Assembly: GCF_025526975.1 (NCBI RefSeq)
Contig: NW_026515671.1
Location: forward strand, 1,550,001-1,614,000
Length of the DNA stretch: 64,000 nucleotides
Source of the DNA: Fimicolochytrium jonesii
Taxonomy: Eukaryota
Direction: 5' to 3'
In this document: piece after piece, positions 1 to 64,000 of the stretch
How the letters are laid out: every line of letters starts with the position of its first letter
Numbering within the stretch: the stretch's first letter is position 1
Made by a program: the position numbers and the translations under genes
Notes under the pieces: generated by a model
The model's database searches: none
What the model was told of the DNA's origin: nothing
The model's input: the letters and a program-made list of their open reading frames with translations, nothing else

Positions 1-407
1 AGCGCACCTGGACTAGCGACTTGGCGCTGACGACGAATGATGCCTTCTGTTCGGATCGCGTGCCCTAATATCGAGATGGACGGAATTCCCGCACGTAGCT
101 GCCAGGGATAGCGATTGGCGAGGATATGAGGTTTTCTGCCGCAGCAAGCGACTACGAAGTAAAAAAACAGGGGTGCGCAACATCGGCACTCGTATGTAAC
201 GCAATATGAGAGGAAAGCAAGATGAAGAATAACGGACATGATTGTGTCAATAATGATAGTATATAAGGCGCAAAGGAAGTCGGAGAAAGAACAGTGAAGG
301 GTTCTAAGACTCAAAAGGTTTATGTACAAGAAAAATGGATGTTCCTGGTCAGGGAGTCATACCCCCAGCACGGTACGCCCTGACCCCAGTCTATACGTCC
401 TCTTCCC

Positions 408-2345
408 CTACGCCTCACACCACAGCTCTATCCTGCCACCGTCCCCCCACTCTATCCCCTGCACGTTCCAAGCGACTTCCAGATCTTCCTGGTCCATTAT
501 GGTCACCATTGTGCCGTCTTCGTCGGCGTACATGAGGCGTAAGGGCGGTCGGTTGTTGGAGGGCGGCAGGCAGAATTTCTCGCAGAGACGGGTCATGAGG
601 TCGGGGAGCTGGAGGGTTGTGGGGATTAGGATGATGCGAGTTGTGCCTCGGAAATGGGCTTTTAGTTTGATCTGCAAGGTGGCGAAGACATATGTGGATC
701 AGGCTGGGAACAATTTGAGAGATTGCAAACGACTACCTCAATGACATACCTTGTCAGCGACCGTGTGGATACTTCCCATGCTTGACACGGGTGACGCGGT
801 TACTGACCGATCATAGCTCTCCATCATCCGTCGGTTGACATTAATTGTGGTGGTATTTACTTGATTCCCCGGCGAATACCGCGACGGTCCACCATTCCGT
901 CTATCGTCTTCCCGGTATCGATCATTATTATCAGTATATGATCCGCGGTCATCGCGCTCGTCCTGCTCATCGATGCTCAATTCCGACATGAGCTCATCGA
1001 TGGGGTTGATTGAGATTGCCCGTGTTCCCCGTTGGGGTTGGATGTTGGTTACAGTAGCTGCTCGTCGGATGGGTCCTGGTACCGGTGACGCCGAGCTTCC
1101 GAGGGATGTGGATCTGCTTCGGTACACTCCCGTTTCCGCCGATTGTGGTTGCTGCTGCGATATCGACGATGGGGCGACTCCGCCAGCTACTAGCCGTTGT
1201 GGTTGGTTGACAGTGCCCGATCTGACAAGGACGCCAGTCGTGGTATTGGCTCTGACAGGACGCACAATCGTCGTGTTTGAACGTGCCAGGGGGTCCGCCA
1301 TCGCCCGACCGTTCACGCCGGTGGTGGGTATATCCGTCGTGCTATTGGATCGGGGCAGGGTTTTCAATTTCAATTCTCGCCCACTGAACCCCGCGTAATT
1401 GTCAGTGGCCTCGACACTCGCGACGACCTTGGCCTTTCCGATATAATCCTTCTTTTCGCTGTTTTTCACTTTCCCGCTTGGCGGCCTGTATAGTGTGTCT
1501 GGTGGAACAGCGTACGGGCCAAGATACTGCGGCGCGCGGGAGCCCATCCTTGGTGCTTCTTCTATGTTCCCAAAGGTGACTTTCCCGTCTTGTGGCCGTG
1601 ATTTCAAAGCTTCCTGGAACTCCCTATACGCATCCTCCATCCGATTCATGGCTGCAAGGACCAGTCCCCGATTGAACAGGATCTCGCAGGCGTGAAGCTT
1701 GTAGGCCAAGCCCAGCTGGTTATAGTCGATGAAGGCATTCCCACGGAGATACTGGGAACAGTGACGGACATGGAAATGTGAGCGTGACAAGTTCTTCTCA
1801 TCTGAGCATTCGCAAGAAGGACACTTACGGTAATCGCCTCCCCGAAGTCCGCCAGACTCTCGTTCAACGCATTAAGGTTATAGAAGCATACGCCGCGCAT
1901 ATAATAGGCAACGGCCAAGAAGGGGTCGCACGCCACTGCTCGTGTTAGTGCAGATATCTAAATCGAGGAGACCGGGTCAGGAGACGGCCTCAAAGCAAGA
2001 AAAGCACTTGTGCCCAGGACGGTGCGCGATATGGTTCCCCAACTCACCGCGTCTTCCAAAGCGTTGAGGTTGATAAACGTCATTCCAATGTTGAAGTGTA
2101 TTCTTGCCGTATCCGCGATAGGCTCAAACACATCGAGCGCAGCTTCAAAGTCCCCGTTCTCGAACGCTGCTACGCCGTCCACCCATTGGGTCAGTTCCAC
2201 CTGCGAGAATGGGAGGGAATTGTGGTTAGACATGATGTCCCAGGCACAGTGCGGTCACCCAATGCGAATGGCATGCTCCCAAGCACCGCAACCCCGATAC
2301 ACAAGCACTATGGCGACGAAGCCTACTGACCCTAAGAGCCATCAT
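408..2345 (-). CDS. noxR: NADPH oxidase regulator NoxR (p67phox-like; N-terminal TPRs, C-terminal PB1), multi-exon
   Basis: Exons MMALR / VELTQWVDGVAAFENGDF..FNIG / DPFLAVAYYMRGV / YLRGNAFIDYNQLGL..ILFNRGL / PB1 with YADEDGTMVTIMDQEDL, joined by GT-AG introns. Confidence 0.9.
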
Positions 2346-3889
2346 CCTTGCAACCTCTTCACGTCGTATACTATCGGGAAGTCCGACGGCGTAGCAAGGG
2401 GGGAATTCCGCAGGAGTAAAATTTGGGGGGGGGGGTTTCGTCGGTAATGGACTTGGTCGGGCGTGGAGGGATGGGCCAGGGAAGGGGTGACGAGGGATAT
2501 GCTTAAGTCCAATGGAAGATGCACTGTGTGGTGGGGGTGGCGGCTGGTTGAAGGTTGAAGTAGGGGTATGTGGCAGCAGCAGCAAGGAGCGGGAGTAGCC
2601 GTAAAAAGTCGACTTTTGCTTGGCTTGCGGCGGGCCCGAAAAGAGACGGGACGAGCTCAGCGACAGACCCATGCATTTCTCATAAGGCTATGTCGCTAAT
2701 GATGAGACAATCAATCCCTGCCAACCATGAAGGGCGTGGGGTAAAAAACCCGGCGGGATTCGGGATTCGGTATTCGGGAACTTGGACAATCGTCATAGTA
2801 CCAGTGGGCCATGTAGATACCAAAGGACGATCAATTCCCAATAGTAGGATCACCGGGACCAACCCTTATTGGAACCTGGAAAGAGAGCAAAACTTTTTGT
2901 TGGAGCTTGGACCATGCAGTTGGTGAAGGATTTCCATGCGTAAATGCTTATTGTTTGTTAAATTCTGGACCAAGCAACGGCCAAGGGAGGTTGAAACCAC
3001 GGACCCCGCGTCGAAACAAAGACCAACCTCGGCTAAATCCATTGGGCGCGCGTTTCCTTGGGCAATCAAATCAATCACACAACACACTGGCAACACGAAC
3101 CGCACGGCTGCGCAGACACCGTTCTGGGCCGTCGTCTTGAACTCCGACGAGCGATATGGGGAGGGGGCAACTGTCAGAGCATGGGGGTTTCCAACAGGCC
3201 GTTGTAAAGCCAATAGGCGAGGAAACGGGGATATATGCAGTGCCAAGATGGGCCTCGGAGACACTGCGGAAGACTTCGGGACGAACATGCTGCCTATATC
3301 CTGCACTCTTTCGTTCCGAATAATTCGAGATGGGAGTATGGCACTCGCGAAGGAAAGGGTGTATTATATACCTGCAGAACGAAAGATTCATCGGTGCTTG
3401 AAACCGAAATTCCGAGCGATGAACGACCTGTCTCGCCTCCATGCATCGGAAAGAGCGCATTTTTTGTAGAGTTCCGGTCGTGTCATGATGGCTGCATGGG
3501 CGTTACGATGGTAACGAAGGGTCGCTTCTGTCGGCGAATACCATCCCTGCAAGCCTACTGTAGACCTTAGAACGGCATTCATCGATTTTCAAGGCAGATG
3601 ATCTCTCTTGTGGATGGTCGCCGTCAGCCATTGATGTTGAAGCCGATGAACAACGCTGTCGAAACTCGAGAACGCCATTACTAAGGCCGCGCAAATCGCT
3701 ATGTGCTGGATGCATGGGCAGGGCGCGCAGTCACGAGCACCCCATCGGACCAAAGTGGCTTTTTGGCGCCTGTGCTCCATATAACATTCCCAGATATTCC
3801 GAAATTCCCAGGCAAAGACTTCAACAACCGTTGCAGCTCAGCACCATCACAAATTTCGCAATACGCTCCAACGTACCCCGCTTCTGAAT

Positions 3890-5669
3890 ATGCGCATCGA
3901 TACCTCCCAAAGCGCCATAAACGGCGTCTACCCCTTCACCAAACCAAAGGAACCCAACGGCAACGTCCTAACTGTGCCAAAACTCGCCGACTACGACATC
4001 CACCCAATAACAGGTTTCCTCCCCTCCGACCCACCGCCGCTGCGACGACTGCCGGAGAAGTTCGAGCCATGGGAGACCGTGTTGGATGAGCTGAGCGATT
4101 TGTTACTGGCTGGCAAACTGAGGGTGACCGTGGCGAGGATACCGGAGATCGAGGCGACGTCGTTGACAACGCATAGGGAATGGCAGCGGGCGTATATGGT
4201 TTTGTCGTTCATCGGGCAGGCGTACGTTTGGGGGAGGAACGGTGAGGCCACGGAGGTACGCATGCAGGAATGGGGTGGAAATGGTCGGTGTGAAGGCAGT
4301 GTTCTCATGCGTGTTCAACCGGTGTAGGTACTTCCGCGAAATATCGCAAAGCCATGGTACGAGACGGCCAAGTATCTCGGCCTTCGACCTGTCATCACCT
4401 ACGCCGCTGTGGAACTATACAATTGGAAGGCGTTGGATCCCTCTGGTCCACTAGATCTCAGGTGAGCTATTGCTAAGACTTTGACCTGACGGGAGATGTT
4501 TGGATTCGCGGCATTCATTACTCACAAACCCATCTAGTAATCTAGCGGTAATGAAAACCTTTACGGGACCTGATGAAGCCTGGTTCTACCTCATCAGCAT
4601 CGCCATTGAGGCCTGCGGGGCCCCTGCGCTCCCCGCGATTGTTGCTAGTCTAGAAGCGGTGGTATCGCGGGACTTGTATGCGCTTATCGACAATCTCAAG
4701 ATTCTGGTGCAAATAACAGAGGATATCTCGAAGGTGTTGGTGCGGATGTATGAGAAGGTCAGTACTTCGGCATACCGCAAGTGGGTTGGATGTCAAGGTC
4801 TAACGATTTCCGCAGAACGACCCGCATATATTCTACCACCGTGTACGAACATACCTGGCAGGCTGGGAAAACACCAGCGAACTGCCCAAAGGCCTGCTCT
4901 TCGAAGGCGTAACAGACCCCGAAGAAGGCGATGTAGTAGAAATCGACCTCCCCAAGCCCAACGGCGTCCCCAAATCCCCACCTTCCGTCACTCATCCCCC
5001 ACGCCACGTCCACGGCACCTACCTCAAACTCGCCGGCGCCAGCGCAGGTCAAAGCTCCCTCATCCACAGCCTCGACGTCGCCCTCGGCGTCGAACACCAC
5101 CCTACGCGCCCGACCATGCCCCCGTCTCCACTGCACCCAGACCCCTCAACCCACGCCCCCGCGAAACCGATCAACCACATCCACCAAATGCGCAAATACA
5201 TGCCCGGCCCCCACCGCGAGTTCATCAGCGCCCTAGAACGCGCGCCGAGTCTCCGCACGTTCGTGTATGAGCTAGTCAACACGCCGGGGAATGACCCCGT
5301 GCAGGCGGACGAGATTGGACGGCTGTATAACCGGTGTGTGGAGAACATGCGCTCGTTTCGGGATCGGCATATGCAGATTGTCGCGGCATATATTGTGCTG
5401 CAGGCCAAGAAGAAGAAGGATGTCGGACAGATCGATAAGAGGGCTGCCCAGGCGTCCAGGGTGCGGGAGGTGGGTTGAGCGGTCCGAGTTTGGAGTTTGC
5501 TTGGGAATGAGGACATGGAGTCCAAGGGGGTTTTACTGTATCATGCTGACCGTTGTTTTCTTCACCGCAGTCACTCCAAGCACAAGGCACAGGAGGCACA
5601 GACCTGATACCCTTCCTCAAACAAAGCCGGAACGAAACAAGCGAAGCGCGCGTTGAGCTGGAGGTATGA
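3890..5669 (+). CDS. BNA2: Indoleamine 2,3-dioxygenase, multi-exon
   Basis: GFLPSDPP, TFTGPDEAWFY, AGASAGQSSLIH, MRKYMPGPHREFI, FRDRHMQIV..YI, terminal GTGGTDLIPFLKQ motif. Confidence 0.92.
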
Positions 5670-5955
5670 TGATTTGGAGGATACCCGTTTAGGAGTAGAG
5701 GACTTTTTGTAGGGTGTAGACGAATGCATCACTGTTCCGTTAGAGTAGTTGCGCCCTTTCATGATTTTCGACTCCAAAGCAACTGTTTCATCAAAGGATT
5801 GTATTCGTAGTTTGCAATGAATGCTCTCATATTCGATCGTACGCCGCGGTATATACATGGAAATGCTTTCTATCTGACACTCACAATATACAAAATACGC
5901 CGGACCCTACCCTACCCATTTAGACATCCTAACCTAATCTGCATCACCCATCATC

Positions 5956-7988
5956 AGCCAGAATGGTACCTAACCGGATTCCCAAAGAGATCAACCCCCA
6001 TTCCATCATCACGATCCCTCTCACGCCTCCCACCCCTACCCCCACCACCACCAGCACCCCCACCAGGGCCGCCAGACGATCCACCCCTATCCCCGGCCTA
6101 TACAACTCCTCCCCGGGCCCCTCCATTAACCTCTTGATGAACGATTTCTGAGCGCTCTGCAGGGATTTCTCGATCACGTCCCAGGGGATGGTGCCCTTTT
6201 TGGCGAGCTTGGCGATGGTATAGTCGTCGCGGCCGGGGGAGAAGAGGGAGACGGAGTGGCCGACGCGGCCGATGCGGCCTGTGCGGCCTATGCGGTGGAC
6301 GTATTCGTCGTCGTCCTGGGTGATGGGAAGGGGGTGAGATATACTTTTTTTTTAGAATGCAGGGAAACGGCAAATGGGCGCAAACTCACCTTAGGGATGT
6401 CGTAGTTGATCACTAAGGAGATGATGCAAGCAGTTAGGCAAATTGAAACACATCGAGACACCATGACAGGGATTTGGACAGACCATGGGTAACATCGCTG
6501 ATATCCAACCCTCTAGCCGCAACCGAAGTAGCCACAAGCACATTGATCTCCCCGTCCTTAAACTTCTGCAAAGCCGCCTCCCTACCCCACTGATCGCGGC
6601 CTCCATGGATCGCATCCGAAAGGGCCTTAGATCGCGTATTGATCATCGTCTGCAACCGGTCCGCCAGAGCCTTGCTATCCACGAACACGAGGATGCGGCC
6701 AGGCAGGAACTCCTCCAGCAGCTTGAGCAGACGCGAATCTTTTTCCGAGTAATGGGTTTGGATGAATCGCTGGTTGATGGTCGAGGCAACGCTGCCGACG
6801 CTGCCGATCATGACGCGCAGGGAGTCCTTCAAGAAGGTTTCACCTAGACGCTGGATCTTGGGCGGGAATGTGGCAGAGAAGAGTAGGGTCTGTCTTCCGT
6901 CCTTGCTGGTCGGCATGTCCGTCTCCGTAAGTTTGCGAATGGCGGGCTCGAAACCCATGTCGAGCATGCGATCGGCTTCGTCGAGGACGAGACAGCGCAC
7001 TTTGCTGAGGCTGATGAACTTGCGGTCGATCAGGTCTTGCAAGCGGCCTGGGGTGGCGATGAGGAGGTCCACACCGCGGCCTTTGAGTTGGTCTACTTGT
7101 TGGTCGATGGGGACGCCGCCGTAGACGAGGCGGGTGCGGATCCAGCTGACGTGGGAAAAACGGAATGTCAGTAGAGAATCATTCGGTACCATACGCTTTT
7201 ACTTCCCCGGAGACTGACCTCCTGTAACCGAACTTCTTGCATTCCTCGTAAATTTGGATCGCCAGTTCGCGAGTAGGTTCAAGGATCAAGACCAGAGGGT
7301 AGACGGTCACAAGTCTGTTGTCCTCCACCTCAGGTGCCACATCGCATGGGCCACCTTGGAGGATGACATTCATGATTGGTATACTGTGAGTGCCACTAGT
7401 CAGCACTCGAAACGACAAACAGCAGGTATCCTCTCTCCAGTTCTTGAAATGCTTGCGTACCAGAATGCAGCCGTTTTACCACTTCCAGTCTGAGCAGAGG
7501 CCATGACATCGCGACCTGCCGTCACGATAGGGATGCAATGCTTCTGAACCAGCGTCGGTTGGTTGTATTTGCACAGTACCAAGTTTTCGCGAATCAACCA
7601 ATGCAAGCTTTCATTTTCATACGATTCCTGAGAGACGACAGAATTGGCCAGGCTTGCCAGTGATAATATCATTGAGCGCAAAAAGATTTCTCACCATGGG
7701 TGTAGGGATGCGATCACCTTTCACAGTAACTTTCACTTTCGCCAGCTCACTGAAAGCGATCCCACCAGCGGTGCTGAGTTTGAAAATTCGCTTCTCCAGT
7801 TTCGGATCGCGCTTCTCAATAACGTATTCAGGTTCCCTCTCCTTCGCAGTCTTCTCATGCTTCTTTTGGCGGCGTGCCTGGTCTGCTTCAAACTCTGCTC
7901 TCCAGTCGTCCTCACTTTGCCTTACTGGTTCGTGGAGGACCCACCCAGCGGCGGGCGCGGCGCTCTCAACTTGTCCCCAGGTATCCAT
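5956..7988 (-). CDS. DEAD-box RNA helicase, DDX3/Ded1/Vasa-like, multi-exon; apparent 1-nt frameshift near the C-terminus
   Basis: [49 protein letters not shown]; an RGG-rich tail lies in a shifted frame and ends at TGA near 5956. Confidence 0.9.
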
Positions 7989-8831
7989 TATGTTGTTTTT
8001 TTCTATTGCTGAGAAGGGCAGCTCTCTTTAGTGAGATAGTTTGAGTTCAAACCCACCTTCGTGAGTCGTGCTGTGCCTCCGTGGGAACAAAGAAAAGGTG
8101 GGAAGCCACTGACAGTTTCGCGTACCTTCTGGCTTTTCTTGGACAGTATCCGGAGCTCTCTAGATCTATAGAGCTCAAGCGGGACGGCCTGTTTGGAAGG
8201 CGTGACGCTGCAACTTTCGAGTCGAAGTTCTTGCTCTTTCGCCTGGAAGAGTGGACGGAAGAGAGGGGACTGAAAGGCTCACACCTCACCTTTTTGCCAC
8301 ATGCAGGGAGACCGGGAGGGGAGGCTGTCGAAAAACGCCGTCAGTGGGGGAAAGACGCGGGTGTGAGTCACGGGTGCGAGCCTGTGGGCTTTGCGCTGGC
8401 TCTCGCTCTCAAATCCTCTCGCCTCTGATCTGCGCCGAAAACGCAGTGCAAACCCCCGAGGAAGCACGTCAAATTCCGTCCTCTGAGTTGAAAACACAGG
8501 AACGAACGCACAGCACAGAGCAGTACGGTATCTCCCACTCCGGCAGTTATCGGACAACTTTCGAGCAGAAAACAGGAAGCAGAAGGAGTCTCTAGAAGCT
8601 GCAACCGGTTTTCTTCTTGCAACTTCCTCTGTTGCCTGGGACGGTGGAGGGTCATACTGGCTATACGGAGTCCTATGGACATTGTCCCTTGTCTCACCCT
8701 AGGAGGCTCCAGGCGGCAACGAGAAGAGGCAGAAGCGGCTGGCATAGGAGAAGCTCTCAACGCCTTGTATTGGTTGCAGTAGCCTCGATTGTGCTGCGTG
8801 GGAAAATTCACCGGAGACTGTGCATTTCCCA

Positions 8832-11095
8832 ATGCCACCGGCAGTCGCAACAGAAGCTCCAATCCAACCGCAGCAGCAACGGCAGCATCTCCCTTCGAAG
8901 GGAAAACAGGCAGTAGCGAACGGAGTCCCTCTTCCCACTCCTTCTGTTCCAGCGACGACTGCAGTCAACAGCATGACTTCCCACGTCGCTCCGGCAGCTA
9001 CACCGACAGGCGTTTCAGAAAACAGGCCCTCGAATGGTCCACAAGTGCCAGTGCCACCACCACGACCCGAGGTACCAAAGCATACACCAGCAATACCGAA
9101 ATATACAGGACACTATTGTCCGCATCACCCGCCTAACGGCGCACGCATTCATTCGCAACACTCGCACGCAGACCAACAACGACCACCACCGCCAGATCAT
9201 CAACACCATCACCACCACCATCATCCACACCAACACACCCACGCCGACGATCATGGTCATCAGCATGGAGCACAGGCGGTAGGGCAGCAGGCCAATACAG
9301 CCGCGGTGAAGAAGAATGGCAAACCGCAGAAGAAGCCTTTGGCGCCTGAGGAACTATCGAATATGATTCAATCGAAGATCACACAGCTTGAGAATGAGTC
9401 GAGCTTGGAAGAAGAGGAGGAGAAGGCTATGGGTACGAGAGATTGTTGCGGGGAAATTGCGGGTTGGGCCGGTACTGACAAACGTATGCAACAGCGAAAG
9501 CCATCAAAAAGGCGTCGAAGGACATGACACAGTTGATGGAAGGGCAGTCTGGATCTGAGCAGCTGGAAGTCATACATTCGAAATACATGGATTTGGTAAG
9601 CTTGTAGTCACTTTGAACATTAAGCCAGTGGATCCGTTGTTCACAACTGGGAAACATCGATAGTTTCAAGAGAACAAGCGACTGGAGCGCGACCATGTCA
9701 GGCTGAAGCAGAAGATGGATCAATGCGCAAAGGAGAAGGATTCTTGTACGTGTCTGGTTCCGCACTATTGAGATCATGGAAAGTGCATCTCACCGTGGGT
9801 CATTCCAGCCAAAGCGGAAGTCACGAAGTTGACGAACCAGAAGCAAAAGATTGAGACCTTATGCCGCGAGCTGCAGAAGGAGAACAAGCGCGTCAAGGTG
9901 CGGGAACGGAAACACCAGTTGGAGGGATGAAGTTGTGAACTAATAATGAACTGCCTGCAGGAGGAAAGCAAACGCCTTGCGATAACGGAGCAGCACAAGC
10001 GGGAAGAGCTATCGTCCAAATTCGAAAGCACGATATGGGAGATCAAGTCGAAGATGGAGGAGGACAGTGATGAGAAGAAGCGGAGGGCGGAAGACAGCGA
10101 AATGTATGGATTTGGAGTGACTGAGCTACGTGGCAGGGGAGGGCATCATCTGAACGAATTTGGCTCCTGCAGGTTGAAAGACAAGTTCAAAAACTTTTTG
10201 GAGCAATACGAACTCCGCGAAAAGCACTACAACCAGATGGTGAAATCCCGCGAGATAGAGATACAACTCCTCGAGGCGAAACTCGAGCAGCAGCGGCGGA
10301 TCAACGACGAAGAAATCGGCAAATCGGGCGCTTTGAAGGCTCAAGTGTCGTCTTTCGTCAAGACGGAGACGGATTTGAGGAAACAACTGGCGATTTACGT
10401 TGACAAGTTCAAGCAGGTGTGTGTTTGCGATGAGAAGGATGGGAAGGGCTGGGCTAGGCGCTGATTTTGGGTTCTTGATTAGGTCGAGGAGACGTTAAAC
10501 AAAAGCAACGAGCTGTTCATCACATTCCGGCGGGAGATGGAGCAAATGACGAAAAAGACGCGAAAACTGGAGAAGGAGAATTCAACCTTCAAGCTCAAAT
10601 GCGATAAGATGAATAAGAACATTCTAGAGATGGCTGAGGAGGTATGGGTTCCGCGCCTTGCGCTGAAGGCAGCACGACTTGCTGCCTGGTCGATACTTAC
10701 ATTTGCCCCCACCCAATCAGCGAACAAGGAACCAAAAGACATTCGAATCAACCACAACCGCGAAAACCAAACTCGAAAACCTCTGCAGGGCGCTCCAAAC
10801 AGAACGCAACACATTACTACGACGCATAGAGCAGTACGAACCCCCACCGCGGACGACCCAAGCACCACCGACCACGCAAGCCCCGCCGACCACACTAGCA
10901 ACCCCGACCAAACAGGCACCACCGCCACCGCCGCCACCTCCACCTCCACCACCACCACCGCTCACTTCAGCAGCACGACGAGGACCAGATGCAGCATACG
11001 GGAAACCGAATGGCAGCATGCCAGCCATATTACGCGGACAGACTGCAAGCGGGGACGGAAAAGGCTCGGGGTCAGGAGCAGCGGGGAAAATATAG
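8832..11095 (+). CDS. Taxilin-family coiled-coil protein, multi-exon
   Basis: ETLCRELQKENK, FLEQYELREKHY, YVDKFKQVEETLNKSNELF..FRREMEQM, KLENLCRALQTER. Confidence 0.88.
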
Positions 11096-11430
11096 CAGGA
11101 CTCGGATGATGACTTCATGCCCCCTTACCTGTCATTTCGCACCCGTCATCACCCCTTTGTACAGGTTCTGCACATCCCTCTCATGCGCCTACCTCCCTTG
11201 TAAGATGTGACCTTTGGGATTTTTACATATTTTGTGGATAGCTGGTGTATATTATGGATATCTGGCGAGGGAATGATCGAGTCATTGGTAGGTTCGCCTC
11301 CGCGCGATGGTGGGAATTACGTGTATGTCGACCGTCTGATTTAAATAAGAGACAAGAATGCATATGCAAAAATATGTGTCGTGCAAAAGTGTGGAATGCC
11401 GAGATTGTGTCAGAGGATTAGAACACCCCC

Positions 11431-12872
11431 TCACTTCTTCCCGTTCTTCGGCCCACCCCCTTCAAACCCGGGCCTCGCCTTCGCCTTCTTCTTCTTCGCC
11501 GCCGCCAACCTCGCGGCCTTGGCCGCCTTTGGATCCCTCTTCGCCTCCGCCCTCGCCTTGATGTTTTCCTCCCTCTTCTTCATCTTCTGCTCCTTGTCCT
11601 TCTTCAGCGTCCGCTCGCGGTCCGCCCATACCGCTGAGGACTTGGCCTTCTCGTGCTCTCTACGTTTGAGCGACTTTTTGAGCAGCTTGACGTCGTCTTT
11701 TACTTTCTCGCCTTGTGCTTGTGCAAGCACTTTGGACCAGGTTTGCTTTTCGGTTATTGCTTCGGCTTTGCTGGTGTCGGTTTCGGCGAGGTGCGCGAGT
11801 TTCGCACGTTTGGCTTCGGCCTAGTTGCGTAGGGGGGAATGAAAGTGAGTGATAGCCGTGCGGCGGGGAGGAACCATGCTTCATCAGCAAGTACGCACCT
11901 GCTTCAATTGACCAGCAATGTCCGTGGGCCCCTTCCTCTTCTTCGACGGCTCCGTAACACCAAAGTCCAGTTTCCCAAACTGCACATCCTCCTCCACAAC
12001 CGGCACCCTCTTTCCCGGCCTCTCCACCACCGTTTTCTCAACCGTATCCATCCCCGTCGTATCATCCAGCTTCTTGCGCTTCTCCTTCTGCTTCTTGATC
12101 GACTCCTTCCGCTCCTGTTTGCGCTGCGCCCGCCCTTCGAGGATCTCCTGCCGGCTGCGTGGGGTTTTGGCTTCCTTAGCGTCTGAGGAGGTGGATTTGC
12201 CGCCGTTGCGTTTTGCGCGCAACTCTTCTATGCGTGATTTTAATTTGGCTTGGAGTTCGACGATGGAGCCGGCTGGGAGGGGTTTGAGTCCTGATGCTGT
12301 TTGGGGTAGCGAGGTTAGAAAATGTGGGGATGGGTTTCGCAATATGCCAAATAAGCTTCATACCCAGTTCAGCGGGCTCTTCCGCCGTTGCTTCTGCTGT
12401 GTGTGCCTGTGTCGATACCTCCTCATTCGCTGCCTTCAACTGCTCGGATTGGACCTCTAATACCGTTTTGCTGCTCTCGGGATCAAGCTGCGGAAGCCGT
12501 ACAAAAATCAATGATTGACTCCAGCATCCGGGTGAACATCCGCTTATAATCTGCAAGGGGCGAGAAGTATTTGTTGGCCCCACCCACCTTCTGCTTCTTC
12601 GCCTTCTTCGTCGCATCCTTCACAGCCTGCTTCGGCGCCTTCCCCTTCTTATTATGCATAAACCGATTGTTCAAATCGGCATCGAGGTTCTGTTGAAAGT
12701 AATATTTCGGTGGGATGAGCTCGACCAGGGAGTCAAAACATTTCTTGTGTTCGGCGAGACGGGTCTGTTATGGAAGTCGGGTTAGAAATTCTGAAGCGGG
12801 AACAACTTGCGGGGTCATGAGGACAATTACCTGGAGCCCGTCTAGGGAGTATGTGGTGGTTGCCACCGCCAT
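11431..12872 (-). CDS. RRP14: Rrp14/SURF6 ribosome biogenesis protein, multi-exon
   Basis: N-terminal FDSLVELIPPKYY; C-terminal AQGEKVKDDVKLLKKSLKRRE..KSS..W and RPGFEG. Confidence 0.9.
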
Positions 12873-13132
12873 ATCTGCTCTCTTACAACTGCTGTACGGT
12901 GCGTTGATGGGTTGCAGTCTGCCAATGGTGTCGACCTCCACATACAGCCTCGCACTGACCTCCAAGGTTTTCCGTCTTGAATTCCGGTCACGTGGGATGC
13001 TCTGACTCAACGCAATCTTATTGCTGTCGTGTTTCTCTATTTTAACGCGTTCGCGTGTGGGATCGGTGGTTCTTGGAAAAGTTGAACAACAGAACTTGCT
13101 CGGAATTCCACCTTGCGAACAGGGTAGGAACA

Positions 13133-16012
13133 ATGTCGAGCGGTGAAGAGCTCTTCAACGCCGAGGAAGCGGAGCGCCTGCGGGCGATCATAAGCAATCT
13201 GCCGACGCTCGGGCCGGTGAGCTTTTATTTCTGGCGGAAAAGATGAGGGCACTGTCTGAATGTTCCCAACAGAACATAACCGATCCAGCTCGTCACGAAA
13301 AGCTTCTGAGTTTCCTCACTTCCAATGCCGAGAAGGGAGTCGCTCATACCGACTGGATCGTCCATGAGCTAGGGGCTTTAGAAGCCATTGAGGTGCGAGA
13401 GGAGGAGTTATCGCGTTCTGAGACATAGGGTTCCAAATGGCTGAAAGACTTCCCGGAATTCAGGCGAGTCTGCAGCACGCTGACTATAGGGTCCCAGCTC
13501 TGTCCGTGCGTTTCCTCGGTAAGGAGGTCGGATTTGCAAGACGCATTTTCATGGTGCTTAGCGAAGTGTAACCGAGCAACATGGTCGTCTGTAGGCCACC
13601 TCGTCCGAGCGAACCCTACTGTATTCGATCTGCTTTATGCTTCCAACCAGCCCACTCTTCAGTATATATTATCCCAGCTCACTGCTGTGGAGCGTGAGGT
13701 ACCACTGTCAATCCTATCCGCATGCCTGGAGTCCCTGTCGTTGCTTTTAGCTGCCGAGTCGGCTGCACGATGGTATGAACATATATAGGCACGCCACGCT
13801 CTTTAAGACTCTAACGCGTGTTATATCAGGTTGATGGAAACAGGCAAACTACCCGACATCATTATACGGTCTCTCGAATGTGATTGCATTCATGTGAGTC
13901 TCGCCGCATCAGCAGTTCCAATATGCATGGTCAAACCAACGTACTTCCATAGGTTACGACCGCAGCTTCGAAGCTACTCATGATAGTAATCAATCATTCG
14001 GACGTGGAAGGGGATAGACGGGAAACATATCAAGGGCTTGCCGCATCTGTAGTTGACGGCTGCCGATTGTATGATGTGATCCACTCGTGGCTCCAACCCT
14101 CACATCCTCGCCAACATGCGGCGTTGGAGCTGATCTGGAGCCTGAGCGATGCCAAATCAGATGCTGCTTATAAGTTTCTGAAGGACGCTGAACTGGTATG
14201 ACCGCGGCCGAACAGCATATGGATGTTGTGGGGATGCCAACTGGCAACTCTTTCGCGGGTTTAGGTTCCGGCGTGCATGGATTTGCTTCTGATCGATACC
14301 GACCGAATTGCGAGGAGTCGAATTTTGGACTCGATGAAGCTACTCTTTGGCTGGGTCCCACATCCCGCACTCCTTGCATGCGGCCAGCACAGCATGAGTG
14401 AGCTGGCCACAACGGCAGCTTCCGGTTAGACGTCTGAACTCATTTCCGTTCTGCGGAGTTCCATTGCTAACTGCCTTTCGCAGCGGCCGAGTTCATTTTC
14501 ACACATTGGTTTGCGCAAGCTGTCAATGGCCCCGCGACAAGTTTCCAGTTCACCGCGAGCTTCGATATCTTGGACATCTTAGCCGGCTTGGCGCACCGAT
14601 CGCAGCAAGCATGGCTGGTCGGATGGGTCGACAACACCATATGGCGTTCATTTTGGATCCTACACGGCGTTGACGCACCGAAGCTCGGGAAGGCGGCTGT
14701 ATCGTCGGATCTTGAGCAGGAATCTGGCAAGCTCTTCGCTCTGATTCACACACTGGTTGAGAAAAGCGGGAGTGAATGTTACAAAGCCAACCAGCACGCC
14801 CTGCTCCATCGCCTGTCGAGCTCGGTCCAGCATGTCTCGCATTTCTCAGTGCTTCTGGCCTACGAGATCGTCGCGGCCTGTTTAGCCGATCCATTGTACT
14901 GGGAAGATCAGAAGCTTATGAAGAGCGTTATTGGAACTCTGGCACGGGCTAGCGCACACGATACGGGCTTGGAGAACTGTTGGGAGGCGTTGCAAAACCT
15001 TAAGAAGTTCTTGATGGGGAGCGTTACTCGTACGCAAACCGTGGAAGAGAGCCTGAAAGTGATTCAATCGATCACTTTGAAACCCAATGGCAGCCGGATA
15101 CTGGACCATCAGCTCAAAGAGGTCCTTAAAACGCTACTAAACGACCGCAGATGGGACGTCCGTGACACAGCCCTGCATTTCATCGCCAACCTGTTCGATT
15201 CGCATGAAAATTCCCTCGTCAGCCCCCGGACGGACTTCGCAGTCAAGCAGGCTTTACCCGATCTAGTCATTGCCAATCTGAAGGATGATCAACCCTTCGT
15301 CCGGAGCGCATGTTTAGTGGCTCTCGAGAAGACAGTCGTCAATCCACGGGGATACGTCTACCTGCATACACGCGGACTCGACAAGGATCTCGCCCAAGAC
15401 CTTGTTCGCGTCGTCACGACCGACACCGAAGCCTTCGTTCGGCGGTCGGCGATGGACGTGCTTATAAGTTTGGCCAGGCAACGTAGATCAACGGGACATG
15501 ATATGGATCTTGAAACGCTCCTTCCCCCGGTTCTCCTGACACGGGCGATGAGCGACCCCGATTCTGAAGTCCGCGTTCGAGGCCTACAGTCCCTTTCCCT
15601 TCTTTTTAACAACACCTGCAATACCGTTGAGCAAATCTCCACCCTTGGAGATCCCGAAACGTCCTCACCAACCGTGTTCTGGACCGCAAACGCCCCATCC
15701 CTCATCCTCAACTCAACAACCGACGAATCCCGCCTCGTCCGCGAAGAAGCCCACCGCATCATCTCCACCAACCTCCTCCCATCCCTCGCTCCCTACCTTC
15801 CTACGCAAAACGGTAAACGGCAACGGGAAACCACGGACAATCGGCTGGAGATGTTTGCTCGACAGCTGGTGGAGGTGGATATGGAGAGGTTGAGGGTCGG
15901 CTGTGTGCCGGAGCATTTGTATCAGGAGGTGCTAGATGTGGATGAGTCGGTACTTGTGGAGTGGGAGGATGATGGAGTTGGGAATAACGTTTTGGCGTGC
16001 TATGATTGTTGA
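13133..16012 (+). CDS. ARM/HEAT-repeat protein, probably BRAT1-like, multi-exon
   Basis: HEAT-like motifs (DRRWDVRDTAL, DDQPFVRSA, DTEAFVRRSA, DPDSEVRVRG) and an acidic C-terminus ending LACYDC, similar to the BRAT1 DCY tail. Confidence 0.6.
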
Positions 16013-16558
16013 TTTGGCGGATCGTGCCGAACATCGGAAAAAAGTTTCTGGCCACCGATTTTTTGGATATCGCGATGTCAGGATAGAATCTGAGGCAGTA
16101 GGCAGATTCTGAACAAAGCAGTGTTCCTTAGCATAAGAAGCACGAATAAATATAGTTGATAGAGCCTACAGCTATATTTCGCTGGAAGTAGTATTTACAT
16201 CACCGTCTACTGAGTACGCCAGGCCTATGCGACTACGTGATAAGAGATGGGGGATTTGTATCACAAAACCGGGGTAAAAATTCTATGAGGAATGGAGGTC
16301 GCGCCTGCTGGGAATATGTTGGGATACTAGCGCTAGCCAGTCTGCTCCGGTGTAAAATATATATGAAGTGGGCGGTTGTCAGCCCATGAGGGTGGGCAAG
16401 CTTCACTCGTCTCCCTTGGGCACTTGATGCGACTGTGACGCAAATATAGTTAAGGTGGTGAGGACAAATATGGACCCTCAGTCCGGCTGGTCAATACGCC
16501 GCGATGCCAGCGTAACGCGACTCGGTGTCATAAAGGCTTGCATCGTCCGACGGGCGCT

Positions 16559-19500
16559 CTACTGCAGAAGAACAGCCAAACTTTGTGCGTGCGCCGGGTC
16601 CATACCAGCAACCATAGTCTGGAAGCTTTCGAGGTGATGCGTCTTGAGCGTTGTCAACAGTTCCAGGATTTCGGCACGGGTGTTGTCTTTAAGTTGTCCT
16701 TCCGGTGGGCTGAGGGCTTGGGCAAATATGTTAAGGAGCTTGGGCATGTTCTGAAGGAGCTGTTACAGGATGGGTGAGATATCATCACACCAGTAAACGA
16801 AGGATTGCGCTGGGGAAGGGCTTTACCAATGGGTTGTTGGTCCTGACAAGGTGCAAAATGCACCTGTACACAGGCTCATTCTCCTCGTAGTCCTTCTTCA
16901 GTGGCAAGTTGTCGAGAACAACAGGAAGGACTTGGTCCAATGGGATGAGAGACGGGTTCTTCATGATCATACGGCAAACGGCGCCTGACGCGTTGTCGGC
17001 CAAGTTGCCAGCGATTTTGCCGTGCGTGTCGAACATTGGTCGAAGGGATTGCAGGATCTGCATGTAGTAGCTGAAGCGGGGAGACGGAATGTGAGCCATG
17101 CAGCCATCGACAACAGGACGGTCATCTAGAACCCGTCCTCACCTGCTCAGATCCATGTCACTGTTCTCCACGAGGACGCCAATGGCGTACGCCGCGTTGC
17201 TCTTCACTTCGTCTTCCTCATCTCCGAGGGCCTTCATGACCAGCTGCAAAATATCCATAGTAAACGGCGTGACTCCCTTCTTCAGGCCAAACGCACACTC
17301 CGCAATGACTCCAGTCGCAAGGCTGCGGTCCGATGTTGGGCGGGTCTTCTTGTAGTACTTGGTGATTAATGGGAGGTAGTTTTGGAAGAATGGGGCAAAG
17401 TCCGGTCCGAGGGATTTGGCGAGAGTACCGACAAGATCTGCGGCATTGTTGATAAGGATGGCATCGTACTCGGCTTGTTCGTCATCGTCATCAGGAACAG
17501 CGCCACGGCGGAGGGGAGTTCCTGGCGCCTCCGCAGTTTCGATATCCTGAGCCTCCATATCGAACTGGCATTTATGTTCCTTTTGCAGAACCAACAACAC
17601 GTTCTCCGCCAGAGATTGCAGACGGTCAGCAAGGACCGCGGGTCCCATCTGCTGCAGCGCATCCGTCAGCTCGCTGAAAGTCTGGGCAACAACGCTGCGA
17701 TCTTCTTCGTTGTCCAGCAACACGATCATAGCGTCCATCGACAGCTTCACCAATCCTGCGACGACAGGGTCGATGGGGATCTGCAGTGGCAGACCAGGCA
17801 CCCATTTTGGGGGGTTGGTCATTTTGTGCATTGTCAGCATAAATGCGAACAGAGCGTCCACAGCCGACTTCCGCACGTCCTCGTGGTGGTGTGCCAGGAG
17901 CTTGATCGAAACTTCGACGCTGGTCTCAACGTACGGCATGAAGGCGGAGCGGGTTGCAGCGCAGATGTGACCAAGCGCGTCCACGGCGCATTCCTTCTCT
18001 TCAGCAATGGCGGAGCTGACGCTGAACGCCGCACGAAGATCCTCTTCCGCCTCATCAGCTTCCAAAGAGATGTCCTCATCCTCCTCATCCTCCCATTCAG
18101 TAGGCAGCTTCTCCTCCTCGTTACAGGATTTCAGTAGCTGTGGGATGATGACAGGAAGGAATGGCGCAAACTCTTCCTCATACACTCGGGCAACGACAGC
18201 GAAGAAGACGTAGCTGCATTCGCGTAACCGGGAGTCATTCAATTCAAGTCCTTGGAGGACGATGGTCATGATCTCGTTCAAATGAGGTCTGAATGCTTCC
18301 TTGCCGACGGCTTCCGCAACGGCGCTGACAGTGTCGGTAGCCAGGCCCTTCAGGTCAAACACCTCCTTCTGCTGCAAGCTTATGCAATATTTGAGGCGAG
18401 GCATGACCTCCTGGAAATACGTGAGGAAGCTGTCACCGGCGGAGTGGGCTGCAGATCCAATGCTGGCAATCGCGACTCCTTTGACAGTTTGCGCCGCGTT
18501 ATCGACCAAAAAGATCAACTTCTCCATCAGAGTCGGCAGGTACGGCATAATCTCGTCGCCCAGGCCCTCCAAGATGGCGTCCAGGGCATTGCAGGATGAC
18601 CGTTGAATCTTTTCATTAGGGTCATTGAGAAGATTGAGGATCAACGGCATCAATGTCGCATGGTGTTCCGCAATCTCTTCTGCTAGCTCTTCGGCGAGGG
18701 AGCTTAGCGCCAAGCATGCCGCCTTTCGAACGATACCCTCTGGGTCTTGCAGACCTGTGAACAAGAGCGGCAGCAAGTCATTGATCTGACTGCGCATGTG
18801 TTCAGCGCAGCCATCCACGAGCGAGCCGAAAGTCAACATGGCCGCCTTCCTAGCGTTGGGATCGGGGTTCTGCATGTACTGCACGACGTGGCGCATGCAG
18901 TCAGGGAAGATTTGCTGAGGAGGCAAGTTGGTGGACAGGGAGTTGATGAGCTGGAGCGCTACTCGGCCGGGGTTGTCTTCCTCATCGTCATCCGCATCAT
19001 CCTCCTCGGAGATAATAGGAAACACGCTTGCGATCAGAGGTGTAACCAGCTTCGCCTTCGAGATCTTGTTCTTCTGATAAACAGCGGACCACATCAGGAA
19101 GGAGAGTGCAGCGACTCGAACCTTCGGTGCGTTGTCCTTATTCCCCCCAATTCCAACGAAGAATTCAACAAGCTGGGGCATATGTCGTGACACCAAAGGT
19201 GACTCGAGTAACAGTAAGCTGTCGAAGACCTCCATTCCGCGCACCGCGTCATCTTCGTCCCCATTTGCCACCAATTGCTGAACAACTGCCACCATTCCTG
19301 GCAACAGATCCCGGAATGCTTTGATCTCAGCATGACCATCGGGATCCACGTACTCTGCAAGCTTTCCAAGCGCCATCAAGGTGGTCAACCTGACCTGCAG
19401 ACTTTCCGGGTCCACCAACGTCTTCGAAAACAGTTCGAAAAATTGCGGGATACGGTCCAAAAACATGTCCGCAATCACTTCGAACAAGGCGTCAATGCAA

Positions 19501-20272
19501 TACACGCCGATCTCGCGATGCCCGGCGTCGGTGCTCTGACAGCATGTGTAAAGGAAGGACAGCAGGTCATTCCATCGCTCTTTCGGGATCTCAATATTGG
19601 CTATCTCCGACACTACGCGTGCCAATTGGTTGCGGACGGGCTTGCTAAGTGGATCAATGACGGCTTAGAAAGGAACCCTGAACGCGGCGAGCCCCGTTAA
19701 TCAGAAAGGCACTCACCTTGGTTCAGCCAACACCACCTGCAAGATGGTGTTTTTGATCTGCGTCCGCACATTGACATCAAGTGACTCCCACCAAGCGCCA
19801 TCCTGCTTCTTCACTTGCTTGCGGAGTTCGACAGCGGCCAGTTGGCGGACCTGCATGAGAAATGAGGTAAGTGACGGACCAAATGGGCCCTACCACCCCT
19901 TCTGATGTCCGTACCGGAGCATCCGTTTGGCGTGTGATAATCTCGAATAACGCCGGAATACACTGCACTTGCGTGAAGTACTTCGTAGACAAGGTCGAAG
20001 TAGCCTATGACATCGGCGGAGATTGAATGTTGCACAATTTGAGCATCTCCTATATGGGACATCCAGAATGTCAACATTAATCCTCACCGTTTGCAAGCGG
20101 GCGGTATCTCCGCCGGTGACCTGCTTCAGAAGCCCCTCGAGTTCCGTTGTAAAAGCCTGCAACGAAGCGCATTAGAACGTGATGTACAAAGCAACGGACG
20201 CACAATCCCAGGCATAAATAGGCGCAATGCAAGCCCTTGCCACCCGACATCCGAATTGAGACATACCTCCAT
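16559..20272 (-). CDS. KAP123: Importin-4 / karyopherin Kap123, multi-exon
   Basis: VRQLAAVELRK IBN_N motif, 828-aa HEAT-repeat exon, SAIAEEKECAVDALG, SNAAYAIG, DNASGAVCRMI, LPLKKDYEEN. Confidence 0.9.
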
Positions 20273-20542
20273 TGTTGCTTTCCCTTCTATGTTGAGACGT
20301 CGCCCGCAAATTGGTGAGGTAAACGGCCTAAATCATAAAGTGGAAAACGCAAGGCATCCGTTCTGGTCTGTCACGTGACGCTGCACGTGGGTGTCTCAAG
20401 ATGAAATTAAACTATATCCTGGACCGCGGGGGAAGCTTTTTCGAGGATAACCGGCGTGCTAATAACGAAGGTCATTTGCACTCGGGACCATCAAGCACAA
20501 AGCCGACAGTCTTCCTGATTTACGAGGAGAGGATACACAGCC

Positions 20543-21475
20543 ATGGTAAGTGGGGGCTCGTGTCTCTTTCCGTCGTGTCTCGGTTGGATCCAATGTGGGA
20601 GAATCTGGGTTTACGTCAAGCTAATCGAATCTTGATCTCGGAACCTATACAGTCGATGTCACGGAATTCTAAGATCCTGGCGCTGCTCAACTATCGGTTG
20701 CGGATAACGCTTCTGGATAGTCGCACACTAATCGGACAAATGCTCGCCTTCGACAAACATATGAACATGGTTCTGGCCGACTGCGAAGAGCTCCGCAAAA
20801 TCAAACCAAAGGGCAAAGATCAGGCGGAGCGCGAAGAGAAACGAACCTTGGGACTCGTCATTCTACGTGGAGAGATGATCGTTTCCATGAGTGTGGAAGC
20901 TCCACCTCCGGTATCTGACGAGCAGAAGGCGAGATCGGCTGCCGCCATGTCCGGACCTGGAATTGCCAGACCTGCTGGTCGAGGTCTCCCTATGGCCCCT
21001 GCTGGTATGGCCCCGGCAGGCTTGGGCGGACCGGTCCGTGGAGTTGGTGGACCTGCGCCTGGAATGATGGCCCCACAGGGAAGGGGAATTACCGCTCCTC
21101 CTGTTCAGTATGGTCGACCAATGATGCCCCCGCCTCCAATGGGTCGTGGTGGACCTCCTCCTATGGGTGGACCTCCAATGGGCGGGCCTCCTGCATTCGG
21201 ACGAGGAATGCCCCCGCCGCCTCAAGGATTCAGGCCCGGAATGCCTCCAGGACCTCCCCCAGCTGGGTTTAGACCCCCTATGCCTGGTATGCCTGGTGCC
21301 CCTCCTATGGGCATGCCTCCCATGGGAATGCCCCCACGACCAGGGTGAGTATCTATTCATGAGACAATGCTCTAGCCCTACGTTTGCAGCATGTACTGAC
21401 TGCTATTTCAGATTCCCACCAGGACCTCCTCCAGGCTTCCGCCCCCCTCCCGGCATGCCTCCCCGTCCGCAATAG
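20543..21475 (+). CDS. SMB1: Small nuclear ribonucleoprotein SmB
   Basis: [49 protein letters not shown]; Pro/Gly/Met-rich tail. Confidence 0.95.
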
Positions 21476-22243
21476 AGACGACAACTTTATCGTCCCGAGT
21501 GTCTTCGCCGCCGTTACCGTCGCCATATAGTTATTGCCGAAAACCATTCACCCTGTATCCTATGCTCGTAGAGATGGCTTCGCCGAGTCGCCAGCCCGTC
21601 GCTTTAGGAAGGAAGACTAGGTGGAAAAACGGAAACCCTTCCTTTATGCTGGTTAGCAGCCTTTGTATATACCTGAGCGAAAATCGATTGGAATTTATCT
21701 TCGCAGCCACTTTTATCTGTCTCGAGCTGCAGGTAGCAGCTGACACAGGTAGCAGCTGACACCAATTCGTTATAGGGCGCGGGGTGAGTGCCAACTGGAA
21801 TTCCGGAGTGCTTGTCGGTATACGATTACGACCGGTTTCACAGGTTTATCAGACCGGCGTTTCGTTGGCAAAGTCTTCTGCAGCGCTACTGGAAGGCAGA
21901 CCGAATTTTTGTCTGCCAACGTCTCCAAGCCTGCACTTTTGCTATGCTGCGCCGTCCGCGCGTGACGTGGGAATCTCCCAGCTCTGCACGCTCGCCCCTC
22001 CGAGACATCTTGAAACCACCCCATAAAAGTGCCTCATTCGGTGACATCCTTGCAAGTTCGATCAGCCCACTCCCACCGCCTTTTGTAAGATTTTCTGCTG
22101 GCGTTCAAGCGTTCGCCCTGACTGCCGTCAGAAAGTATTTTCTATATTGTTTCATAACAGTGCAAAAGCATTCTTCGTGGGAAAAAGCTCGAAATCTCTC
22201 CACCACATACTTAGCTGCTCAGGGTTGAGCGGCTGCTGCAAAG

Positions 22244-24515
22244 GTGGCCAAAAGCCGGAATCGGCGCAAAGCGTCGCACTCGCCCGCCGAAACCCAAGAG
22301 CCTCACGAGGCCATCCGTATCGGCTCCCCAACCCCACAAGAGTCCGAGATAGAACAGCTGCTGAAAGTGCAAACATCGCCCGAGCTCGCCGCAGGCCTCC
22401 GGGAACAGGCGAAGTTGGAAGGAAAACCGGCCCAGGATTTCCCATCCCGGTCGACGTCAATAGCAGCCGGCGGAGCTGAGCCATGTGAAGAGAAACCGAC
22501 CGTCGCCACGGCACCTGACGATAAGTCATCTTTGTTGTCGAGTCCGACGATTAGCCAGCCTGAGCTTTTGGAGTCACCCACATTCGAATCAAGCAAATCA
22601 GTTTTGTTGGCGTCTAGGCCACCTCGAGCAATGTTGGCTGCGGTTACGGTTCCGGGCTCGCCTTCCCAGCAAGCTCAAACATTGCCCTCTCCTCCACCTG
22701 CGCGTCTTCAGTTTCCTGTGGTTCCCGGACGTTCCGTTGGTCCACTCGTGCTTGGATCACCAATTGGGGATGTCATCGATGTCATTACGGATATGAACTT
22801 GCAGCATGTGGAATGCAAGTATGGGGATTTGGTAGGTCTCTCGGATATCTACATTTTCAGATATGCAGGATAATGACACGGAAGGATTGCAGGAACCATT
22901 CGCGGCAGATATAGTAATCAACCTATCCGAAAATGGCATATGTCTGAGATTTGATCCTGTCACGCAGGTATGGCAAGCCTAGCTGATGTCCAAAACTACA
23001 TTTGGCGCCTGCTCACGCCCTAGTCACGTCAGTTACTTCGATTGATCGAGCTCTATGACTTCTCCAAATACGTGCTTGCATATAGTGATGTGGAGTTCAA
23101 GTATGTAAACGTGTTCTATGTGGCGGTGGTTGCTCACTGTGGTGGTTGTCGCTAACCATTCAGGTATAATCGCTCAGCTCCCTTCACAACCTCCCGACTT
23201 TCGTCACGATCTATAAACTCTTCGGCCCCATCTATCCGGTACAGACAGCGGTTGCGGGATAAGTGACGACCTCAATCTACTCAAACAATTTCCAATTCTG
23301 TGATGGCAGGGCCAATTTGATCCGAGGCTGGAGCAGTACACCCTCACGTACCCAGTAAGCCGAACTATGATGCATCAGTCACAGAGCTCCCACTTATTCT
23401 CATCGCTCTAGGGGATATCTTTCCTGTTTCCAGTACCAGCAAAGTATATCTCACAGGATTCCATACCTGGTAAGCGCAATGTATGATCTGAGTTCGCCCC
23501 GTCCGGTTCTCATGCGAGTTTTCGCGTCGGCAGATCTCCCACTATCGTTTCCTGATGGGACCACACCCGTCTTGAATCGGTTCTACGTATTCACCGGAGC
23601 TGATAAATGGAGGGACGCCGTGGCCCCGCTGCCGAAATCGGACGTTGGGGAGGTCATTGCTGAGGTATGCCCATAAGATAAACGGTCATGACGACCCGAA
23701 TATAAGTTAGGGTATCTAATATTCTCATCCCAGATCGGTAATGGCATACACATGCCGAATCGCCGTCGCGGGGAACGGTTATCGATAGGTTTCGGGATGC
23801 CGGCACAAGATGTGCTTGATGTTTTGGGGAAGGCCGAAGGGATGCGGGTGAAGAATGATGAACAGATCAAGATCTTTGGGGCGGATGAAGCTGCGGAGGA
23901 AGAGGAGAGGGGTGATTACTTTTGGTCGTGTGAGTTGCGAGGAGTTCACATGATGAACGTTTGTTTCTCATTCTTCGAGAGCTTGCTAAGGATGTTCTCT
24001 CTTTCTCCTTTGGCAGACTTTTCCGTTGGCGTCGACATTCTGTTTTCAGCTGCAACACATTGCGTCAAGAAGATCGTTCTGCACACCAACCCAGTTGGGT
24101 CGTGGGACTTTACACAGTACAGAAAGTGCCGGTTTCAGATCAAGCCGACCGAAGGTCGAACGCAACCTATCACTTCCGAATCGATGGTATGTCAGAGTGA
24201 GAGTCGTTGCAACCAGGGTCGTCGACGGAATCATCTCTCATTCGCTCATATGACACCCCTCAATCCAAAAAGTGGCCAGATATCCAGCGCGCACTTCATC
24301 CAACTCCCGCACCACGACCTGTTGTGCATAACAAGGGAGGACATCAAAATCCGTTCGGGGCGACGTGCTTTTACGGGTATTATGGTGTGGTGTTTGAGGT
24401 ACGATCCACCTTTCTCGAAACGATGGGGTCCGTGGACTTTGCTCAAACGTTTTCTGTCGATCAGGTTGTGAACAAGACAGGGCAGTTGGCATCGTTGACC
24501 CTGTTTGAAATATGA
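22244..24515 (+). CDS. UPF0183 / PHAF1 (C16orf70)-family protein, multi-exon; start uncertain
   Basis: VVPGRSVGPLVLG, QDVLDVLG, GVDILF...HCVKKIVLHTN..G..DF..Y.KCRF, NPFGATCFYGYYGVVFEV. Confidence 0.8.
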
Positions 24516-25127
24516 GACTGCAGAGTGCGGTTTTTGGCGCCGGGGAGAGAGCAGATGCATATGAGACCTGTATGGCGTAATCAAAGTGAAACGGAGTAGT
24601 TTGTTTCTGCGAGAATTGGAAGTTCACGGTAATCTTTCAGATGTCTTTCTATATGCTACATAGAACGAAAGTCAGGGGATGAGACCTTTGACAGATGACA
24701 AAAAAAGGACGAGCTCCGAACATCTATCCGTCGTGACTGATGAAGTCCATGATTGACCGCGAGGAATGCTTAGCGATTTGGCACAACTCTAATGTGCAGC
24801 GACGCGGGAGTTTCCGTGCGCCTAATCTCTCCGCGTAATCTACACTCCCACTCGCCGGGAGGCTTCCGCTCGATTTTGACCCAATTTTGACCGTCGGTTT
24901 GCGCAAAGCCTTCCACGGCTTCCACAACGCCCACGTTGCAGCCACATAGGATTCACTCCCACCCAGCTCACACACATAGAAGAAAGACAACCATACACCC
25001 ATAAAGAGGAAGAAGAGAGTGAGCTGGTCCTCCTCTCCTCAGCCCCGCCCAAAACCCTCGCTCATTCCGTTGGACCACGGCCGAAAACTCGACACCGCAA
25101 CACACTTGGAACACCTCCCCCCAAAAC

Positions 25128-27395
25128 ATGTCTGCAATGTCGTCGAACGCACCGCCCACAGGCACCGGATCGCCCACCGCTGAGCTGGGTCAGCGCACTG
25201 CTACCGTCCACAGAGCCCCGCTGAACGACCGTCCGGGCGTCCGTCCTATGTCGGCTACTGTTGGATCACTTCAGAAGGGCAACGCCCAACGACCTAGCTC
25301 GGAGATTTTGTCGGCTCATTACAAGTCGCCTGAGGCGGAAGGTATGTGGAATTTCATTCGGTGGAGAATCTTGTTCGCTTGAAATGGTGGATCTCAAGGG
25401 AAGGTCGTTTCGGGATCTTCATACTAACGATTTCCATATATTAGCCATCGATCGCTGGTTTGAGGATTTGAGCTACTATGAACAGACTTTGGAGCAAATG
25501 GCGCGGGCGAAGGTAAGAATATTTTGGAGGATACACACGGTTTCCGGCTTCTCAGAAGGATCGATAGGCGAAGGCGGGTTGGCCTACATCCGAGAGTTGC
25601 ACACAGAGTCTGGGGTCGAGGCGATTTCCATTTGATTCCAGCACAGATCGTCTGATTATCCGCCTCCTTTCCCCCCTCCCCCCCCCCCCGTCACGGTCTG
25701 TCTTTAGATGGATGATAACTTCTGCGAGGAGCTGAAGCACATCGAGCAGTGGTTCAACGTGCTCTCGGATCCAGAACGCACGACGGCGTTGTACAGTTTG
25801 TTGCAGAACACCACCGAAGTGCAAATCCGATTCTTCATTACGGTTTTGCAGCAGATGGCTCAAAAGGACCCGGCCACAGGAGCAGTGCCTACGCCTGCTC
25901 AAGTTTCTCAGCCGATCATTGATGGGGTCCGCTTGGCTCAGAACAGAGGTAAATGGCAAGTTAGTCTTATTAAGAGACGAGTTTAGCTAAATGTTTCACT
26001 TGTTAGTAGTATCGATGCCGCCGAGGCTTCCTTCCCCATCTCCACCTGTGCACAGGACGAGTAACCCATTGGACTCGGAGCCTGCTGCTGAAGAGGATGA
26101 CATGTACCTTGCCGTTGGAGGTCCCCGAAGCACGAGAAGGCTTTTCGACAGGCACAGTGCACCAAACGCGGAGGATCAGTACGCGCAGTTATTGAATGAG
26201 ATCAACTCGATGAAGCTGCAACACCAGCAACAGCAACATCAGCAACATCAACAACAACAGCAGCAGCAGCAGCAGTTGGAGCAGCATCAGCAATATAGAA
26301 CTAGACCAGCTGCTGGGCACGCACGCAATCGCTCGCTGGCTGATGCGGTGCCGGAGTACATTCCGCAGGACGATTTCTCCTCCTATAAGAGGGCATCCTA
26401 TCAGTCGTTGAGGGCTCCATCTCCAGCCCGAGCATCGCGCAACAGCGCCAACATGTCCCCATTGTTGCGGCCTACCACGCCCATTGGAGATGCCATTTCG
26501 TCCGCGGATTGGTCTCTATCGGTCAACTCGCCGTCCACCACCCCGATCATAGATCGCCCATCGAGTCGCCTTGGGAACGGAACATTCACTCCAGTGCTAA
26601 CGGGTCTCCCCGACCCGGAGATCCCGACGCTGAGCCACTTGTCACTCCAGGCCGCTCCGCTCTCCCGAGGGCCTTACGGCAGGGCCGTATCTCCTAACCC
26701 CCACCGACCGGTGTCGCCCATCATGCTCACACCGCCTACCCCGACCGGGCCCAACCCGCCCAGCCTCCCAGGGCCCGGTGGAGCGTACGGACATCCATCC
26801 CCCGGGTGGGGATACGTCAACGTTGGGCGACCGAGAACACCCAACAGCGCGGCATCGTACGCGCATAGCGACATCAGTGATGTCTCGTACAGCCGCAGCC
26901 GCGATGGGCATGGCGAGGACTACTTTGGCGATGGGCACTACCCTGGTGGACGGGCACGGAGCCCGTTTGGAGCGCACAAGGAGAAGGGGAAGATACCCGA
27001 AAGCGTTGATTTGGAGGCTTTGAAAGGTTCGTTTGGGTTTCCTTTTTCTTCCTCTGTCAGCATGTCTGGATCTTACTCACCCACTCACTCACAACGCCCA
27101 TCGGTTCGAACAACAGATATTCCAGGCTGGCTCCGCAGTCTTCGTCTCCACAAGTACACAACGACCTTCGAGACGATGAACTGGAAAGACATGATCAAGC
27201 TCTCCGAGGAGGACCTGATTGCCAAGGGTGTCGGCGCTCTTGGCGCCCGACGGAAGCTCTTGAAGGTGTTTGAGCTTGTTAGGGCTGATCTGGATAGCAA
27301 GGTATGCTCGTTTTCGTCCAAGTATGGATTCGGAAAAAGGCACGGTTGCTCATCAATGCTTTCTCTTCTCATTCTCGCAGGGCGTCGTGTACTAA
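25128..27395 (+). CDS. VTS1: Vts1/Smaug-like SAM-domain RNA-binding protein, multi-exon
   Basis: [57 protein letters not shown] domain [28 protein letters not shown]; poly-Q tract near 26220-26290. Confidence 0.93.
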
Positions 27396-29301
27396 TAGCA
27401 AGAACACAACACCGGCATCTGAAAGTACCTTCCACCGAGTGCTCGATGCATACCAGAGGGTTTTTATTCGATCGGGGCCGTCCCATTGGCCAACCATCCA
27501 TAGCTAGCACTTTGGCACACTTTGACCCTTTTCTGCTACCTCACACCCGACCCACGCCCACACCTTGGCCCCACCCACACCCTTTCGCATCTCCCCTTCT
27601 TACATCTAAAGGGCCGGCCCAGTATACCTCGACGCGAGGGGAAAAACTAGATAGAATTTTTTCGTTGGTTCTTGCTGCATTTGTTCTTTGTCATGTTGTC
27701 GTATTTCCTCACACATATATTCACGTACTTTTCATGGGGTTGTGGCTATCATGAAGGCTGTTTTCTTTGTCATTCCCGCTGCGTATGTTTCATAAATGTT
27801 GATCATATGCCCCGTTTAGATCTGTTTTCTTCTGCCACTCACATCAACATTGGAGCGCTGTTCTCGAAAGAGCGTTGGTTTCAAACTTTCTTGTCGATGA
27901 TTTGATCCGGAAAACTTTCGGCGATCTTTTCGGCGGAAAACGCTTTGCACTGATATGCCCTTCCGCCCATATTCAAAGGGCCTTCCCAATCGAATACGCC
28001 GGCTCTCGCCTCTCTCCGGCCTCTCCGAGAACAAAAAATCGATGTTCCAAAACCATCCCAAAGTAAGGTCGTGGTCGTGCTCCCACACGGTCTTGGTGGG
28101 AGGCCTGGGAGTACGTTGTTGCACACTTCCCGATAGTTCTGTGCAACCGATAATCGCAATACCTAGGTGGGTGCTGCGGGCCGCTTCCTGGGGCTACGGC
28201 GCTCGCATCCTCCGGGAATAATGCACGGCTGCAATGACTTGCGCGCGTAGTATGCCCTTCCTGCCCGCTCACCTGCGCGCGTCCTTCACAACGTTACCGG
28301 CTGATATCCCGTTTCTGGCAAGCCATCTCGACCGAGATGCTCATCGTCTTGTCCTGCGCGCTGCTCGACGTCTTTGTTCGTCGTTCGTCAGAAGCCCATA
28401 GGAAACGCGTCGAATTGCACTTGCAGACAACAAAGCTCATGCAACGAAACTTGCAAACGTTTGCCTCTACAGTTGATTGCATGAAGCAGCTTGGTTTGAA
28501 CGAGTGGTTCAACCGCATCGAAGCGGTGCGGGTTGCAGGTACATCCATACGAGCTAGACGATTCTTTTGGCCAGTAGGCTCCTCGTACTGAGGTGTGGTT
28601 AGCCCTGTCCTTCCCGACACCGTCCGCCGCCCCTACTAGTCGACCATCCGAAATGCCTTCACCGTCTTCGCATTCCACTGCTCATCCGGAAAAGACTTGA
28701 GCGAGAGCGGGACACGGGCTTTGCCGCTCTCCGCACACTCTTCTCCGTTGATTACGTACTCAGCATCCATGCCCATTGCCCATTGGGCAGGACGACGAAA
28801 TAGCATCATGATGATGATTACAAATTTATCCGGAGCGCAGCCACGGCCGACGGTCAATGGTCAATTCAGGCCGCATTGGACAAGACATGGCGCAACTTTT
28901 GATTAGCAACCCTTAACCGAGATAGACTAGATCGCGTTTGGAATGACCTAAACTCGGAGGGGGAAACGCGATCTCCGATTCGAAATGTGTCCGAATTGCG
29001 TGCCCAAAAAAGCGCTCAACGGTCGGACAAAGAAAGAAAGCGGGTCTTGGAACACAGCAACACAAACACATGCGGAGCATCGCACAACAGCGAGCAACCA
29101 TGACACAACAGCAACCGTTACAACCGTCGGGGCTTAGAAATCCTCAGGTGCCGTCGTTTGAGGGTTGTGGTCGGAGATGTCGTATAAAAGCGTCGGGGTC
29201 GCTCGACGGTTTCCTTTCCACAACAACACTTTTTTGGAACGCATATCCCATATATCCATTGACCATCACCCCACGCATAACCTACTACAACAACACCAAT
29301 C

Positions 29302-30525
29302 ATGACCATCGACGTCGCCCCCCACCTCTTCTCGCCCATTAAGGTCGGCGACCTTGAACTCAAGCACCGTATCGTCATGGGCCCCCTCACACGGAGCCGC
29401 TCCCCGAAAGAGGTCGCCAACACCCTCAACGCCGAATACTATGGCCAGCGCGCAACGGACGGCGGTCTCCTCATCAGCGAAGGCACCTCCCCATCTCTCA
29501 CCGCCGCTGGATACCCCAACGTCCCCGGCATCCTGACCGAGGAGCAATCAAAAGGCTGGAAGCTGTCCACCGCCGCTGTCCACGCGAAGGGCGGATACAT
29601 CTACGCCCAGCTGTGGCACACGGGCCGCGCCGGCAAGTCGGAATTCCAGCCCGATAAGAAGGCACCCGTGTCCGCCTCGGCGATCCCTATCGACGGAAAG
29701 GAGACCCCCCGCGCCCTCGACCTCGACGAGATCAAGTACGTCGTGAACGAGTTCCAGACCTCCGCGAAGTGGGCGCGCGAGGCTGGGTTTGACGGGATCG
29801 AGATCCACGCTGCGCATGGGTACCTCATCGACCAGTTCTTGCAGACGTCGTCGAACAAGAGGGATGATCATTACGGAGGATCGATTGAGAACAGGGCTAG
29901 GTTCTTGTTTGAGGTTGTTGATGCGGTGTTGAAGGAGCTGCCCGCTTCTAAGGTCGCAATCCGTCTGTCGCCATGGCTGGGAATCCAGAATGTGAGCGAT
30001 GAGGACCCCGAGACCTTGTTCAAATACGTTCTTGTTAAGCTGAACGCTTACAAGCTCGCATGTAAGTAGCCTGACACATCTCTCGTCACGTTATTCCAGA
30101 TTGCTGTTTACTCATCATAACGTATTTCTCACCATCCAGACATCCACCTCACCGAACCCGTCTGGGGTGGATGGCAACAGGGGCCTCCCCACTCCCAATC
30201 CAAGCTCCAAATCCTCCGCCCGCTGATCACCTCCCCCACCAAGTTGCTCCTCACCGGCGGCTACACCCTCGAAACCGGCGAGGAAGCCGTCGCCGCCGGC
30301 CGCGCCGACATCATCGGGTACGGTCGTCCCTTCATCACCAACCCGGACCTCGTCGAGCGGTTCCGGCTTGGGAAGCCGTTGACGGACTATTCGGACCCGA
30401 GCAAGTACTATGGTGGAGGTCGCGAGGGGTATGCGGATTACCTCACGTGGGAGGAGGAGGAGCAGCGGAAAGAGAAGAAGGAGAAGCTTATTCCGGGGTC
30501 GGGGGCTACGCACTCCAAATACTAG
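29302..30525 (+). CDS. Old yellow enzyme (NADH:flavin oxidoreductase), two exons
   Basis: LFSPIKVG..LKHRIVMGPLTR, YYGQRA, QLWHTGR, AGFDGIEIHAAHGYLIDQFL, GRPFITNPDL. Confidence 0.95.
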
Positions 30526-30855
30526 ATGGGCGATTCTCGACATGTAGATAGGATTCGTTGGGAATAATACGGCGATTTTGCATTTTTATCTTCTTTCTCA
30601 TACTACTCCAATGCCGAACAACGATTTCTGATCATGGAAGATAGCTTGCGCGGCTCCATCCGTACCTACTTTAGCTTCCGCGGCGTCGATTGTGAGAAAG
30701 GCATTATTAACTACGCCGACTGGGTTGACACGCTGCTTAGATCTCGCCCATGACCGCGATCAAGTCAATGAGAGAAGTGGGTACCATGATGTGAACCAAA
30801 AATATGTGCGACTTGCAACGGAAACCAACTCAAAACCGATGTGGCCGCTCCACCA

Positions 30856-32657
30856 TCATCCCTTACGCCGTGCCCTCGTCCCCCGCGCGGATGAACCTAC
30901 TTCCGCCGCTACAACTTCTTTCTCAGATTTTGCCCGCCGCGATTTGGCAGCTGGCCCTTCCTCCTTCACACCCTCAACCTTCCGTATGCGTCCACGTGAA
31001 GTTGCATCCTTCTTCGCCGGCTCAGCATCGTCTACTGGTTCCACTTTGATGCTCAGCTTTCGTTTTGAGCGTCGTAGTTTTGGGCCGTCTTCCTCCTCAT
31101 TGCCGTCGTCGGCGGCGCTGTCCGAAGGTGGGTCGGCTTGAGCGTCTTCGCTTTTGGCTTTGCGTTTTTTCGTTGTCCGTGATTTGATGGGAGGTGGGGA
31201 GTTTGGGGACGGATCGTCGTCAGCGTCCTCGCGTGTGGGTTTGCGTTTTTTCGTCCGTGATGGTTTGACGGGAGCTGAGGAATCGGGTGACGCCGGTTCG
31301 GATTTCTCGACTTTTGATTTCGACTGTGGTGATAGTGCGACACGCGGATGGGATAAGTCGCCAGTCTCGTGCCGGACGTCCAAAGTCCGAAGTGAGAGAG
31401 AAATACCTTTCGGCCTCCGGCGCCTGCGTCTCCGTGGACCTTTTGCACGGCAGGTACGATGGCCGACGTCCGTCCACCCACTGTTTCGAATCTGACGATG
31501 CTGCCGTCGGGTAGCGTCGCTTCACGCGCTTTCGTTGCCCCTTTTCCCCACCTGCATTATTGCGAGGGGGGCCACCGTAAGTGACAAGCCCAATGGTTTT
31601 CCCGTCCATGCCGGCGCGATTTAACCCCCTCACCGATGCTTGAATATCCAATTATCCGGAAACCGGCTGCTATCCGCATTCACCTCAACAGCCGTCTTGA
31701 CCACAAAGGCCATCTGCTCATACAGCGCCGCGATCTCGGCTTCCGTCAACGTGTTGGTGTATTGCGCGGGATGGATGCGGGCTTGGTAAAGGATCTGCAT
31801 GGCTCGTCACGTCGCCGTTCATGAACGCATGTCCATCACTACGCTTGGATCCCGTAGACGCACCTCATCAGCAACCCAGTTGCCCACTCCAGCACTAAAC
31901 GACTGATTCAATATCAACGCCTTCACCGGAACCTTCCGCCCCTTCACCAACCCACTGAACACGTCAAGAGCAGGCATCTCCAAATACGGATCGAAACCCA
32001 ATTCCGAGACGGGCGGGAAATCATGTGGGTCCCCATCGACGAGCCGAATCCGCGCGAGTCGCCGCGGGTCGGTGAAGGCGAGCTCTTCACCGGTGGAGAA
32101 GACGAGCACGAATTTGTGGAATTTGGGCGGCCAGGTTGAGGAGGATGTGGAGAAGTCTTCGTAGTGGAGGCCCGGTTGGCCTTTTATCTGATATGTGGAG
32201 GCGGAGGGGGTGGGTATGAATTTCTGCAACATAGGACAGGATTAAGGCGGAGAGGGGCATACCCTGACGGATCCGGTCATGCCCAAGTGCAACACGGCAT
32301 TGGGCACTTTGTCAAAGATGAACCAGAACACTTTGCCTTTCCGGCCCGTATCCTTTACCGTCTGTCCTTTCAGCTTTTCGGCGAACTCGGTGTTGCTGCA
32401 GCCATTATATACGATATCATCTACAGTCTGGGAAAGCAAGGGTGGCAGGTGGGGTGAATGTTCGTACGCCGTCACACTATTATGATTGCGAGGCACTCCA
32501 ATACCAAAGTGCCGAGTTGACACGAAGCGGATGGGTGGAGCTGAGCGAATGAGTTGTGGAGAGCAAGCCTTACCGTGTCGACCCGGACAATCTTCTTGTT
32601 CAGGAGGTTATCGTGGACCAGTCGCCTGGCTCGTTCGACCTCTGGGAGTTCCGGCAT
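30856..32657 (-). CDS. fpg: Formamidopyrimidine-DNA glycosylase (Fpg/MutM, fungal/plant type), multi-exon
   Basis: N-terminal MPELPEVE, RKGK, HLGMTG, WPPKFHKF, FTDPRRLARIRL, AGVGNWVADE, VGGRTSAIVPAVQK. Confidence 0.92.
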
Positions 32658-32810
32658 TTTCTGACGATGAGAGGTCAGACCGTACTACGAGGGCGTGATG
32701 CAGCGAAGGGTCACTCACTAGCTACAAGTCCCAAAAGCTGACACAGTTGCGAGTCAATATATAGTAGGTACAATGGAATGCGCGTGAGCGCGATGTGTGT
32801 GAGTCACACT

Positions 32811-32875
32811 GCGTTACTATAAGCGTTACTGGTCTTGCGTTACTGGCCTTCACAGTACACGCTTCCCATAGTACA
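32811..32875. repeat. Left-end cluster of GCGTTACT(GG) repeats (32811, 32823, 32837) plus ATAGTACA (32868-32875)
   Basis: Seen directly; the same motifs recur at 44821-44883. Confidence 0.75.
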
Positions 32876-33181
32876 CCACATATGATCCCATATGAATGGA
32901 CGCGTCAATGCGCGCAATTTAACAGAGAATTCGATTTTGATGATAACACTTAACAATTGATTAGGGGAATCGATTTTTCATTTTTTATGGCAACAGATTT
33001 GCCTCATGATTAGCTTCCACACACTCCCCCAATTAAAGGATGTCATATATAAGACAGCCTGCTGACGCTTCCCCTCACGTTTTCCCTATGCTTTCCACAG
33101 CACTTTTACGCCATCTTCAACACATCGCACACACATCACACCGTCTCTCCTCTCTCCTTTGCAACGCCACGCACTGTAAGT

Positions 33182-33252
33182 AAGCTGAGGATTATTGTGT
33201 TTTTGAACCAGAAGGGCTGGAAAGCGTCGAAAAACGGCGTTATTCTCAGCCT
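33182..33252. repeat. 71-bp palindromic motif, copy 1 (in probable 5'-UTR intron 33176-33305)
   Basis: AAGCTGAGGATTATTGTGTTTTTG...CGAAAAACGGCGTTATTCTCAGCCT. Confidence 0.9.
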
Positions 33253-33341
33253 GTCGGAGTTTCGACAGCTTGACTGACGTGACTGACGTTTGTTCGAAAG
33301 TTTAGGTATACCAACACACCCTGCCCTCATCATAAGTGAGT

Positions 33342-34248
33342 ATGGCTTCTTCTTCTTCGGCAACGGGACGGGGACCCAACGACAACGGGGAGGGGGATAT
33401 GGGGATGGCCATGTACGACCTGTCAGAAATGCACTGGCAGATGGGGCAGGAGGAGACGGAGACGACGATTGCCGTCTTCTGTTACCTCTGGATCCTCTAC
33501 GACCCAGTGATCGTTACCCGCATGGTCGATGGCCACCAGGTCGAGTTTTACTGGTGGTCACTCAACCAATCGAGGCACATCAGGACGCTGCAGAGGCGTG
33601 CCCGCTCGGCGGCGGCCTTCGGCCTCTGTCGAGTGGATTCAGAGGCGCGCCTCTACCACGAGGGGAAGCAAGTCAACGGGGTGATGCTGAGGAAGGATTG
33701 GGTCGGGGGTACGTATCTTCTCGACAAGCTGAGGATTAATGCGTTTTTCGACGTCCCCGGCGTGCGCGCGTCAAAAAATCGCATAAACCTCAGCTTGTCT
33801 TTGTTTTGTTGCTGCGTTGAAGGGCAATAACAATAACCGTGTTCTTCTCTCAGATTGCTTGAGGATCCACCCATTGGACGCAGAGAGGCTCAGGGATTGA
33901 ATGTTGCCAGCATGGGACAACACCGCACTATGCCCCCTTGGCCATCTCTGCAAAGGCGCCTCCGTCGCACACAGCATCCATCAGACATGGGATGCTCCCA
34001 TCTTTCCGCCACCGCCAATCGGCCCAACCGCAACCGCCGCAGCCACTGCCCCCTCCCCAGGCGACTACTCCCAGCCATGGTTGTCCTTCCAGGACACAGT
34101 TGTTGAGGGAATGCGTAACCCTTCGTCCGAGGTTATCGATGAGGCTGAGGACATCTTCGAAAATACGGAGCAGATGAAGGAATGGCGGAAGCAAATGGCT
34201 GAATACTATAGCCGGAAGAGGACCAAGGATGCTGAAGCCGATGAATAA
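33342..34248 (+). pseudogene. Crypton cargo gene 1, unknown protein of about 253 aa; exons 33342-33708 and 33854-34248; in-frame TGA at 33898-33900
   Basis: Phase-1 intron GTACGT..TCTCAG joins the two ORFs in frame; no family recognised. Confidence 0.6.
33726..33796. repeat. 71-bp palindromic motif, copy 2 (in intron 33709-33853)
   Basis: AAGCTGAGGATTAATGCGTTTTTCGACG..CGTCAAAAAATCGCATAAACCTCAGCTT. Confidence 0.95.
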
Positions 34249-34480
34249 TATGTTCCATATCATACCATTTCTGAATATATTCTGATTGTTGGCCTCTTCT
34301 TTCCTTTTCTCAATTAACATCAGAATATGGTCAACCCATGACCCCCTGCCCCGCCCGGTTCTGCCAGGAAACTGGCCTTGGATGCTCCACGCGGTCTTCC
34401 AAATCGCCCAAATCGCCCTGCATTAATTCCCCAATCTAGAATTGATAATGTCACAGGAACTTGGAAGGTGGGTTTTGAAC

Positions 34481-34551
34481 AAGCTGAGAGAACCTTGATT
34501 TTCGCCGTCCCCGGTCTGGAGAGGGTTCAAAATGGCACTAATCTTCAGCTT
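34481..34551. repeat. 71-bp palindromic motif, copy 3 (in intron 34468-34561)
   Basis: AAGCTGAGAGAACCTTGATTTTCG..TTCAAAATGGCACTAATCTTCAGCTT. Confidence 0.9.
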
Positions 34552-34963
34552 GGTACGTCAGGTTGGTTATCCACCAAAGTCCACGTTCCCAAAGGCGCTG
34601 ACTCTGCGACGAAGAAGGGGCGGATATCGGTCGGGCGAGTTGGCAGAGGCCGAGATCAAACACTATGCCCATACATATGGGTCGGTGATCCTAAAGTCGC
34701 CCTTCAGGAAGTTGATAGAGGAGATCGACTATGAAGTGCCCCGGGCTCACAATCAGAGCATCGCGACAACCCCGGGGGCGACGCCGTTCTCTGAAAGGCA
34801 TCGCTGGTACCAAGAGGCAGTCGATGCCCTCCAGGAGGCCGCTGAGACATACATCAGCGCCCTCTTCTCAAACTCCATCATGCAACAACGGCATGCAAAG
34901 CGTCGGACTCTGAACAAGGACGACGTGAGTACTTGTTTGTCATTCAACGCATTCCAGTTACCC

Positions 34964-35034
34964 AAGCTGAAGATAACGCCGCTTTTGACGTCTCTGGGGA
35001 GGGGGACGTTCAAAAAGCGGATAATTGTCAGCTT
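34964..35034. repeat. 71-bp palindromic motif, copy 4 (in intron 34925-35076)
   Basis: AAGCTGAAGATAACGCCGCTTTTGACG..CGTTCAAAAAGCGGATAATTGTCAGCTT. Confidence 0.9.
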
Positions 35035-35109
35035 GGCTTGTATTCCACACTGATTGATTCTCTTTTTGACAAATAGTTTCGGATGGTCCGGTACTTCCGG
35101 AAGCTGCTG

Positions 35110-35639
35110 TGTTATGAATGGGCGGAGCCGATGGAAATAGAGGCGACTTGTGGTGCAGGTTGTTGACAGGTAATGGTATTCAGACCGAAACAAGAACTAG
35201 AACAAGACTAGGAAGAACTGGTGTTGATCTGCTGGGGGATCAGGAAGTGGGGAGCTCAGGGGAGGCGGCTATTTATGTTTTTCTGGGAAGGCTGGGGAAG
35301 CGTGGGGAAGCAGAAGGGTACGGAATGAGAGGGAAGCCAAGAGAAGCGCCAAGGGTGGGGAAGCATAGAAACAGAAGACTGGGGATGGGGTGGCTACGCT
35401 GAGGCTGTGGGCGGGTACGTGGGGAAGTATGGAGAAGGGTTTGTAAGCGCCGAGTGTTGGGAGGTGTGGCTACGTGCGGCTGCGTGGAGAATTGAAGGCA
35501 GTGGCAGGTGTGGGGTAGCGCCGCTGCGTGCGGCTGCAAGGTTTGGCAGATGTCAGGTTTTGACAGGGAATTGACATTGACTGACTGTTGGGATGCTGTC
35601 ATGAGGTAAGCGCATGGTATGGACGCGTCGTCCATAACA
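35110..35639 (-). repeat. 3' LTR, 530 bp
   Basis: Begins TGTTATG and ends CATAACA; about 6 substitutions relative to the other LTR. Confidence 0.97.
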
Positions 35640-35651
35640 TCACCCCCTCCT

Positions 35652-38600
35652 TTAGCCACGGCGTCCGGATGTTGTTTTGATGTTGGCAGGCTTTGGTCGG
35701 GGTTTGTCGGGGTACTTTTGGTGGAACTGGGCAACAAGCTCTTGACATCGGGCAAGGTGTTCCACTGGCTCCCATGTGTTCTCCGAGCTTGGCCAACCCT
35801 GCCACTTGATGAGGTACTGAAGGTGCGTGCGTCGAATACGGGAGTCAAGAATGTCTTCCACAATCCATTCCTCCTGTCCTTCGACTTCTTCTGGTGGGGT
35901 GGGTTCTGGCTCAGTTCGCTCCGGAATGGTGAAACGTGGTTCAAGAAGGGAGACATGGAAGACGTTGTGAATTTTGTAGGATGGGGGAAGCTTGAGGCGA
36001 TATGTGACCGAGTTGATCTTCTCCGTGATTGTGAAGGGGCCAATCTTACGGTGATCAAGTTTCTGGGAAGGTCGGAGAGTCTTGAGATTCCGCTGTAAGA
36101 GCCAGACACTGTCCCCGGGTTTCATGTCTGGGCCAGGTGCCCTCTTAGCATCGGCAAAGCGCTTCATGCGTCCTTGGGCCTCCTTGAGCTCAGTGGCAAG
36201 CTGTTCATGGATTTCCTTGAGATGGTTGGCACGAGCTTCGGCTGCAGGATTAAGGGATTCGGTTGTGGTGGCGGAAGCCAGACTGAATCGAGGATGGAAC
36301 CCATAGTTGGCGTAGAAGGGGGTTGTCTGGGTGGCGGAGTGGATGGTGTTATTGTAAGAGAACTCAGCAGAAGACAAGAGTTCCTTCCAGTTATCTTGTT
36401 GATAGTTGCAAAAGCAGCGAAGGTATTGCTCAAGAATCTGATTGGTCCGCTCGGTTTGTCCATCGCTCTGGGGATGGAACGCCGATGAGAGGTTGACCTT
36501 GGTTCCCAGGAGAGCGAAGAGACGTTTCCAGAAGTGGGAGTTGAACTGTGGGCCACGGTCAGATACAATATCGTCGGGGAGTCCATGGAGCCGGATGACA
36601 TGGTGCCAGATCAGATCTGCAGTTGACTCAGCGGTGGCAGTTTTCCTGCACGGTACAAAGTGCGCCATCTTGGTGAACCGGCAGATGACAACGAGCACAG
36701 AATCAACCCCATCACTGGCGGGTAGATCCGTGATGAAGTCCATAGGAAATTGACCCCCAGGGGCGGTCAGGGACCTGCAGGGGTTGGAGGAGTACCGTAG
36801 GGCTTGTGTCTGCTGGTCTTGGCTTGAGCACATACGTCGCAGGACCTGATGTAGGACTTGACAAAACGCCACTGGCTAGGCCACCAGTAGTTGCGTGAGA
36901 TGAGCTCCAGGGTCTTTGACATGCCGTAGTGTCCTGCCAAACGCGTGTCATGCATGTCCCGGCAGATCTCAGCACGGAGCTTGTTGGTGGGGACGTAGAC
37001 AAGGTTGTCGTACAGCAGAACCCCATTTTCCTCGGAGAATCGCTTTATCCGTTCTTGGTCTTCTTGAGATTGCTGGGCAATGGGGGCCCTAAGCTGTCGC
37101 CGGATGGTTTCGCGCAAACACATCGGATGCCAGGGCAGCTTTGATTTGGTCAAGGAGCGAGGAGTCCAGTGGGGTCAGATAAGTGGCGGCCAGGCGGAGA
37201 TGGTCAGGGGTGAGGATCGTGGTTTCCTGGGAGCGGAATGCTTCTTCCCCCTCCCTTAGCTCGTATTCAGAGCGACGAGAGAGGGCGTCAGCTTGGTGTT
37301 GCTGGGTACCAGGGCGGTATGTGATGACAAAGTCGAAATCAGCAAAGAAGATTGACCAGCGGGATTGGCGGCGGTTGAGGGTACGGGTAGTCATTAACTG
37401 GAGGTTCTTGTGGTCACAGTAAATGATGACCTTGTGGCGGGCACCAATGAGGTGGTGTCGCCATTGAGCAAATGAGTCTTGGATAGCCAGGAGTTCCTTG
37501 TCGTAGATCTCATAGTTGATTTCCTCAGGAGTAAATTTGCGGGAGTGAAAGGCCACAGGGTGGAGTTGATCTGTGTCATCGGGTTGAAGGAGGACGGCGC
37601 CAAGGGCAAAGTCGGAGGCATCGGATTCGACAATGAAGGGCTTGTCAGGGTCGGGGTGAGTCAGGATAGGTGCGGAGGTGAAGGCTTTCTTGAGGGTTTC
37701 AAAAGCTAGGTGTGCAGCGTGGGTCCATTTGAATGGCAAGTCTTTGCGAGTGAGCGTGGTCAGGGGTGCAACGATCGCAGAGTACCCTTTGATGAATCGC
37801 CGGTAGAAGTTGGCAAAACCAAGGAAGCGCTGGATGCCTTTGACATTCGTCCGGGGTTCCCATTCGGTAATGGCAGCCGTCTTCTTTGGGTCCATGGAAA
37901 TGCCTTGCTGGGAGATGATAAACCCCAGGAACTCAACAGAGTCACGGTTGAATTCGCATTTTTCCGGTTTCGCATACAGCCCGTGCTGGCGGAGTCGTGA
38001 GAGCACCTCTCGGACGTGGTTGGGGTGGTCTTCTGGGTTTTTTGAGAAGATCAGAATGTCGTCAAGGTAGACCACAACAAAAACGTCGAGAATGTCACGG
38101 AATATGTCGTTCATGAGGTGTTGGAATACTCCAGGGGCATTGGTGAGCCCAAACGGCATGACATTATACTCGAATAGGCCGTAGCGACATTGGAACGCTG
38201 TCTTCCATTCATCCCCTGGCCGGATCCGAAGAAGGTTGTAGGCTCCCCGGAGGTCAATCTTGGTGAGCCGGCGTGCCCCTCGAAGACGATCCATGATGCT
38301 GTTAATCAAGGGCAAGGGATAGCGATTCTTGATGTTGATATTGTTGAGTCCACGATAGTCGACGCACAGACGGAGGGAACCGTCCTTTTTCTTGACAAAG
38401 AGGACTGGGGCACCGGCGGGAGACTTGGAGTGCTTGATGAACCCCTTAGCTAGGTTCTCTTCAAGGTAGTCACAGAGTGCCTGCATTTCAGGCTTGCTGA
38501 GACTATAGATCGGGCCGAACGGTGGCTGTTTGCCCTCTTCTAAGTCGATGGGACAGTCGTAGGGTCGGTGCTCTGGGAGGGTATCCGCGTTCTTCTTGGC

Positions 38601-39321
38601 AAAGACGTCCGCAAAATCTTGGTATTCTTCAGGAATGATGGCCTTCGGATCTTTTGGAGGAGTGGTCGCCAGGGCTTGGGAATCTGACTTGGTCGGATTG
38701 GCGTAGGCAATGAAAGCCTGGTCATGCCTTGCCGCCACACGGAAAGCCTGGGGCGCTGATAAACGATACGTGGATCGGTGTGGGTGCTGGGTCCAGTGTG
38801 TTGGGTGTCTGGGCTAGGGAGACTGAAATCTCGTCTTGATGGATACGGATCAGAGGTTCAGGGGTTCTTGAGGGCTTCGGGCTAGGTTCTGTTGGCAGGG
38901 CATCCCAGGAGGCGTATTGTCCAAAACCGCAATGGCAGCGGACGCAAAGAGTGCGAGTCTTCCAGTGTAGCTCCACATCATGGAGCTCAAACCAGGGATG
39001 CCCCAGGATGATTGGCGCATGCGGGGAACATGTCACATGGAATATCACCTCCTCAAAATGGTCGTTGACCCACATGCCCAAAGGTTGGGTGTGATGGGTA
39101 ATGGAGCCCGCATGGCTGGGACGTCCGTCAACCAGTTCAAGCGCAATGGGGTCCTCCTTCTTGACAAGTGGGATGCGGTGCTTGCGGGCATAACTTTTGT
39201 CGATGAAGCACGACATCGCACCGGTGTCGAGTAGTGCTGAAAGCTGAACTGGAGCTCGCTGGGCCGATATCTGCAGGGTAACAGGGTACTCGAATGGTGA
39301 GGATGGGCCCAAAGTCCGCAT
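35652..39321 (-). pseudogene. pol: Gypsy pol (protease-RT-RNase H-integrase-chromodomain) with about 4 single-base frameshifts
   Basis: Domains are spread over ORFs 38722-39321, 37089-38738, 36767-37153, 36712-37026 and 35652-36872. Confidence 0.93.
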
Positions 39322-39479
39322 GGGTGAGGGTATCTCAGATAGGAGATTGACATTGTTGGTGGTCAGGAGAAGGGTGTTGCTGGAGATGCCAGGATCAGAG
39401 CAAGGTTTTGTGGCTTCTCCCTTGGCAGTACTTGCGTGGCGAGAAGGCCCAGGACAGGTGTTGCCCAGCTGCTCGGCCT

Positions 39480-40406
39480 TTACTGCAGCTGGACTTGGGC
39501 AAAATCCTGGATGGGTGCAGGTTCCTTAACCGCGACATTCGCCGTGCGTATCTTGTTCGGGCAGAGTTTGGCTATGTGGCCGGGTTTACCACAGTAGAGG
39601 CAAAGTTTGTTTGTGATGCGGTGTTGGCGCTCTAGCGGTGTGAGGGGTCCTCGCGGACGAGCAGCGTCAATGATCATAGGGTCGTCTGGGCGGTTGTCGG
39701 GGCTCATGAGGGTGGGGCTAGTGGTAACTGGCACATATGGCTGTCGGTTCCTGCTTCGCTCTAGACGGCGCTCAAACAATCGGTTGTCACATTGGATGGC
39801 CTGTTCCATCACGGTGTCAATTGAGGCGGTAGGGGGCATCGTGAGCATTAAGTCCTTGACGTCTTCTTTGAGGCCGCGACGGAAGGTGGCAATCAATGCC
39901 TGGTCATTCCACGACACATCGCATTGCAGCTGTCGGAATTCAGCTACATACTCTGTTGCTGCACGGGTTTGTCGAAGGTTCTGGAGCTTGTTTTCGGATG
40001 TGCGGATCCTGTCGCTGTCTCCAAAGACTGCTTGCATTTGCTGGATGAAATCATCCAGGTTCGTAAGGGAATGATGGTCTTGTTTGACAAGGGGCGCCAG
40101 CCAGGCCTGGGCGGTGCCAGTGAGGTAGGTGCCAATAGGCCGTATCTTGGTCTGATCGTTGGGGTAGCGCCTGGGTTGGAGGGCGAACATGAGCCGGATC
40201 TGGTTGAGGAACCCACGGAACTTGCTTCGGGTGCCATCAAATTTGTCTGGGAAACTGATTTTGGGTTCGGGGGCGTGGGTGGCAGGGGCAGTGGTCTAGG
40301 TTTGTGCTAGTTCGGCTTGTAGGGTGGTATTCTGTGCTCGAAGTTCGTCAATCGCATTGCACATGGCTTGCCAGGCTTCGGCCGTGAGGGGAAGGGCGTC
40401 GGACAT
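39480..40406 (-). pseudogene. gag: Gypsy gag with an in-frame TAG at 40296-40298
   Basis: PKISFPDKFDGTRSKFRGF, LCLYCGKPGHIAKLC zinc knuckle; the ATG at 40406 is in frame with ORF 39480-40190. Confidence 0.9.
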
Positions 40407-40457
40407 GGTGATTTGGCGTGGAGGTACAGCGGCTGGGGGTTGTTGAGCAGATCAAAC

Positions 40458-40987
40458 TGTTATGAATGGGCGGAGCCGATGGAAATAGAGGCGACTTGTG
40501 GTGCAGGTTGTTGACAGGTAATGGTATTCAGACCGAAACAAGAACTAGAACAAGACTAGGAAGAACTGGTGTTGATCTGCTGGGGGATCAGGAAGTGGGG
40601 AGCTCAGGGGAGGCGGCTATTTATGTTTTTCTGGGAAGGCTGGGGAAGCGTGGGGAAGCAGAAGGGTACGGAATGAGAGGGAAGCCAAGAGAAGCGCCAA
40701 GGGTGGGGAAGCATAGAAACAGAAGACTGGGGATGGGGTGGCTACGCTGAGGCTGTGGGCGGGTACGTGGGGAAGTATGGAGAAGGGTTTGTAAGCGCCG
40801 TGTGTTGGGAGGTGTGGCTACGTGCGGCTGCGTGGAGAAATGAAGGCAGTGGCAGGTGTGGGGTAGCGCGGCTGCGTGCGGCTGCGAGGCTTGGCAGATG
40901 TCAGGTTTTGACAGGGAATTGACATTGACTGACTGTTGGGATGCTGTCATGAGGTAAGCGCATGGCATGGACGCGTCGTCCATAACA
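40458..40987 (-). repeat. 5' LTR, 530 bp
   Basis: Direct repeat of 35110-35639. Confidence 0.97.
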
Positions 40988-41483
40988 TGCTGAGTGCTTC
41001 GGAGCGGACCAAATACCGTAAACGTCAACATCTGATGGAATTGAAGAGGACCCAACAGGCGTGGACAAGGTTGTGGTCGTCGTCGTCGTGGCCAAAGCCA
41101 AAGCCAAAAGCCTTGGCGTCGACGTCGAAGCCACTGAAGGCCATAGACCTTACGCTTGCTGAGGACGAAGCCGTGAAGGCAAAGAGGGAACGGGCGCATA
41201 AGAGGGCTGAGGAAAAGAGGGAGGCTGCCAAAGGGGGGAAGAGGAAGGGCAAGGAGATCGATACCGACGATGAACTGTCGGACGAGGTGAGTGGCCAGGA
41301 GAAAGTTTCTCATATCATGATACCAATACTGACTTTCTAGGAGGAGGGCAAACTTGGCGGACGAGAAGACACGCCGGATTTTGGGGAGTACAAGAAGGGG
41401 ATGAATGCTCTCGGAAAAGGAGGGAAGGGGGACGGCAGCGGTGGTGGCGCTCCTTTTCCATACGTGACAGAATGAGAGAGGGT

Positions 41484-41554
41484 AAGCTGAGGTTTATGCT
41501 GTTTTTCGACGTCCCCATTGAGTTCTCACTCAAAAACGCAATAATCCTCAGCTT
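41484..41554. repeat. 71-bp palindromic motif, copy 5 (between the convergent stops of the H3-like and recombinase genes)
   Basis: AAGCTGAGGTTTATGCTGTTTTTCGACG..CTCAAAAACGCAATAATCCTCAGCTT; preceded by GT, so possibly in a 3'-UTR intron. Confidence 0.95.
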
Positions 41555-41723
41555 CCACCATCGAATCTTGTACACCTCGCATAGAGAACATGCTTTCGCA
41601 CGCACGCACGCACGCAATACATAATCTCTCCTTTTTCGCGTTTCCCTTGATATGCCCTACCCTCATGTTTGGTTCCTTAGCTTATAAGTTCTACCAGAAT
41701 GCACAAAGAGCGTACATTGCAAG

Positions 41724-44569
41724 TTATGAGCACCGTTGTTTTTGATTTTCATTCAGGAAATCTTGGTATTCCGCTAGCGTAAGCTGTTTCTGGCATCGCT
41801 CTACCTCCATTGCACGAGCAGCCTCCTTGCCTGTGGTCGCCGTCAGTTGGCAACGTGCCTGTACAGCATCATATATCCTCTTTCGCCGTGTATAATGAGT
41901 CCGCTCAGTTGTGGCCGCCCGCCAGCTGGACCGCCACCCCGCATCCAATGCCCTTACAGACGGCTGCCTCGCCCTGTTCTCATCTACCAAGCCCTTGTCG
42001 TACTCCTCCCAGACTTGGATGACCGTACCAAGCCGGCGACTCATGATGTACTTTGGGATGTCACCAGCCGCTGATGTCGCTGAGGGTGTAGGCGGAGGAG
42101 TAGGCAAATGCTCTTTGGCGAGGGCTTGGGAAGGCACAGACGTGGCGTCTTGTGAGGCCAACAGGCGGGAGAGCAAGGCTGGCTGTGGCCGTTCCGTTGA
42201 CCGCAGTTGTTCCAATGCATTTTGAGCCTTCCTCCAGGATGGCAACATTTGCAAGTCGGTCATCATGCCTTCTATAGATCCCATGAAGTCTTCCACATGA
42301 TCAATGCGCTGACTATGCAAAGCGACGTCGCTACCGACGCCGTTGATGTAAGCAGACACAAGCTGCGAAGCCTTGATGGTCATAGCGATGCCCTCGCGCC
42401 CGCGTGTATCGATATCTGCAAACATATGGATGTCAGAGACGTCGGCGATTGTTAAGACAGGCAAGCTGAGGTTTAAGCTGTCTTTTGACGTCCCCATCGG
42501 GTTCTCGCTCAAAAACGCGATCATCCTCGGCTTGTCACCAACGAAGGCAATGCACGGACTTACTTGCAGTTACTCGGTCCTCTGAATCCATGACTCGTTT
42601 TGTGAGCGCCGCCATCTGGTGCTGTATACCTTCTTCAACCGTTGCCACCTTCGTCAGTATGGAATCGTTAGTTGCTTTGATCGCGACGGCGACATTTGGC
42701 AGCACATGCTCAATAGATGCGATTGTTGGATCTGGTGACGTTTCCTGCGCCGCCTTGAGTTTCGCGTGGTATTCGAGAAAGACAGGGTTGGCGAAGACCG
42801 GATGGAGCCAGATTGGTTTGCTGGAAAATGCGATTGAAGTAATGCGGAATCTTGTAGTAGGCTTTTGCGTAACTTGACTAGCAGGGTTGCCACGTTCTTG
42901 CTGGCAATGCAAGGCAGTGTGCGCTCCTTTCGATCGTGGGCATCGAGTGCTTCTTTAGCCCACGGGAAGATCTGGTCAACTAGTTCCTGTGGCCGTTCGA
43001 CTTCCCTTGGCAGAAAATACCCGCCTTCATTTGCAGGCCACTCGCCGATGGCCCGCATCACTTCTTTGGGGACATCCGTGTCATACCCGAGCCAAAATGC
43101 ACTACGACTCCAACCTCCCATATTGGTGATCGCGTTTACGTCCGCTCCGTTGCCTCTGGCTTCCTTACTACCGGTACCGCGGGTTAAGTGGGTGACCTTG
43201 GAAGCGTGAATCCCGACTGCCGCGAAGGCTGCTTTGAACATCTTGTTGTGCGGTTGGTATGTAAAGCGATTGGGATTATTTCGCAGGCCCCCATCTTCAT
43301 CGTCCGACGAGAGAACCTTGCGCGTTCGTTTCCTTCCAGTTTTGGTGATATCCTTTTTCATAAAGTACGTGTTGTACCACGATGCCTTGTCAAACAGATC
43401 CGGTGGAGTTTCCTAAGAGTTTCCAGAAGTAGAAACAAGCTGAGGATAACCTCGGTTTTGGGCGTCCCACAACGGGGCACGTCCAAAAACGCACTAATCC
43501 TCAGCTTGTCCACCTCAAGAAAAAGGTCAACAAGCAACATGCAACATGTTCCTTACCGTGCTTATATGCCATCTGTAGAAGAGATACACTGCAACATGCG
43601 CTATAGCGCAGAATATAACATTCTTTGCCCGCATGAAACCGACAGTTTCCAATCGCCCAAATTGATTTGTTTTCCCATGCCGCGATGTGAGCTCGACGCC
43701 CCATGCTGGCGTGGGTCCTTCATTACCATCCAACGGCAGAAAGGCGAAACAGGAGAGTTGTAAACCGCGCATGATTTGGCCTCGCTGAAGGGTGGCGTGT
43801 TGGATCAAAAAGGATGTGTAGTTCCGGAGCCCGGACTCTGGAGTTTGCTGCAAAAAAGGGATCCTGAATTAGAAGAGGCCAAGCTGAGGTTAATGCGGTT
43901 TTTCGACGCGCGCACGCCGGAGACGTCGAAAAATGCACTAATCCTCAGCTTCCCAACGATCAACCATTCACGCACCTGCGTCCACCAATGCTTTGCTAGA
44001 TTCAACTGGTCCTTGTTGTCGTAAGAATCACCTGTACTCCCGATCCCTCGATCTTTCAACGCTTTATAATCGCTGTTATACTGATCCCTACTCTGAGTTT
44101 TCAGCATCTCCTTTATTGTGGTCATTCGAGGATAATTGGGTTTGATGTTCTCGCCCAATGCTTGCTGGGAATCGGACAAGTCCGTCACGGCCTTGACGTA
44201 CTGGTCCAACGTAGCCCGTGACATGGGCTTTGGAGGATTGTAGGGCTGTCCTCTATTGTTTAATGCCCCCCGGGGCTTGACATATTTGTTGAGCCACAGA
44301 AGAACTTTGCCTGGCGTGACCTTTTGCGAGCGCCTGTTGGTGTCGCACCATGCCAGATACAACCTCGCACGGTGGCCATATGTGTTGTTAGTCTCAACCG
44401 GTCTCGCTCGTTGGTCCTTTTCCATTTGTTTAATGGTGCTTTGGTGAACTTCCGCATCCTGCACGTCTTCCAAGTCCTCCACTATGCTATCGTCGTCCCT
44501 CGGGGCGTCACCATCGTCCAGACCAGCTGCAGCGGTGGCCTCTGTGGTGGCTGTAGGGGTCGCAGCCAT
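41724..44569 (-). CDS. Crypton tyrosine recombinase (Ndc10-like YR plus C-terminal GCR1_C), about 808 aa; exons 44569-43976, 43847-43557, 43412-42564, 42415-41724; one apparent 1-nt frameshift near 42820
   Basis: Candidate catalytic residues: R (HATLQRG), K (GKTNQFGR), HxxR (KVTHLTR), GGW, Y (FWLGY). Crypton-like motifs GYFLPRE, QIFPW, LLQDSA..PIWLHPVF. GCR1_C-like YIMSRRLGTVIQVWEEY..PSVRALD..W...WR..YTRRKRIYD. All three introns are phase-consistent. Confidence 0.92.
42463..42533. repeat. 71-bp palindromic motif, copy 6 (in recombinase intron 3, 42416-42563)
   Basis: AAGCTGAGGTTTAAGCTGTCTTTTGACG..CTCAAAAACGCGATCATCCTCGGCTT. Confidence 0.95.
43437..43507. repeat. 71-bp palindromic motif, copy 7 (in recombinase intron 2, 43413-43556)
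   Basis: AAGCTGAGGATAACCTCGGTTTTGGGCG..CGTCCAAAAACGCACTAATCCTCAGCTT. Confidence 0.95.
43881..43951. repeat. 71-bp palindromic motif, copy 8 (in recombinase intron 1, 43848-43975)
   Basis: AAGCTGAGGTTAATGCGGTTTTTCGACG..CGTCGAAAAATGCACTAATCCTCAGCTT. Confidence 0.95.
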
Positions 44570-44591
44570 GTCGTTGCCGTCCAGTGTGTCC

Positions 44592-44662
44592 AAGCTGAGA
44601 ATTATGCTAATTTTCAACGTCGCTTTGGACTTCTCGCCCAAAAACGCAATAACCCTCAGCTG
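44592..44662. repeat. 71-bp palindromic motif, copy 9 (just upstream of the recombinase ATG)
   Basis: AAGCTGAGAATTATGCTAATTTTCAACG..CCCAAAAACGCAATAACCCTCAGCTG. Confidence 0.9.
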
Positions 44663-44820
44663 TACGAACAAATGCCGTCACCCGGCCTATGGTCACACGC
44701 ATAACTAATCATTTCCATTGTACCCATGTATGGCAGAAATGCCCCATTGAGGGCATTTCCGTTTTCTATTAGTGCCGTACATAGTCATTTCCCAAGATAC
44801 ATAGGGGGGTCACGTGACTC

Positions 44821-44883
44821 GCGTTACTGGTCTAGTTCTGAGTAACGTGAACGCGTTACAGGCGTCACTGACCCGATAGTACA
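44821..44883. repeat. Right-end cluster: GCGTTACTGGTCT (44821), inverted AGTAACG (44841), GCGTTACAGG (44853), ATAGTACA (44876)
   Basis: Matches the left-end motifs; the 13-bp GCGTTACTGGTCT is identical at 32823 and 44821. Confidence 0.75.
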
Positions 44884-45781
44884 TGTATGTACGCGTCTTG
44901 TCCGAACTTAGAGCATCCCCTTCCTCCCACCGTTTCCCTCTTCGTAACTGACAGTCCAGATGTCTGGTCTAGCACTATCCACGCTTCCTTTATGGCATGC
45001 ATTTCTGCAAACATGCACTCGAAGTGTTTTCATTTAGTGTTTTTGTAGGTTTTGTCAGAGAAGTTCCTTAAGGGGGATGGACAAACTGGCGAGCTGTGGG
45101 CGTCTCCAGAAAGATGAGGGAGAATGCAGTGAGCCGGGGGGAGGTTGGCTGGCCACCAATCTTATGTTGAACTTTCGTCTAACAATGCGAGCTTTCTTTT
45201 CCGAGTTTCCGAGTGCGTTAATCTTTTTGACGGGCTGGATCTGGATAGGGATCTGCTATTTGTATGACTTCCTGGAACGGGATGCTTGCATATGCTCGAA
45301 TGGGGTGTGCAGTGCGCAACTTTGCGATTCCATTCAACAATCCCCTGAACTTTTCGATATGTTTGCGTTGCGTTCATACGTCCCTGCATACGTCCCGTCG
45401 TGCATGCCATCACGGACTCTTTATAATTAAGAGCGGTGGCCGACGCGTAGAAAGAAACAAGCGTCACCTCAATGTTACCGTTCCCTTATCCACCCCGCTG
45501 GCGGTAGAAGGTGGCCTATTTAGAAGCAGTGCTCCGTAAGGCCAGCGCAAGCATTGAATGTATGGCGTTGCTTCCCCCTGTGGTTCCCCTATTCGATACC
45601 TTCCTTGTCGGAAAGCGCCTGAGAAAGCCACACTTGTGCCTTATCCAACCCTACTTGACGAAACCTCTCAGTTGCAGACAGGCATCAGACTTGGAGGTCC
45701 ATATAGCTGTCGGAGGTGATCCTCGCCAGAACGGAGAGTTACGGTCGATAAACCAGAAGCCGACGGCCTCGCGCCCAGAAA

Positions 45782-48700
45782 ATGGACGGCCACGAAGGCG
45801 ACGAGCAGTCTTTCCTCGACATTCTCAATGCACCTGTAGCCTCGTCTCGACCGGCAGCGGCTGCCAATAATGCTTTCACAGCCTCCAACGATGTACCGGC
45901 TATCGGCGACCCCGACTTCTTTGGATCCTGGGATGACATGGACGCGCAGGGCGAGGCGGAGGATGAGGAAGGCGAAGACTATGACCATGAGTTTGACGAG
46001 GGTATGGCCATAGACACGGCGGAGACGCACGCACAGCACGATCAAAACGCAGTCGTGGAGGACGTCCCAGATGATGTTGGGTAAGGAGGACATGGATCGG
46101 TCGTTTCCTGTGCCGGTTGATCAAAAAACGAACCATTTTGTAACTGTGCAGGCTACAGCTCGACCAAGCGACCGCCGACGCTGGCCTAGATACCCAAGGA
46201 AGCAGAGACTTCCTCTGGGAGGAAGACGAAGAAGCCATCCGCGAGATCGAAGAGTCCGCCGGCTTTGAAGGCTGGGGCGACGAGCCCACGCAAAGCAGCG
46301 GCCGCGGCCGTGGGAAAAAACGCGGTAGACGGGTCAAAAGCAGCGATAAGCAGGAGTTGACGGACGAGCAGGCCGAGATTGTCGGGCAGGCGAATCTGGC
46401 GTACATGCGGGGAGAGTACGCGACTGCTGTCAAGCTGCTGCATGAAGTTATACAGGGAGCGCCGAACGCGTATCAGGCGTGGGTTACGCTGGCGATGATC
46501 CATGATGAGTTAGGGGATACGGTCAAGGCAATGCGCACGTATATGATGGCGGCTCATCTTTCGCCTAAGGATACGGATTTGTGGACTCGGTTGGGGGCCA
46601 TGTCGAGGTGCGTGCGTCTGCGCAAGCTGAAGTGTCAAACGTATGGAGTGCGCGATGCTGATAGCGGCCAAACACCAGGAAATTTGGGCAGAATGATCAA
46701 GCTCTATATTGCTTCAACCATGCAATCTCTGCGGATCCCGAGAACGTCGATGCTTTATGGGATCGTGCGGCGATCTATCATGAGAGAGGAATGATGCAGA
46801 AGGTACGACACAGGAGGGCTTGCTCTCGTACCGCCTTTATCGCTAAGGCGCTGACACCCCCGATTCACAGGCAATAACCGACTTAGAAGCCCTCCTCGAA
46901 ATCATCCCCCACAACATGCCCGCCGTAAAAGAGCTCTGCAAAATCTACGTCGAACTGAACGACGCCGGCCGCGCCATCCCCCTCTTCGAGGCCGCCTTTA
47001 AAGCCGACGAGACCCATCCCATCCAAGTCTCATCCCCCGATGCAGGCGACGATGAAGAGGCCGACGACGACGACGAGCAAGTCCTCGCTGACGTCAGCAT
47101 GGGCGTTAAGGTCACCACGAAGACCCGTATTGGATATGAGGAGCTCAATATGCTGGCGGAGTTGTATATGGAGATAGGGGATTATGAGAAGACGCTAGTG
47201 ACAATCAAGCAGGGCTTACGGAGGATTCAGGGGAGAACGGAGGAGCGCCATTGGGATGAGCATGATGATGATCGGGAGTATACGGAGGATGAGGTGCCGG
47301 AGAGTAGGGAGCTGCCTATCCAGCTGCAAGTGAAGTTGGGGATATGCCGGATTTGGCTGGATCAGCCTGAGATTGCAAAGGTAATGAACCAGGGATATAG
47401 TGTGACCGAAAAAAGTTGGAGTTCGCTATGCATGGAGAGTTGAGGTTTACCCTTGGGGCTTTTCACAGATGCACTTCGCCAAGTTATATGCGCGCCCGGT
47501 GAATGACTTCGCCGAACTGTACTTTGAGGTCGCTGAGGCATACATGGGGAAACGCATGTTTTCGGTCGCCCTGACCGTATTCGAAGTGTTACGGGATAAT
47601 CCATCGGTAAGCATCAGGCACTCATGATTCCGTCACATTCGGGTGATACCAGCGACGTGGTACGCTGCTTACCTTACTCCCCTCCCAGACCGACTCAGCC
47701 ATAATCTGGAGCAAAATGGGCTACTGCTACCACCACCTGGGCAACTTCGAAATCGCCAGCGAGCTCTACGAAGCCGTCCTCGACGCCAACCCGGACGATT
47801 TCGATGTCAAACTAGCATTGGCCCAGGTCTGCGAAGAGCTCGGTGACGAAGACAGAGCACTGAGACTCATCGCGGAAGTCGATGCCGAGTCCCGAGCGGC
47901 TGTGCGGGATCAAGGCGGCGATACCGCGGCGCAGGGGAAAGAAGTCGATGGCAGACACTCGGACGGCACACCGACGCAGAGTGGATCGGAAGCGGTGGTG
48001 GCATTTATCATGGAGAAGCAGCGGAACGTGGTGCAGGATCAAGCGACGAAGGATGCGATGGAGGCCGCGAGGAGGAGGGAGGCGTTGGTGACGTACGAGA
48101 GGGTTATGACGCTTTGGGTGAACATCAAGGAGAAAGTCTCCAGGACGGACTTTCTGAGAACAGCCCGAACCTTGATCACGTCCTTCCAGAACACGAAAGC
48201 GTTCTACCCTACGAATCGGGCACAGAAGTACCGCGGTCTAAATCCACGCCTGAAGACCCGCAAGGGCGGCGTGCAGCATGAGATACAGGAGATGAGTGAC
48301 CGGTTACGGCCGGGAATGACGAAATCGGCTCGCCAAGATCAGCTACCAGTCAATTTGAATGAGTTTCTGGGACTGAAGTTCGATCAGTGGTATGATCTGT
48401 TTGTGAAGTACGCATACGCTGCAGTCATGGACGGAAAAGAAGAGGAAGCGCAATCAACGCTCATGTCGGCGTTCGACGCCAATGTCTTCTACCACGATGA
48501 GCTGAGGAAGATTCGATTACGGTTGCATATGATATGTAAGCTCCGTCGTTCGATCTGGTTGAGGGTGATTGGCGGAAGCGGGACAATAACGGTCGTTTTT
48601 CGATAGCGGTGGCCATCTACGGAGGAAACGCCGTCCACGTAACAGACCAATGCCGGTGGTTTTGTCAAACATCGGGGTATCCGAATGATGTGTATCGGAT

Positions 48701-49548
48701 ATATAGTGCGATGCATGCAGGGTATGTGCTAGTGTCCCTCAGAATTTGGAACCGCCCCATCGTCAAGGTTGACGCGCTTCCTCGTTTTTTATTTATTTTA
48801 GTGGTTCCGAAGCAGTCCAATGCTACGGCATGAACAGCAGCGTCAAATACTTCATGCGACAACTCAAAGCCATGGACAAAGGAGCGAAAACACAACCCTA
48901 TGCACCGGAAAACAGGAACGCGTTGCTGTTGACGACTTATGGCCATCTGCTGCAGGCTGGACGGAGTTATTTGGCTGCAATCGGTACGGATCAACTCGGC
49001 CACTTTGCAGTCATTTAATGACATGGTTCCTGATTGGCTCATTACGATCCCTTCCCAAGCCTTCTACGTCAAAGCCTACCACCTCTGCCCCAACGACCCA
49101 CTCATTAACTTCTCACTAGGGCTGGCCCATATCCAGCGCGGAATGCAGCGCAAAAGCGATAATCGACACATGCATATGATGCAGGGGTTCACGTTCGTGA
49201 TGCGGTATCATCAACTGCGCGGGGAGAACGTCGAGGCGAATTTCAATGTCGCTAGGGCGTTTCATCATGTTGGTACGTTTGTCACATCCCCCGTCTTTTC
49301 GAGTTGGTGCCCGCCCATCGCCGCTCATCGAATTACTCGAATCACCTTCCCCCAACTTATTACCAGGTCTGAACAATCTCGCCATCCCGTACTACGAAAA
49401 AATCCTGGAAGCCTCACGGAAGGGCAAACTGACAGAGGACGAGCAGGATCTCAAAGGCGAAGCGGCGTACAACCTGTCCTTGATCTATATTAGTAGCGGG
49501 TCTCCGGGTCTGGCGGAGATAGTTTTGAGGAAGCACTGCACTTTCTGA
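45782..49548 (+). CDS. TFC4: RNA polymerase III transcription factor TFIIIC TPR subunit (Tfc4/GTF3C3), multi-exon
   Basis: GQANLAYMRGEY..EVIQ..AWVTLAMIH..MAAHLSPKD..LW, LPIQLQVKLGICR, RKSDNRHMHMMQGF, EANFNVARAFHH, EAAYNLSLIYISSG. Confidence 0.9.
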
Positions 49549-52136
49549 TACGGCTGTTTCATTTTTGGATATACTTATTGTCAACCGTTCACGCAATGCC
49601 ACAAACTTCTGCCTCGCATCGTTGTCAGGAGGGGTTTTTTTGTGAAGATTCCTTGATTTCATTTCCAGCAAACATCATCTCTATACAAAGGTTCGGTAGG
49701 CCACCAAAGCATTCGTGGAACTCAATCACTTCTTGAAAGGCCACCCTATGAAACCGAGATGTTGGCCTTGCAAACATCGTTGGTTGAGAATTCAGAAAAG
49801 AGCACTCACAATCGGGGATAGGCTCGATCCACTCCCGTCCTTCCTTGGCTAACTGTTCCTTCCACATCTTTTGCGAGGCTGGGTCCTGTCGACGGGAACA
49901 ATAAATCACAGTCAGGTTATACAAGACAAGGTGCTAGATTACGGGATAACGAAGAACTTACGTGAAACTCCCTGGCCCATAGCATGGATGGGATCCAGCG
50001 ATCGGGGTATCTATGCCTAACCTGTAATTTGCGGTGCTCAGAATCTGCGGCATGACTTTCCCCGACTTCCACAGCAACCGCGCCCCAATCGGTTCATCGA
50101 ATCTCCTCTCTCCGCGAAATCTCCTCTCTCCGCGACCGTTTTCGAGACTACTGAACTCGTCGATTGTAACCGTCATTCTTCGGACGCTGCACCTCCCACA
50201 CCGCCACTTCCCACACCACCGATTCGCACGCGGTCTGCTATCGCGGACTATCCTTCAACTCCTCCAGTTTTGATCACTTTCCAAGCCCAGATATTCACCT
50301 CATGCTTTGCCGAGAAGTTGAATGCCAGAGCGGTAAGACCAAGGATGCCGACTCCCGTTATGATGGTATTTGTGGCGGCATTCTTTGGTGCCGGCCACCA
50401 ACCACCTATCGATTACGACGGTTGTCAGCATGATTTCGACCCGCCAAAAAGCGAAAGTCCGCCACCGCTCGGCAAACTGATGACAAGGCACTGATGTGAG
50501 CACTCACCATAGTATGACCAGACCCACTTGGGGTATGGGTATTTTCCTCCTCCTCCCATATTTGTGCTTTGTGGCGGGATTGTGGGTTGGAGAAGTAAAC
50601 GGGTTCGTCATGGAAGCAAGTATGGATGGACAAGGCATTTAAATCTGCGTGTCGGTCACGTGCTGTTCAGAGCCGTTCTTGCTGTCGAACGAGCTCACAT
50701 TTCACATCAACTTCAAGGACAACTCGAAGTTTACAACTGTCCGATCTTTTGCAGCTCCACGGGCTTCATTTACTCTCGCCCGCACCATGTGGGGAAATCA
50801 TGGGCCAACCGGCTCTTTGATGAAGGTACGGGATTGACGACGACTGCGAACGGAAGTTGCGCTTTATTGATGTTTCCCTTCAGCATCAGCGTTACCGTTT
50901 CCGCTTCCTTTGCCGCAGAGCGTCCTACAACCATCCATCAGTACTGTAAATCACTGAATGCATCTGCATGGACCCCGCCGGTAGCCCCGCTGCACACGCC
51001 TCGAGGAAGATTTTGGGGTCCGCCAATCACAACATCGAGCGACCGGATCTGTTCGCGCTAATCGGAAATCGGATCTCGCTGTTCGGGTGGAGGATGGTCT
51101 CGTGCCCACGGTCGCGCTAGCGCTAGCTCCTGCAGAAGTGCCGAGGGAGCTACCGTTAGCGTGACCGTGGGGGGAACGGGCACGGTTGTTGTTTGCGGGA
51201 CGATTGATGCTGGTTGGAGGGGCGGGTGCGAAGCAATCTAGCTGCTGTAAAACTGCTCGGAAAATGGTGGTCACAATGCTGTACTCGAACCGGCTGCACA
51301 GGGCTCCGTGCAGTCGTTCTTCATGCGCTGTTCTTTCGAATGTGGCCGGACCCTCGTCGAAGAAACCTCCGAATGGTTAAAGTTTGGTTGCAGATGATGT
51401 TCTCTATTGCCGTTTCATCGCTGTAAAGCAAGATCCCCTCGCTCGTCTCCTTTGAACCCTTCGACCACACAGTCCAAATCCATCTTCTCCTTCTCCTCCC
51501 TCCTGCACTGCCGGGTGAATCGCTGGCACATGCAGGTGAACTGCCAGCCGGACCAAGTGAGATCGAGCGGCTGTGGCTGCGTCCGCCTGCAAGTGACCGC
51601 CGGCAGGTAAACCACCGGCAGGTGCGCACTTGTGTATTGTAGTGCAAGAGCTTGTTCGCTCAAGAGAGCTTCTGCATACCTCTGTGCAAAGGCTTGCTCT
51701 ACCCCGTGCATACCGTGCAAAGGCTTGCTCTGTGCAAAGGCTTGTCGGGAGACCGAAACTCGTCCGAGTCGTCGAGGACTCCGGGGCTTCGGAACCTTCT
51801 CCCTGCTCCTTTTGGGTGGTCGTGAGGCAACCTGTGTCCTGTATGTATGAGGGAGTGCGACACTGGCGAAAGGAAGACGGACGCGTCCTCTCGCTGATGA
51901 CACATGGGCGGCGACGGGCAAGGCGGAGGGGTGCTTTTGCCGCGGTAGCATCCGACCTCCTCTACTCTGTACTCCAACACTCGCAAACCACTCCTCAAGC
52001 TGAGCAGTGGAGACTCCACCATAGCACTCCTTAAAGACGGCCCCCACTTCCACGCCCCCCTCCGTCTACGCTCCTCCGCTCAAAGCCCTCCACAAGACCT
52101 TACGTCTCTGTTAATTCACAAAAACCGTAAAGCATC

Positions 52137-53676
52137 ATGTCAGCTCCAGACCTCTCCCTCCCGGCCCTCTTCAGCGTGAAAGGCAAGGTCGCCGTCGTGA
52201 CCGGTGGTGGCACAGGTATCGGGAAGAGTGAGTATTGGGAAATGCCCTCGTCGTTATTGCTGGGGTGCACTCGAAAGCTCACGGCATTTCTCGTCTCCCT
52301 CATGCAGTGATCGCTGCGGCGCTCGTCCAGAACGGCGCCAAAGGTAAAGCATACCCCTCACCCTCACCACTCCCTTCATATTTCGCCTCGCTATCCCCAC
52401 CCATTCTCTCCAAACCCTAAAGGCACCCTTCTCCCCACACAGTCTACATAGCATCCCGCAAAAAAGCCGTAGTCGACGAAACAGCCGCCGAACTCACCCG
52501 TATGGGGCCAGGCACCTGCATCGCTCTCCAAGCGGACCTAGGCACCAAAGCTCAGTCCAAAGCACTCGCGGCTCAGATTGCTGAGAAGGAAAAGAATGGG
52601 ATCCATGTGTTGGTTAATAATGCGGGCATGGCGTGGGGTTCGCCCTTGCAAGACTTTGATGAAATCAATGGGTGGGATCGGTTGATGGCGCTGAATGTTA
52701 AGAGTTTGTTTTATACCACAACTGAGTGAGTAAATCTCGAGCGAATGCCAGGAGAATGCGAGCGACAGCGAGCCCCATTGCGCCGGAGGCGCAAGAACGC
52801 TTGAGGACTGGGCCGAAGGCGCAAGAATGCTTGAGGATGGCGAGAGTCAGTGAGCCGAGGTCGTTCATCTCCTGCCCAACATCCTCGTCGCGAGCGTAGC
52901 GAGCAGGAATGTCGGTCCATCCATTCATCGTTCCTCACACTCGCGACACAACGCAATCGTCACCTCTTCCTAATCCACTTTCCCACATTCCCCAGACTCC
53001 TGCCGCTCCTGGAAGCCGGCTCCCGCGGCTCCCTGGACCCGTCGCGCGTGATCAACATCTCGTCCGTGGCTGGATCTGCGTGTACCGCGGAGGATCCGTT
53101 GTCCGGGGATGGGAAGGGGACCTATTCTTGTGAGTTGCCCCTTTTCATTTCGTTGGGTTTTCTATATGGAGTGTGTGTGCTGATGGAGATGTGAATGCCG
53201 GGGTTGTGATCAGATGCGACGTCGAAAGCCGCCGTAAACCACCTCACCCGCGTCCTCGCGTTGCCTCTTGCTCGGTAAGCCACCCCCCACGCCTCCACCC
53301 TCCCCCTCACATTTCATCTAACAAATTTTGATTCTGATGTCCCAGCCACAAAATAACAATAAACGCAATAGCCCCCGGCGTCTTCCCCTCCCGCATGACA
53401 AAGTTCGGCATCGAGCATGGGAAAGATCTCCTCGAAGGCGTGCAACCCCTCGGTAAAATCATCCGTCGCCCCTCCCATCCCATCCCCATCACCCCTCGTT
53501 CCCATGATATGTGACTGATCGATCTATGCATCTTTTTAGGGAGGATTGGGACAACGGAAGATATGGCCGGTCTCGCGTTGTTTTTGTGCAGCAGGGCGTC
53601 GGCGCATATCACCGGCGCAGTGATTCCGATCGATGGTGGGGCTACTTTGAGTGTTGTTGGGTTGTCGAAGTTGTAG
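52137..53676 (+). CDS. Short-chain dehydrogenase/reductase (RhlG-like), multi-exon
   Basis: LFSVKGKVAVVTGGGTGIG, LVNNAG, RVINISSVAG, Y-ATSKAAVNHL, NAIAPGVFPSRM, HITGAVIPIDGG. Confidence 0.92.
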
Positions 53677-54012
53677 GGAGTTGGTTGAGGAGCGGGGAAC
53701 GTTATGTGGGGCGTAGAAGAGCATATGTGAAGATCAGACAGTTTGGAGGCTGGTATGATTGCATCTATATCTAGACCGCTGAAATCGGATATAGAGTCCT
53801 CTATGTCTAGTGTAGTGCGTAGGCGGAGGACGGAGCGCGGGTTGAGACCGATAGCAGCGGGGTCTGAGGAATTCTGGGATGGTTCCTATATATGTCTGCA
53901 ACAATCAACGACCTCGTGCACTGAAGATTCCCAAGAAGACCTGCCGTTTGAAGCTCCTTAATCTCACGTGTGACGCGAGATGTCATCCCGCCATGCAAGT
54001 TGGAACCTCCCA

Positions 54013-55426
54013 TCACGCCTTCGGTGTCAACCACCCCCTAAAACTCTCATAAACCCAAAACTGCACCACATGCGTCGGCCCCATCCACGCCACCCTCGCC
54101 CCAACCCCCCTCCAAAAGCCCCTCCACCCCTCCCTCCTCCACAACCCCTTCACAATGGCCCAAAACGTCTCCCTCCTCCCTTCATCCACCTGATACGCCA
54201 CCTTCGGCACCTCCAACGGGTTCGTCACCGCGGCAGCTATACTCCCCGCCACACCGGAGCAGAGGATGATGGCCCACCCGGAGAGTTGGGGGATAAGCGA
54301 GGGGGTGTTGTGGGAAGCGAGGAGTTTGAGTTGTTCGTAGAGGATGAAGTAGAGGATGGAGTAGGGGAGGTAGACGAGGATGCCGAGCCAGAAGCCGACG
54401 AAGAAGCCGGGGAGGCCTTGGCGGGCGTACAGGGAGAGGATGAGGGTGAATGTTGATGGTGCTGTGGGACCTGTGGTTGGGGACTGGGGGATTGGGGAGT
54501 CGAAGTCGTCGGTTAGAGTGTGAAGGGGGATATCGGCGTCGTCGTCGATGTTGGAGAGGTTTTCCATGCTAGGGTGGGCGTTTAGCTTTGTAGGCATGTG
54601 GCCGCTGCCTACTTGGGCTTGCTGCCTGCTCTTGATCACTTCCTGCGGAGGATGAAAAGGGTGCGGTGGGTGAGTAGGGCCCAACAGAAACGACGCCGCC
54701 CGTCTTCATCGGTCGACCTCCTCACCATTGGACACCAAAAGACATTGCTGAGCAACTCCGCAAGCGCTCCAGCCAGCAGATGGATAATGCTACTAGTGGC
54801 AGGATCGCCGACGAACCCAAGATGCGTCTTTGTCCATTCGTACGTGGACAGGTATGTTATGATCGCTGGAACGGCGAAGATCAACCCGGTGCTGAAGCCT
54901 GCGTCCACATCACAGATGAGCGTGGAAAACAAAAACAAACAGTTCGATTGGGGGATGAGAGGTCCCTTCTCGCTCTTACCCTTATACAGCGACCCTATCC
55001 CTTCGTTCCGGACTATGAACCAGAACCCGCCCCAGGCTGACAACCCGTACAGACCCGTCGCGTCGCTGTGCGCATGTCGGGTGGATGTCGAGCTATGTGG
55101 CGGCGCTATTGCTGTCTGCAGTCGGACCTTTTGTCGTGCGCGAGACAAGGTAACTTCCAATCAACTCCCGTTCCCATCCCAATATCCTCGTGGCATAAAT
55201 CCGGGCTGTACCTTCAAAGTCTATGTGAAGTGCGGCCGGTGAGCGCACTTGAAGAGGGTCACGCTTTAGAGATCCACTTCTGAATTCAAAGGTGCCCCCC
55301 GCAAGGAAGGGACGGATAGTGGTAACTTACGTCCAGAGGATGTGTGCTGCCACGGGCTATGACAGCGGCGATGGCAGAGGCTACTATTGTGACCCAGAAG
55401 GGGGTGCTGGCCGTTCCTTCGGACAT
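54013..55426 (-). CDS. Mitochondrial carrier (SLC25) family protein, multi-exon
   Basis: Three Px[D/E]xxK motifs (HPLD, CPMEVIKSRQQ, NPLEVPKVAYQ), EGIGSLYKG, EGWRGFWRG. Confidence 0.9.
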
Positions 55427-56971
55427 CTTTTTTTGGGTTTGCGAGGAGGGCGCCTTTTTGGATTCTGGCGGAGAGATGCGGTTCTTAAGTTAGCCGTGCG
55501 CCCGTCCTGGTATTTTGTCGCCTTGGGGACCAGGACGAGCTCACGAGTGTTGTGACTTGGCCGTGGGGATGTCGAACGCGACGTGAATGGGAATCGCAGA
55601 CGAAGGGCCTCAACGGGATACGAGGATGGATAACGTCAACAAGTACATTTATTCAACTGGGCGACATGTATAGAATATTGCAAGAAGACTTCATCGTCAA
55701 GTGGACAGATGGGAATAGGCAGCGAAGCAAGGAAAACAAAAACACATCTGCAGATCATAGCCTCGTCAACGGGACAACCCCGCGAAAGCAAATCAAGCGT
55801 CCCTGCCATCAAATACGTAGGTAGGAGCAAGCACCGCCAGGTTCGTGAACTCGATGTGAAGCCAGTGCATCTGAGCACTGTGGATTGGCGCGGTGCTCAA
55901 ACATATCTCCGCTGAACTACGTAAAGCCCGAGACAACATCACTGCTGCAGCGTATTTCGCGCTTTACCGAGTCCCCAAATATGGTGCTTCCTCGGACGTT
56001 TTAGCACGGAAGCTATGCAGGCAGACTTCGGGCGAACGAAATCAAGCATGCTACCCACACCCAAAAAGACCGGTCCCGTTGTGGATAGCATGCTTGATTT
56101 CTTTCGCATGATTCGCGGAGCTTGGTACACAGGCTTGTCTCGAGGAACGTATGCGGAAGGTAAGTACTTCAAGCGCCAACTGACTGCGGAAGAGCAAAAC
56201 GATTGAGCTCATCAAATCGTGGTAGATTGTTGTGGATTACACGATTACACGCGGATCTGGGAACATCGTATCGAAACAGCGGAAAAGAGACTCTTGATCT
56301 CCTTTGCGTCGTCGTCGTCCATCGCCGCAAAATGTTCCCGTTCGTGACGCCAAGGAAGTCATCTATCCCCCTTCCGCCAAGCAGCAATACTTCCATGTGT
56401 CTCATTCGGGCCCGTTGGTCAGATTGATCGTGCATTTTGCAAAGAGTTGATGTGCTCTCGGCTGGGACCTGCAAGCGCCTGGCGACGAGGGTGATTCCGG
56501 TGAAACGGAACCAGTAAAGGCGATGGGTAACATAGCCGGAGGCGAATTTTTGCCCTTAGCATCAGAGGGAGGCTCGTCGAAGAGATGGAAAACCAGAAAG
56601 TACTGGGACGCCGGTCACGTGTCGTTTTATGAGTTTATTCGATCCCTTCTCTACATGTACCCTTCGTTCAGACATTCAACCCAGGTGTGCTTTCAAGTCG
56701 GATAACGCCTCTTCCTGGACGAGAAACACAGCAGGAAGGAAGGTTGCGTTGCAAGCTGAACGGGCTGCGTATCTGGAGCTTAGTTGTGAGGGTATACGAG
56801 CGAAGGAGCGCCACCAGATGTCGAGCTAACGACCTCCAAGATCACTTTGCCGCTACGACCCGAGAGGTGACATAAGTGGGGCCTTATAGTAGGAACGATA
56901 TTTTGACCGGAGAGGAGCTGGTAGAACAGAACGGTTCCCCGGAGAGGACGGGCCAGTAGTGAGAACTAGCC

Positions 56972-59900
56972 ATGTCGCGGCGAGAGTCGGTGGCCAATCC
57001 CGGCCCACTACGAAGGGAGTCCGGAATGCTGCCATCCAGGCGAGACTCGTCCTTCCCAGCGTTACCTTCCCACAGAAACTCGTTTGCTCTCAACTCCATG
57101 CTTCCACAACGACAAACATCAAGCACGTCGGTCATAACTGGCCTGAGGCGGGCCTCAGAGCCTTCAATTCTCGCGACCATGGAGCCAGACGCCCTGTTTC
57201 AACAGCATTCGGTGGTGGAGGTTCGAACGATCTTGTCGCGGACCACTGCAGACATCGAGCGGAAGAAGCAGGATCTTCGCGTGATGGTTGGAGAGCGCTA
57301 TCGAGATCTCATTGATGCTGCCGATGCCATCAGAACTATGCACGAATCAGCTGCATCGGTCAGCGAAACGTTGCTTGATGTGCAACGGGCCTGCGATTCC
57401 AACGCGTGGAGGAAGGAAGAGGCGACGAAGCATCAGAGGGACAGAAAGCTCAGCACCGGTGAGATGTGCGGCCATGATGCCTGTCGCGCAATGTTTTCTC
57501 GTTCACATCGACGCCTATGGCTGATGCAATTGAATTTACGACCCACAGAGCAAAGGAAAAAGGTCATGTACGGCTTAGCCGCCCAGATCAAGATCCTCGC
57601 GGACACACCAGAGCAGATATGGCATGCTATGGAGTGCCATTCTTTCCTGAAAGCGAGTCGTCTCTATCTCGTATCCCAGGAAGTGTACGAGAACTTGCAG
57701 ACAGTTCCAGAATCTTGGTCAATTAAGCCGTCGGTTGGTACCCTGACTGGTGGAGTTGTTGATGAGATGAGGATAGCCAGATCGTTGACGCTGTTCTACC
57801 ATGGATTCCATAGTCCTCATTTCCGGTCATCAAGCGGCAATGGAACGCCGTACAGCACTTTCAACCACAGATTGTTGAAAGATCCACGCGAAACCTTCTT
57901 TCGACTTCCGAGGCGCATCAGGTATCAAGAGCATTGAGGCCTTGTCATAATAATGGAGTGGAGAGCTGACTCCTTTTCTAGAAAGTCGCGGATACCCTAG
58001 CGGCCATCATCCTCCTAACGAGCATCTCGCAAGAAGACGCACTCCTGAAGTTCCTGTCGATGCGCAAGATCGCCGTCATCGACGTAATGCGCAACCCACC
58101 ATCCGACCCAAATTCTCTAGCCGCACATATCCGCCAGGTGCTGGAACTGCTTCGAAAGACTCTGGAGGACGTCATGTCCATCTTCCTCCCCGCGTCGCCA
58201 TCGGATCCGTCACGTTTGACGGCGATCTTGACTTCCCTCGTCATGACATCCGACTCGCACCCGCAAAATGCGGAAGGAGCGACGCATGTACCGTCGGCAC
58301 CTACATCCGAAGCCACTCCCTCAATTCTCAATCTCTACTCCACGAAAACAAACCTGCACATAATATACCGGCATCTCCCACCCGCGATCCAATGCCACCG
58401 CCCGAAACTAAAAGTACACCCTTCCTCAGCGAGCCGGGAAGTTATCCGCGGCAACGTCGACACGTGGCTGCATGAGATTGGACAGACGGTCCGGGAACAG
58501 CTGAAACACTGCCTGGAACGTGTCGAGAAGGGGGCTGCCCTCGCTGCGGTTTGGAAGGAGGTTCTGGAGTTTGCGGTTCAGATGGAGCGAGGCACGGATG
58601 GTTCATCGAATGCGTCCTTGACGAATTCGGCTGGGGTTGTTGCTGAGCCATGGGAGAAGGTGAATGGCGACATCCCATCATTAGTAGCGTTGCGGTCCAA
58701 AGTGCGCACCCGATTAACGATCACACACTTTTCGTAGGTGTGCCGCGAGCTACTTGCGAAGCCATACTCCCTCTGGACGAATCTCGTGCGCGAGACGTTC
58801 TATGCATGCGCGGCGTCTGTAATCCAGCATTCTCTGGAAACGTTGGCGAATCAACCCCAGCAGCTCCTCAAAGGGCAGTTGGACTCTCTCGCTCTGCTTA
58901 ACCAGCCAGGTACGCCTTCCCTTTACTCTCTGCACCCCCGCATCTGTGATCTCACCAACACCCCACGTCCCTCTAGACCGCAACATCGGCGACTACATCT
59001 GGGGCACCGAAAACCAGTCCGCCGGCACGATCGACCTCGACAACAGCGGCACGGTCGTGTACCGCGCCGAGACCCCCGCGACCGCCAAACTATGCAACGC
59101 GCTCGAACGCGTCATGAGGGAGGTGAAAGACGATACCGCACCGTTGCTTGGGAATGCGTTGCCGGTCGCGGTTGATGAGGCGGATTATTATCGTTCGAGG
59201 ATGTAAGGAAAACGGGACTGGTATTGGGATGTGGTCCGTGTGAACTGATTGATGCGGGCGCTGCTCTTTCAGGGATAAGACCGCGTTGGTGGCAACATTT
59301 CGGAAGATTTTTGGACAGACGATGTTGAGGTATCGGGATGGACTATTGGCGCTGTTGCATCAGGCTGAAGCGGATGCGAAGGCGGTCAGTGAGGATTCGG
59401 TTAAACAAGGTATGTCCCCAGCAATAACACATACATCAAGCGGTTTGCGCGGTTTTTGGTTGATGTTGATGTTATAGCGGAAGCAATCGACACCTGCCTC
59501 TTTATCGGTCGCGTAGGCCGCAGCGTTGCGTTGCGATTACGGCGGCTGGAGAGCGTCTTGGAACACGACTCCCGCAAGATCTCTTCCTCTGTTCACATGG
59601 ACTCTTCTGATTCGTCCGGTAAGTTCTTGTGTACTTTTGAAACCCCCTGTTTGGATGTCGTTGAGTGTTGACATCCCTATGACCCAATAGCGCTCGAGCA
59701 TAAAATGCTGGACGTGTATACCGAGGCACATACGGTGTGGATGAATCTGATCGCTGAGCGGTTGGATGCGACACTTCTGCAGAAGCTGAAGGGTGTTGAT
59801 TGGCGGAACGGGGAGGTGGCTGATGGGCGGGAAGGTTCGTCGCATCGCGTGGGTTACACGAACAGCATACGAAGGTGGTGGCTGATGGAGATTCTGTTTC

Positions 59901-61167
59901 GACAGGACAACCGGGTGCTAGCCCTGTTCCGGTGCAACCATCGTCGTACGTCGCGGAAGTGACCTTCGATCTTTGTCAGGAATGGAATCGGATTGCGGGG
60001 TTTACGCTTGAGAAGGTACAACCCGAAATCGCCCTACACCCTTCCTATGCGGCATGCCGCTGTTGCTCACTGCCTTCAACTTTTGCGAATCGCAGGCTAG
60101 CCTCCAAAGCCTTATGACGGCTCTGAACGCGAGAATACTAGCTCTCTACGGGAAGATTCTGAATCCTCCCACGTCCGAATCGGTCGATGACCGGATACCA
60201 GAAGGGAAAGCCCTCCTTCAGGTTGCGTTTGACCTCCTGTATTTCGCAACCCTGTTCCAACCGTCTCCCGATCAGACAAAAACCGATGAGCTTCGAAAGC
60301 TTCTTGGGATTTGCTTACGCGAGGTGGGTAGTACATTTGGGCCGTTGAGCGTTTACTCCGTGATGATTGACCCCGGCTAACCCCCTATAATAGATACACC
60401 CCACCAGCCGCGCCGAGACAGAGTCCACCCTTACCCAAAACGTCCAATCCTACTGGACCAAAACCTCAACCCTCTTCGGCGCCTTCCTTATCTCCCACAA
60501 ATCCACACCGCTCACCCAATCCGCACCGAAGCGACCACCACTGGCATCTATGCCCACAACCGACTCGATCCTCTCATCCTCATCGGCACTCAGTGCGGAC
60601 TCGTATAACGTCATACCCCTATCGGACGTTGCACCCCCGCGATTCTCTTTACTTCCTGTTCCCGCTCACCTTCACAAGAAATATAGCACAGCCGCAGTCA
60701 CACCACTTACCAAACCGTCACAAACCACCCCAACAGCACCATCCACATCCCACCCACAAACAAGCCCCACCCGCCGCGTCTCTCTAATCCCAGACACCAA
60801 ACCCGTCCCCCCGCTCCCCGCTCGACCCGTCATCAACGCACCCGGGACACGCCCTCACCAACAACATACAAAGCTCCACCTTGAACGACCCCTCCCGCCC
60901 GTCCCGCAATCGCGTCCTGCGGCAGAGTCCCCTGATCCGCGAACAACGCGACAACAGTTGTTTGGGAATGCGTCGAATAGATCCAATGATTCGACTCCGA
61001 CGTCACCCTCCCGAGCGAATACGGGCGTGTTGGGGCTCGTTGGGCCCGGGAGTAAGACTTTGGAGGTGTTGACTTCGGGCGCTGGCAGGGTTTTGAGTGG
61101 GGTATGGGATTATACGGCGCAGGTTGGGTCGCCGGCGTTGGGGAGGAAGGGTAGGGGCGGGGGATGA
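56972..61167 (+). CDS. COG1: Conserved oligomeric Golgi complex subunit 1 (Vps51/Vps67 domain), multi-exon
   Basis: DALFQQHSVVEVRTI..DIERKKQDLRVMVGERYRDLIDAADAIRTM, LAAQIKILADTPEQIW, LLQVAFDLLY. Confidence 0.85.
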
Positions 61168-61361
61168 GAGAAAGGCGACAGGCATAGGCCGGATGGCAGA
61201 GTGCGCTATTGCGGGGTTGCTTTTGGATTCTACCCTGTTCGATGCCTGATGCGGTGACAGACCAATGAGCCATGAGCTTGTTCTATTCGAAGATAGTGCT
61301 CTTGTAATATATTTCGTGCTCTATATTCTACTCTGTACATCTCTCAATCTGAATCCCATCA

Positions 61362-64000
61362 CTATGCTTTGGCAGTCTCAGCTGAAGAAGCCGGCGTTTC
61401 GCCAGGGGTATGAGCAAAAGTTTTCGTCGGCTCGATAGGCGGGATGTCGGCGGATCCGATAGTCGAGTCTGGAGTCAGTTTCAACGACGAGGTGTCGACC
61501 AAACCTTCTGCCTGCTCGGAGGAGGGAATATCTGCGGCAGGTTGTGCTGGGTCATCCGCCCGGGTGTCTGCAGATTCAGAACATGATACATCGGTCGAAG
61601 GTTCGGCAGGCTGCGAAGGCGAAGCCTCAGCCAGAGCTTCTGTGGGCGAACTATCAGCAGCCGTTTCCGCGGGCACATCCGTCGCACGTTCAGGATGCGA
61701 TCCATCAGTCGATGTTTCCGCAGGCTGCAAAGGCAAAGCCTCAGCCAGAACGTCTGCCCGCTCAGAGGGCGAACTATCAGCAGCCGTTTCCGCGGGTACA
61801 TTCGTCGCTGAGGTTTTCGTAGGTTCAGGATGCGATCCATCAGTCGATGTTTCCGCATGTTGAGAACGGGACACTGTTTCTGCTGGCTCGGACGAGGGAT
61901 CCGACAAATTTCCCGCCAATTCCTCGCACAAAGCATAGTTAGCCCCCAACGCAATCCACGCCGCCCCCGACTCCCCACCCAACGCCACCAACCCCAGCGC
62001 CTCGGCCCCTTTAGTATACTGTGAGAAATTGACGGGCCCTGAGGCGCGTTTGAACAGCATCGGATTGCGGCGGGTGAGGTCCACCCCGACTTGGCTGCGG
62101 CGCGGTTGTTTCTGGCCGTCGCGCGCTCGGGCATACAGCACGGTGATTAGGTCGAGGTATCGTTCGGGAATTGGTTTGGTGATGGTGGTGATGCTCTCCG
62201 GGCCGGCGGTTGTCGTAGGTCTCGCGGGCGTGAGGGAGATCGGGGTCTCTGTGCCGGAGGCTGGTGGGGTGTCCGCCCCGGACGACGACGTAAGTGATCC
62301 AGGCGACGAGATGTCCGACGAAACTTCCGCAAGCCGAGAAATCGAGAGGTCACAGGAAGTTTTCGCAGGTTCAGATGAGACATCGGACAAGCTCCCTTCT
62401 GGTTCAGACGACGAGGTGTCCGGCGACAACACGTCCGGCGGCTGGGAAGGCGAGATGTCACCCAAAGTTTTCGCAGGTTCAGATGAGACATCGGTCAAAC
62501 TTTCCGCATGCCGAGCGCCCGCACTAGTTCGCGCGGCCCTCATCTCCAACTCCCGCAACGCTTTAACAATCTCATCCGCCGCCCCAAACTTCCTCTCCAA
62601 AAAAATGCGCGCCTTCCTCGTACCGACCCCCTGCTGAACCTGCCCTCTTAGCGCCGCGAGAGCCTCCTTCGCCCTACTCATCATCCCCTCCACCCTGAAC
62701 AAAATCACCAACTGCACCAACGTCTCCGGTTGCACCTGCACCCCCGTGTCCCGCATCTGCTGCCGAACCCTCACCGCGTTGACAACATCCCCGGTCGATG
62801 CATATGCCGACAACACCGCGTTCCAGTCCTCCCGGAACGCTTTCAAACCACACTGATTGAACCAGCCCAGTACACTTTCCGTCGCGAGGCCGTTGCCGAC
62901 TTGGCTAAACCCGGTGAGGAGGACGCGAAGGGTTGCGATGCCGACGTGCAGGCCCGCTTGGAGGAGCGTCTGTGAGAGTTGCGAAAGAGTGCCAGTTTTG
63001 TTGTCCATGGCATGTACGAGACGGACAGCTAGGTTCGTATCGGTGCGCACCCTGAGGTGTTTGAAGCCGCGTTTCTTGATTTGGAGCCAGGCGGAGACAA
63101 GTTTGGCCCGTTGAACGAGATCGGAGGGGGTGGGGATGGTGCCGTCTAGGTTTGGGACCGGTGGAGAGGTTGAGTTGGGGAGAGGGGTCGTTTCGGCAGG
63201 CTTCATCTTCTGGCGCAGTTCAGCGGCTGTGGCGTGCCTGCCTGCTTCCTCACAGGCATGTATCACGATGTTGAACATGTCTTGACGAGCAGGTTTCTTC
63301 ATCGCCGCGTTGCGTTGCTCAAACAATGCCAAGACCTTGGAAATGTTCAGATTCTTGACGTAAAAGTGGATCAACTCAAAGAAGAGCACATCATCAGGTC
63401 CCCACTTGTCATTTAGTTCCGCAAAAACCTTCACGATCTCCGCTTCATGGTTGCCTGCCGTGCATCCCTGCATGTACGCCGCCGCCGCCCGCCTTTTCAA
63501 GTGATGCTCCAAAAACTGATCCAACAGCAGTCGGGCAGCACTGAACTGTCCCATATGCGCATAACACAGCATGAGATTTAGTTCCCCATACCGATCCACA
63601 AAAAGAATCTTGTTCTCACTCGCCGTCTGCAACACCCGGTCCACCATTGTCGGACTCTGCAGCCGCGCAAAGAAGTAAATAAACTCCTGGTAAACACCGA
63701 TATCCGGGGGGGTGCCCGTGGCGGTATAGTACTGCCACAGCTTGGTGAGGAACGTGACGTGGTCGCGGCGGTCCCAGGGCTCTCTCTTGCCATTGCGTTT
63801 GTAGGTGTACAGCACGTACTTCAGCGCTTCGGCAGTGAGCCAGGGTGCGTCGCCGGCGCTTTCAACTTGGGGGTAGAGTACCCACACGGACATCTGGTAG
63901 TTTTGTGAGACAGCCCTGTAGAACTCTTCGAGCAGGGCTGGGTTGTTGGGGGTGGCGGATCGGGAGGCGGGTGGCTTGACGGGGGTGCTGTGGGACCGCG
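61362..64000 (-). CDS. PPR-like repeat protein with a winged-helix/LOTUS-like domain and a repetitive Ser/Pro/acidic tail; 5' end outside the window
   Basis: PPR-like units (PDIGVYQEFIYFFAR, DMFNIVIHACEEAG, EDWNAVLSAYASTGDV); imperfect DNA repeats near 61640-61860 and 62357-62495. Confidence 0.7.
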   Translation of the reverse strand, partial: RSHSTPVKPPASRSATPNNPALLEEFYRAVSQNYQMSVWVLYPQVESAGDAPWLTAEALKYVLYTYKRNGKREPWDRRDHVTFLTKLWQYYTATGTPPDIGVYQEFIYFFARLQSPTMVDRVLQTASENKILFVDRYGELNLMLCYAHMGQFSAARLLLDQFLEHHLKRRAAAAYMQGCTAGNHEAEIVKVFAELNDKWGPDDVLFFELIHFYVKNLNISKVLALFEQRNAAMKKPARQDMFNIVIHACEEAGRHATAAELRQKMKPAETTPLPNSTSPPVPNLDGTIPTPSDLVQRAKLVSAWLQIKKRGFKHLRVRTDTNLAVRLVHAMDNKTGTLSQLSQTLLQAGLHVGIATLRVLLTGFSQVGNGLATESVLGWFNQCGLKAFREDWNAVLSAYASTGDVVNAVRVRQQMRDTGVQVQPETLVQLVILFRVEGMMSRAKEALAALRGQVQQGVGTRKARIFLERKFGAADEIVKALRELEMRAARTSAGARHAESLTDVSSEPAKTLGDISPSQPPDVLSPDTSSSEPEGSLSDVSSEPAKTSCDLSISRLAEVSSDISSPGSLTSSSGADTPPASGTETPISLTPARPTTTAGPESITTITKPIPERYLDLITVLYARARDGQKQPRRSQVGVDLTRRNPMLFKRASGPVNFSQYTKGAEALGLVALGGESGAAWIALGANYALCEELAGNLSDPSSEPAETVSRSQHAETSTDGSHPEPTKTSATNVPAETAADSSPSERADVLAEALPLQPAETSTDGSHPERATDVPAETAADSSPTEALAEASPSQPAEPSTDVSCSESADTRADDPAQPAADIPSSEQAEGLVDTSSLKLTPDSTIGSADIPPIEPTKTFAHTPGETPASSAETAKA

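Follow-up and report, generated by a model that had tools for sequence, protein, structure and literature searches.

A CryptonF-type transposon of Fimicolochytrium jonesii carrying a divergent histone H3 gene of its own and nine phased palindromic sites of 71 bp

Introduction

What might a DNA transposon do with a histone gene of its own and a set of palindromes of fixed length? This question is raised by a locus in a stretch of 64,000 nucleotides of Fimicolochytrium jonesii DNA (contig NW_026515671.1, positions 1,550,001 to 1,614,000), to which all positions below refer and which we call the window. A preliminary description of the window proposed that a Crypton transposon encodes a CenH3-like histone and builds specialised nucleosomes on its own palindromic sites, either to segregate an excised circle in the manner of a mini-centromere or to evade host silencing. 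Histones are not known to bind DNA in a sequence-specific manner, and few natural sequences that position nucleosomes strongly show a symmetry like that of SELEX products. The analysis presented here indicates that the element is real and unusual and that element-made chromatin is a plausible and directly testable mechanism, whereas the centromere claim is unsupported.

Results

A 6.2-kb element is interrupted by a chromodomain Gypsy retrotransposon

The anatomy given in the preliminary description was borne out, in that one 6.2-kb unit holds a YR/GCR1_C recombinase gene, a divergent H3 gene, an orphan gene, nine palindromes and end motifs common to both termini. In silico excision of the nested Gypsy, which had been suggested there, left 6238 bp (6.24 kb). 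The features other than the palindromes are as follows.

32761..44881, strand not assigned: whole CryptonF-type element, exact ends inferred; 6238 bp minus the nested Gypsy
32761..32766, + strand: candidate left 6-bp terminal direct repeat ATAGTA, not significant alone
32767..32843, + strand: left subterminal motifs, a 12-mer with an inverted copy at 44713-44724 and three GCGTTAC (32811, 32823, 32837)
33342..34248, + strand: orphan gene, predicted exons 33342-33708 and 33854-34248; 253 codons; in-frame TGA at 33898-33900 (codon 138)
34327..41475, + strand: H3-like gene, predicted exons 34327-34467, 34562-34924, 35077-35109, 40993-41286 and 41341-41475; 321 codons; start codon tentative
34562..34924, + strand: histone-fold exon; loop 1 +17; Q68R, F84W, T107S; R83, H113, R116, T118 and D123 kept
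35110..40987, - strand: nested chromodomain Gypsy retrotransposon (chromovirus), inside the H3-like gene; no 71-bp site within
41724..44569, - strand: CryptonF tyrosine recombinase gene, predicted exons 44569-43976, 43847-43557, 43412-42564 and 42415-41724; about 808 aa
44821..44881, + strand: right end, with GCGTTAC repeats at 44821 and 44853, the 13-mer common to the left end, and candidate ATAGTA at 44876-44881

The element is located in a gene-dense region of housekeeping genes, flanked by divergently oriented host genes for an Fpg glycosylase and a TPR protein (Pfam), and no DNA similar to it was detected elsewhere in the 64-kb window. Both ends contain an exact 13-mer (32823/44821) within clusters of GCGTTAC repeats; sharing of this grade was found in only 0.16% of 4864 random 200-bp window pairs. 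These repeats are likely to represent arm-type recombinase sites. As the + strand of the window holds 12 occurrences of ATAGTA, the pair at 32761/44876 is a candidate terminus only, and the ends of the element stay inferred.

All three genes carry lesions (two nonsense codons, one frameshift and one Gypsy insertion in total), indicating that this copy of the element is dead. The inserted Gypsy encodes gag, protease, RT, RNase H, integrase and chromodomain, has LTRs of 530 bp each at 35110-35639 and 40458-40987 with 6 mismatches between them, and is bordered by the target-site duplication TGCTG at 35105-35109 and 40988-40992. The CpG observed/expected ratio was 0.89-0.97 in the element and 1.02 in the flanks. 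CpG is thus scarcely depleted, which leaves a silencing pressure by methylation without support at this locus.

The recombinase is of the CryptonF type

NDC10_II was matched in two recombinase exons (Pfam E 2e-14 and 1e-15), Atlas NDC10_II/integrase clusters were matched as well, and GCR1_C (PF12550, E 3e-15) was detected in the last exon. Although the gene has a frameshift near 42820, its exon model holds R220, K257, H370/R373, W396 and Y405. Judging by the motif pattern, and not by alignment to Cre or Flp, we take R220, H370, R373 and Y405 to be the R-H-R-Y catalytic residues. A tyrosine recombinase with a C-terminal GCR1_C is the layout of CryptonF (Kojima & Jurka 2011, PMC3212892), for which that paper lists AT-rich 6-bp terminal direct repeats and sizes of 1.8-6.0 kb. 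The Crypton identity proposed earlier is therefore upheld in the form of CryptonF, of which the element is probably a member. As additional cargo of Cryptons, the available part of the same paper gives a C48 peptidase and also a Mariner fusion, but no histone. The suggested link to the centromere protein Ndc10 holds as family-level homology and nothing further, since the catalytic site was not preserved in Crypton-derived Ndc10 (PMC3212892), whereas the recombinase described here retains these residues.

Searches with recombinase exon 2 gave four metagenome loci from 286 candidates, two of which were 21-aa matches that we set aside. The two long matches (L001 and L002) are Crypton contigs, 37-40% identical, that contain no 71-bp sites; at 1.3 and 1.7 kb, such short contigs are a weak control. 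For exon 3, none of 753 candidates reached E<=0.001, which is weak evidence, and there was no PDB sequence match. Searches of viral contigs yielded no match among 21 and 125 candidates.

The orphan protein had no Pfam, Atlas, PDB or fold match, and its structural model reached a pLDDT of 57. For a presumed likeness to Scm3, no PDB match was obtained. None of the three element genes gave a Pfam match to a replication protein.

The H3-like protein has CenH3 sequence features but no supported CenH3 ancestry

The H3-like gene has a Pfam Histone match (E 5e-15), and 34 of 83 aligned residues (41%) are identical to canonical H3. The predicted structure of its product is a histone fold (pLDDT 79). 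H3 R49 and R63 are lost, and C110 and A111 are both replaced by Q. Helix 3 is encoded by the next predicted exon, which is the one split by the Gypsy, and under the predicted splicing the frame runs about 150 codons past helix 3, giving a predicted C-terminal extension. At the other end, assuming the predicted gene start, the tail exon has 2 lysines in 42 aa and contains neither ARTK nor ARKS. Apart from the Gypsy interruption, the gene is damaged by a TGA at 34339-34341 (codon 5 of the model).

Diagnostic CenH3 features are a longer loop 1 and the loss of H3 Q68, F84 and T107, with the threonine numbered 118 in PMC4359364. The element histone shows these sequence features in its +17 loop 1, its Q68R, F84W and T107S replacements and its divergent predicted N-terminal tail, but T118 is kept. 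For comparison, loop 1 was +14 or less in 92 of 104 parsed rows. In CenH3 proteins the C-terminus after helix 3 is short, for CENP-C, unlike the predicted extension of about 150 aa found here. Cse4 and CENP-A were among the top sequence and fold matches, although H3 and CenH3 matches scored alike. In a quick H3/CenH3 tree (104 of 136 rows and 93 columns; 32 unparsed rows were excluded, as were 18 rows that were poly-histone, multi-hit or duplicates), the element histones formed a clade with short tips on a stem of 3.72 changes per site, with no supported sister. The term CenH3-like is thus appropriate for the sequence features and not for the ancestry, and the element histone should not be filed as CenH3.

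When 5.8 billion proteins were searched, three of 46 candidates were matches, representing three histone proteins on three contigs. One is the contig of the element itself (1.79 Mb); the other two, 814 kb and 72 kb long, each encode a 93%-identical protein that its source names as one of Fimicolochytrium jonesii. Among 1.84 billion representatives, the next matches after the 93% one were at most 48% identical, and no 50-90% relative was present. A histone that is multi-copy and has no relative in this range is not a conserved single-copy host gene. An essential host CenH3 would be expected to have a close orthologue in other fungi, and none was seen among the same representatives.

Each of the three histone copies has private substitutions, indicating that an intact active copy is not among them. 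In the public gene model of another copy (P0151), the helix-3 intron is not removed but translated, and the translation displays one of the palindromes (site 4 below) without gaps, indicating that the site travels with the histone. A further homologue search with the histone exon gave 0 of 839 candidates at E<=0.001, again weak evidence, and no relatives with these features outside the host organism were found in viral, metagenome and homologue searches.

Nine 71-bp palindromes are distributed mainly in predicted introns

The element contains nine imperfect palindromes, each exactly 71 bp long; none was found elsewhere in the 64-kb window. No strand is assigned to them.

33182..33252: site 1, in the predicted 5′ UTR intron 33176-33305 of the orphan gene
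33726..33796: site 2, in predicted intron 33709-33853 (orphan gene); 91-93% identical to inverted site 8
34481..34551: site 3, the weakest, in predicted intron 34468-34561 (H3-like gene)
34964..35034: site 4, in predicted intron 34925-35076 (H3-like gene); visible too in the read-through translation of copy P0151
41484..41554: site 5, in intron 41482-41584, predicted for the 3′ UTR of the H3-like gene; shares 87% identity with site 6
42463..42533: site 6, in predicted intron 42563-42416 (recombinase gene)
43437..43507: site 7, in predicted intron 43556-43413 (recombinase gene)
43881..43951: site 8, in predicted intron 43975-43848 (recombinase gene)
44592..44662: site 9, 23 bp 5′ of the recombinase ATG, in the 5′ UTR or a possible intron 44681-44551

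Eight of the nine sites are within predicted introns; all introns were predicted from GT-AG boundaries and frame continuity, and the two UTR introns are the weakest. In a leave-one-out profile the sites scored 29-82 bits, and the best other position in 64 kb scored -13. Their spacing is uneven (444-979 bp with the Gypsy removed) and did not fit multiples of a nucleosome repeat (p=0.84).

Each site consists of arms of 28-29 bp and a centre of about 15 bp around a single central base pair. Watson-Crick pairs were formed at 170 of 261 arm positions, hence the palindromes are imperfect. Between sites, the arms are 71% and the centres 45% identical, with fixed length and no indel. An AGCTGAG block at +/-28 to 34 is invariant, and information reaches 2.0 bits per position at -33, -32, -30 and -29. 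The site pairs 2/8 and 5/6 are 87-93% alike throughout, centres included, which suggests recent conversion between sites. A search pattern, which by eye fits four of the nine sites, gave 0 matches in viral and metagenome contigs.

The span and phase of the sites resemble those of tetramer-positioning DNA

Site information falls to background beyond +/-36 to 38 bp of the central base pair. A/T steps occur at -35, -26 to -23 and -17 to -13, with G/C between them and a variable, G/C-rich centre, so that A/T runs at about +/-15, 24 and 35 follow a 10.0-bp period. When an untrained phase score with this period was calculated across the window, all nine centres were within the top 0-3.5% of positions. 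Column-shuffled palindromes reached the observed mean score with p=0.006 at a period of 10.0, 0.011 at 10.2 and 0.044 at 10.5. No phase signal was detected beyond +/-37 bp. In the Widom SELEX consensus, signal is confined to the central 73 bp, with A/T at SHL +/-1.5, 2.5 and 3.5 and G/C between (Chua et al. 2012, PMC3401446). The span and phase of the sites fit those read by H3-H4 tetramers. Against a nucleosomal reading, the sites have T-runs instead of TTTAA and no A/T signal at +/-5. Moreover, phased A-tracts would equally suit any two-fold symmetric DNA-bending protein.

The conserved arms, the fixed length and the absence of indels point to a rigid protein scaffold with two-fold symmetry. 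The arms of a site pair less well with each other than with arms of different sites (170 versus 180.9 +/- 4.9). This lack of covariation indicates that the arms are DNA half-sites rather than strands of an RNA hairpin. Arm mismatches showed no G-T excess (19 G-T, 15 A-C), both arms were equally conserved (211 and 204 of 261), and no Rfam match was obtained at any of the nine sites. We also rejected the possibility that the sites are tyrosine recombinase crossover sites, which have inverted arms of 11-13 bp and a spacer of 6-8 bp, as opposed to 28-29 bp and about 15 bp here. Intron-generating mini-transposons have a target-site duplication, splice sites fixed at the element ends and dispersal in host genes. 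This identity was rejected as well, since the sites have no target-site duplication, their distances to the splice sites vary, and none lies outside the element in the 64 kb of DNA scanned.

Discussion

A model of element-made chromatin

Tentatively, and at a little short of an even chance, we propose that the locus is a decayed copy of a multi-copy CryptonF-type transposon whose own H3 and nine sites position its nucleosomes, probably shielding it from host silencing marks. Together with host H4, the element histone would assemble nucleosomes or H3-H4 tetramers on the 71-bp sites. The introns would accommodate sites at intervals of 0.44-0.98 kb while leaving the coding frames intact, and this location would keep hairpins out of the mRNA. 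H3 loop 1 sits near the nucleosomal DNA turn at about +/-28 to 34, and the AGCTGAG block at these positions may be read base-specifically, perhaps through the extended loop 1. Movement would proceed through a circle, for whose excision and reinsertion the recombinase would use the 6-bp repeat at the termini together with the GCGTTAC arms. Because the predicted tail has no K4, K9 or K27 motifs, the usual silencing marks could not be placed on nucleosomes of this kind. The probable purpose would be shielding from silencing or organisation of the excised circle; for the element chromatin, escape from host silencing is a more probable role than that of a centromere. Several observations count against the proposal. 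Most nucleosomes on the 6.2 kb would lie outside the nine sites, whose spacing does not follow a nucleosome repeat. The histone has lost R49 and R63 and has Q at both C110 and A111, the gene model of P0151 does not splice the helix-3 intron, no intact active copy is among the three histone copies, CpG is scarcely depleted, and transposons elsewhere carry H3 as apparently passive cargo (PMC6710886).

A bolder version, possible but on the doubtful side, is that of a private transposon chromatin in which the H3 variant reads Widom-like intronic sites via loop 1 and forms a natural sequence-specific nucleosome. In its boldest form, the variant would be derived from CenH3 and would tether the excised circle.

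Alternative explanations

The proteins that bind the sites could instead be the recombinase or the orphan protein, acting as dimers that bend or wrap DNA for an excision/integration complex or for gene regulation, while the histone is separate or idle. The invariant base block does resemble sequence-specific readout, and both proteins are conceivable binders, the recombinase having a GCR1_C DNA-binding domain and kinship to Ndc10 and the orphan belonging to no known family. However, the geometry of the sites is unlike that of tyrosine recombinase sites, recombinase arms are more plausibly represented by the GCGTTAC repeats that lie apart from the sites at the two ends, the 71-73-bp span and the phase match a tetramer footprint, and the two distant Crypton contigs, a weak control, have no such sites. 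We regard this explanation as unlikely. We consider it even less probable that a captured CenH3 and an Ndc10-like recombinase constitute a mini-centromere or an STB-like partition locus of the excised circle. Consistent with such a role are the longer loop 1, the loss of Q68, F84 and T107, the Cse4 and CENP-A matches, the presence of Cse4 at the 2-micron STB without a kinetochore (PMC2064333, PMC3575823) and the circles demonstrated for Starship elements. In contrast, H3 and CenH3 score alike without a supported sister in the tree, T118 is kept, and the predicted extension of about 150 aa after helix 3 is unlike CenH3 C-termini. In addition, the setting is gene-dense with housekeeping genes, the sites are spread through genes instead of being clustered, none of the three genes matches a replication protein in Pfam, and dicentric chromosomes would be a danger if working kinetochores formed on several integrated copies. 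The mini-centromere role put forward in the preliminary description is therefore unsupported.

It is quite improbable that the histone is passive cargo captured by transduplication and that the sites are functionless leftovers of internal duplication. Capture of H3 by hAT elements in Dothideomycetes (PMC6710886) provides a precedent, in two pairs of sites the similarity of 87-93% extends to the centres, and all genes of this copy are broken. Nevertheless, the histone-fold exon is open and core residues are kept after a stem of 3.7 changes per site, and the sites combine a phased signal with arms that are better conserved than the centres (71% versus 45%) and free of indels. Least credible, and hardly to be entertained, is that the palindromes work as hairpins in RNA, be it as microRNA-like precursors within introns or as aids to splicing, or that they are very small transposons that create introns. 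A length of about 70 nt and the location of 8 of 9 sites in predicted introns would agree with this, but there was no covariation, no G-U excess, equal conservation of the arms and no Rfam match, and neither target-site duplications, constant splice-site distances nor copies outside the element in 64 kb were observed. Element-made chromatin remains our preferred reading.

Implications

With a variant histone and nine matched sites in one transposon, sequence-directed nucleosome assembly could be tested in full in a compact system. The element also bears on how mobile DNA evades chromatin silencing and on the proposed mobile-element origin of point centromeres; if the boldest form were true, it would be a living model of a Crypton recombinase, the source of Ndc10, meeting sequence-defined H3-variant nucleosomes. 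Furthermore, the predicted introns suggest that introns can be used as parking places for cis-acting DNA sites.

Comparison with known systems

The preliminary description did not recall this combination from earlier work, and we likewise found no paper on a histone-carrying Crypton or on a transposon with tetramer-sized phased sites in literature that mostly excluded subscription journals and Repbase. The terms histone, chytrid and palindrome do not occur in PMC13465315. A transposon-borne H3 has already been published for hAT.

Like the CryptonF elements described in PMC3212892, the element has a tyrosine recombinase with GCR1_C, no long terminal repeats, a candidate AT-rich 6-bp direct repeat and an apparently low copy number, its histone gene being present at three loci. 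It differs from them in its size (6.2 kb versus the 1.8-6.0 kb listed) and in the addition of an H3 variant, an orphan gene and nine phased sites. With the histone-capturing hAT of Pyrenophora, Pseudocercospora and relatives (PMC6710886) it has in common that a fungal DNA transposon amplifies an H3 gene. As far as the available part of that paper goes, however, the hAT cargo is canonical H3, near-identical or RIP-ruined and apparently passive, with no dedicated sites reported, whereas the element described here is a recombinase element with a long-diverged H3 variant that has its own predicted introns, a long predicted extension and tetramer-sized sites.

The sites resemble the Widom SELEX consensus (PMC3401446) in their central signal of about 73 bp, with A/T at SHL +/-1.5, 2.5 and 3.5 and G/C between. 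Unlike that consensus, they are natural, are present in nine copies in one transposon, have T-runs for TTTAA and no A/T at SHL +/-0.5, and carry AGCTGAG near SHL +/-3. Finally, as with the 2-micron STB/Cse4 system and the CBF3-Ndc10 point centromere, a selfish element encoding a recombinase would be combined with H3-variant chromatin on its own cis sites. The 2-micron plasmid borrows the host Cse4, replicates and has a single locus, whereas the present element has its own variant, integrates and has dispersed sites; and, unlike Ndc10, its recombinase keeps the catalytic residues.

Within the CryptonF-type element, two pairs of its nine 71-bp palindromic sites (33726-33796 with 43881-43951, and 41484-41554 with 42463-42533) were 87-93% identical, and one of the two pairs is in inverted orientation. 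This identity extended through the centres, which are otherwise variable, and suggests gene conversion between sites. When complementarity between arms was counted over the nine sites, the two arms of a single site paired slightly less well (170 pairs) than arms combined across sites (180.9 pairs). Selection against hairpin or cruciform formation is possibly acting at these sequences.

The premature stops in the orphan gene (33898-33900) and in the H3-like gene (34339-34341) are both TGA, the outcome expected from CpG deamination in an arginine codon. Among the three copies of the histone gene, one in the window and two on other contigs, several differences are likewise compatible with CpG transitions. 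Between the two reading frames (34249-34323), the predicted histone start is immediately preceded by a strong 3′ splice acceptor for which a clear donor is absent; the orphan gene and the histone might thus share a single transcript or form a single protein.

The nested Gypsy retrotransposon (35110-40987) entered the H3-like exon directly after histone helix 3. Its LTRs differ by 1.1%, its integrase carries a chromodomain, and its pol is spread over several frames.

A 12-bp inverted repeat has one copy at the left end of the element (32767-32778) and the other about 160 bp inward of the right end (44713-44724); it may represent a recombinase site or an alternative element end. In the flanking host Fpg glycosylase gene, an 81-bp tandem duplication (31130-31291; 73% identical) lies beyond the Fpg domains, in a 3′ portion of the reading frame that is rich in lysine and arginine.

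What the first reader, a model, noticed from the sequence alone, without database searches (positions are those of the whole stretch)
33182..44662. Nine dispersed, exactly 71-bp dyad-symmetric motifs confined to the element
Seen: copies start at 33182, 33726, 34481, 34964, 41484, 42463, 43437, 43881 and 44592, and each spans 71 bp from AAGCTGA to its complement. Half-site consensus is roughly AAGCTGAGGWTWA-n5-TTTTYGRCG, with a variable GC-rich centre of about 15 bp. Without the Gypsy insertion the copies are 444-979 bp apart. Substitutions are common but total length never changes, flanks are unrelated, and I see no TSDs. Inference: selection on geometry points to a dimeric protein-binding or DNA-wrapping site rather than a passively decaying MITE.
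Basis: seen in the sequence. Interest (0 to 1): 0.9.

Follow-up and report, generated by a model that had tools for sequence, protein, structure and literature searches.

The report
Histone-sized palindromes hidden in transposon introns
A broken fungal jumping gene that carries its own odd histone H3 has nine mirror-symmetric 71-base sites, one in each of nine predicted introns, whose length and A/T rhythm match the stretch of DNA that a histone H3-H4 core wraps, so they likely serve as landing pads for the element's own chromatin.

Summary
Confirmed: nine gap-free 71-bp dyad motifs at the stated coordinates, no others in the window, no TSDs. Added: each lies in its own predicted intron of a decayed CryptonF element (NDC10_II+GCR1_C recombinase, orphan cargo, H3 variant). 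The arms show no compensatory pairing, so double-stranded DNA is the likelier substrate. Centres diverge (0.63) at constant length while outer boxes stay conserved (0.11-0.21). 71 bp is the published (H3-H4)2 tetramer site (PMC2724288), and A/T steps sit at ±14-16, ±23-25 and ±34.5 from the dyad, in nucleosome phase (p 0.01-0.03). Best reading (0.45, inferred): positioning sites for the element's H3 variant, with outer boxes read by an element protein. Against: no signal at ±5, a post-hoc test, and copies that are polar and share centres in pairs, as a mini-MITE or gene conversion would give. No genome, RNA or relatives in other species could be examined. The scan noted the same array before on another piece of this genome (e1-10708118, motifs not checked). 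No precedent found in my literature searches.

The parts
33182..33252 (+). 71-bp motif 1, in predicted 5'UTR intron 33176-33305 of cargo 1
   Evidence: intron from splice signals only (GTAAGT...TAG, CTGAC branch)
33726..33796 (+). 71-bp motif 2, in coding intron 33709-33853 of cargo 1
   Evidence: sister-copy gene model P0001 skips the same stretch
34481..34551 (-). 71-bp motif 3 (most degenerate; antisense to its gene), in predicted intron 34468-34561 or -34579 of the H3-like gene
   Evidence: both acceptors keep the frame, but an ATG inside the motif also opens the frame, so this intron is less secure
34964..35034 (+). 71-bp motif 4, in coding intron 34925-35076 of the H3-like gene
41484..41554 (-). 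71-bp motif 5, in predicted 3'UTR intron 41482-41584 (+) just after the H3-like stop
   Evidence: splice signals only (GTAAGC...TAG), no branch match
42463..42533 (-). 71-bp motif 6, in coding intron 42416-42563 of the recombinase gene
43437..43507 (-). 71-bp motif 7, in coding intron 43413-43556 of the recombinase gene
43881..43951 (-). 71-bp motif 8, in coding intron 43848-43975 of the recombinase gene
44592..44662 (-). 71-bp motif 9, 7 nt after a GTTCGT donor at 44669; first intron of the recombinase gene, acceptor uncertain
   Evidence: splice signals only
33342..34248 (+). Cargo 1, orphan protein of about 253 aa in two exons, with an in-frame stop at codon 138 in this copy
   Evidence: 222 of 238 residues identical to P0001; weak relative P0002, E 2e-4; no Pfam family
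34327..41477 (+). H3-like histone gene of about 315 aa: divergent N-tail, loop 1 about 14 aa longer than Cse4, W at H3 F84, long basic/acidic C-tail; stop at codon 5 and split by a Gypsy insertion; one 54-nt intron (41287-41340) has no motif
   Evidence: Pfam Histone 4.9e-15; PDB alignments; Atlas; frame check
35110..40987 (-). Gypsy/chromovirus-type LTR retrotransposon inserted in the H3-like gene; LTRs 35110-35639 and 40458-40987, 5-bp TSD; holds no motif
   Evidence: (6 mismatches in 531 columns)
41724..44569 (-). CryptonF tyrosine recombinase gene (NDC10_II + GCR1_C); candidate catalytic R, K, HxxR, W, Y present; frameshift near 42820
   Evidence: Pfam PF16787 3.2e-14 and 2.7e-15, PF12550 2.8e-15; frames; catalytic assignment by eye from recalled consensus
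32811..32875 (+). Candidate left end: three GCGTTAC repeats, then ATAGTACA
   Evidence: boundary unresolved
44821..44883 (+). Candidate right end: two GCGTTAC repeats (13-bp identity with the left cluster), then ATAGTACA
   Evidence: boundary unresolved

Best explanation
The nine 71-bp motifs each lie in a predicted intron of a decayed CryptonF transposon and are likely double-stranded DNA sites on which the element's own H3 variant, with host H4, would be positioned as an (H3-H4)2 core, while the conserved outer boxes are likely read by an element-encoded protein. Shown: the motifs, their fixed length, uneven conservation, lack of compensatory pairing, dyad-centred 10-bp A/T rhythm, and the element's H3-fold and recombinase genes. 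Inferred, step by step: (1) the introns are spliced and serve to hide sites spread every 0.44-0.98 kb along the element from the mRNAs; (2) the T5/A5 tracts at ±14-16, the A/T steps at ±23-25 and the AA at ±34.5 face the histone core; (3) the nearly invariant GCTGA boxes at ±29-33 are read base-specifically, by the recombinase's NDC10_II/GCR1_C part, by cargo 1, or by the variant's long loop 1; (4) new sites arose by copying or gene conversion between introns, which explains the polarity and shared centres; (5) the purpose is most likely private chromatin that keeps the element from being silenced, as VANC motifs do for VANDAL elements, and less likely segregation of an excised circle.
For: Length: 71 bp is the published (H3-H4)2 site, bp 39-109 of the 147-bp nucleosome, and dominates binding energy (PMC2724288, passages). 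Phase: WW steps at ±13.5-16.5, ±22.5-25.5 and ±34.5, SS steps between, best period 9.9; r = -0.54 against the nucleosome cosine, p = 0.010 with column shuffles, 0.016 and 0.028 with block shuffles; no signal at ±37-73 (r 0.09). Under a generic model with no fitted parameter all nine centres rank above the 97.3rd percentile of the window, and the mean score peaks at offset 0. Minor-groove-inward A/T at about ±5, ±15, ±25 is described in PMC2880596 (passage). The element encodes an H3-fold protein. Double-stranded DNA rather than hairpin: native arms pair no better than swapped arms (165 vs 169.4 ± 3.7), folding energies are no better than chimeras (p 0.72 RNA, 0.71 DNA), covariation is at or below shuffles (433 of 500 as high), and there is no Rfam match (best E 0.85). 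Selection on geometry: divergence 0.11/0.21 in outer boxes, 0.63 in the centre, no indel. One per intron: 9 of 10 predicted introns; chance 6e-4 that all nine fall in introns and 3e-3 that they are distinct. Precedent for element-encoded factors bound in introns of their own element: VANC21 (PMC5735166, passages).
Against: No binding, expression or splicing data. The phase test is post hoc and modest. A palindrome can only be in phase or in antiphase, the nine copies are not independent, and only 1 of the window's 40 best-scoring dyads is a motif centre. There is no A/T at ±5, and TA steps occur only at ±23.5 (12 of 18). Phased A-tracts suit any bending protein. The weak extension at -1/-3 blurs the match to 71. 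The variant has lost H3 R40, R49, R63 and R72 (alignment) and changes the dimer helix, so it may not wrap DNA; its fold could not be modelled (pLDDT 52). Polarity and 65/71 and 62/71 pairs fit a mobile repeat. The intron statistics are partly circular, since three UTR introns were defined from signals around the motifs. Spacing shows no nucleosome-repeat period (p 0.50). All three genes in this copy are broken, so present function here is unlikely.
Confidence: 0.45

Rival explanations
1. The motifs are sites for a dimeric non-histone element protein alone (recombinase NDC10_II/GCR1_C or cargo 1) that bends the DNA; they act as anti-silencing, enhancer or accessory sites, and the histone-like length is a coincidence.
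For: Two conserved boxes per arm with a looser 5-nt spacer and fixed centre. Ndc10 and Gcr1, both CryptonF-derived (PMC3212892), bind DNA; Ndc10 is dimeric and is modelled to bend or loop centromere DNA (PMC6077249, passages). VANC precedent.
Against: Does not explain why the element carries an H3 variant, nor the joint match of length and phase. 71 bp is long for one such dimer (general knowledge).
Confidence: 0.25
2. The motif is a tiny non-autonomous mobile repeat (MITE-like) or a gene-conversion unit that spread through this element family and survives only in introns, with no function for the element.
For: Imperfect inverted arms; polarity; sub-clusters with shared centres. Introns minus 71 nt are 32-81 nt, median 66, as if the motif had been added to ordinary short introns. 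The weak relative P0002 seems to read into an intron at the same place without the motif's translation (weak).
Against: 0 of 9 TSDs. None in about 52 kb of host DNA or in the 5.9-kb Gypsy. None in 755 nt of non-intronic non-coding element DNA, and never two in one intron. The centre is near-randomised with no indel: exp(-146r) = 0.05 at an assumed indel:substitution ratio of 0.02, 7e-4 at 0.05 (copies not independent).
Confidence: 0.18
3. The motif acts as an intronic RNA hairpin (splicing control, small-RNA precursor or RNA signal).
For: All copies are intronic; 7 of 9 are in the same sense as their gene; individual copies fold at -14 to -38 kcal/mol. The arm ends in a CAG, and a CTAAT branch-like word is absent from the sense-strand 3' arm in 8 of 9.
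Against: No compensation; RNAalifold covariation term is +0.7; no Rfam family; a fixed loop length is not needed for a hairpin. Power is low with nine related sequences.
Confidence: 0.07
4. The motifs are crossover sites of the element's tyrosine recombinase (attC- or shufflon-like) that would shuffle or excise exons.
For: The recombinase keeps candidate catalytic residues. The sites lie in introns and share sequence in pairs. Each arm can be read as 11-7-11 bp, the geometry cited for YR sites (PMC3212892).
Against: The 11-7-11 internal symmetry is not above chance (p 0.67). No hairpin covariation and no length variation, unlike attC (recalled). Gene order is intact. Arm and centre distances give no clear sign of mosaicism either way (Mantel p 0.09-0.17).
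Confidence: 0.05

Closest known systems
CryptonF DNA transposons (Kojima & Jurka 2011, PMC3212892; passages read)
   Same: Tyrosine recombinase with C-terminal GCR1_C; no TIRs; fungal host; source of Ndc10/Cbf2, Gcr1, Msn1, Hot1
   Different: The passages seen report no histone cargo; the word 'palindrom' and the word 'chytrid' occur 0 times in the main text; its supplements were not read. Here there are two cargo genes and nine intronic 71-bp sites.
VANDAL/VANC anti-silencing system of Arabidopsis (PMC5735166; passages read)
   Same: Element-specific motifs in introns and other non-coding parts of the element, bound by an element-encoded protein (binding only inferred here)
   Different: VANC motifs are 8-9 bp in tandem repeats of Mutator-type elements (class recalled); here single 71-bp dyads, one per intron, with a histone variant as cargo
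In vitro nucleosome-positioning sequences, 601 type (PMC2724288, PMC2880596; passages read)
   Same: 71-bp core; A/T at half-turns and G/C at whole turns from the dyad
   Different: Natural, multi-copy and with near-invariant outer boxes; no A/T at ±5; TA only at ±23.5; affinity unmeasured
2-micron plasmid STB with Cse4, and budding-yeast point centromere with Ndc10/CBF3 (PMC2064333 abstract; PMC6077249 passages)
   Same: A selfish or sequence-defined locus paired with an H3 variant and, for CEN, a Crypton-derived DNA-binding protein
   Different: There the H3 variant is the host's and the site is one AT-rich locus; here the element encodes the variant, the sites are nine GC-centred palindromes, and no segregation role is shown
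Introners / MITEs (PMC7789003; passages read)
   Same: Repeats with inverted ends tied to introns
   Different: Introners are whole introns with repeats at the splice boundaries and direct repeats; these motifs float 2-49 nt from the donor and at least 10-24 nt from the acceptor in unrelated introns and have no TSD

Membership tests
CryptonF (host element) | Tyrosine recombinase domain of the CryptonF/Ndc10 type | tested here: met
   PF16787 E 3.2e-14 and 2.7e-15; PF00589 weak, E 0.05; candidate R, K, HxxR, W, Y seen (assignment recalled)
CryptonF (host element) | C-terminal GCR1_C domain | tested here: met
   PF12550 E 2.8e-15
CryptonF (host element) | 4-6 bp terminal direct repeats, no TIRs | tested here: inconclusive
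   An 8-bp ATAGTACA repeat at 32868/44876 is within chance; longest inverted match between end regions 12 bp; no empty site available
CryptonF (host element) | Several genomic copies | tested here: inconclusive
   P0001 is 222/238 identical to cargo 1, origin unnamed; scan note e1-10708118 reports a second array; an allele is not excluded
MITE (motif) | Target-site duplication | tested here: not met
   0 of 9
MITE (motif) | Terminal inverted repeats | tested here: met
   Imperfect 28-bp arms
MITE (motif) | Dispersed high copy number in unrelated contexts | not testable with these tools
   No genome; none outside the element in this window
Introner / introner-like element | Repeat equals the whole intron and supplies its splice sites | tested here: not met
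   Intron ends are unrelated and lie outside the motif
601-type (H3-H4)2 positioning site | 71-bp dyad-centred span | tested here: met
   weak extension of 1-3 bp
601-type (H3-H4)2 positioning site | ~10-bp WW/SS alternation with W at half-turns from the dyad | tested here: met
   r -0.54, p 0.010-0.028; peak at offset 0
601-type (H3-H4)2 positioning site | TA-centred words at about ±5, ±15 and ±25 | tested here: not met
   TA only at ±23.5; T-tract at ±15; none at ±5
601-type (H3-H4)2 positioning site | Measured high affinity and single position | not testable with these tools
   needs reconstitution
CenH3 (cargo histone) | Extended loop 1, F84 to W, divergent N-tail (PMC3156773) | tested here: met
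   Alignment to H3.3 and Cse4; N-tail from gene model
CenH3 (cargo histone) | Closer to CenH3 than to H3 by sequence | tested here: inconclusive
   Best scores tie: 38.0 bits (an H3.3 entry that has W at this site), 37.5 Cse4, 35-36 canonical H3; no homologues for a tree
CenH3 (cargo histone) | Centromere localisation and kinetochore recruitment | not testable with these tools
   needs ChIP or imaging
Tyrosine-recombinase core site | Two 11-13 bp inverted repeats around a 6-8 bp spacer | tested here: not met
   Whole motif has a 15-bp centre and 28-bp arms; internal 11-7-11 symmetry of the arm p 0.67
Structured RNA (Rfam) | Family match or covariation | tested here: not met
VANC-type target | Motifs in non-coding parts, including introns, of the cognate element | tested here: met
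   (introns predicted)
VANC-type target | Short motif in tandem repeats | tested here: not met
   single 71-bp copies 444-979 bp apart
VANC-type target | Bound by an element protein, causing loss of silencing | not testable with these tools
   needs EMSA, ChIP and methylation data

The most novel reading that the evidence does not exclude
The element is a selfish proto-centromere kit: an Ndc10-like recombinase, a CenH3-like histone and nine natural 71-bp tetramer-positioning sites hidden in introns assemble sequence-specified variant nucleosomes that let excised circles segregate, a living model for how a Crypton protein and an H3 variant could have come together at point centromeres.
Probability: 0.12. 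Interest if true: 0.95.

Novelty: new variant of a known kind. Interest (0 to 1): 0.77.

Why it matters
Natural sequences that fix a nucleosome by sequence alone are rare, and in my searches no paper described a transposon that encodes its own H3 variant, or a Crypton with an intronic palindrome array. If the sites position the element's histone, a transposon builds private chromatin with its own core histone and hides the cis code in introns. Ndc10 derives from CryptonF (PMC3212892), so an element that pairs an Ndc10-type protein with a CenH3-like histone and defined sites would make a step in the origin of point centromeres testable in vitro. Even under the non-histone rival, the array gives the first candidate internal binding sites for a Crypton protein that I could find.

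Tried and rejected
Genome-wide scan: no genome is held. Sequencing runs: none was listed; this is no evidence on expression. Motif pattern scans: 0 in viral contigs, 0 in prokaryote genomes, 1 in metagenome contigs, a 76-bp match overlapping bacterial sequence upstream of a likely tRNA-synthetase gene, judged chance. The exact pattern matches only 5 of my own 9 copies, and these collections hold few fungi, so the blanks are weak. Half-site scan: 8 viral loci; 7 have no partner arm, and L010 (9 of 13 outer pairs at 71 bp) lies inside a phage ORF and lacks the right inner box. Protein searches: 0 hits for the H3 exon, the catalytic exon and a profile of 17 motif read-through translations, each limited to longer proteins; 0 viral loci for the recombinase exon and cargo 1; 1 weak Paenibacillus locus, dropped as chance; cargo 1 gave 3 hits, of which P0003 was dropped as noise. 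The cluster look-up for P0001/P0002 could not be made, so their origin is open. Atlas: nothing for cargo 1. PDB: nothing for recombinase exons. AlphaFold without alignments was unusable (pLDDT 37 and 52), so no fold search was run. Hairpin, 11-7-11 core site, periodic spacing at 10-11 bp or 140-230 bp and divergence by distance were tested and not supported. A pattern-based survey of host introns gave fewer hits than shuffled DNA (54 vs 78) and was discarded, so host intron number and length are not known. A literature check of the Q68 and T107 CenH3 marks found no usable passage; those two marks are recalled and not counted.

Full report
Observation. They align without a gap. Each copy, scored with a PWM built from the other eight, gets 32.5-79.5 bits, against at most -3.9 elsewhere in the window; nhmmer finds no tenth copy (next E 0.59). 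The half-site is AAGCTGAGGWTWA, five looser bases, then TTTTTSRACG, around a 15-bp GC-rich centre. Six of nine end in the exact complement. There is no TSD in any copy. Spacing without the retrotransposon is 444-979 bp. Two refinements matter. The motif is polar, with distinct left and right arms, and some copies share their centre: 33726 with 43881 at 65 of 71, and 41484 with 42463 at 62 of 71. The copies therefore descend from one another.

Context. The motifs lie in an element of about 6 kb, not counting the insertion, between two host genes. On the minus strand is a CryptonF recombinase gene: NDC10_II (E 3.2e-14 and 2.7e-15) and GCR1_C (E 2.8e-15), with a frameshift near 42820. On the plus strand are an orphan cargo gene with an in-frame stop, and an H3-like gene (Pfam Histone 4.9e-15) with a stop at codon 5 and a Gypsy insertion at 35110-40987 with a 5-bp TSD. 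This copy is dead. A library protein, P0001, is 222 of 238 identical to cargo 1 and lacks the stop, so a related copy or allele exists. A scan note (e1-10708118) reports nine such palindromes in a histone-carrying Crypton on another piece of this genome; I could not see its sequence. The host is called a chytrid fungus in other scan notes; I did not test that. The ends of the element are unresolved.

Introns. Each motif lies between a donor and an acceptor on the sense strand of its gene. Removing the introns around motifs 7 and 8 gives 492 open codons of recombinase; removing the one around motif 6 gives 317 codons open to the stop. Removing those around motifs 3 and 4, with the insertion skipped, gives 316 codons of H3-like protein with only the early stop. 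The intron around motif 2 is also skipped in P0001. Motif 3 is less secure, because a frame is also open from an ATG inside it. Motifs 1, 5 and 9 are in UTR or first introns predicted from splice signals alone. One element intron (41287-41340) has no motif. With my intron set, the chance that nine non-coding insertions all fall in introns is 6e-4, and that no two share an intron 3e-3. This is partly circular for the three UTR introns, and there is no RNA evidence.

RNA or DNA. Native arms form 165 Watson-Crick pairs against 169.4 ± 3.7 for swapped arms, and fold no better than chimeras. Pair counts are at or below shuffles on all five measures, the RNAalifold covariation term is +0.7, and Rfam has no match. 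Power is low with nine related sequences, but nothing favours a hairpin. Divergence is 0.11 and 0.21 in the outer boxes, 0.30 in the inner boxes and 0.63 in the centre, with no indel against 146 differences from the column majority. That is the pattern of a double-stranded site with fixed spacing.

Why a histone. Morozov et al. [quoted passage not shown] In the motif, WW steps are at ±13.5-16.5, ±22.5-25.5 and ±34.5, and SS steps at ±8.5-11.5, ±18.5-20.5, ±27.5 and ±32.5. The best period is 9.9. The correlation with the nucleosome cosine is -0.54 (p 0.010 with column shuffles, 0.016 and 0.028 with block shuffles), and the signal stops at the motif edge. The mean score peaks at the palindrome centre. 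The element encodes an H3-fold protein with a loop 1 about 14 residues longer than Cse4 and W at F84, two CenH3 traits (PMC3156773, passage), though its scores to H3 and Cse4 tie. It keeps the H113 and D123 equivalents of the H3-H3 interface (numbering recalled) and loses several DNA-contacting arginines. Against this reading: the test is post hoc and modest; a palindrome can only be in or out of phase; there is no A/T at ±5; TA occurs only at ±23.5; 39 of the window's 40 best-scoring positions are not motif centres; and phased A-tracts would suit any bending protein.

Mechanism proposed (0.45). Sites spread along the element are kept out of the mRNAs by introns. Each would position an (H3 variant-H4)2 core, and the nearly invariant GCTGA boxes at its edges would be read by the recombinase, cargo 1 or the variant's long loop. 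The likely use is chromatin that resists silencing. VANC21 binds motifs in introns and other non-coding parts of its own element and removes silencing (PMC5735166, passages). An unchecked scan note reports a TET-like cargo in another element of this genome (e1-10708257). A segregation role for an excised circle is the bolder option (0.12): Cryptons are proposed to excise as circles and gave rise to Ndc10 (PMC3212892, passages), and the 2-micron plasmid uses host Cse4 at STB (PMC2064333, abstract). All binding and functional steps are inferred.

Rivals. A non-histone element protein alone (0.25). A mobile mini-repeat or conversion unit with no function for the element (0.18): it explains polarity, shared centres and residual intron lengths of 32-81 nt, but not the lack of TSDs, the one-per-intron pattern, the fixed length or the absence from about 58 kb of other DNA. 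An RNA hairpin (0.07). Recombinase crossover sites (0.05): the 11-7-11 reading of each arm is not above chance (p 0.67).

Wider searches. No relative with the motif was found: 0 in viral contigs, 0 in prokaryote genomes, 1 chance match in metagenomes, and 8 half-site matches without a full partner. Protein searches found only P0001 and the weak P0002. These collections hold few fungi, so the blanks say little.

Novelty. The element meets the CryptonF domain tests. The motif fails the TSD test for a MITE and the whole-intron test for an introner. Five literature searches (listings and abstract starts only, plus passages of 10.1101/2021.11.30.470311 on chromatin-transposon fusions) showed no transposon-encoded H3 variant and no intronic palindrome array in Cryptons; the library lacks most subscription papers, and no supplements were read, including those of PMC3212892. 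Verdict: a real and unusual feature, a new variant of a known kind on present evidence, categorically new if the histone link holds. Interest 0.77.

Noticed in passing
window 32811-32875 and 44821-44883: Both end regions carry same-orientation GCGTTAC clusters (3 and 2 copies, one 13-bp identity) followed by ATAGTACA and ACGCGTC; they could be recombinase end sites, a diverged long direct repeat, or host promoter words.
   Followed up: partly
window 40993-41477: The H3-like protein has a C-terminal extension of about 140 aa, lysine/arginine-rich then acidic, with no Pfam match; unusual for an H3.
   Followed up: partly
window 34342-34467: The predicted N-tail of the H3-like protein holds an ARK word (GSARKL) like H3 K9/K27 but without the following serine (comparison recalled).
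   Followed up: no
window 34249-34326: A branch-like TTAAC and CAG acceptor end at 34325 between cargo 1 and the H3-like ATG, with no good donor; possibly a decayed motif-free intron or a sign that the two genes share a transcript.
   Followed up: no
protein P0002: A weak cargo-1 relative (37% over 106 aligned positions) appears to run into an intron at the same position as motif 2's intron, so that intron may be older than the motif.
   Followed up: partly
window 35110-40987: The Gypsy insertion is young (6 mismatches in 531 LTR columns), has CpG depletion (o/e 0.74 against about 1.0 in host DNA and 0.88-0.95 in the Crypton) and frame breaks in pol; the Crypton itself shows little CpG loss.
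   Followed up: partly
window 56032-56107: A 28-bp inverted repeat, 93% complementary, with a 20-nt gap in host DNA; unrelated to the motif.
   Followed up: no
window 61362-63893: An 843-aa ORF with PPR-like helical repeats and a repetitive Ser/Pro/Ala-rich C-terminus with several 45-120 bp repeats.
   Followed up: no
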